The position numbers and the translations under genes are program-made. Positions 1 through 10,369 of a stretch of 10,369 nt of DNA are shown piece by piece. Under the pieces are notes generated by a model. That model was not told the DNA's origin and made no database searches. It was given only the letters and a program-made list of their open reading frames with translations. The DNA comes from a virus. Lineage: Duplodnaviria; Heunggongvirae; Uroviricota; Caudoviricetes. How positions within the stretch are numbered: position 1 is the stretch's first letter; every line of letters begins with the position of its first letter. Location: IMG/VR virus record IMGVR_UViG_2675903352_000018, positions 1 to 10,369 of that record. The stretch is one strand, 5' to 3'.

Positions 1-495
1 AGTGGTGATCTCCTTGAAATTGTTAGCACAATCAATTAGATCACATCTCACTATGCCTGTCTTGTTTTCTGGGGATTCCTCAGGGGATTTTCCCTCGTTT
101 TGAGGGATGTCCCTCATTTTAGGGGAACCTCCCTCGTTTTGAGGGATGCACCATTCTGAGATGTTTTTATTTGGTCCAAACATGCCGCCTTGCTGCTTGA
201 TAATATTCATTCTGACGAGTTCTAACTTGGCTTCATTGCACCGTTTGACAGGTAACTTTGTAATCTCGCTAAGTTGAGAATCGGTGATTCTGTCCATTGG
301 TTTATTCCACCCATAGGTTTTACGCAGAATGGCAAGCAGCACTTTAAACTGTCGCTTGGTCAGATCTGCGCCTGAATAAGCCTCAATCAGCATATTTGAT
401 AGTCTGGCGTAACCATCATCGAGATCTGCCACATTACGCTCCTGTTCGGCAAAGTTACCTCTGCCGAAGTTGAGTATTTTTGCTGTATTTGTCAT
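1..495 (-). CDS. O: Replication initiator protein O, N-terminal portion (partial; continues beyond window start)
   Basis: Minus-strand frame from ATG at 495..493, preceded by AGGAG, reads MTNTAKILNFGRGNFAEQERNVADLDDGYARLSNMLIEAYSGADLTKRQFKVLLAILRKTYGWNKPMDRITDSQLSEITKLPVKRCNEAKLELVRMNIIKQQGGMFGPNKNISEWCIPQNEG... and stays open to position 1. I recognise this as lambda O from memory. It is absent from the ORF track because it runs off the window edge. Confidence 0.9.
   Translation of the reverse strand, partial: MTNTAKILNFGRGNFAEQERNVADLDDGYARLSNMLIEAYSGADLTKRQFKVLLAILRKTYGWNKPMDRITDSQLSEITKLPVKRCNEAKLELVRMNIIKQQGGMFGPNKNISEWCIPQNEGGSPKMRDIPQNEGKSPEESPENKTGIVRCDLIDCANNFKEITT
71..146. repeat. 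ori-lambda type iterons (four ~17-bp palindromic repeats) inside the O coding region
   Basis: ggggattcctcagggga (71..87), tccctcgttttgaggga (91..107), tccctcattttagggga (110..126), tccctcgttttgaggga (130..146). Lambda ori lies inside O and consists of O-binding iterons of this TCCCTC..GAGGGA form. Confidence 0.85.
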
Positions 496-527
496 AATGA
501 CTCCTGTGGATTGATCCAGTAATTCCC

Positions 528-824
528 TCAGAATTGCATATCAATTTGCTTAGAGTCCCCGGCGGCCACCGGGGATTTTTTCTTTGTGATTTCATCAAGC
601 GCATACTTAAAAGCCCTGCTAATCGGACTGATGTCTGATGCCATTCCGAAAGCACACAAGACCGAAGCAATAAATCTCCAGTCCGTTCTGCTTATCTTCG
701 ATTCATGACAGCCAATCATCTTTGCCAGACCGCGCTGGGTAAGCGTTGACAGGTTGATGAGTAAATCTGTTTCTGCGCGATCAATTTCTCGCTGTGTTAG
801 CTTGCTGTAACTTGCTTGTGCCAT
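528..824 (-). CDS. cII: CII-family transcriptional activator (lambda CII / P22 C1 analogue)
   Basis: 98-aa ORF between cro and O on the same strand. Same length class and architecture as lambda CII, with a conserved C-terminus (..KKSPVAAGDSKQIDMQF here, ..KKRPAATERSEQIQMEF in lambda). Confidence 0.85.
   Translation of the reverse strand: MAQASYSKLTQREIDRAETDLLINLSTLTQRGLAKMIGCHESKISRTDWRFIASVLCAFGMASDISPISRAFKYALDEITKKKSPVAAGDSKQIDMQF
802..815 (+). promoter_or_regulatory. Candidate P_RE -35 region: CII-binding tetrad repeat TTGC-N6-TTGC
   Basis: ttgctgtaacttgc at 802..815, overlapping the start of the cII coding region and oriented toward cI, as for lambda P_RE. No -10 element was mapped confidently. 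Confidence 0.5.
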
Positions 825-887
825 TTGTTAATTTTCCTATATTGATATATAGCGGCACACCCAGTGGATTTGCCGCTGATGTTTGCT

Positions 888-926
888 CACCCGGTTAGAG
901 GTGAAAGGCCAGAACTGTTAAAGAGC
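888..926 (-). promoter_or_regulatory. nutR site (boxA plus boxB hairpin) between cro and cII
   Basis: On the minus strand: boxA GCTCTTTAA (plus coordinates 918..926), then boxB hairpin TCACCTCTAACCGGGTGA (888..905) with loop CTAACC. The same boxA and loop recur at nutL. A further palindrome agcggca..tgccgct (851..877) lies downstream and may be part of tR1. Confidence 0.6.
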
Positions 927-933
927 AATTTAC

Positions 934-1119
934 TTATGCCGCTTGGCGGTAAGCACTTTCTTGATACTTCAGAGCGCCAGCTGTAACGATTTCCAATCGA
1001 TAGGCGTCTTTCTCTGGGATAACTTCTTTCCACTGAGAGACTGCTGCATCGCTAATGCCTAGTGCTTTAGCAACAGCACGCTGGGTTCCGAAGTGGTCAA
1101 TAACATCTTTTTTGTACAT
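934..1119 (-). CDS. cro: Cro repressor (P22 Cro-like)
   Basis: 61-aa ORF divergent from cI, MYKKDVIDHFGTQRAVAKALGISDAAVSQWKEV... with an HTH motif. Matches P22 Cro as I recall it. Confidence 0.9.
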   Translation of the reverse strand: MYKKDVIDHFGTQRAVAKALGISDAAVSQWKEVIPEKDAYRLEIVTAGALKYQESAYRQAA

Positions 1120-1131
1120 AGACTCGCTCCG

Positions 1132-1199
1132 AAATTAAAGAACACTTAAATTATCCACCAAAGGAATCTTAAGCCAAGTTTATTTAAGATGTCTTAACT
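1132..1199. promoter_or_regulatory. O_R operator region with divergent P_R / P_RM
   Basis: 18-bp P22-type operators built from ATTTAAG/CTTAAAT half-sites: attaaagaacacttaaat (1134..1151) next to cro, atttaagatgtcttaact (1182..1199) abutting the cI ATG, and a CTTAAG-centred site between them. A P_R -10 GATAAT lies on the minus strand at 1150..1155. The last operator directly abuts the cI ATG with no room for a Shine-Dalgarno, which suggests a leaderless cI mRNA as in lambda. Confidence 0.7.
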
Positions 1200-1850
1200 A
1201 TGAATACACAACTGATGGGTGAGCGTATTCGCGCTCGCAGAAAAGAACTCAAGATTAGGCAGGCTGCCCTTGGCAAGATGGTTGGCGTGTCTAATGTTGC
1301 TATTTCCCAATGGGAGCGATCTGAAACTGAGCCCAATGGCGAAAACCTATTGGCCTTAGCCAAGGCTTTGCAGTGCTCCCCTGATTACCTGTTGAAAGGA
1401 GAGGATAGTCTTTCAAACATTGCCTATCACAGCAGGCATGATCCAAGAGGTTCGTATCCTCTAATTAGTTGGGTAAGCGCAGGATGTTGGATGGAAGCTG
1501 TAGAGCCATATCATAGGCGTGCAATAGATAACTGGTACGACACAACGGTAGATTGTTCTGAAGACTCTTTTTGGCTCGACGTTAAAGGTGATTCAATGAC
1601 TGCCCCGGCAGGACTGAGTATTCCTGAAGGGATGATTATTCTCGTCGACCCAGAAGTCGAACCACGTAATGGAAAGCTGGTAGTCGCCAAACTTGAAGGA
1701 GAAAACGAGGCGACATTCAAAAAGTTAGTTATTGATGCCGGTAGAAAATTCCTGAAACCACTCAATCCACAATACCCAATGATTGAAATCAATGGGAACT
1801 GTAAAATCATTGGCGTTGTCGTTGATGCCAAGCTAGCAAACCTTCCTTAA
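1200..1850 (+). CDS. cI: CI-type repressor (HTH N-terminal domain plus LexA/S24-like autocleavage domain); P22 C2-like
   Basis: 216 aa. N-terminus MNTQLMGERIRARRKELKIRQAALGKMVGVSNVAISQWERSETEPNG matches P22 C2 as I recall it. The C-terminal domain has the GDSM serine motif (FWLDVKGDSMTAPAG) and a catalytic-lysine region (ATFKKL). Confidence 0.95.
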   Translation: MNTQLMGERIRARRKELKIRQAALGKMVGVSNVAISQWERSETEPNGENLLALAKALQCSPDYLLKGEDSLSNIAYHSRHDPRGSYPLISWVSAGCWMEAVEPYHRRAIDNWYDTTVDCSEDSFWLDVKGDSMTAPAGLSIPEGMIILVDPEVEPRNGKLVVAKLEGENEATFKKLVIDAGRKFLKPLNPQYPMIEINGNCKIIGVVVDAKLANLP

Positions 1851-1872
1851 GGGGCTTTCGCCCCTTTTTTAT
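1851..1872 (+). terminator. Rho-independent terminator after cI
   Basis: ggggc-tttc-gcccc stem-loop followed by TTTTTT immediately after the cI stop. Confidence 0.7.
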
Positions 1873-1938
1873 TTCCCGTTAAAAATCAAAGACAAACTAA
1901 ATTCGCGCCCATAAAATTAAGTTTTCTTCAAAATGCAC

Positions 1939-1967
1939 TTGACCAAAAATTAAGAGATCTTAAATTT
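1939..1967 (+). promoter_or_regulatory. P_L promoter with overlapping O_L operator
   Basis: -35 TTGACC at 1939..1944, about 17 bp spacer, then an A/T-rich -10 (taaatt). An 18-bp palindromic operator aattaagagatcttaaat (1948..1965) overlaps the spacer. A further operator-like site lies near 1913..1934. Confidence 0.6.
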
Positions 1968-2012
1968 AAGCCGTCAGCAGGAGGCTGGAAGCCAAACGGA
2001 ACAGATTGGCAG

Positions 2013-2052
2013 GCTCTTTAACATCGACGAACTCTCAACCTAACCGTTGAGA
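2013..2052 (+). promoter_or_regulatory. nutL site (boxA plus boxB hairpin)
   Basis: boxA gctctttaa (2013..2021). boxB hairpin tctcaac-ctaacc-gttgaga (2033..2052) has the same CUAACC loop as nutR. Sits between pL and N as in lambda. Confidence 0.6.
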
Positions 2053-2162
2053 CCAGAACTTGAGTGGTTTTGGGGATGGCGCGAATTGCAGCTGCAAGAC
2101 AGCGATCGAGAAGATAAGCACCTCGACGCGTCATGCGCCAAAGCCACTTAAAGGAGACCATC

Positions 2163-2468
2163 ATGGTAACCATTGTCTGGAAAGAATCCAAAGGTACGGC
2201 AAAAAGCCGCTACAAAGCTCGCAGAGCAGAACTTATTGCCGAGCGACGCAGTAATGAAGCACTGGCGCGAAAAATTGCGCTAAAGCTCTCTGGTTGCGTC
2301 AGAGCAGACAAAGCAGCATCACTAGGAAGCCTTTGCTGCAAGAAGAAAGAAGAAGTTGTTCGAAAAAATAGAAGTATTTATTACAAGGATTCAAACCCAT
2401 TAGGAAACAAAATACATGCAGTCCAAAAAATAAAATTGTACAGTAAACTACCGTACGGTGCTTATTGA
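2163..2468 (+). CDS. N: N-family transcription antiterminator (phi21-type arginine-rich motif) with a chimeric C-terminus created by the insertion at 2386
   Basis: RBS aaggag (2151..2156) then ATG at 2163. MVTIVWKESKGTAKSRYKARRAELIAERR contains the phi21 N boxB-binding ARM as I recall it. The track's upstream ATG at 2133 lacks an RBS. The last 27 codons lie inside the AT-rich insert. Confidence 0.85.
   Translation: MVTIVWKESKGTAKSRYKARRAELIAERRSNEALARKIALKLSGCVRADKAASLGSLCCKKKEEVVRKNRSIYYKDSNPLGNKIHAVQKIKLYSKLPYGAY
2376..2385. repeat. Left copy of 10-bp direct repeat ATTTATTACA flanking the insert in N
   Basis: Identical 10-mer at 2376..2385 and 2848..2857. Deleting one copy plus the intervening 462 bp restores an uninterrupted N reading frame. 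Confidence 0.8.
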
Positions 2469-2470
2469 GT

Positions 2471-2809
2471 ATGCTTATGGTGAAAAAGACTATTTATGTT
2501 AATCCTGACCGCGGACAAAACAGAAAAGTATCTGATAGAGGTCTTACATCTCGAGACAGGAGGAGAATAGCGAGATGGGAAAAGAGGATAGCATATGCAT
2601 TAAAAAACGGTGTAACACCTGGATTTAATGCTATAGATGACGGTCCTGAATATAAGATTAATGAAGACCCAATGGACAAAGTTGACAAAGCATTAGCAAC
2701 ACCATTTCCTCGCGATGTCGAAAAAATTGAAGATGAAAAATATGAGGATGTAATGCACAGAGTTGTTAATCACGCTCACCAACGAAATCCAAATAAAAAA
2801 TGGTCATAG
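2471..2809 (+). CDS. Hypothetical protein encoded inside the AT-rich insert (moron); no recognisable family
   Basis: ATG at 2471 lies 2 nt after the N stop (tgagtATG), so it is translationally coupled. 112 aa: basic N-terminal half (KVSDRGLTSRDRRRIARWEKR), acidic C-terminal half (EDPMDKVDK...DVEKIEDEKYED). Followed directly by an intrinsic terminator. The alternative start at ATG 2477 is not excluded. Confidence 0.6.
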   Translation: MLMVKKTIYVNPDRGQNRKVSDRGLTSRDRRRIARWEKRIAYALKNGVTPGFNAIDDGPEYKINEDPMDKVDKALATPFPRDVEKIEDEKYEDVMHRVVNHAHQRNPNKKWS

Positions 2810-2829
2810 CCCACTTCGGTGGGTTTTTT
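2810..2829 (+). terminator. Rho-independent terminator at the 3' end of the insert
   Basis: cccac-ttcg-gtggg stem-loop followed by TTTTTT, one nt after the stop of the 2471..2809 ORF. Confidence 0.7.
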
Positions 2830-2847
2830 ATTGGCTGAACTAACCGA

Positions 2848-2934
2848 ATTTATTACAGCAAGCCACGCAGTGAAATGGGTGTGACTTGTGTTGGTCGCCA
2901 GAAAATGAAATTAGGCAGCAAACCACTTATTTGA
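2848..2934 (+). pseudogene. N: Displaced original 3' end of N (right direct-repeat copy plus last ~27 codons)
   Basis: Reads ..IYYSKPRSEMGVTCVGRQKMKLGSKPLI then stop, closely resembling the lambda N C-terminus (..YSKPGERGITCSGRQKIKGKSIPLI). It is in frame with N 2163..2385 once the insert is removed, and has no start codon of its own. Confidence 0.75.
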
Positions 2935-2942
2935 GGTGAGAT

Positions 2943-3413
2943 ATGACAAAATCATGGAGCGTACCTTTTCCTGAATCAGAAACTGAACATGATGGAATGC
3001 CTGTTTTCTGGAGATTCCAGGCGACAGTTGAAGAAGATGGGATAAAAATATTCGCACTTCAATATATAGCTTTTCATCAGACAGAGCATTATGCATGGTT
3101 GGTTCCTGCGCATTGGATTGTTAATTTTAAACCAGCACCAAATCAGTGGTTACAGGAATGGAAACAAAGGAGAAATAGATATGCAATTAAGAAAGTAGCA
3201 AAAAATGCAGAAAGATCTTTTGCATTCCCAACGAAGAAACTTGCCATTGAGAGTTTATTGCGCCGGAAGAAATACCATTTAATGAGAATCAAACAAGATT
3301 TGGCTGTTGTATCAACTCTTGTTGATGGGATGAAGAATATTGATACATCAACACCAGATATTGAATATAACTTTGGGCACAACCAAGAAACAGAAAATTG
3401 GGTATTTTATTAG
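2943..3413 (+). CDS. Hypothetical protein at the N-proximal accessory position (where lambda has ral/sieB)
   Basis: 156-aa ORF with RBS gaggtga 5 nt upstream of the ATG, starting 9 nt after the original N stop. Soluble-looking, Trp-rich N-terminus, basic central segment (KQRRNRYAIKKVAKN..RRKKYHLMRIK). No family recognised. Confidence 0.7.
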   Translation: MTKSWSVPFPESETEHDGMPVFWRFQATVEEDGIKIFALQYIAFHQTEHYAWLVPAHWIVNFKPAPNQWLQEWKQRRNRYAIKKVAKNAERSFAFPTKKLAIESLLRRKKYHLMRIKQDLAVVSTLVDGMKNIDTSTPDIEYNFGHNQETENWVFY

Positions 3414-3427
3414 TACGAGTAAGCACT

Positions 3428-3455
3428 GTGTATTCATTCCAACGAGTGAATACAC
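3428..3455. repeat. Perfect 9-bp inverted repeat with 10-nt spacer in the intergenic region
   Basis: gtgtattca-ttccaacgag-tgaatacac. Could be an RNA hairpin or a protein-binding palindrome. Confidence 0.4.
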
Positions 3456-3517
3456 GGAGCAATGTCGCTCGTAACTAAACAGGAGCCGACTTGTTCTGAT
3501 TATTGGAAATCTTCTTT

Positions 3518-3545
3518 GCCCTCTAATGTGAGGGCGATTTTTTTC
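3518..3545 (+). terminator. Rho-independent terminator upstream of ea10
   Basis: gccctc-taatgt-gagggc stem-loop followed by gatttttttctg. Confidence 0.65.
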
Positions 3546-3562
3546 TGTGAGGATATGAACAG

Positions 3563-3931
3563 ATGTCAAACATCAAAAAATACATCATTGATTACGACTG
3601 GAAAGCATCAATAGAAATTGAAATCGACCATGACTTAATGACAGAGGAAAAACTTCACCAGATTAATAATTTCTGGTCAGACTCTGAATACCGACTCAAT
3701 AAACACGGCTCTGTATTAAATGCTGTATTAATCATGCTGGCGCAACATGCTCTGCTTATAGCAATTTCAAGCGACTTAAATGCATATGGTGTTGTGTGTG
3801 AGTTCGACTGGAATGATGGAAATGGTCAGGAAGGATGGCCTCCAATGGATGGTAGCGAAGGAATAAGAATTACCGATATCGATACATCAGGAATATTTGA
3901 TCCAGATGATATGACTATCAAAGCCGCCTGA
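3563..3931 (+). CDS. ea10: Ea10-like protein (lambda ea10 homologue)
   Basis: 122 aa, MSNIKKYIIDYDWKASIEIEIDHDLMTEEKLHQINNFWSDSEYRL... Matches lambda Ea10 in length and sequence as I recall it, and occupies the lambda position just upstream of cIII. Confidence 0.8.
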   Translation: MSNIKKYIIDYDWKASIEIEIDHDLMTEEKLHQINNFWSDSEYRLNKHGSVLNAVLIMLAQHALLIAISSDLNAYGVVCEFDWNDGNGQEGWPPMDGSEGIRITDIDTSGIFDPDDMTIKAA

Positions 3932-4003
3932 GCGCGGCGTTACCGCATACCAATTACGCTTCACTCGAGGCGTTTTTCGTTATGTATAAATAAGGAGCAC
4001 ACC

Positions 4004-4168
4004 ATGCAATATGCCATTGCAGGGTGGCCTGTTGCTGGCTGCCCTTCCAAATCTTTACTTGAACGAATTACCCGTAAATTACGTGACGGATGGAAACGCC
4101 TTATCGACATACTTAATCAGCCAGGAGTCCCGAAAAATGGATCAAACAATTATGGCTATCCAGACTAA
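4004..4168 (+). CDS. cIII: CIII protein (FtsH inhibitor that stabilises CII)
   Basis: RBS taaggag (3991..3997). Translation [54 protein letters not shown] (54 aa) is nearly identical to lambda CIII as recalled. Below the ORF-track length cutoff. Confidence 0.9.
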   Translation: MQYAIAGWPVAGCPSKSLLERITRKLRDGWKRLIDILNQPGVPKNGSNNYGYPD

Positions 4169-4301
4169 ATTCACTATCGCCACTTTTATTGGCGATGAAA
4201 AGATGTTTCGTGAGGCCGTCGACGCTTATAAAAAATGGATATTAATACAGAAACTGAGATCAAGCAAAAGCATTCACTACCCCCCTTTCCTGTTTTCCTA
4301 A
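4137..4301 (+). CDS. kil: Kil (host cell-division inhibitor), extended relative to lambda
   Basis: ATG at 4137 overlaps the cIII 3' end by 32 nt, as in lambda. [47 protein letters not shown]... The track ORF 4011..4301 is the same frame with a spurious upstream extension. Here the frame runs to 54 codons, against 47 for lambda Kil as recalled. Confidence 0.8.
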
Positions 4302-4355
4302 TCAGCCTGGCATTTCGCGGGCGATATTTTCACAGCCATTTTCAGGAGTTCAGCC

Positions 4356-4652
4356 ATGAACGCTTATTACATTCAGGATCGTCTTGAGGCTCAGAGCTGG
4401 GCGCGTCACTACCAGCAGATCGCCCGTGAAGAGAAAGAGGCAGAACTGGCAGACGACATGGAAAAAGGCCTGCCCCAGCACCTGTTTGAATCGCTATGCA
4501 TCGATCATTTGCAACGCCACGGGGCCAGCAAAAAAGCCATTACCCGTGCGTTTGATGACGATGTTGAGTTTCAGGAACGCATGGCAGAACACATCCGGTA
4601 CATGGTTGAAACCATTGCTCACCACCAGGTTGATATTGATTCAGAGGTATAA
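4356..4652 (+). CDS. gam: Gam (RecBCD inhibitor), short GamS form
   Basis: 98 aa, [60 protein letters not shown]... essentially identical to lambda GamS. RBS aggag upstream. Confidence 0.95.
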
Positions 4653-4657
4653 AACGG

Positions 4658-5443
4658 ATGAGTACAGCACTCGCAACGCTGGCTGGGAAGCTGGCTGAAC
4701 GTGTCGGCATGGATTCTGTCGACCCACAGGAACTGATCACCACTCTTCGCCAGACGGCATTTAAAGGTGATGCCAGCGATGCGCAGTTCATCGCATTGCT
4801 GATCGTCGCCAACCAGTACGGCCTTAATCCGTGGACGAAAGAAATTTACGCCTTCCCTGATAAGCAGAACGGCATCGTTCCGGTGGTGGGCGTTGATGGC
4901 TGGTCCCGCATCATCAACGAAAACCAGCAGTTTGATGGCATGGACTTTGAGCAGGACAATGAATCCTGCACATGCCGGATTTACCGCAAGGACCGTAATC
5001 ATCCGATCTGCGTTACCGAGTGGATGGATGAATGCCGCCGCGAACCATTCAAAACCCGCGAAGGCAGAGAAATCACGGGGCCGTGGCAGTCGCATCCCAA
5101 ACGGATGTTACGTCATAAAGCCATGATTCAGTGTGCCCGTCTCGCCTTCGGATTTGCTGGTATCTATGACAAGGATGAAGCCGAGCGCATTGTCGAAAAT
5201 ACCGCATACACTGCAGAACGTCAGCCGGAACGCGACATCACTCCGGTTAACGATGAAACCATGCAGGAAATTAACACTCTGCTGATCGCCCTGGATAAAA
5301 CATGGGATGACGACTTATTGCCGCTCTGTTCCCAGATATTTCGCCGCGACATTCGTGCATCGTCAGAACTGACACAGGCCGAAGCAGTAAAAGCTCTTGG
5401 ATTCCTGAAACAAAAAGCCACTGAACAGAAGGTGGCAGCATGA
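4658..5443 (+). CDS. bet: Bet (Red-beta single-strand annealing recombinase)
   Basis: 261 aa, [68 protein letters not shown]... matches lambda Beta in sequence and length. Confidence 0.97.
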
Positions 5444-6117
5444 CACCGGACATTATCCTGCAGCGTACTGGGATCGACGTGAGAGCTGTCGAACAGGGAG
5501 ATGATGCGTGGCACAAATTACGGCTCGGCGTCATCACAGCTTCAGAAATTCACAACGTAATAGCAAAACCCCGATCAGGAAAGAAGTGGCCTGACATGAA
5601 AATGTCCTACTTCCACACCCTGCTGGCTGAGGTTTGCACCGGTGTGGCTCCGGAAGTTAACGCTAAGGCTCTGGCCTGGGGAAAACAGTACGAGAACGAC
5701 GCCAGAACCCTCTTTGAGTTCACTTCCGGCGTGAATGTTACTGAATCCCCGATCATCTATCGCGACGAAAGTATGCGCACCGCCTGCTCTCCCGATGGTT
5801 TATGCAGTGACGGCAACGGCCTTGAGCTGAAATGCCCGTTTACCTCCCGGGATTTCATGAAGTTCCGGCTCGGTGGTTTCGAGGCCATAAAATCGGCTTA
5901 CATGGCCCAGGTGCAGTACAGCATGTGGGTGACACGAAAAGATGCCTGGTACTTTGCCAACTATGACCCGCGCATGAAGCGTGAAGGCCTGCATTATGTC
6001 GTGATTGAGCGGAATGAAAAGTACATGGCGAGTTTTGACGAGATGGTGCCGGAGTTCATCGAAAAAATGGACGAGGCACTGGCTGAAATTGGTTTTGTAT
6101 ATGGGGAGCAATGGTAA
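5440..6117 (+). CDS. exo: Exo (Red-alpha 5'-3' dsDNA exonuclease)
   Basis: 225 aa, [36 protein letters not shown]... matches lambda exonuclease. Start overlaps the bet stop (ATGA). Confidence 0.97.
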
Positions 6118-6299
6118 TGAAGCATCCTCACGATAATATCCGGGTAGGCACGATCACTTTCGTCTACTCCGTTACAAAGCGAGGCTGGGTATTTCCCGGC
6201 CTTTCTGTTATCCGAAATCCACTGAAAGCACAGCGGCTGGCTGAGGAGATAAATAATAAACGGGAGGCGATATGCACAAAGCATCTCCTGTTAAGTTAA
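6111..6299 (+). CDS. orf60a: Lambda orf60a-like small protein
   Basis: (MV)[49 protein letters not shown]... matches lambda orf60a as recalled. The true start may be ATG 6117, overlapping the exo stop. Confidence 0.8.
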
Positions 6300-6463
6300 G
6301 AACGAGTATTGAGATGGCACATAGCCTTGCTCAAATTGGAGTCAGGTTTGTGCCAATACCAGTAGAAACAGACGAAGAATTTCATACGTTAGCCACATCT
6401 CTTTCACAAAAGCTGGAAATGATGGCGGCGAAAGCAGAAGCAAACGAGAGGGACCCGGCATGA
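6272..6463 (+). CDS. orf63: Lambda orf63-like small protein
   Basis: 63 aa, [51 protein letters not shown]... matches lambda orf63 as recalled. Confidence 0.8.
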   Translation: MHKASPVKLRTSIEMAHSLAQIGVRFVPIPVETDEEFHTLATSLSQKLEMMAAKAEANERDPA

Positions 6464-6543
6464 CAACCACTGAATGCATTTTTCTGGCAGCAGGCTTCAT
6501 ATTCTGTGTGCTTATGCTTGCCGACATGGGACTTGTTCAATGA
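6460..6543 (+). CDS. Candidate small hydrophobic peptide (27 aa)
   Basis: ATG overlaps the orf63 stop (ATGA) and the stop overlaps the orf61 start. MTTTECIFLAAGFIFCVLMLADMGLVQ is predominantly hydrophobic and long enough for one transmembrane helix. Too short for the ORF track. Confidence 0.35.
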   Translation: MTTTECIFLAAGFIFCVLMLADMGLVQ

Positions 6544-6755
6544 CACCTCAGCAGGAAAACGCACTTCGCAGCATTGCCCGTCAGGCTAATTCTGAAATCA
6601 AAAAAGCCAGACAGCAGTTTCCGGATAAAAACGTCGATGACATTTGCCGTAGCGTACTGAAGAAGCACCGCGAAACAGTAACGCTGATGGGATTCACACC
6701 GACTCATTTAAGCCTGGCGATCGGCATGTTAAACGGCGTCTTTAAGGAGCGATGA
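6540..6755 (+). CDS. orf61: Lambda orf61-like small protein
   Basis: MTPQQENALRSIARQANSEIKKARQQFPDKNVDDICRSVLKKHRETVTLMGFTPTHLSLAIGMLNGVFKER matches lambda orf61 as recalled. The track extends the frame upstream to 6474; start chosen at ATG 6540. Confidence 0.75.
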   Translation: MTPQQENALRSIARQANSEIKKARQQFPDKNVDDICRSVLKKHRETVTLMGFTPTHLSLAIGMLNGVFKER

Positions 6756-6757
6756 AC

Positions 6758-6847
6758 ATGAAAAGCAAAATCATCAGGGAGCTACAGGCTCCTTTTTTAT
6801 TGTTCGCATTCACCCTCAAGCGTATTAACCAACAATTCAGGGATTAA
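6758..6847 (+). CDS. Candidate small ORF (29 aa)
   Basis: RBS aaggag (6744..6749) 8 nt before ATG 6758. MKSKIIRELQAPFLLFAFTLKRINQQFRD fills the gap between orf61 and the zinc-finger gene. Confidence 0.3.
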   Translation: MKSKIIRELQAPFLLFAFTLKRINQQFRD

Positions 6848-6853
6848 TGGAAG

Positions 6854-7075
6854 ATGGCAGACATCATTGATTCAGCATCAGAAATTGAAGAATTACAGCG
6901 CAACACAGCAATAAAAATGCACCGCCTGAACCACCAGGCTATATCTGCCACTCATTGTTGTGAGTGTGGCGATCCGATAGATGAACTAAGACGCCTGGCT
7001 GTTCAGGGTTGTCGGACTTGTGCAAGTTGCCAAGAGGATCTGGAGCTTATCAGTAAACAGAGAGGTTCGAAGTGA
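6854..7075 (+). CDS. TraR/DksA-family C4 zinc-finger protein
   Basis: 73 aa with the CxxC-N17-CxxC signature (CECGDPIDELRRLAVQGCRTCASCQ) typical of the TraR/DksA family. Lambda has a TraR-like Orf73 in this region, as far as I recall. Confidence 0.8.
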   Translation: MADIIDSASEIEELQRNTAIKMHRLNHQAISATHCCECGDPIDELRRLAVQGCRTCASCQEDLELISKQRGSK

Positions 7076-7677
7076 GCGAAATTAACTCTCAGGCACTGCG
7101 TGAAGCGGCAGAGCAAGCAATGCATGACGACTGGGGATTTGATGCGGACCTTTTCCATGAGCTGGTAACACCATCGATTGTGCTGGCACTGCTGGATGAA
7201 CGGGAAAGAAACCAGCAATACATCAAACGCCGCGACCAGGAGAACGAGGATATTGCGCTAACGGTAGGGAAACTGCGTGTTGAGCTTGAGGAGACAAAAT
7301 CAAAACTCAACGAGCAGCGTGAATATTACGAAGGTGTTATCTCGGATGGGAGTAAGCGTATTGCTGAACTGGAGAAAAGCGAAGAGCAACTCATTAACGA
7401 GCGTGACCATGCTGAGTCTGCTTTAGATGATATGTACTTTGCAGCAACCGGGGATAGGCCGGAGTGGAGTAACTGGTTCGGCTTTTCTGATGCCGTTGAT
7501 GCCGTGGTTGACAGAATTGCTGATTTAGAAGCCAAACAGCCATCGCCAGTAGTACCGGAAGAAAAACCAATGCCTAACCCTCTTAGCATGTACGCGGTTG
7601 ATGCTGTTGCAGCTATTGCAGAGGTGAGAGGCTGGAACGCCTGCCGTGCAGCCATGCTTAAGGGAGATAAATCATGA
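7072..7677 (+). CDS. ea22: Ea22-like protein with a divergent C-terminal half
   Basis: GTG start overlapping the upstream stop (GTGA), RBS agaggt. The N-terminal ~100 aa (MSEINSQALREAAEQAMHDDWGFDADLFHELVTPSIVLALLDERERNQQYIKRRDQENEDIALTVGKLRVELEE...) match lambda Ea22 as recalled. The C-terminal half, from about 7400, does not. Confidence 0.75.
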   Translation: MSEINSQALREAAEQAMHDDWGFDADLFHELVTPSIVLALLDERERNQQYIKRRDQENEDIALTVGKLRVELEETKSKLNEQREYYEGVISDGSKRIAELEKSEEQLINERDHAESALDDMYFAATGDRPEWSNWFGFSDAVDAVVDRIADLEAKQPSPVVPEEKPMPNPLSMYAVDAVAAIAEVRGWNACRAAMLKGDKS

Positions 7678-8036
7678 TTAATCGAACCAAACTGGAGCAC
7701 ATCCTCGAGTATGCCAGGCAGCAGAGGCGCTTTGGCCAGCTTTGTAAAATTCTGCCAGGAGATATGGTTGAAATCGTGGAGATTGCCATGCGTAAGACTG
7801 GCAACTCTCCGGTAACTCCGGATAGTTGGATAAGCTGTAGTGAGCGAATGCCGAACGATAAACAGTATGTTTGGTGTTGGGGTAAGTCTTACGGCTGGAC
7901 TGAGTGCAATACCTTCGAAGGGTATTACGATTGGTCGAGAAACAAATGGTGGGCAGTTACTGACGATGGGGAAGAACCGGCATCAAAAGTAACCCACTGG
8001 ATGCCGCTGCCAGAACCGCCGCAGGAGGCAAAATGA
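7674..8036 (+). CDS. DUF551-domain phage protein
   Basis: 120 aa. C-terminal region WISCSERMPNDKQYVWCW...THWMPLPEPP resembles the DUF551 signature. Start overlaps the ea22 stop (ATGA), RBS agggag. Confidence 0.7.
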   Translation: MINRTKLEHILEYARQQRRFGQLCKILPGDMVEIVEIAMRKTGNSPVTPDSWISCSERMPNDKQYVWCWGKSYGWTECNTFEGYYDWSRNKWWAVTDDGEEPASKVTHWMPLPEPPQEAK

Positions 8037-8293
8037 TGGATGTAAAAGAGAAGGTTTTGCAGGTGATGCGTTCTCGGGCTGCCCTGCAAGATAAAGCTCT
8101 CGGCGGGGAATATCCATTCACGATAGCAACCTGGAATCTGCGGTTGGCAATGGAGAAGGAATTTCCTGATGAAGAATGGCGTTCGGCAGATTTGCGCAAA
8201 ATTCTTATGGAGATGGCTAAAGACGGAACAGTATCTAAAGATAACCATGCCAGCCGGATTGGTCAGGCGATATGGAGACTGGAGGTGAGGTAA
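8033..8293 (+). CDS. Hypothetical protein (86 aa)
   Basis: RBS aggagg (8023..8028). Start overlaps the upstream stop and the stop overlaps the downstream start (TAATG). No family recognised. Confidence 0.65.
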   Translation: MMDVKEKVLQVMRSRAALQDKALGGEYPFTIATWNLRLAMEKEFPDEEWRSADLRKILMEMAKDGTVSKDNHASRIGQAIWRLEVR

Positions 8294-8577
8294 TGGCTAA
8301 CCTGCAACTTGCCGTCAAAGGTGAATACTTCGATGCCATGATTCGTGGAGAGAAAACGGAAGAGTATCGCCTGTGTAATGACTACTGGAATAAGCGAATC
8401 ATGCTCCGGGAATATGACCGCCTGATTATCACAAAGGGATATCCGAAGCGCGACGATTCCAGCCGTAGAATTGATGTTACGTATGACGGATATGAAATCA
8501 AGACAATCACACATTCGCACTTCGGTGATAAACCGGTAAAGGTGTTCGCGATAAAGGTGAATATCAGCAATGAATAA
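8293..8577 (+). CDS. Hypothetical protein, possibly ASCH/PUA-like (DUF3850-like)
   Basis: RBS ggaggtgagg (8281..8290) then ATG 8293. MANLQLAVKGEYFDAMIRGEKTEEYRLCNDYWNKRI...HFGDKPVKVFAIKV resembles the ASCH-like KxEYFxAIxxGxKTxExR pattern; the fold assignment is tentative. The track start at 8272 lies inside the upstream gene. Confidence 0.6.
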   Translation: MANLQLAVKGEYFDAMIRGEKTEEYRLCNDYWNKRIMLREYDRLIITKGYPKRDDSSRRIDVTYDGYEIKTITHSHFGDKPVKVFAIKVNISNE

Positions 8578-8611
8578 CAATCCTCGCACTCGCGGGGATT
8601 TCTTTTATCTG

Positions 8612-8636
8612 AACTCGCTACGGCGAGTTTTGTTTT
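8612..8636 (+). terminator. Intrinsic terminator-like hairpin within the operon
   Basis: aactcgc-tacg-gcgagtt stem-loop followed by ttgtttt. Confidence 0.45.
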
Positions 8637-8649
8637 ATGGAGACAAGAA

Positions 8650-8994
8650 ATGTCAGATTTGGCTATGAAGGTTTTGAAATGGCAATCGACTGGCGATGTT
8701 GGCATTAGTAGCGCAACTCTTGCCTCAATCGCATGTGGACTGAAAAAGAATATCTATGGTCATCACTTCGGCGCTCCACATGACGCAGCATACTTCCGGC
8801 GATGCGTTGCACTTGTTGAGCAGATTCCAGAAATCAGAGATTCATTCGACAAGGTTGCAAAGCGCGTTCCGGCATTCAAAGGCATCCTCAACGAATGGGA
8901 TTCCCTCGTTGCTCTGTTGAAGTCTGAAATGAAGATACACGGAAACAAAGCACCAGAGACTTACAGAAGAATCAGCGAGCTACGCAAGGACTAA
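8650..8994 (+). CDS. Hypothetical protein (114 aa)
   Basis: RBS ggag (8637..8640), ATG 8650. No family recognised. Same strand and operon as the flanking genes. Confidence 0.65.
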   Translation: MSDLAMKVLKWQSTGDVGISSATLASIACGLKKNIYGHHFGAPHDAAYFRRCVALVEQIPEIRDSFDKVAKRVPAFKGILNEWDSLVALLKSEMKIHGNKAPETYRRISELRKD

Positions 8995-9052
8995 CCACAG
9001 CCTCACACTCGATGAGGCCTGTTCATTTCTCAAGATATCCAGACCTACCATT

Positions 9053-9072
9053 GCCGCATCAATGCGGCTTTT
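9053..9072 (+). terminator. Terminator-like hairpin upstream of xis
   Basis: gccgca-tcaa-tgcggc stem-loop followed by TTTT. A second hairpin gcctca-cactcga-tgaggc lies at 9000..9018. Confidence 0.4.
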
Positions 9073-9099
9073 CTTGCGTGTAATTGCGGAGACTTTGCG

Positions 9100-9318
9100 A
9101 TGTACTTGACACTTCAGGAGTGGAACGCACGCCAGCGGCGCCCAAGGAGCCTTGAAACAGTTCGTCGATGGGTACGCGAGTGCAGGATATTCCCTCCTCC
9201 GGTTAAGGATGGAAGAGAGTATCTGTTCCACGAATCAGCGGTAAAGGTTGACTTAAATCGACCAGTAACAGGTAGCCTTTTGAAGAGGATCAAAAATGGG
9301 AAGAAGGCGAAGTTATGA
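9100..9318 (+). CDS. xis: Excisionase Xis
   Basis: 72 aa, MYLTLQEWNARQRRPRSLETVRRWVRECRIFPPPVKDGREYLFHESAVKVDLNRPVTG... essentially identical to lambda Xis. Overlaps the int start as in lambda. Confidence 0.92.
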   Translation: MYLTLQEWNARQRRPRSLETVRRWVRECRIFPPPVKDGREYLFHESAVKVDLNRPVTGSLLKRIKNGKKAKL

Positions 9319-10369
9319 GCGCCGGGATTTACCCCCTAACCTTTATATAAGAAACAATGGATATTACTGCTACAGGGACCCAAGGACGGGTAAAGAGTTC
9401 GGATTAGGCAGAGACAGAAGGATAGCAGTTTCAGAGGCTATTCAGGCCAATATTGAGTTGCTATCCGAGAACAGGCGTGAGTCACTGATAGACAGAATTA
9501 AAGGCGCTGACGCAATCACTCTTCATGTGTGGCTTGACCGATATGAAAGAATCCTCACCGAAAGGGGGATCAGGCCGAAAACTCTACTCGACTACGCCAG
9601 TAAAATCAGGGCAATCCGAAGAAAATTGCCGGACAAACCGCTCACTGACATATCAACGAAAGAAGTGGCAGCAATGCTAAACACCTACGTAGCAGAAGGT
9701 AAAGCAGCTTCCGCAAAATTAATCAGGTCAACCCTTGTTGACGTTTTTCGTGAAGCAATAGCCGAGGGGCATGTGGCAACGAATCCGGTAACAGCAACCC
9801 GTACAGCAAAGTCAGAAGTAAGGCGCTCAAGGCTGACAGCTAATGAGTATGTCGAGATTTACCATGCAGCCGAACCTCTCCCTATCTGGCTAAGGCTGGC
9901 GATGGATTTGGCTGTCGTTACAGGGCAGAGAGTGGGCGATTTGTGCAGAATAAAATGGTCAGACATAAACGACAACCATCTTCACATTGAACAGAGTAAA
10001 ACAGGGGCTAAGCTCGCCATTCCGCTAACGCTAACGATTGACGCGCTCAATATCTCATTGGCTGATACACTACAGAAATGCAGGGAGGCCAGCGGCAGTG
10101 AAACTATAATCGCATCAAAGCATCACGATCCGCTTTCCCCGAAAACAGTATCGAAGTATTTTACAAAGGCGAGAAATGCATCTGGACTCTCATTTGATGG
10201 AGACCCGCCAACATTTCATGAACTGCGTAGCCTGTCAGCGAGGCTATACCGGAATCAGATTGGCGATAAGTTTGCTCAACGTCTTCTCGGACATAAATCA
10301 GATTCAATGGCTGCGCGGTATAGGGACAGCCGAGGGAGAGAATGGGACAAAATTGAAATCAACAAATGA
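9296..10369 (+). CDS. int: Tyrosine integrase Int (lambda Int family)
   Basis: 357 aa. N-terminus MGRRRSYERRDLPPNLYIRNNGYYCYRDPRTGKEFGLGRDRR matches the lambda Int arm-binding domain. The C-terminal catalytic region has the HELRSL...LLGH...Y motifs. Stop codon is the last triplet of the window, so attP lies beyond it. Confidence 0.95.
   Translation: MGRRRSYERRDLPPNLYIRNNGYYCYRDPRTGKEFGLGRDRRIAVSEAIQANIELLSENRRESLIDRIKGADAITLHVWLDRYERILTERGIRPKTLLDYASKIRAIRRKLPDKPLTDISTKEVAAMLNTYVAEGKAASAKLIRSTLVDVFREAIAEGHVATNPVTATRTAKSEVRRSRLTANEYVEIYHAAEPLPIWLRLAMDLAVVTGQRVGDLCRIKWSDINDNHLHIEQSKTGAKLAIPLTLTIDALNISLADTLQKCREASGSETIIASKHHDPLSPKTVSKYFTKARNASGLSFDGDPPTFHELRSLSARLYRNQIGDKFAQRLLGHKSDSMAARYRDSRGREWDKIEINK

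Follow-up and report, generated by a model that had tools for sequence, protein, structure and literature searches.

A long-known close relative of the locus analyzed here is the nun gene of phage HK022, which encodes a transcription arrest and lambda exclusion factor. Nun competes with lambda N for the boxB RNA of lambda, which it contacts through its ARM, and its C-terminal segment inserts into the cleft of RNA polymerase, where it prevents translocation (PMC5386594). HK022 itself lacks N and relies on put RNAs; only a 38-codon remnant of N is found 5' of its nun. King and colleagues reportedly described, in 2000, constitutive nun promoters in the repressed prophage. Phage 21, another phage with which the locus has much in common, carries a single uninterrupted N followed by ral, and has no nun.

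The lambdoid phages provide precedents both for genes that appear between the neighbors of a relative and for gene ends that are replaced. Juhala, Hendrix and colleagues are said to have described, in 2000, “morons”, extra lambdoid genes with their own promoter and terminator that lie between genes adjacent in related phages. Phage 21 and the element e14 provide a precedent of the second kind in icd, where the element enters the 3' end of the gene and supplies a replacement 3' end.

We analyzed a 10,369-nucleotide stretch of viral DNA (IMGVR_UViG_2675903352_000018:1-10369, hereafter the window). The locus belongs to a lambdoid prophage, of which it forms the early-left operon; the repressor of this prophage is of the P22-c2 type, its N and nutL are of the phage-21 type, and its integrase is of the HK022 type. 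An earlier note had described, within the 3' end of N, a precise AT-rich cassette bounded by a 10-bp direct repeat and had proposed that the antiterminator was remodelled to take on cargo. We consider it likely that the layout as a whole is best explained otherwise, as a nun exclusion module situated behind N, together with the scar of an illegitimate recombination event.

Organization of the Locus

The features of the region are collected in Table 1.

Table 1. Features of the N–nun region, in window coordinates
Feature	Position	Strand	Description
nutL, phage-21 type	boxA 2013-2021; boxB hairpin 2033-2052	+	boxA GCTCTTTAA; boxB hairpin TCTCAACCTAACCGTTGAGA
Antiterminator gene N, 101 aa	2163..2468	+	PHROG 271 “anti-termination protein N-like”, E=4.6e-31
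Left ATTTATTACA copy	2376..2385	+	codons I72-Y73-Y74 of live N
Candidate nun promoter	2416..2444	+	−35 ATGCAG 2416-2421; −10 TACAGT 2439-2444
nun, HK022 Nun transcription arrest / lambda exclusion factor	2471..2809	+	112 codons from ATG 2471
Intrinsic terminator after nun	2808..2831	+	GCCCAC-UUCG-GUGGGU followed by a T-run
Spacer after terminator	2832..2841	+	contains the proposed illegitimate junction, somewhere within 2834-2848
Displaced N 3' relic, phage-21 type	2842..2934	+	codons 70-99 and stop; 90/93 identical to phage 21
Right ATTTATTACA copy	2848..2857	+	inside the N 3' relic
Downstream gene, 156 aa	2943..3413	+	PHROG 1636; RBS overlaps the relic stop codon
Conserved hairpin-containing segment	3424..3500	+	identified by sequence comparison

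Comparison with related phages and prophages revealed four arrangements. Arrangement A has a single intact N ahead of ral and is seen in phage 21, DE3 and E. coli HCM-26C-1. Arrangement B, represented by E. coli CUVET19-1704, consists of a full N with a variant tail, nun, the terminator and the conserved hairpin, with no relic of N behind nun. Arrangement C, that of the window and its relatives, adds to B a phage-21-type N tail and at least one other gene before the hairpin. In arrangement D (HK022 and HK75), all that remains of the variant N between putL and nun is its final 38 codons, and the hairpin comes after nun; the HK022 remnant begins at the equivalent of window position 2351, and its stop codon is mutated. 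The window thus differs from HK022 in having a complete phage-21-type N before nun and an N 3' relic after it, whereas HK022 has no downstream relic and its conserved hairpin is interrupted by IS903.

N Carries a Variant C Terminus

The upstream part of the region closely follows phage 21. N codons 1–55, the leader and nutL are 98–99% identical to those of phage 21, N residues 1–57 are identical to the phage 21 protein, and boxA and boxB are exact matches to the boxA-L and nutL annotations in the phage 21 record OL657228. No lambda-type boxB was found anywhere in the window when up to three mismatches were allowed. The relationship changes within N: positions 2163–2326 are of phage-21 type (99% identity), whereas identity falls to only 78% over 2327–2385, with codons 56–71 diverging to the same degree at the DNA level. 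This stretch and the following one, 2386–2468, belong to a variant allele (“Nx”).

The earlier observation that the insert opens with a diverged copy of the N 3' end was borne out by alignment, which showed 2386–2468 to be colinear with N. The canonical N C-terminal domain (ending in SKPRSEMGVTCVGRQKIKLGSKPLI) is absent, and the colinear variant KDSNPLGNKIHAVQKIKLYSKLPYGAY, followed by the stop codon, stands in its place. Compared with N of phage 21, N of the 434/lambda type and metagenomic N, the variant tail retains G81, Q88, K89 and S94. The score of the protein against the Pfam N_peptide model is below the cut-off (18.4 versus 27.9 bits).

The variant C terminus is found paired with three RNA-binding heads (ARM types): the phage-21 type in the window, a type beginning MTNREHKK in locus L017, and the lambda type, in hybrid form, in locus L015. 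The same N is present in the plaque-forming phages mEp235, mEpX1 and Kapi1, suggesting that N with the variant tail is a working N. Since the tail is an allelic form present in viable phages, the protein encoded in the window would still be an N. The proposal that N had been remodelled to take on cargo is therefore not tenable: the variant C terminus is a normal allelic form, occurring with three ARM types, and the same tail is also found in an N–nun locus that has no relic.

The Gene Behind N Is nun

The ORF and the terminator-like hairpin claimed for the putative cassette are both present, and its content was correctly described as a gene with a terminator, preceded by a diverged N 3' end. 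The ORF starts 2 nt past the N stop codon; the published start of the Nun protein corresponds to ATG 2477. Its product is identical to Nun of PDB 6ALG (chain N) at 108 of 109 residues (E=2.5e-71), and PHROG 5632, “Nun-like transcription termination factor”, covers residues 1–112 of 112 (E=4.5e-71). The 26-residue ARM peptide of PDB 1HJI aligns to residues 22–47 (E=5.6e-11), and the sole difference from 6ALG (R for S) falls on the N-terminal side of the aligned residues. The C-terminal arrest tail (ending in VVNHAHQRNPNKKWS, with a penultimate Trp) is identical to that of HK022 Nun. At the DNA level, window positions 2351–2826 are 96.6% identical to HK022, HK75 and O276. The cargo is the long-known nun of HK022, and the arrangement has already been annotated in named phages: the GenBank/RefSeq records of mEp235 and mEpX1 list an “antitermination protein N” beside a “transcription termination factor Nun”. 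The cargo therefore cannot be considered novel.

The locus shares with the nun locus of HK022, HK75 and O276, in addition to the Nun protein, the 118 bp upstream of the gene with its annotated promoter; in both cases the pL operon has nun in its first gene region, and the integrase is of the HK022 type. The position next to torS, seen for the identical E. coli FORC_042 prophage, is a further point in common. The candidate nun promoter lies within the C-terminal codons of Nx, in the last 50 bp of N, and is identical in sequence to the −35 and −10 elements annotated for nun of phage O276/HK022 in MH547045. It is weak by consensus, and a consensus promoter scan of the window did not pick it up. 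Judged from its sequence, it may be active in the window.

The near-identity of the two proteins allows the mechanism of HK022 Nun to be extended, by inference, to the Nun of the window. In a lysogen, nun would be transcribed from the constitutive promoter inside N, and the terminator would end this transcript ahead of kil and the recombination genes. The ARM would bind boxB of the lambda nut site, and the tail would become wedged in RNA polymerase, blocking translocation, so that the early genes of an incoming lambda would remain unexpressed. The resident phage would be spared because its own nut boxB is of the phage-21 type and it has no lambda boxB; an exclusion that is specific for lambda and spares other nut types would be consistent with the resident phage-21 boxB. 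After induction, N-modified polymerase coming from pL would read through the nun terminator.

A Displaced N 3' End Lies Past the nun Terminator

The relic that follows the terminator corresponds to nt 208–300 of phage 21 N, the last 30 codons of that gene. In the window it has no start codon, and a stop codon closes the frame just 5' of it. Translation of the relic through read-through or frameshifting from nun was considered and rejected, because the two lie in different frames (nun in 1, the relic in 0) and a stop codon stands just 5' of the relic; only in PA28 do nun and the relic, on either side of the nun stop codon, share a frame, apparently as the result of a 2-nt deletion. The reading frame of the relic is free of indels in mEp235, Kapi1, PA28 and mEpX1. 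The relic is also close to live N alleles, which, together with the indel-free frame, is unexpected for an old neutral scar.

Local alignments place the start of the relic in mEp235, mEpX1, Kapi1 and PA28 within about 10 nt, at N codons 68–72. In the window the junction is not placeable to the base, because positions 2832–2847 give two equally weak alternative alignments, one to the HK022-type spacer and the other to N codons 68–71; the spacer at 2832–2841 has the same length as the post-terminator spacer of HK022, HK75 and locus L009 and is 63% similar to it. The gene behind the relic would have arrived together with it. This gene is 99% identical in PA28 and is absent from HK75 and L009, where nun adjoins the conserved hairpin directly; the hairpin segment likewise lies directly 3' of the nun terminator in HK022, phage 434 and E. 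coli CUVET19-1704. The genes that follow the relic vary between phages.

The 10-bp Repeat Does Not Bound a Cassette

The direct repeat ATTTATTACA was found in the two copies listed in Table 1 and nowhere else in the window, and removal of 2386–2857 (472 bp) does join N in frame, giving a 99-codon phage-21-like protein that ends in IYYSKPRSEMGVTCVGRQKMKLGSKPLI and a stop codon. The repeat does not, however, mark the limits of a precise cassette. DNA linked to nun begins 5' of the left copy, and the left edge depends on the lineage: the switch between allele types falls at about 2327 in the window and at about 2362 in PA28, and the HK022 remnant begins between the two. Such variability among lineages is as expected from homologous exchange within N. 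Moreover, a search of 5,426 complete E. coli genomes did not turn up the allele predicted by precise excision (variant 2348–2385 joined to 2858–2895) in any of them. The best contiguous match to this allele, and the only full-length one, at 87% identity in E. coli S87, was rejected as an ordinary N with another ARM.

The significance of the 10-mer was rejected by simulation, a comparable pair arising in 36% of first-order Markov simulations of 2300–2950, a level not above chance; a repeat finder returned five further direct repeats, likewise short and of comparable quality, within this interval. The two copies are not conserved as a pair. At the corresponding positions PA28 carries the imperfect combination ACTTATTACA (left) and AATTACTACC (right), mEpX1 carries ATTTATTACA (left) and ATTTACTACC (right), HK022 has ATTTATTGCA at the left position, and phage 21 has the single copy ATTTACTACA. 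Read in codons, the repeat is the conserved Ile-Tyr-Tyr of two N alleles, one copy belonging to the live N and the other to the relic. It is neither a target-site duplication nor an insertion boundary, but incidental. A search of Rfam found no known RNA family within 2376–2857 and gave a single match elsewhere in the window, to the cIII thermoregulator (3991–4049).

Distribution and Prior Annotation

Searches of 5,426 complete E. coli genomes detected nun in 221, including many Shiga-toxin-producing strains, and the variant N tail (2386–2470) in 220. The nun-terminator-relic junction is present at a coverage of at least 80% in 182 of the 5,426 genomes, and an uninterrupted phage-21-type N 3' half in 284. 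The uninterrupted N alleles that the earlier note had anticipated in related phages thus exist, in phage 21, in DE3 and in these 284 genomes; the nun insert is absent from phage 21 and from locus L010.

By megablast, the layout of N, nun, terminator and N tail is found at 98–99% identity in mEp235, mEpX1, Kapi1 and PDP110P1; PA28, 06-3462 and a dozen Stx1a-converting phages match it at 92%. The architecture of mEp235, mEpX1, Kapi1, PDP110P1 and the PA28/Stx1a phages is identical to that of the window, the start of the relic included. PA28 differs in having lost the N stop codon and in its degenerate nun terminator, while mEpX1 differs in carrying another allele of the relic and a second relic.

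An identical prophage adjoins torS in E. coli FORC_042, where RefSeq names both N and nun “hypothetical protein”, and further RefSeq E. coli entries among the matches listed give N and nun similarly generic names. A full-text search, outside which the key older papers lie, found no paper on N and nun together or on the N relic.

Origin of the Layout

The variant N 3' end with its nun promoter, nun and the terminator would form one native, co-inherited module behind N. The overlap of the promoter with the N tail and the co-occurrence of tail and nun (220:221) suggest that these elements are inherited as a unit. DNA of the B arrangement would have preceded C, because the diverged N tail must stem from an N that stood in front of nun. 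A single illegitimate crossover, joining a B-type phage just past the nun terminator to a phage-21-type N at about codon 70, would then have generated C, leaving behind a non-coding N 3' relic together with the downstream genes of the partner phage. The starts of the C-type relics, lying within about 10 nt of one another, fit one event followed by spread. Later homologous exchange within N would account for the differing left boundaries seen today; the uneven identity between the window and PA28 (89% for the N 5' part, 95% for nun, 96% for the relic and 99% for the downstream gene) points to exchange of this kind. In our best reading, the layout is ordinary lambdoid mosaicism with a recombination scar and represents no new kind of element. 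The earlier note, in favoring a module swap by recombination with a divergent phage over transposition, had chosen the right class of explanation, namely recombination with another lambdoid phage.

The nun module resembles a moron in its annotated promoter and terminator, in its absence from close relatives, and in the lysogen benefit and prophage expression that would be expected of it. It also shows the change in base composition on one side: the AT-rich step claimed for the unit is present at its left edge, where GC content drops from 0.46 in the N 5' part to 0.37, but not at its right edge, where the flank is equal (0.41 in the relic and 0.36 in the gene at 2943–3413). Unlike a moron, it does not fit neatly between two genes: the promoter falls within coding sequence, at the 3' end of N, and the right edge is marked by a second copy of the N tail. 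Integration of the icd type leads to a similar result, in that the gene stays intact with a diverged substitute 3' end while the original end is displaced downstream, but neither an integrase nor an att site is involved here, and the analogy is limited to the outcome.

Of the competing explanations, the one closest to the earlier note is the capture of a 462–472-bp fragment (variant N tail, nun and terminator) by an intact phage-21-type N at ATTTATTACA, either through short-homology recombination of the Red/RecT type or through Campbell-type integration of a small circle, the direct repeat being created in the process. The perfect 10/10 repeat in the window and in mEp235, the restoration of the N frame by deletion, the Bet/Exo-type recombination genes of the prophage and the abundance of intact phage-21-type alleles all fit such a capture. 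We nevertheless judge it improbable, given that 2327–2375, to the left of the repeat, is already of the nun-linked variant type, that no empty site was found among the 5,426 genomes, that the repeat is conserved at only 7–8 of 10 positions in PA28 and mEpX1, that 10 bp is not beyond chance, and that N–nun exists without the relic. The flanking 10-bp repeat is also the only feature that would favor transposition of a small mobile element, with the repeat as its target-site duplication. Here the sole ORF is nun, there is neither a transposase nor a pair of terminal inverted repeats, the insert opens with 83 bp homologous to the gene it is supposed to interrupt, and the repeat is conserved N coding sequence that is imperfect in relatives. 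With every defining feature absent, a transposable element is refuted for practical purposes, and we attach virtually no credence to it.

A separate question is whether the relic might be retained instead of being a dead scar, serving as a homology arm through which the nun module could enter any phage with a related N or, in some lineages, encoding a small translated N peptide. Its indel-free frame in mEp235, Kapi1, PA28 and mEpX1, the differences between phages in the genes behind it, and the fact that in three Nun lineages the type of the relic matches that of the live N alleles would agree with retention, as would a 45–47-codon ORF over the relic in loci L014 and L021, whose ATG overlaps the stop codon of the nun-like gene (ATGA), and the second, more degraded N-end relic that mEpX1 carries behind another small inserted gene. 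The relic of the window, on the other hand, is closed 5' by a stop and lacks a start codon, the substitutions are too few for a selection test, and ordinary exchange of modules would account equally well for a mosaic edge at the N stop codon. These considerations make retention very improbable in our view, and we favor the scar of a single crossover, although the N 3' relics behind diverged nun homologues, described below, could mean that the scar is much older, recurrent or maintained.

N and Nun as Neighbors in Other Phages

The Nun family is small, comprising 20 clusters at 90% identity, and homologues at 61–67% identity retain the ARM and the C-terminal tail VVNHAHQR..KKW. In loci L017–L020, a diverged nun is preceded by N with the variant tail or by a stub of such an N, and a lambda-type N tail (YKQPGERGVTCSGRQKMKGKSIPLI and stop) is found directly past the nun terminator. 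In Citrobacter braakii locus L014 and in loci L016, L021 and L022, a put-like RNA lies 5' of one or more nun-like genes, and a hybrid N tail (VERKNHRTWYKDANPFGNKIHAVQKSRGKSTPLI and stop) lies 3' of the terminator; L015 has a matching full-length N farther downstream. Relics of three lineages can be distinguished: the phage-21-type tail of the window, the lambda-type tail of L017–L020, and the hybrid tail of the Citrobacter and metagenome loci.

Proteins that combine Nun with other heads also occur next to N. Phage 434 encodes, directly 3' of N, a 289-aa protein with a Nun tail at its end, and ORF43 of Hafnia phage Pocitis76 (88 aa), directly after a phage-21-like N, joins a lambda-N-like ARM to the C-terminal half of Nun. 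A 97-aa Nun paralogue has an N terminus like that of phage 21 N. BLASTP of the N of the window against Nun gave no match, and the link between N and Nun is weak and transitive, passing through this 97-aa paralogue.

In the loci compared, N and Nun-type genes are habitual neighbors, and truncated N tails recur behind nun terminators. These tails may reflect one old junction that has been refreshed, repeated events at the conserved ERKNR..YY, or retention. A further idea would be that Nun-type proteins have been built repeatedly, by joining the N head of a competitor to an arrest tail, and that the N-derived flanks serve as homology arms for movement of the module among the N genes of different phages. 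The N tails behind Nun-like genes in three lineages, the rival-N heads on Nun-like proteins, and the inseparability in E. coli of nun from the variant tail that carries its promoter all point in this direction; we regard the idea as speculative and rather unlikely.

Conclusions

The immediate outcome of this analysis is a correction and an annotation: the two “hypothetical” genes of the E. coli FORC_042 prophage are N and the gene for the lambda exclusion factor Nun. The layout leaves the established mechanisms of N and Nun unchanged, and more work might be worthwhile only on the Nun-like proteins with exchanged heads and on the N-tail relics that recur behind nun. The 38-codon N remnant kept by HK022 supports the derivation of its N-less state from an N–nun ancestor. 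The occurrence of nun in 221 of 5,426 genomes and in Stx1a phages suggests that exclusion of one phage by another through Nun is perhaps commoner than its textbook status as the property of a single phage would imply. The recurrence of N-tail relics behind diverged nun homologues is a small point of evolutionary interest, and the 3' third of N is apparently a recurrent recombination joint in lambdoid phages.

Surroundings of the N relic

In the window, the displaced phage-21-type N 3' end, or N relic, behind the nun terminator is followed by a 156-aa gene whose ribosome-binding site overlaps the relic stop codon. This gene has a 99% identical counterpart in PA28 and no match in Pfam. A conserved hairpin segment, GCACTGTGTATTCATTCCAACGAGTGAATACACGG, was found in every lambdoid locus examined, and is interrupted by IS903 in HK022 and O276. 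Further out, an element matching the lambda cIII thermoregulator lies immediately 5' of a cIII-like ORF, and a 19-bp direct repeat, TCCCTCGTTTTGAGGGATG, corresponds on the opposite strand to the core of the lambda ori iteron (TCCCTCAAAACGAGGGA); the repeats are therefore presumably the replication origin within the O gene. The E. coli FORC_042 prophage is identical to that of the window, and its terminal integrase adjoins a frameshifted torS; torS-torT is the HK022 attachment region. RefSeq names both its N (WP_000256573.1) and its Nun (WP_000930321.1) "hypothetical protein".

Coordinates of features in the window and in comparison loci
Feature	Locus	Positions	Remarks
19-bp direct repeat	window	91-109 and 130-148	copies 39 bp apart
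156-aa gene	window	2943-3413	PHROG 1636
Conserved hairpin segment	window	3424-3460
Conserved hairpin segment	HK022 (L002)	2012-2040
Lambda cIII thermoregulator element	window	3991-4049	Rfam RF01804, 85.5 bits
N-nun region, PA28 and Stx1a phages	L004	1562-2341
Two N 3' relics, mEpX1	L005	2231-2550
FORC_042 prophage features	L011 (NZ_CP025318)	9031-9677 and 16033-18810
289-aa protein, phage 434	L012 (OL657226)	977-1846	immediately 3' of lambda-type N
88-aa ORF, Hafnia phage Pocitis76	L013 (OL512804)	1590-1856	4 nt 3' of phage-21-like N
Tandem Nun-like genes and associated putL-like and N sequences, metagenome and Citrobacter-type loci	L015	2501-3117 and 3617-3940
Tandem Nun-like genes and associated putL-like and N sequences, metagenome and Citrobacter-type loci	L021	2001-2751

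Nun-like proteins in other loci

The first ~32 residues of the Pocitis76 ORF (MDAQARRREKRKAKQEEWKKQNP...) resemble the arginine-rich RNA-binding motif (ARM) of lambda N, while its C-terminal half (...MYRVVNHAHQRNRHKKW) is Nun-like. Its matches include PHROG 5632 (Nun-like) as well as PHROG 271 (N-like), and its sequence therefore looks like that of a Nun-type protein bearing a borrowed N head. The phage 434 protein, labeled "Nun C-terminal peptide-containing protein" by its depositors, ends in the Nun tail NPVNHAHQRNPNKKWS, and the terminator, spacer and hairpin DNA 3' of its gene are the same as in HK022.

Two Nun-like genes stand in tandem in L015 and L021, and in each locus the pair is preceded by sequence resembling putL, the HK022 put RNA site. 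The second encodes a 97-aa protein that joins a phage-21-N-like N-terminus (BLASTP E=3e-4) to a Nun tail. Downstream, L015 retains a full N with the lambda ARM; L021 retains only the last ~35 codons of such an N.

The N 3' end in relatives

In PA28 and the Stx1a phages, the N stop codon has been lost through a 1-nt deletion, so that N extends to 112 aa and runs into the start of nun. The stem of their nun terminator is degenerate, and the N relic shares the nun reading frame, with a TAA stop codon alone between them. Two N 3' relics lie one behind the other in mEpX1, the first with an end of the ...GRQKQRRKSIPAYYD type and the second a more degraded phage-21-type N end (CGTATTTACTTTCGCAGCAAACCACTTATTTGA), separated by a 45-aa ORF similar to Sf6 gene 36. 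The N 3' end seems to be a joint at which small genes have been inserted repeatedly.

Follow-up and report, generated by a model that had tools for sequence, protein, structure and literature searches.

Directly behind the antitermination gene N of an E. coli lambdoid prophage lies a small open reading frame that an initial annotation left without a family, proposing it as a candidate moron with a defence or anti-defence function. The question is what this frame encodes and what it would do for the prophage that carries it. The stretch of DNA analysed here (10,369 nucleotides, the window) takes in the immunity region of the prophage and its early left arm, the order from the cII/cro side being N, cIII, kil, gam, bet, exo, xis and int. 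We are highly confident that the frame is nun of coliphage HK022, which a prophage of phage-21 immunity carries here on a compact, self-contained cassette, and that its product would exclude superinfecting phages of the lambda type. The idea of a moron with a defence function was thus right in kind, as the gene sits on an accessory cassette and Nun is known to defend the lysogen by excluding lambda-type phages. The features discussed below are collected in Table 1.

Table 1. Features of the N-nun region, in window coordinates
Feature	Position	Strand	Description
nutR of the resident prophage	887-926	-	Same boxA as nutL, 916-926; boxB 887-904, 6-bp hairpin, same CUAACC loop
pL, early leftward promoter	1939-1966	+	TTGACC, 16 nt, TAAATT; in agreement with the annotated pL start of phage 21
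nutL of the resident prophage, phage-21 type	2013-2052	+	boxA GCTCTTTAACA, 2013-2023; boxB 2033-2052, 7-bp hairpin, CUAACC hexaloop
Chimeric N antiterminator gene	2163-2468	+	About 65 phage-21-type codons including the Arg-rich motif GTAKSRYKARRAELIAERR, last ~36 codons from the cassette; PHROG 271
nun cassette	2357-2841	+	485 bp inserted into N in place of 13 bp, by comparison with phage 21
Putative constitutive nun promoter	2416-2444	+	-35 ATGCAG, 2416-2421; -10 TACAGT, 2439-2444; inside the chimeric N 3' end
nun coding sequence	2471-2809	+	112 codons plus TAG; PDB 6ALG, PHROG 5632, tblastn to HK022
Arg-rich motif, predicted to bind lambda-type boxB RNA	2534-2611	+	ORF residues 22-47, DRGLTSRDRRRIARWEKRIAYALKNG; 26/26 to 1HJI; role from PMC5386594 and PMC4124055
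Basic C-terminal module, predicted to arrest polymerase	2756-2806	+	HRVVNHAHQRNPNKKWS; H93-S109 in literature numbering; identical to 6ALG
Intrinsic terminator after nun	2808-2831	+	7-bp stem, UUCG loop, T6; hairpin 2808-2825
Relic of the displaced phage-21-type N 3' end	2842-2934	+	NRIYYSKPRSEMGVTCVGRQKMKLGSKPLI then stop; 30 codons plus stop, untranslated, downstream of the nun terminator

The reading frame behind N encodes Nun

A PHROGs search matched the whole product (residues 1-112 of 112) to phrog_5632, 'Nun-like transcription termination factor', with an E value of 4.5e-71. A sequence search of the PDB returned chain N of 6ALG, 'Transcription termination factor nun', with 108 of 109 residues identical (E 2.5e-71), and the boxB-binding Nun peptide of 1HJI (chain B) matched at 26 of 26 positions. 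Searched by tblastn against phage records, the protein matched 30 of them, with identities of 99.1% to HK022 (X16093, AF069308), 96.4% to HK75 and 93.8% to PA28 and the Stx1a-converting phages, whose Nun variants differ at a few positions within or close to the Arg-rich motif. The sole difference from 6ALG chain N is a serine to arginine change at residue 11 of the 109-residue numbering. This position lies outside the Arg-rich motif and the arrest tail, and HK75 and PA28 also have arginine there; exclusion and arrest by the S11R variant may proceed as with HK022 Nun. Every sequence test that we applied for membership places the window protein in the Nun family. The protein itself is already known, and nothing about Nun is new here.

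The statement that the product matches no family therefore does not stand. The frame probably looked unrecognised because Pfam, NCBIfam and PADLOC have no Nun model: scans of the ORF against these three collections matched no family, in the case of Pfam at E values up to 1. The Pfam and PDB searches proposed at the outset accordingly differed in outcome, with no family from the first and 6ALG and 1HJI from the second. The initial annotation had also held that a confident match to a protein of known housekeeping function would count against its proposal. A confident match to a protein of known function was found, HK022 Nun, and that function is exclusion, not housekeeping.

The frame runs from ATG 2471 to a TAG at 2807-2809 and gives a product of 112 aa, while the mechanical list of open reading frames puts its start at TTG 2465. 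A 112-aa product is also annotated in the original HK022 record (X16093). The complete HK022 genome (AF069308) starts the gene two codons later, which corresponds to ATG 2477 here, and the 109-residue chain of 6ALG opens at the valine after that ATG, codon 2480. Because the chain starts at this valine, the numbering used in the literature (W108 and the like) equals the ORF numbering minus 3.

Two other identities were tried and rejected. A pseudogene is ruled out, as the nun ORF is intact and 99% identical to its known counterpart. An N paralogue acting as an antiterminator is likewise ruled out by the full conservation of the arrest tail. The ORF also matched neither of the N family models used (Pfam PF25694 N_peptide and PHROG 271).

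The protein has three parts and a basic tail

The product had been described as bipartite, with a basic N-terminal half and an acidic C-terminal half. The first part of this description holds: residues 1-50 contain 14 Lys/Arg against 4 Asp/Glu (pI 11.5). The second does not, as the acidic part is confined to residues 51-95 (6 Lys/Arg against 14 Asp/Glu, pI 4.1) and the last 17 residues (HRVVNHAHQRNPNKKWS) are basic, with 4 Lys/Arg, 3 His and no acidic residue. The charge layout therefore has three parts, not two, with a pI of 9.65 for the whole protein, and the acidic stretch is an internal linker and not a tail.

This layout bears on the suggestion that an acidic tail might serve as a nucleic-acid mimic or protein inhibitor, so that the protein would be an anti-restriction or anti-defence factor like ral, in the slot that ral holds in lambda and phage 21. 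In phage 21 this slot does hold a gene with the annotation 'restriction inhibitor' (ral domain), and residues 51-95 are acidic as noted. Yet the protein is Nun at 99% identity, its acidic stretch is internal, and its tail is basic and is known to bind inside the elongation complex. Moreover, no anti-restriction or mimic family was matched in Pfam, NCBIfam or PADLOC, and Nun has no known function besides its effect on lambda (PMC4124055, PMC4496710). An anti-restriction factor or DNA mimic is refuted as a description of this protein by its basic tail and its identity to Nun, and we regard the chance that this alternative is correct as negligible.

The C-terminal segment of Nun has been visualised by cryo-EM within the elongation complex, where H93 and R94 touch the upstream DNA duplex, Q101-S109 touch beta', the RNA and the non-template strand, and the pocket for W108 includes beta' D329 (PMC5386594). 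The residues reported to contact RNA polymerase, RNA and DNA are H93, R94, N97, H98, H100, R102, K106, K107 and W108 (PMC5386594). All are present in the window protein, including the penultimate aromatic W108; in ORF numbering they are H96, R97, N100, H101, H103, R105, K109, K110 and W111. An alignment of homologues showed R97 to W111 (ORF numbering) to be invariant.

The literature terms Nun a lambda N homologue (PMC4124055). Similar to lambda N and other N antiterminators, Nun has an N-terminal Arg-rich motif, recognises the same lambda boxB, depends on Nus factors and acts on elongating polymerase. In contrast to lambda N, which antiterminates, Nun arrests polymerase; its C-terminal module is unrelated, and the Pfam N_peptide model misses it.

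A cassette inserted into a phage-21-type N gene

Comparison with phage 21 (OL657228) defined the limits of the insertion. Positions 1-1694 of phage 21 correspond to window 671-2356 at 98.2% identity, a segment that takes in cII, cro, cI, pL, nutL and the first two thirds of N, and the match restarts at window 2842-2945 (phage 21 positions 1708-1811, 96.2%). Window 2351-2826, in turn, is 96.6% identical to HK022. The earlier claim that the ORF is carried on an insert at the N-proximal slot was borne out by this comparison. In order, the cassette supplies a substitute 3' end for N (about 36 codons, diverged), the hexamers of the nun promoter, nun and a terminator. The close junction with N described in the initial annotation is also confirmed, as the TGA of N at 2466-2468 is followed by two bases and then the nun ATG at 2471 ('tgagtATG').

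The codons brought in by the cassette finish the resident N frame, which ends in …EEVVRKNRSIYYKDSNPLGNKIHAVQKIKLYSKLPYGAY before the stop, and the resulting chimeric gene matched PHROG 271, 'anti-termination protein N-like', with an E value of 4.6e-31. The 3' end of N is intact in phage 21 (NRIYYSKPRSEMGVTCVGRQKIKLGSKPLI before the stop), whereas the window retains its counterpart as the relic NRIYYSKPRSEMGVTCVGRQKMKLGSKPLI. PA28 and the Stx1a phages have the same chimeric N and relic, as do mEp235 and mEpX1, which form plaques, and the N protein of mEp235 is 100% identical to that of the window over residues 1-100. As plaque-forming phages share the N-nun arrangement, it must be viable and older than the window prophage, and the shared chimeric N and relic suggest a single ancestral insertion.

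The arrangement of N, nun and phage-21-type N 3' relic seen in the window also recurs in Kapi1, alongside mEp235, mEpX1, PA28 and the Stx1a-converting phages. Phage mEp235 is 98.3% identical to window 484-2935, and its 2012 record annotates a 'transcription termination factor Nun' beside an 'antitermination protein N'. The N-plus-nun arrangement is therefore already deposited and annotated. Our literature search found no paper on the co-occurrence of N and Nun, nor on the 'Nun C-terminal peptide' protein of phage 434 described below.

The window and HK022 share the protein, with identical Arg-rich motif and arrest tail, the promoter hexamers upstream of nun, a terminator after it, and the placement of the gene shortly after pL in the leftward early operon. 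[quoted passage not shown] Lambda rexAB and P22 sieB, further prophage genes for superinfection exclusion in the early left operon, are likewise accessory and protect the lysogen, by mechanisms unrelated to that of Nun.

The terminator expected behind the ORF was present as a hairpin followed by TTTTTT. Its stem reads CCCAC/GTGGG in the window against CCCGC/GCGGG in HK022, paired changes that keep the stem. The T-run in the window is cleaner than that of HK022, which reads TTTCATTTT (about positions 2838-2860 of its locus).

Beyond the cassette, a 156-aa ORF (window 2943-3413, plus strand) occupies the slot held by ral in phage 21. It is shared with PA28, while mEp235 has a different hypothetical gene downstream of nun. 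The ORF matched phrog_1636, a group of unknown function, over its full length (E 2.7e-112), matched no family in Pfam, NCBIfam or PADLOC, and carries the label 'hypothetical protein' in both PA28 and E. coli 97-3250. We regard it as an accessory gene close to N that is genuinely uncharacterised.

Resident nut sites and self-compatibility

The window nutL agrees with the annotation of phage 21 (OL657228), which has its boxA-L and nutL features at the same place, and the resident N has the Arg-rich motif of phage 21. The lambda boxB consensus GCCCTGAARAAGGGC was found nowhere in the window within 3 mismatches. Among the 11 loci fetched, lambda boxB occurred in phage 434 alone, which is without a full-length nun; it was not found in the nun-bearing loci of HK022, O276, mEp235, PA28 and E. 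coli 97-3250. Since its nut sites are of the phage-21 type and it has no lambda boxB, the prophage should not target itself. Robert et al. (1987) reportedly found that imm21 phages are not acted on by Nun.

An Rfam scan at gathering thresholds, covering the window and three related loci, reported the cIII thermoregulator alone and no model for put RNA or nut sites. In the window this element (RF01804, lambda cIII thermoregulator) lies at 3991-4049 on the plus strand, at the start of cIII, with a score of 85.5 bits.

The proximity of N and nun raises the alternative that Nun has a second role directed at the resident itself, for instance that, once the prophage is induced, Nun tunes N-dependent early transcription of the resident or the transcription of the host. 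With 2 nt from the N stop to the nun start, both proteins may be made together post-induction. At high concentrations of Nun boxB becomes dispensable, and overproduction of the protein is toxic to E. coli (PMC4124055). No such role, however, is described in PMC4124055 or PMC4496710, and the resident nut sites are not of the lambda type. We consider a resident-directed role very improbable, and exclusion of lambda-type phages remains the reading that we prefer.

Probable expression of nun from the prophage

The initial annotation had the gene expressed from pL. The order of N and nun agrees with this, and after induction transcription from pL would also read through N into nun. The picture was incomplete, as promoter hexamers identical to those of an annotated nun promoter are present too. 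In MH547045, a record of phage O276 that carries the pL-putL-nun region of HK022, a 'nun gene promoter' is annotated with its -35 element 55-50 nt and its -10 element 32-27 nt before the nun ATG. Both hexamers recur in the window at unchanged distances from its nun ATG, and all of 2400-2466 (67 bp) is identical to MH547045. The promoter was located by annotation transfer from that record, and a consensus promoter scan of the window did not pick it up. A constitutive promoter of its own matters because exclusion requires nun to be expressed in a repressed prophage. Going by its title, a report by King et al. from 2000 is said to describe constitutive expression of nun from the repressed HK022 prophage. 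From the identity of this DNA, the putative promoter may be active in the window prophage as well.

It could be argued instead that Nun is intact but silent or irrelevant here, made only from pL after induction, with the gene a passenger of recombination that gives the lysogen no exclusion. The promoter hexamers are weak by consensus, were missed by the scan and lie within the translated N gene in the window, compared with non-coding DNA in HK022. Further, HK022 nun mutants show normal lytic growth and lysogeny, so the gene is dispensable for the phage (PMC4124055, PMC4496710). Against this, the 67 bp that include both hexamers are identical to HK022-derived DNA, the cassette is intact and at least 95% identical in most of 221 E. 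coli genomes and in several phage lineages, and the terminator stem has been altered on both sides with pairing kept. Taken as sequence evidence, promoter identity, retention of the cassette and paired terminator changes point to selection on the unit. A silent nun is improbable in our estimate, and an expressed, excluding Nun is the reading carried forward.

Predicted action of Nun in the lysogen

HK022 Nun is a superinfection-exclusion factor that uses its N-terminal Arg-rich motif to bind boxB in the nut RNA of lambda, in competition with lambda N (PMC4124055). Polymerase is arrested by Nun at pause sites downstream of nut (PMC4124055, PMC4496710). In vivo Nun requires NusA, NusB, NusE and NusG, and Mfd frees the arrested complex (PMC4124055). 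Its exclusion targets are lambda and lambda imm434, which share nut sites (PMC4124055). Nun is present at ~100 nM in HK022 lysogens (PMC5386594). The specificity of Nun has been called unique, as other exclusion systems hit a broad range of superinfecting phages (PMC4124055, PMC4496710).

By extension, a lysogen of the window prophage would make small amounts of Nun constitutively from the weak nun promoter, as reported for HK022. When a superinfecting phage with lambda-type nut sites (lambda or lambda imm434) started early transcription, the Arg-rich motif would bind the nascent nutL and nutR boxB in competition with lambda N, in keeping with the literature. Together with the four Nus factors, the basic tail would then enter the elongation complex between polymerase and nucleic acids and block translocation at nearby downstream pause sites, as described in the literature and the solved structure. 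Clearance of the arrested complex by Mfd, again following published work, would leave the delayed-early genes of the invader untranscribed and result in exclusion. The resident would be spared by its phage-21-type N and nut sites, which include no lambda-type boxB. Post-induction, pL would probably transcribe nun as well, given its place directly behind N.

Distribution and breadth of the Nun family

Of 5426 complete E. coli genomes, 221 have the cassette, in every case on the chromosome, and 121 copies are at least 99% identical. Among the matches listed (30 E. coli genomes), 26 call both of the genes that underlie the match 'hypothetical protein', and the other four call one of them 'regulator' or 'transcriptional regulator'; judging by strain names, many of the listed genomes are from Shiga-toxin-producing strains. 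For E. coli 97-3250 (NZ_CP027599, locus 8813-9459), RefSeq calls N and Nun both 'hypothetical protein'.

A HMMER search of 1.84 billion protein representatives returned 13 clusters at E values up to 0.001, and with so few clusters the Nun family must be small. Its members keep the tail (M/I)x(R/K)VVNHAHQR(N/D)PxKKW, most have a PRD motif, and at least six different Arg-rich heads are represented.

Three further loci show other contexts for Nun-like or N-like sequence. Hafnia phage Pocitis76 (OL512804, positions 2240-3180 of its locus) carries N followed by two tandem Nun-like genes of 88 and 101 aa, with different Arg-rich N-termini and the Nun-like tails MYRVVNHAHQRNRHKKW and MYKVVNHASQRNPKLKW; the two may be aimed at two different nut types. 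In phage 434 (OL657227, 2218-3087 of its locus), a lambda-type N is directly followed by the gene for a 289-aa protein with the C-terminus NPVNHAHQRNPNKKWS. This protein shares its final 14 residues (VNHAHQRNPNKKWS) with Nun, shows no obvious Arg-rich motif, bears the annotation 'Nun C-terminal peptide-containing protein' and corresponds to the weak hit to phrog_12139. Phage 434 itself has lambda boxB sites. Finally HK022, which has no N gene, keeps a 38-codon N 3' end (EVVRKNRSIYCKDSNPLGNKIHAVQKIKLYSKLPYGAY) upstream of nun (HK022 locus 2381-2500, O276 locus about 780-896), with the frame broken by stops further upstream, towards putL. By tblastn, residues 22-101 of the window N matched at 57.5% the HK022 region annotated 'putL' / 'put. 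nutL equivalent'. HK022 may thus have descended from an N-nun phage.

The Pocitis76 pair, the phage 434 protein and the HK022 N remnant suggest that the arrest tail is a portable module and that N followed by nun is the older arrangement. We tentatively extend this to a broader proposal, which we hold to be somewhat less than an even prospect: Nun would be one member of a small modular 'anti-nut' exclusion family, in which a near-invariant arrest tail is joined to interchangeable Arg-rich heads, each possibly directed against the boxB of a different rival, with N-then-nun ancestral and HK022, with its N relic and put RNA, derived.

The window gene is a classic, structurally characterised exclusion protein and not a new candidate for defence or anti-defence. 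It nevertheless marks an annotation gap that affects ~4% of complete E. coli genomes, despite solved structures of Nun. The gene will keep being flagged as unknown, and a family model would fix this. The presence of nun next to a functional-looking phage-21-type N in strains rich in lambdoid prophages also raises the question of whether Nun may restrain co-resident or incoming phages with lambda-type nut sites.

What the first reader, a model, noticed from the sequence alone, without database searches (positions are those of the whole stretch)
2943..3413. Unrecognised 156-aa protein immediately downstream of N in the ral/sieB hotspot
It has a strong RBS and starts 9 nt after the original N stop, so it is the first pL-operon gene after N in the pre-insertion arrangement. 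It does not resemble lambda Ral or SieB or any family I can name from the sequence; it appears soluble, with a Trp-rich N-terminus and a strongly basic central segment. Together with the 112-aa ORF it forms a two-gene accessory island between N and the conserved ea10-cIII-kil-gam-bet-exo block.
Basis: inference. Interest (0 to 1): 0.65.

Follow-up and report, generated by a model that had tools for sequence, protein, structure and literature searches.

The report
HK97 gp45-family early accessory protein
The ORF is a real, strongly conserved gene, identical to the catalogued but never characterised gp45 of phage HK97 (L0079 of Shiga-toxin phage 933W); it encodes a small basic phage-only protein with no recognisable fold, sitting in the exchange slot after gene N where lambda carries its anti-restriction gene ral.

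The parts
2943..3413 (+). CDS of the 156-aa protein (stop included); HK97 gp45 / 933W L0079 / PHROG 1636 family
   Evidence: ORF list. 99.4-100% nt identity to HK97, 933W and Huey. PHROG 1636 E 2.7e-112. Purifying selection. AF2 model pLDDT 95.7 with the 84-sequence alignment.
2933..2939 (+). Shine-Dalgarno GAGGTGA, overlapping the TGA stop (2932-2934) of the N 3' remnant; 5 nt (2938-2942) between the GAGGT core and the ATG
   Evidence: Read directly. The same SD-ATG precedes orf28 in lambda DE3 (junction printout).
2842..2945 (+). Left conserved flank of the cargo slot: last ~90 nt of 21-type N, then SD and ATG. In HK97 and 933W the part from 2885 on is a non-coding 58-nt spacer after their own N stop.
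   Evidence: 96% identical to DE3 N 3' end through the ATG. Shared with Huey from 2854 and with HK97 and 933W from 2881. CDS coordinates.
3423..3545 (+). Right conserved flank of the slot: strong hairpin (about 3426-3457, inside a compound stem 3411-3477) and an intrinsic terminator (stem 3516-3537 plus T-run). It belongs to the backbone, not to the cargo.
   Evidence: Homology to lambda 34045 onward and to DE3 resumes at 3423. Also present in HK022 and mEp235 without gp45. Terminator scan. RNA fold z = -5.0. Annotated as a putative terminator in HK97.
2357..2841 (+). Context, not part of the gp45 module: 485-nt nun cassette inserted into N, holding nun CDS 2471-2809 (112 aa from the ATG) and its terminator 2808-2833
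   Evidence: DE3 comparison. HK022 match 2351-2826 at 96.6%. PHROG 5632 Nun-like. Terminator scan.
2133..2356 (+). Context: 5' part of the phage-21-type N gene. The ORF runs on to 2468 through HK022-derived sequence, giving a chimeric 111-aa product.
   Evidence: PHROG 271 N-like E 1e-31. 98.2% identity to DE3 over 641-2356.

Best explanation
Identity (near certain): this is the HK97 gp45 / 933W L0079 gene. It is a single-ORF cargo in a precisely bounded exchange slot of the lambdoid pL operon, between the N stop with its SD-ATG and the ral-ea10 intergenic hairpin and terminator. Mechanism (inferred, untested): the gene has no promoter of its own and lies behind terminators, so it is made only when pL transcription is antiterminated, early in lytic growth or after induction. 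Its product is a stand-alone 18.6-kDa soluble protein of a phage-only family. It has a long three-stranded beta-sheet, a 33-residue helix and a family-wide basic face (beta4 plus the first two-thirds of the helix). I propose it uses that face to bind a conserved host component, either a nucleic acid or an acidic protein surface. This would modulate or neutralise a host function to the phage's advantage (host takeover or counter-defence), as its operon neighbours Ral, CIII, Kil and Gam do. It needs no phage partner and is dispensable for the phage's core life cycle.
For: Identity. Slot anatomy and exact replacement of orf28-ral. Other cargo in the same slot. Lytic, pL-dependent expression: no sigma-70-like site on the + strand between the nun terminator and the ATG. 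The ATG is 8 nt after the N stop in Huey and 58 nt after it in HK97 and 933W. Homologues in Cronobacter, Pectobacterium and Brenneria are bracketed by intrinsic terminators. Not lysogeny-specific: a 64%-identical homologue is in Salmonella siphophage NX263, between structural gene blocks. Remote homologues are in Pantoea myophage LIET2, Klebsiella phage phi_KPN_H2 and Vibrio phage PvVp04. Stand-alone: no conserved neighbour across 12 or more contexts, though it is always in early operons among recombination, methylase, regulator and small accessory genes. No domain fusions. Conserved target implied: strong purifying selection over the whole length. Basic face as family hallmark: net charge of segment 79-120 has median +9 (range +3 to +12) in 84 members, and K87, R108/K109, the aromatic at position 23 with R24, G33, T47 and A101 are conserved. 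Confident, compact fold. Established knowledge of lambda and P22 pL-operon accessory proteins (Ral, CIII, Kil, Gam, Abc1/2): most act on host proteins.
Confidence: 0.4

Rival explanations
1. It is a nucleic-acid-binding regulator of phage (or host) gene expression, such as an early transcription factor or an RNA-binding modulator, using the conserved basic beta4-helix segment to bind DNA or RNA.
For: Segment 79-120 is basic in every member (median +9) and family pI has median 8.9. In some phages it is adjacent to regulators: after a Cro-like HTH and before pRha in PvVp04, before ParB-HTH and MarR genes in NX263, and directly after N in lambdoid phages. It is often the first gene of its operon.
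Confidence: 0.22
2. It is a prophage-encoded defence gene (superinfection exclusion or abortive infection, SieB-like in role) expressed from the lysogen.
For: The N-ral region of lambda and P22 also houses sieB. The gene here lies next to the exclusion gene nun. It is widespread in E. coli prophages (598 genomes).
Against: No promoter-like site was found upstream, and the nun terminator lies between nun and the gene. No PADLOC defence model matches. There is no TM segment, unlike SieB. Close and remote homologues occur in phages without lysogeny modules in the regions seen. gp45 and nun assort independently.
Confidence: 0.1
3. It is an accessory factor of phage DNA metabolism (recombination, replication or DNA-end protection) working with the Red/Erf/RecT-type module.
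For: It is usually in the same operon as exo/bet/gam, erf, or RecT/YqaJ/SSB/RdgC and DNA methylases. A basic surface is compatible with DNA binding.
Against: It occurs with at least four unrelated recombination systems and also with none nearby (NX263, L030), so it has no fixed partner. Its position within the operon varies: after N, before xis, or elsewhere.
Confidence: 0.12
4. It is specifically a functional analogue of Ral, alleviating type I restriction. This is a sub-case of the best explanation.
For: It replaces orf28-ral base-for-base in an otherwise 96-98% identical imm21 backbone.
Against: There is no sequence similarity to Ral. In phi296 ral and gp45 sit in tandem (N-hyp-hyp-ral-gp45-kil), which argues against redundancy. 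The slot also holds unrelated cargo, including an IS903 in HK022, so position alone says little.
Confidence: 0.08
5. It is not a functional gene: a chance ORF, or the true gene lies on the opposite strand (79-aa ORF 3143-3382, minus strand).
For: Minus-strand ORFs of 45-79 aa overlap the region.
Against: The plus-frame protein is conserved across genera with saturated synonymous change. There are 87 HMM hits and a pLDDT 95.7 model.
Confidence: 0.01

Closest known systems
HK97 gp45 (AAF31125) = 933W L0079 (AAD25424) = phage Huey CDS0035 = E. coli WP_000167595; PHROG 1636
   Same: It is the same gene: 99.4-100% nt identity over all 471 nt, a full-length PHROG 1636 match, and the same position downstream of N.
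   Different: Nothing of substance differs. Here the upstream N is interrupted by a nun cassette. In all these records the product is 'hypothetical protein', with no tested function.
Remote phage families PHROG 13631 / 25384 (e.g. Vibrio phage vB_Vp_PvVp04_M UOL47401, Pantoea phage LIET2 gp069)
   Same: They share length (about 130-155 aa), secondary-structure register, the conserved motifs (aromatic-R, G33, [E/Q]T47, K87, A101, RK108-109), the basic middle and the acidic C-terminus. They are also early-operon genes.
   Different: They share only 19-26% identity, lack the N-terminal 18 residues (SWxVPFPES), and many have a different C-terminal motif (VPxT...YFxFD instead of FGHNxETExWxF). Their function is also unknown.
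Lambda Ral (restriction alleviation)
   Same: It occupies the same slot, delimited by the same flanks. It has the same expression logic (pL, N-dependent) and is likewise small, soluble and non-essential.
   Different: There is no sequence similarity. Ral is 66 aa against 156 aa here. The two coexist in tandem in phi296. Anti-restriction activity was not tested for gp45.
Lambda/P22 SieB (abortive-infection exclusion protein in the N-ral region)
   Same: It lies in the same neighbourhood of the pL operon.
   Different: By established knowledge SieB is a membrane protein expressed in lysogens. gp45 has no hydrophobic segment, no similarity to SieB and no promoter detected.
HK022 Nun (the neighbouring 112-aa ORF)
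   Same: It is adjacent in this window and in 138 E. coli genomes.
   Different: It is an unrelated protein and a separate module with its own terminator. It is a characterised arginine-rich-motif termination factor. The two genes assort independently.

Membership tests
HK97 gp45 / PHROG 1636 family | Full-length, high-scoring match to the family profile and to the type sequences | tested here: met
   PHROG 1636 E 2.7e-112, residues 1-156 on profile positions 1-156 of 156. 99.8% nt identity to HK97 gene 45 and 99.4% to 933W L0079.
HK97 gp45 / PHROG 1636 family | Location in an early phage operon | tested here: met
   Downstream of N and upstream of ea10-cIII-kil-gam-bet-exo. Homologues sit in early operons in other phages.
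Lambda Ral (restriction alleviation) | Sequence similarity to Ral | tested here: not met
   tblastn of gp45 against lambda 32800-35700 gave a best E of 1.3. No Pfam or PHROG Ral hit.
Lambda Ral (restriction alleviation) | Same genomic slot between N and ea10 | tested here: met
   It replaces orf28-ral exactly in an imm21 backbone.
Lambda Ral (restriction alleviation) | Alleviates type I restriction and enhances modification | not testable with these tools
   This needs EOP assays. Tandem ral-gp45 in phi296 argues against simple redundancy.
SieB-type exclusion protein | Membrane protein with sequence similarity to SieB | tested here: not met
   Maximum 19-residue hydropathy is 0.56, so no TM segment. 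No similarity to the lambda sieB region in any frame.
SieB-type exclusion protein | Own promoter and expression in the lysogen | tested here: inconclusive
   The consensus scan found no + strand promoter-like site in 2826-2942. Expression was not measured.
Moron (promoter-gene-terminator cassette) | Own promoter upstream and own terminator downstream | tested here: not met
   No promoter-like site was found. The downstream terminator 3516-3545 belongs to the backbone flank, which is shared with lambda, DE3, HK022 and mEp235 lacking the gene.
Known anti-phage defence systems (PADLOC-DB v2) | Match to a defence-protein model | tested here: not met
   The only hit is a chance-level Cas1_II match, E 0.018 and 12.4 bits.
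Known anti-defence families (DefenseFinder anti-defence models) | Match to an anti-defence model | not tested
   That library is not available here. Indirect evidence: PMC12502783 reports only MTase, Ral and Gam in phages phi296, phi315 and phi345, which carry this gene.
AP2/integrase-arm-type or ribbon-helix-helix DNA-binding domains (lead recalled from the motif RSFAFPTKKLAIESL) | Profile match or structural match to those folds | tested here: not met

The most novel reading that the evidence does not exclude
gp45 is the type member of a structurally new, phage-only family of single-protein early effectors. The confident fold has no PDB neighbour. Its conserved basic face would neutralise a conserved host function, possibly a defence system or a nucleic-acid transaction not yet known to be targeted by phages. 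Since most Stx-converting phages sampled carry it, as do 11% of complete E. coli genomes, it would be a new and epidemiologically widespread counter-defence or takeover mechanism.
Probability: 0.3. Interest if true: 0.65.

Novelty: already known. Interest (0 to 1): 0.35.

Why it matters
As a sequence the gene is old: HK97 and 933W were both sequenced around 1999-2000. It has nevertheless remained a "hypothetical protein" in two of the best-studied lambdoid phages. It is carried by 50 records named as Stx-converting phages, plus 933W, Min27, BP-4795 and H-19B, and by 598 of 5,426 complete E. coli genomes. This analysis adds three usable facts. First, it belongs to a wider phage-only superfamily across Gammaproteobacteria, including phages with no lysogeny module in the regions seen. 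Second, with that alignment the fold is predicted confidently and has no solved relative. Third, the gene is cargo in an exchange slot with base-precise borders, so nature has already built near-isogenic pairs (lambda imm21 with orf28-ral versus this backbone with gp45) that make a phenotype screen straightforward. If it proves to be a counter-defence or takeover factor, it would bear on Stx-phage host range and induction biology. If it has no phenotype, it remains one more conserved ORFan.

Tried and rejected
1. Pfam, NCBIfam, PADLOC and PDB-sequence searches with the single protein and with the profiles A1 and A2 gave nothing above chance.
4. AP2/Arm and RHH leads, suggested by the motif 'RSFAFPTKKLAIESL', found no profile support even at E<=10.
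5. Two long hits in the exhaustive search, P0059 (940 aa, DUF7507 repeats) and P0081 (444 aa repeats), are compositional or repeat artefacts, not family members.
6. The palindrome at 3426-3457 was considered as a cis site for the protein. It was rejected because it lies in the backbone flank, shared with phages lacking the gene, and is absent beside divergent homologues. It has no Rfam match.
7. Co-function with the 112-aa ORF was rejected, since that ORF is Nun and assorts independently.
8. Literature searches (gp45+HK97, L0079, accession numbers, PHROG id, lambdoid anti-defence hotspot, HK97 early operon) found no functional report. The accessory-gene screen of PMC12373910 does not list this sequence in the supplements held.
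9. The search for related loci with the wide alignment A2 failed because no stretch was conserved enough.

Full report
**Observation**

The window is the early-left arm of an imm21-type lambdoid prophage. It holds cII and cro on the minus strand. On the plus strand it holds cI, N, ea10 (DUF2528), cIII with the Lambda_thermo element, kil, gam, bet, exo, then xis and int.

The ORF at 2943-3413 (+) encodes 156 aa from an ATG. Reading directly: a TGA at 2932-2934 ends the 3' remnant of N, GAGGTGA lies at 2933-2939, and the ATG follows at 2943.

The product is soluble (maximum 19-residue hydropathy 0.56) and basic (pI 9.07). It is Trp-rich, with 7 Trp, six of them in residues 5-73. Residues 61-120 carry a net charge of +13.

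The ORF is certainly coding. Twenty-two full-length homologues at 55-99% identity share 40 invariant columns. Non-synonymous divergence is 0.17-0.30 while synonymous sites are saturated.

**What it is**

The DNA is 100% identical to phage Huey CDS0035, 99.8% to HK97 gene 45 and 99.4% to 933W L0079. Eighty phage records carry it, most of them Stx-converting phages. It occurs in 598 of 5,426 complete E. coli genomes, always annotated "hypothetical protein".

It matches PHROG 1636 ("unknown function") end to end. It matches nothing in Pfam, NCBIfam, PADLOC or PDB sequences. No paper in the searchable library mentions its function. So it is unrecognised in function but not new as a sequence.

**Family**

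The close family is narrow. It comprises about 25 full-length 90%-identity clusters among 5.8 billion proteins, all from Enterobacterales. A pattern scan, which gives a lower bound, found it in 7 of 185,579 species genomes.

An exhaustive HMM search found 87 hits. About 70 of them are remote homologues (19-26% identity) of 130-155 aa. They come from phages and prophages of Vibrio, Pantoea and Klebsiella and from marine Gammaproteobacteria. All 84 aligned members hit PHROG 1636, and many also hit PHROGs 13631 and 25384, both of unknown function. None hits a Pfam family, and none is fused to another domain.

The shared features are:
- an aromatic-Arg pair at positions 23-24, then G33 and [E/Q]46-T47;
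- K87, an invariant A101 and R108-K109;
- a middle segment (79-120) with median net charge +9 (range +3 to +12), followed by an acidic C-terminus.

**Structure**

With only the close family the AlphaFold model was poor (pLDDT 59). With the 84-sequence alignment it became confident (pLDDT 95.7, pTM 0.83). The model has three long antiparallel strands (19-30, 33-46, 50-55), two short helices, a short strand (83-86) and a 33-residue helix (98-130).

**Anatomy of the locus**

Compared with lambda DE3 (imm21), the window breaks down as follows:

| Window | Relation to DE3 |
|---|---|
| 641-2356 | 98.2% identical |
| 2357-2841 | 485-nt insert replacing 13 nt of N |
| 2842-2945 | 96% identical (N 3' end, SD, ATG) |
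| 2946-3422 | gp45 ORF, replacing the 309 nt of orf28-ral |
| 3423-4613 | 98% identical |

The right flank corresponds to lambda 34045 onward. It contains a very stable hairpin and an intrinsic terminator. It is also present in HK022 and mEp235, which lack the gene.

The gene is thus a single-ORF cargo in a slot with base-precise borders. The same slot holds other cargo elsewhere:
- a 207-aa ORF in mEp235;
- a 129-aa ORF in HK633;
- 83-aa and 149-aa ORFs in Gally;
- an IS903 in HK022.

In HK97 and 933W the left flank survives as a 58-nt non-coding spacer after their own, different N gene. In Huey it is the true N 3' end. In phi296 ral and gp45 lie in tandem, so they are not simple alternatives.

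**The "112-aa ORF"**

This ORF is HK022 Nun (PHROG 5632, E 4.5e-71; 96.6% nt identity to HK022 nun). It arrived with its own terminator on the 485-nt insert that splits the 21-type N. The spliced N is colinear with the DE3 N in one piece.

Among complete E. coli genomes, gp45 occurs in 593, nun in 219, and the two are adjacent in 138. HK97, 933W and Huey have gp45 without nun. mEp235 and mEpX1 have nun without gp45. The "two-gene island" is therefore two independent modules that happen to be neighbours.

**Context elsewhere**

Homologues sit in varied early-operon positions:
- after N in Cronobacter and in a metagenomic lambdoid contig;
- immediately before xis-int in Pectobacterium and Brenneria;
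- upstream of RecT/YqaJ/SSB in Rosenbergiella;
- among small ORFs between recombination or methylase genes and int in marine prophages;
- after a Cro-like HTH gene in a Vibrio phage;
- as the first gene of a small operon (followed by ParB-like and MarR genes) between structural blocks in Salmonella siphophage NX263, at 64% identity.

No neighbour is conserved. Several copies are bracketed by intrinsic terminators. No promoter-like site precedes the gene here.

**How it most likely works**

What is shown:
- it is an early-operon gene without a detectable promoter of its own;
- it stands alone, with no conserved partner and no fusions;
- it is strongly constrained;
- it carries a conserved basic face;
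- it is not restricted to temperate phages.

What is inferred: it is produced from antiterminated pL transcripts early in lytic growth. It then binds a conserved host component (a nucleic acid or an acidic protein surface) to the phage's benefit. Most pL-operon accessory proteins (Ral, CIII, Kil, Gam, Abc) act in this way. I give this 0.4.

The rivals are:

| Rival | Confidence | Main weakness |
|---|---|---|
| DNA/RNA-binding regulator | 0.22 | No known DNA-binding fold; no cis site travels with the gene |
| DNA-metabolism accessory | 0.12 | No fixed partner |
| Prophage defence gene | 0.10 | No promoter, no TM segment, no PADLOC hit; present in phages with no lysogeny module in the regions seen |
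| Specific Ral analogue (sub-case of the best explanation) | 0.08 | Tandem occurrence with ral |
| Not a gene | 0.01 | Refuted |

**Verdict**

The gene is an already catalogued, uncharacterised accessory ORF rather than a discovery, so the overall interest is moderate to low (0.35).

The residual novelty lies in three things: a confident fold with no solved relative, a wider phage-only superfamily, and a cleanly bounded exchange slot. Together they make this widespread Stx-phage gene an easy target for a functional screen.

Noticed in passing
window 2133-2934: The phage-21-type N gene is split by a 485-nt HK022-type nun cassette (2357-2841, replacing 13 nt). This leaves a chimeric 111-aa N ORF (2133-2468) whose last ~38 codons come from the HK022 nun leader, plus a 3' N remnant (2842-2934). 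The same arrangement occurs in the deposited complete phage genomes mEp235, mEpX1, Kapi1, PA28 and Stx1a phages, and nun itself is present in 219 complete E. coli genomes. How these phages antiterminate pL transcription with an N that lacks its native C-terminus is unexplained.
   Followed up: partly
window 3411-3545: The 3' flank of the ORF folds into a very stable compound hairpin (3411-3477, perfect core 3426-3457) followed by an intrinsic terminator (3516-3545). MFE is -50.2 kcal/mol, z = -5.0 against shuffles, with no Rfam match. It corresponds to lambda 34045-33923 (ral-ea10 intergenic region), and is retained in HK022 and mEp235 as the right border of the cargo slot.
   Followed up: partly
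window 2842-2945 and 3423 onward; L031 (lambda DE3), L032 (mEp235), L033 (HK633), L034 (Gally), L036 (HK022): The position just after the N stop is a hypervariable cargo slot with base-precise borders (shared SD-ATG on the left, hairpin and terminator on the right). It holds orf28-ral, gp45, a 207-aa ORF, a 129-aa ORF, 83-aa and 149-aa ORFs, or IS903 in different phages. None of the other cargo ORFs has an assigned function.
   Followed up: partly
L035 (phage vB_EcoP_phi296) 2103-3938: ral and the gp45 gene occur in tandem (N-hyp-hyp-ral-gp45-kil). PHANOTATE called the gene 18 codons short (138 aa), although the N-terminal SWxVPFPES motif is conserved in the close family.
   Followed up: no
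window 3991-4049: The lambda cIII thermoregulator RNA element (Rfam RF01804, 85.5 bits) sits at the cIII start, as expected for a lambda-like cIII.
   Followed up: no
L005, L006, L007, L012, L016, L017 (around the homologue at about 5001-5480): In Cronobacter, Pectobacterium and Brenneria prophages the homologue is bracketed by intrinsic terminators, one 20-30 nt upstream of its RBS and one right after its stop. It thus forms a promoterless, terminator-flanked cassette that would be read only by antiterminated polymerase.
   Followed up: no
L027 (Salmonella phage vB_SpuS_NX263) 3501-5901; L009-L011: A 64%-identical homologue heads a small operon (ParB-like HTH protein, MarR-like protein, a 'DNA pol III beta'-annotated ORF) wedged between two oppositely oriented structural-gene blocks of a 46.6-kb siphophage. 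No lysogeny genes are visible in the region seen.
   Followed up: no
window 641-2356: The immunity region (cII, cro, cI, pL, N 5' part) is 98.2% identical to the imm21 region of lambda DE3. In related STEC O26/O103/O111 genomes the prophage is integrated next to a DUF1175 gene (L004).
   Followed up: no

Follow-up and report, generated by a model that had tools for sequence, protein, structure and literature searches.

Positions 7400-8994 of the analyzed window (the whole 10,369-nt stretch, i.e. positions 1-10,369 of IMG/VR record IMGVR_UViG_2675903352_000018) very probably belong to the leftward early (pL) operon of a lambda/HK022-hybrid prophage of Escherichia albertii, as a mosaic, promoter-distal stretch of accessory genes. 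The variability between ea22 and xis is of an ordinary and already described kind, that of the non-essential, shuffled end of the pL operon. Since replacement of the Ea22 C-terminal domain and the diversity of genes past ea22 have been published previously (PMC10834534, PMC7093339), the novelty of the block is low; as a locus it is of little importance, being one more permutation of the accessory gene shuffling found at the end of lambdoid pL operons. Its least ordinary part is the 114-aa protein, ORF114. The following features were identified:

7072..7677, + strand: ea22 homologue, 201 aa, GTG start
7374..7677, + strand: replaced C-terminal half of Ea22 (middle module 7374-7544, tail module 7545-7677)
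7674..8036, + strand: DUF551 gene, 120 aa
8033..8293, + strand: 86-aa ORF, PHROG 2814
8293..8577, + strand: putative ASCH-fold gene, 94 aa
8579..8609, + strand: first terminator-like hairpin with T-run (tL4)
8611..8636, + strand: second terminator-like hairpin with T-run
8650..8994, + strand: 114-aa ORF (ORF114), PHROG 1229
9053..9075, + strand: terminator-like hairpin with T-run upstream of xis (t'-I counterpart)

All genes of the block are located on the pL strand between ea22 and xis, like lambda ea8.5 and orf55, which agrees with a sequence-only reading of this DNA that had placed them in the position of ea8.5. The GTG start of ea22 overlaps the stop codon of a TraR/DksA-like orf73 gene, the ea22/DUF551 and DUF551/86-aa junctions are ATGA overlaps, and the 86-aa and ASCH genes overlap in the sequence TAATG. 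The same reading had described four tightly coupled genes behind ea22; three of them are indeed coupled by overlaps, but the 114-aa gene is set apart by a 72-nt spacer and preceded by a GGAGA ribosome-binding site of its own. The profile searches that the reading had proposed assigned the first two proteins to the Pfam families Ead_Ea22 and DUF551, and the three small ORFs to PHROGs 2814, 625 and 1229. None of the five proteins (Ea22, DUF551, 86-aa, ASCH and ORF114) matched NCBIfam or PADLOC models, and single-sequence and profile searches of PDB sequences returned only chance-level matches for all five.

In this arrangement the ea22, DUF551, 86-aa and ASCH genes form a chain of overlapping stop and start codons, and a 72-nt double terminator hairpin (tL4 and the second hairpin) lies between them and ORF114. 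ORF114 is a separate cistron between tL4 and t'I, bounded by a further terminator-like hairpin before xis-int. By analogy with lambda, the genes of the block would be delayed-early, an N-type antiterminator allowing polymerase to pass the pL terminators, and their products would be made on infection or induction rather than in the repressed prophage. A probable N gene is present at 2133-2468, with a sub-threshold N_peptide match.

A consensus scan detected no sigma-70-like promoter sites on either strand of the region 6800-9400 (3.2 expected), so a role in lysogen fitness through prophage-state expression seems unlikely. The block might alternatively comprise lysogenic-conversion "morons", expressed from the repressed prophage by their own promoters and benefiting the lysogen in fitness or superinfection exclusion. 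ORF114 is flanked by terminator-like hairpins in a moron-like manner, and E. coli lacking the DUF551 protein YfdS is sensitive to H2O2 (cited in PMC4776307, PMC10834534). However, besides the empty promoter scan, the genes lie on the pL strand and are overlap-coupled to ea22, their G+C content (0.45-0.50) resembles that of the flanking phage genes, and relatives of the 86-aa and ORF114 genes are also carried by phages without an annotated integrase in the stretch retrieved. We consider this explanation very unlikely and retain the model of a pL operon segment.

The segment is built from interchangeable gene and sub-gene modules joined at conserved junctions. DNA identity to lambda (96.9% over 3967-7373) ends inside ea22, similarity to the prophage of O26 strains extends to 7852 and is resumed from 8524, and matches to HK022 DNA cover 7545-7853, 8294-8643 and 8622-10369. 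With lambda this prophage shares the upstream cassette of orf60a/DUF1317, orf63/DUF1382, orf61, orf73/TraR-like and ea22, but it lacks ea8.5 and orf55. Its nearest relatives are prophages located next to yfaA in E. coli O26:H11, O103 and O111 (e.g. NZ_CP031922), which makes this E. albertii prophage close kin of prophages of EHEC. Identity to the O26-type prophages is 99.25% between cII and DUF551 codon 60 (7852), and 96% over the part that starts at the end of ASCH (8524) and runs through int; over 7853-8523, however, their DUF551 protein has another C-terminal domain, and a DUF4222 gene takes the place of the 86-aa and ASCH genes. What the O26 prophage keeps of ASCH is a non-coding vestige of its 3′ end.

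In the region of HK022 genes 32-36 and its phage 434 counterpart (AF069308, X51962, M60848), the ASCH gene (HK022_34), tL4, ORF114 and t'I are 94-97% identical to the sequences described here, and xis and int are likewise of the HK022 type (94-97% identical). In contrast, the 86-aa gene is missing from HK022, where gp36 is a gene of its own, and in both HK022 and 434 an orf55-type gene, absent here, is inserted between the hairpins and ORF114. Its absence falls exactly between two copies of the TTTTATGGAGA...AAATG junction.

At least six E. albertii-type assemblies contain the exact block. Among 5,426 complete E. coli genomes, 3,752 carry pieces of 7380-9000, but in none is 80% or more of this region found in one place. 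Counted singly, the 86-aa, ASCH and ORF114 genes are present in 5-27% of these genomes (272, 1,465 and 915, respectively). Because the O26 prophage, HK022 and lambda differ at this locus, and no complete E. coli genome contains the block, the view that the genes are widespread and invariant here does not hold, and the description of a variable accessory block stands. The map obtained at base resolution places the exchanges at joints within genes (in ea22 and in the DUF551 gene) and at the conserved 72-nt double-terminator element.

Ea22 has been described as a tetrameric scaffold with mosaic C-terminal domains and a pro-lysogenic effect (PMC10834534, PMC7093339), and the C-terminal domain of lambda Ea22, solved by NMR, is dimeric with an alpha/beta fold (PMC10834534). 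Residues 2-101 of the homologue matched Pfam Ead_Ea22 (PF13935) with 104.5 bits (gathering cut-off 27; E 9e-30), which places it in the Ead/Ea22 family. Its N-terminal 104 residues, comprising the lambda-type N-terminal segment and coiled coil, are identical to lambda Ea22 at 98 positions (94%) and no alignment was obtained beyond them, much as the sequence-only reading had noted (similarity over roughly 100 residues followed by complete divergence). Searches of PDB sequences gave nothing at E≤1, despite the deposited structure of the lambda domain, so the protein lacks the dimeric alpha/beta C-terminal domain of a full-length lambda-type orthologue.

Judging from the alignments, this Ea22 is a three-part mosaic, composed of the lambda-type residues 1-104 and two modules at ~102-163 and 152-201. 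The two C-terminal modules assort independently and are found apart in ORFs of other phages annotated as DUF551, EaA or Ea22, and the PHROG matches are split along the protein. HK022 DNA identity (97%) begins at 7545, within ea22, and the final 48 aa share 92% identity with the C-terminal end of HK022_36 (gp36). The gene shares its operon position with lambda ea22 and the ea22 variants V1-V3 of Stx phages (Goddard et al. 2024, PMC10834534; Dydecka et al. 2020, PMC7093339), as well as the C-terminal domain swap and the varied gene content downstream. It differs from them in that its C-terminal half consists of two short modules, one of them common to HK022 gp36; moreover, the Ea22 of phage 1717 (V3 in PMC10834534) has an extra N-terminal insert, whereas the protein described here is uninterrupted for 104 residues. 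We infer that it would retain the lambda-type N-terminal/coiled-coil scaffold and present a different C-terminal head. The PHROG label "host RecBCD nuclease inhibitor" for residues 87-148 was rejected, as no alignment to HK022 Abc2 was obtained.

The gene following ea22 encodes a DUF551 protein, as previously proposed. Residues 51-117 matched Pfam DUF551 (PF04448) over the full length of the profile (64.1 bits against a cut-off of 22; E 2e-17). The gene, too, is mosaic, its two parts being joined by recombination at 7853 (approximately codon 60): the O26 prophage and HK022 DNA matches both stop at 7852/7853, and a match to 720R6 DNA (7798-8028) spans the joint. The 86-aa protein, named "eaa protein" by NCBI, was assigned to PHROG 2814 (E 3e-51) and has 44 homologue clusters; it has no match in Pfam, NCBIfam, PADLOC or PDB. 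[quoted passage not shown] The gene occurs at 302 places in the complete E. coli genomes, of which 125 are on plasmids, and also in Stx2a phages, P1-like phages and other phages of ~46-48 kb.

The DUF551 and 86-aa proteins, together with ORF114, may be dispensable early proteins that modulate the host or its defences. An alternative proposal is that the block is an anti-defence island, in which the DUF551, 86-aa, ASCH and ORF114 proteins would each neutralize an immunity system encoded by the host or by a prophage, with the mosaicism as the outcome of an arms race. The block shares its early operon with gam and adjoins anti-RecBCD genes in relatives. The 86-aa gene lies beside a gene for a "Lar-like restriction alleviation protein" in phage Louie and occurs, as mentioned, in P1-like phages and on plasmids; DUF551 is known in a fusion with a dATP/dGTP pyrophosphohydrolase that is said to inhibit host restriction (PMC10834534); and ORF114-like genes are found in early small-gene arrays of diverse phages with no fixed partner. 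Nevertheless, no known anti-defence protein was matched by any of the five, PADLOC (whose models describe defence systems and not anti-defence proteins) was empty, and the published Ea22 data favour an effect on the balance between lysis and lysogeny over defence. On this evidence the anti-defence role is somewhat unlikely. It is compatible with the operon model, to which it assigns a different function.

The start codon of the ASCH gene is the ATG at 8293, and not the start of the longest ORF at 8272, so the protein has 94 aa rather than 101. This conclusion is based on the TAATG overlap with the preceding stop codon, preceded by GGAGGTGAGG, on the PHROG 625 match, which begins at residue 8 of the long form, on the GTG start at the same codon in HK022 and 720R6, and on gene callers, which give 94 aa in six assemblies. 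The sequence-only reading had suggested, tentatively, an ASCH/PUA-like protein, and this suggestion is consistent with the results. The predicted structure is a PUA-like beta-barrel with alpha1 between beta1 and beta2, which is the fold of the ASCH superfamily. An octapeptide of the GKER type (G19-E-K21-T-E-E24-Y-R26) lies in the alpha1-beta2 region, in accordance with the published definition of the GxKxxExR motif and its location (PMC6803910). Across 42 homologues no variation occurs at G19, K21, E24 or R26, and conservation of E20, E23 and Y25 is 90% or more.

The Pfam ASCH profile (PF04266) scored 14.4 bits, below its gathering score of 21.2, and aligned over its N-terminal 23 positions only; sub-threshold matches were given by 24 of the 42 homologues (best E 0.029), and no PDB sequence match was found. 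The assignment is nevertheless strengthened by the motif and the modelled fold. The same small predicted barrel, helix placement and octapeptide are found in E. coli YqfB, T. thermophilus TTHA0113, human EOLA1 and TRIP4, and Lys21, Glu24 and Arg26 share the numbering of EOLA1. In contrast to these proteins, the one described here is phage-encoded within an early operon and too dissimilar for the Pfam threshold, and its 94 aa place it at the small end of the size range of the superfamily.

An RNA-targeting function may be supposed by analogy. All 19 ASCH proteins tested in a recent study, of the GKTR and GKER types, remove N4-acetylcytidine (ac4C) from tRNA, with Lys and Glu/Thr being essential; no phage member was included, and some members may show the activity only as an evolutionary remnant (preprint 10.64898/2026.02.27.708502). 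We tentatively propose, as a possibility rather than an expectation, that the phage protein could use the Lys21/Glu24 octapeptide to bind or deacetylate N4-acetylcytidine, whether as a free nucleoside or in host tRNA. With structural and motif support for the "ASCH" label, a concrete biochemical test, i.e. of ac4C or tRNA deacetylation, becomes possible.

The 114-aa protein is ORF114 of phage 434 and gp32 of HK022. It matched positions 1-113 of the 116 positions of PHROG 1229 (E 4e-50) and contains the invariant residues S20, P43, D45, R51, C52 and W83, so it belongs to this family. The family comprises at least 2,781 sequence clusters at 50% identity, from phages of Proteobacteria and Actinobacteria, and its invariant residues (GxSS, PxDPxDFxRC, W) look catalytic. 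The predicted structure is helical and very confident; no Pfam family covers the proteins, and the model matched no solved fold. Among 70 IMG/VR loci with ORF114-like genes no conserved partner was found: the commonest neighbour was DUF5131 (7 loci), followed by DUF4222 and TraR/DksA-like genes (4 each). Nothing could be learned from short metagenomic contexts. In 6 loci a 248-aa neighbour carries a GRKTQTRR motif, but as Pfam does not recognize it as ASCH, no linkage between ASCH and ORF114 is claimed. Fusion partners belonged to no Pfam or annotated PHROG family, except for one tRNA nucleotidyltransferase; this single fusion and the adjoining ASCH gene would fit a tRNA-directed role. That ORF114 might be the founding, unnamed member of a very large phage family with an unsolved fold, acting as a new enzyme or an early inhibitor of a host system, is a speculative and in our view unlikely reading. 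ORF114 has been present in phage 434 since the original sequence record, and is a reasonable structural and functional target because the family is large and unannotated, the model is confident and no relative has been solved.

The copy described here carries D48Y at a nearly invariant position, a change seen in this strain only, and it may be impaired. Such a change would be expected if the block were decaying filler, i.e. currently functionless debris left by recombination in a resident prophage, and the many truncated or chimeric ORF114 and 86-aa fragments in databases, as well as the ASCH vestige of the O26 prophage, point in the same direction. Against this, none of the five ORFs is disrupted and each has a good ribosome-binding site, dN/dS values of 0.08-0.27 for ASCH and ORF114 indicate purifying selection, the families are conserved far beyond Escherichia, and identical blocks are present in several assemblies. 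Decay is thus an extremely unlikely explanation, and the operon segment model is preferred.

The conserved element between the ASCH gene and ORF114 contains two tandem hairpins, of which the sequence-only reading had recognized one (8612..8636) as splitting the block; that hairpin is real, at 8611-8636, but it is preceded by another. A hairpin scan identified stems at 8579-8600 (9 pairs) and 8611-8630 (8 pairs), each with a T-run. The RNA of 8570-8652 folds with -27.4 kcal/mol (z = -4.3 vs shuffles), and both hairpins are present in the MFE and centroid folds. The first one is the feature annotated as tL4 in HK022/434 records (X51962, L002 271-299; M60848 "t-L4"); the HK022 feature differs from it by one loop base. 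This G+C-rich hairpin hardly varies among lambda, 434, HK022, 720R6 and the O26 prophage, and the stem changes in 434 preserve pairing; its T-run and homology to the annotated tL4 identify it as a counterpart of that terminator. From lambda biology, it is predicted to terminate unmodified RNA polymerase, with N permitting readthrough. The second hairpin runs straight into the GGAGA ribosome-binding site of ORF114 (8639-8643).

The 72-nt double-hairpin element was found in 316 phage records, mostly with at least 95% identity, and in lambda the sequence that directly follows ea8.5 shows 93.7% identity to 8574-8652. No Rfam family reached its gathering threshold in the hairpin region, where a relaxed threshold gave chance-level matches only (E 0.09), and our search of the open-access literature found no paper on tL4. 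The hairpin at 9053..9075 matches t'-I of phage 434 and marks the 3′ boundary of the ORF114 cassette. In M60848 t'-I is located 25-48 nt upstream of xis, and the distance is the same here (xis start 9100). An additional hairpin is present at 9000-9018.

The window comprises a lambdoid immunity and early region, in which the following gene groups were distinguished.

Minus strand: cII and cro
Plus strand: LexA/CI-type repressor gene, then a probable N gene, then low-G+C unknown genes
Plus strand: cIII with an RNA thermometer, kil, gam, bet and exo
5′ of ea22: conserved exo-xis cassette with DUF1317, DUF1382, orf61-like and TraR/DksA-like genes
Plus strand, 3′ end of the window: ea22, then the accessory block, then HK022-type xis and int

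Positions 3674-10369 show 100% identity to a draft contig of Escherichia albertii (retrieved locus L019; GCA_001514805.1, BBVQ01000062.1), and the same prophage arrangement, adjoining an RND efflux pair (membrane-fusion protein and ACR_tran), was found in at least five further assemblies. The ORF located 3′ of the repressor gene (2133-2468) scored only below threshold (18.1 bits, cut-off 27.9) against the N antitermination peptide family, and its arginine-rich N-terminus presumably resembles that of phage 21 N. Rfam RF01804, the lambda cIII RNA thermometer, matches 3991-4049, upstream of cIII, with 85.5 bits. The region 2400-3900 has a low G+C content (0.36-0.41 versus 0.45-0.54 elsewhere in the window) and contains ORFs of 114 and 156 aa without a Pfam family and a 122-aa ORF encoding a DUF2528 protein. 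The sequence-only reading called the block analyzed here the second variable accessory block, and the first that this implies is presumably the low-G+C region.

All elements listed in that reading were found at their expected positions, and the block and its flanks are composed as follows.

7072-7677, plus strand: ea22, 201 aa, lambda-type N-terminus
7674-8036, plus strand: gene of a DUF551 protein (Pfam DUF551, E 2e-17)
8033-8293, plus strand: 86-aa ORF (PHROG 2814; no Pfam match)
From ATG 8293, plus strand: ASCH-like gene, 94 aa
8579-8600: first terminator-like hairpin, followed by a T-run
8611-8630: second hairpin, followed by a T-run (the one recognized previously)
8650-8994, plus strand: 114-aa ORF (ORF114; PHROG 1229), after a 72-nt spacer
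9053-9068: further hairpin just upstream of xis, corresponding to t'-I of phage 434

The start of the ASCH-like gene had to be moved from the first in-frame ATG (8272) to the ATG at 8293, because the latter overlaps the stop codon of the 86-aa gene as TAATG and is preceded by GGAGGTGAGG, the PHROG match of the longer form begins only at residue 8, the ASCH genes of HK022 and 720R6 have a GTG start at the equivalent codon, and six independent annotations give a length of 94 aa. The block genes lie on one strand, and the tight coupling proposed for four of them holds for three, which are chained to ea22 and to each other by overlaps (ATGA, ATGA and TAATG); the ORF114 gene stands apart as a cistron with a GGAGA site of its own.

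Ea22 is, as had been proposed, lambda-like over its first ~100 residues (98 of 104 identical), with no alignment beyond. Its C-terminal half is composed of two modules (residues ~102-163 and 152-201), which occur apart in other phages, in ORFs annotated as Ea22, EaA or DUF551 proteins. The last 48 residues share 92% identity with the C-terminus of HK022 gp36, which is encoded by a separate gene in that phage. Ea22 proteins are built of an N-terminal segment, a coiled coil and an exchangeable C-terminal domain, and the lambda version of this domain is absent from all EHEC-associated Ea22 (PMC10834534; PMC7093339). Three variants of the mosaic ea22 genes are distinguished, including one with a fusion to DUF551, the gene content beyond ea22 is diverse, and the pro-lysogenic effect of Ea22 is preserved (PMC10834534; PMC7093339). 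As far as Ea22 is concerned, the finding is thus correct but has already been published, and the phenomenon as a whole is of a known kind.

Comparison of the window by BLAST with five annotated relatives gave a base-level map of the mosaic. Lambda matches positions 3967-7373 (96.9% DNA identity) and then only 8574-8652, whose lambda counterpart is non-coding DNA just downstream of ea8.5. The prophage shared by E. coli O26, O103 and O111 (matching over at least 80% of the window in 112 complete genomes) is 99.25% identical over 82-7852 and 96% identical again from 8524; the intervening segment is divergent except for a single 30-bp match (7996-8025) and in the O26 prophage carries another DUF551 C-terminal domain and a DUF4222 gene. 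HK022 matches three segments, namely 7545-7853, which spans the junction of its genes 36 (end) and 35 (start), 8294-8643 (gene 34 and tL4) and 8622-10369 (gene 32, xis and int), with an extra orf55-type gene between its equivalents of the last two segments. The ends of these segments therefore mark joints at 7373 and 7545 (both within ea22), at 7853 (within the DUF551 gene) and at 8524 (close to the end of the ASCH gene), as well as in the hairpin element. In the O26:H11 prophage the DUF4222 gene is followed by the final ~54 nt of the ASCH gene as non-coding DNA (L005 9755-9810, equivalent to window 8524-8577), a vestige of cassette replacement.

Among 5,426 complete E. coli genomes, the 86-aa, ASCH and ORF114 genes are present (coverage of at least 80% each) in 272, 1,465 and 915, respectively. 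Parts of the region 7380-9000 were found in 3,752 of these genomes, but at least 80% of it in one place in none. The absence of the block as a whole follows from its origin in an E. albertii prophage. A P22-like prophage at thrW matched best (70%); its gene order is Ea22-like, DUF551, 86-aa, ASCH, orf55, ORF114, and its recombination and integration genes are unrelated. Thus, the genes are common and partly travel together, while the locus is nonetheless variable; a set of widespread genes at an invariant locus, the outcome that would have contradicted the sequence-only reading, was not observed. That reading is accurate, and its interpretation is supported.

The hairpin previously seen to split the block is present, but it is one of two tandem hairpins in the spacer. 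The minimum-energy and centroid structures each contain the two hairpins, and folding of the region is much more stable than that of shuffled sequences (z = -4.3). The first is annotated as tL4 terminator in the HK022 int-xis record (X51962) and as t-L4 in that of phage 434 (M60848). The 72-nt double-hairpin element (8578-8649) is nearly invariant among phages with unrelated upstream genes. It was found in 316 phage records, including lambda, DE3, CUS-3, P22-like Salmonella phages, Stx phages and ES18; in most of these the identity is at least 95%, and annotation of the element is very rare. It has no match in Rfam. In lambda, 434, HK022 and 720R6 the orf55-type gene is flanked by two copies of TTTTATGGAGA...AAATG, and in the window and the O26 prophage it is missing precisely between them. 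A short junction (T-run, GGAGA, ~6 nt, ATG) stands on each side of this gene in HK022, 434 and lambda (window 8622-8649; locus L001 3317-3338 and 3513-3537; HK022 locus L002 301-345 and 505-537), as if the gene had been lost or gained through recombination between the junction repeats.

No promoter-like sites were detected in 6800-9400, versus 3.2 expected, and conserved terminators stand on both sides of ORF114. Autonomous expression of the block genes, as in a "moron", is unlikely. By analogy with lambda, the block would be transcribed from pL only once an N-type antiterminator permits readthrough, so its genes would be expressed at an early stage following infection or induction but would stay silent while the prophage is repressed. 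The tL4 and t'-I terminators would act as extra barriers keeping unmodified polymerase from ORF114, xis and int. On the same analogy, the block proteins may be dispensable and modulate either the host or the choice between lysis and lysogeny, with an anti-defence role of the uncharacterised ones as a live alternative.

In a 2026 preprint, all 19 tested ASCH proteins of the GKTR and GKER types, with no phage member among them, removed N4-acetylcytidine (ac4C) from tRNA, with Lys and Glu/Thr being essential, and its authors warn that certain members might have it only as a vestige (10.64898/2026.02.27.708502). By analogy, the phage protein might act as a deacetylase on ac4C, either within host tRNA or as the nucleoside, an assignment that we regard as tentative. 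The 86-aa protein (44 homologue clusters; NCBI name "eaa protein") occurs in Stx2a phages, P1-like phages and plasmids, and other phages of ~46-48 kb. It has no detectable relative of known function, and its sequence pattern is suggestive of a winged helix. In complete E. coli genomes, 125 of 302 places with this gene are on plasmids (P1/SJ46-like phage-plasmids), compared with only 4 of 1,246 for ORF114. DUF551 is a portable domain, and the DUF551 protein YfdS has been linked to H2O2 sensitivity (PMC4776307; PMC10834534).

ORF114, the counterpart of 434 ORF114 and HK022 gene 32, is the least ordinary component of the block, and its family is the single lead worth following. By word-indexed search the family seemed small and enterobacterial (63 clusters); an exhaustive profile search raised the number to 2,781 representative clusters (E ≤ 1e-3), of which 609 reach E ≤ 1e-10. 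In an alignment of 59 members (30% mean identity) S20, P43, D45, R51, C52 and W83 are invariant, and the motifs W..G..G.SS, P.DP.DF.RC and WDEL were recognized. No member searched matches Pfam, and the profile found no PDB sequence. The AlphaFold model, with seven helices, is very confident (pLDDT 95.8); Foldseek against viral models returned uncharacterised proteins only.

The dN/dS of ORF114 is 0.08-0.21, and pure decay is an unlikely description of the block. In the window, codon 48 (8789-8791) is TAC (Tyr) in place of GAC (Asp); the Asp residue is conserved in at least 90% of the 59 diverse members and in 5/5 near-identical sister prophages. The Tyr48 allele is on record from the source assembly only, and may represent an impaired or inactivated protein or a sequencing error.

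Relatives of ORF114 were found in 277 phage records (Escherichia, Salmonella, Vibrio, Klebsiella, Mannheimia, Aeromonas and Arthrobacter phages). Mannheimia phage vB_MhS_1152AP2 (L011 2944-3409) carries a 32%-identical copy immediately before a small gene and the integrase gene, with annotated rho-independent terminators on either side of the copy, in the same cassette layout as in the window; in some other phages no integrase lies within the stretch retrieved. In a set of 70 diverse IMG/VR loci each neighbour is shared by seven loci at most, and those that recur (DUF5131, DUF4222, TraR/DksA-like and NinX-like) are usual lambdoid accessory genes. Six of the 70 loci encode, within 3.5 kb of the ORF114-like gene, a protein of ~248 aa whose N-terminal part bears the motif GRKTQTRR (e.g. 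L035 2165-2911); the motif resembles the GKTR-type octapeptide, but Pfam does not recognize the protein as ASCH. A single tRNA nucleotidyltransferase (PolyA_pol and HD; protein P0335, L007 37-1713) carries an ORF114-like domain as a C-terminal fusion, and one other family member precedes a gene that weakly matches peptidyl-tRNA hydrolase (PTH2; L008 5348-5776), which together hint at a place for the family in tRNA biology.
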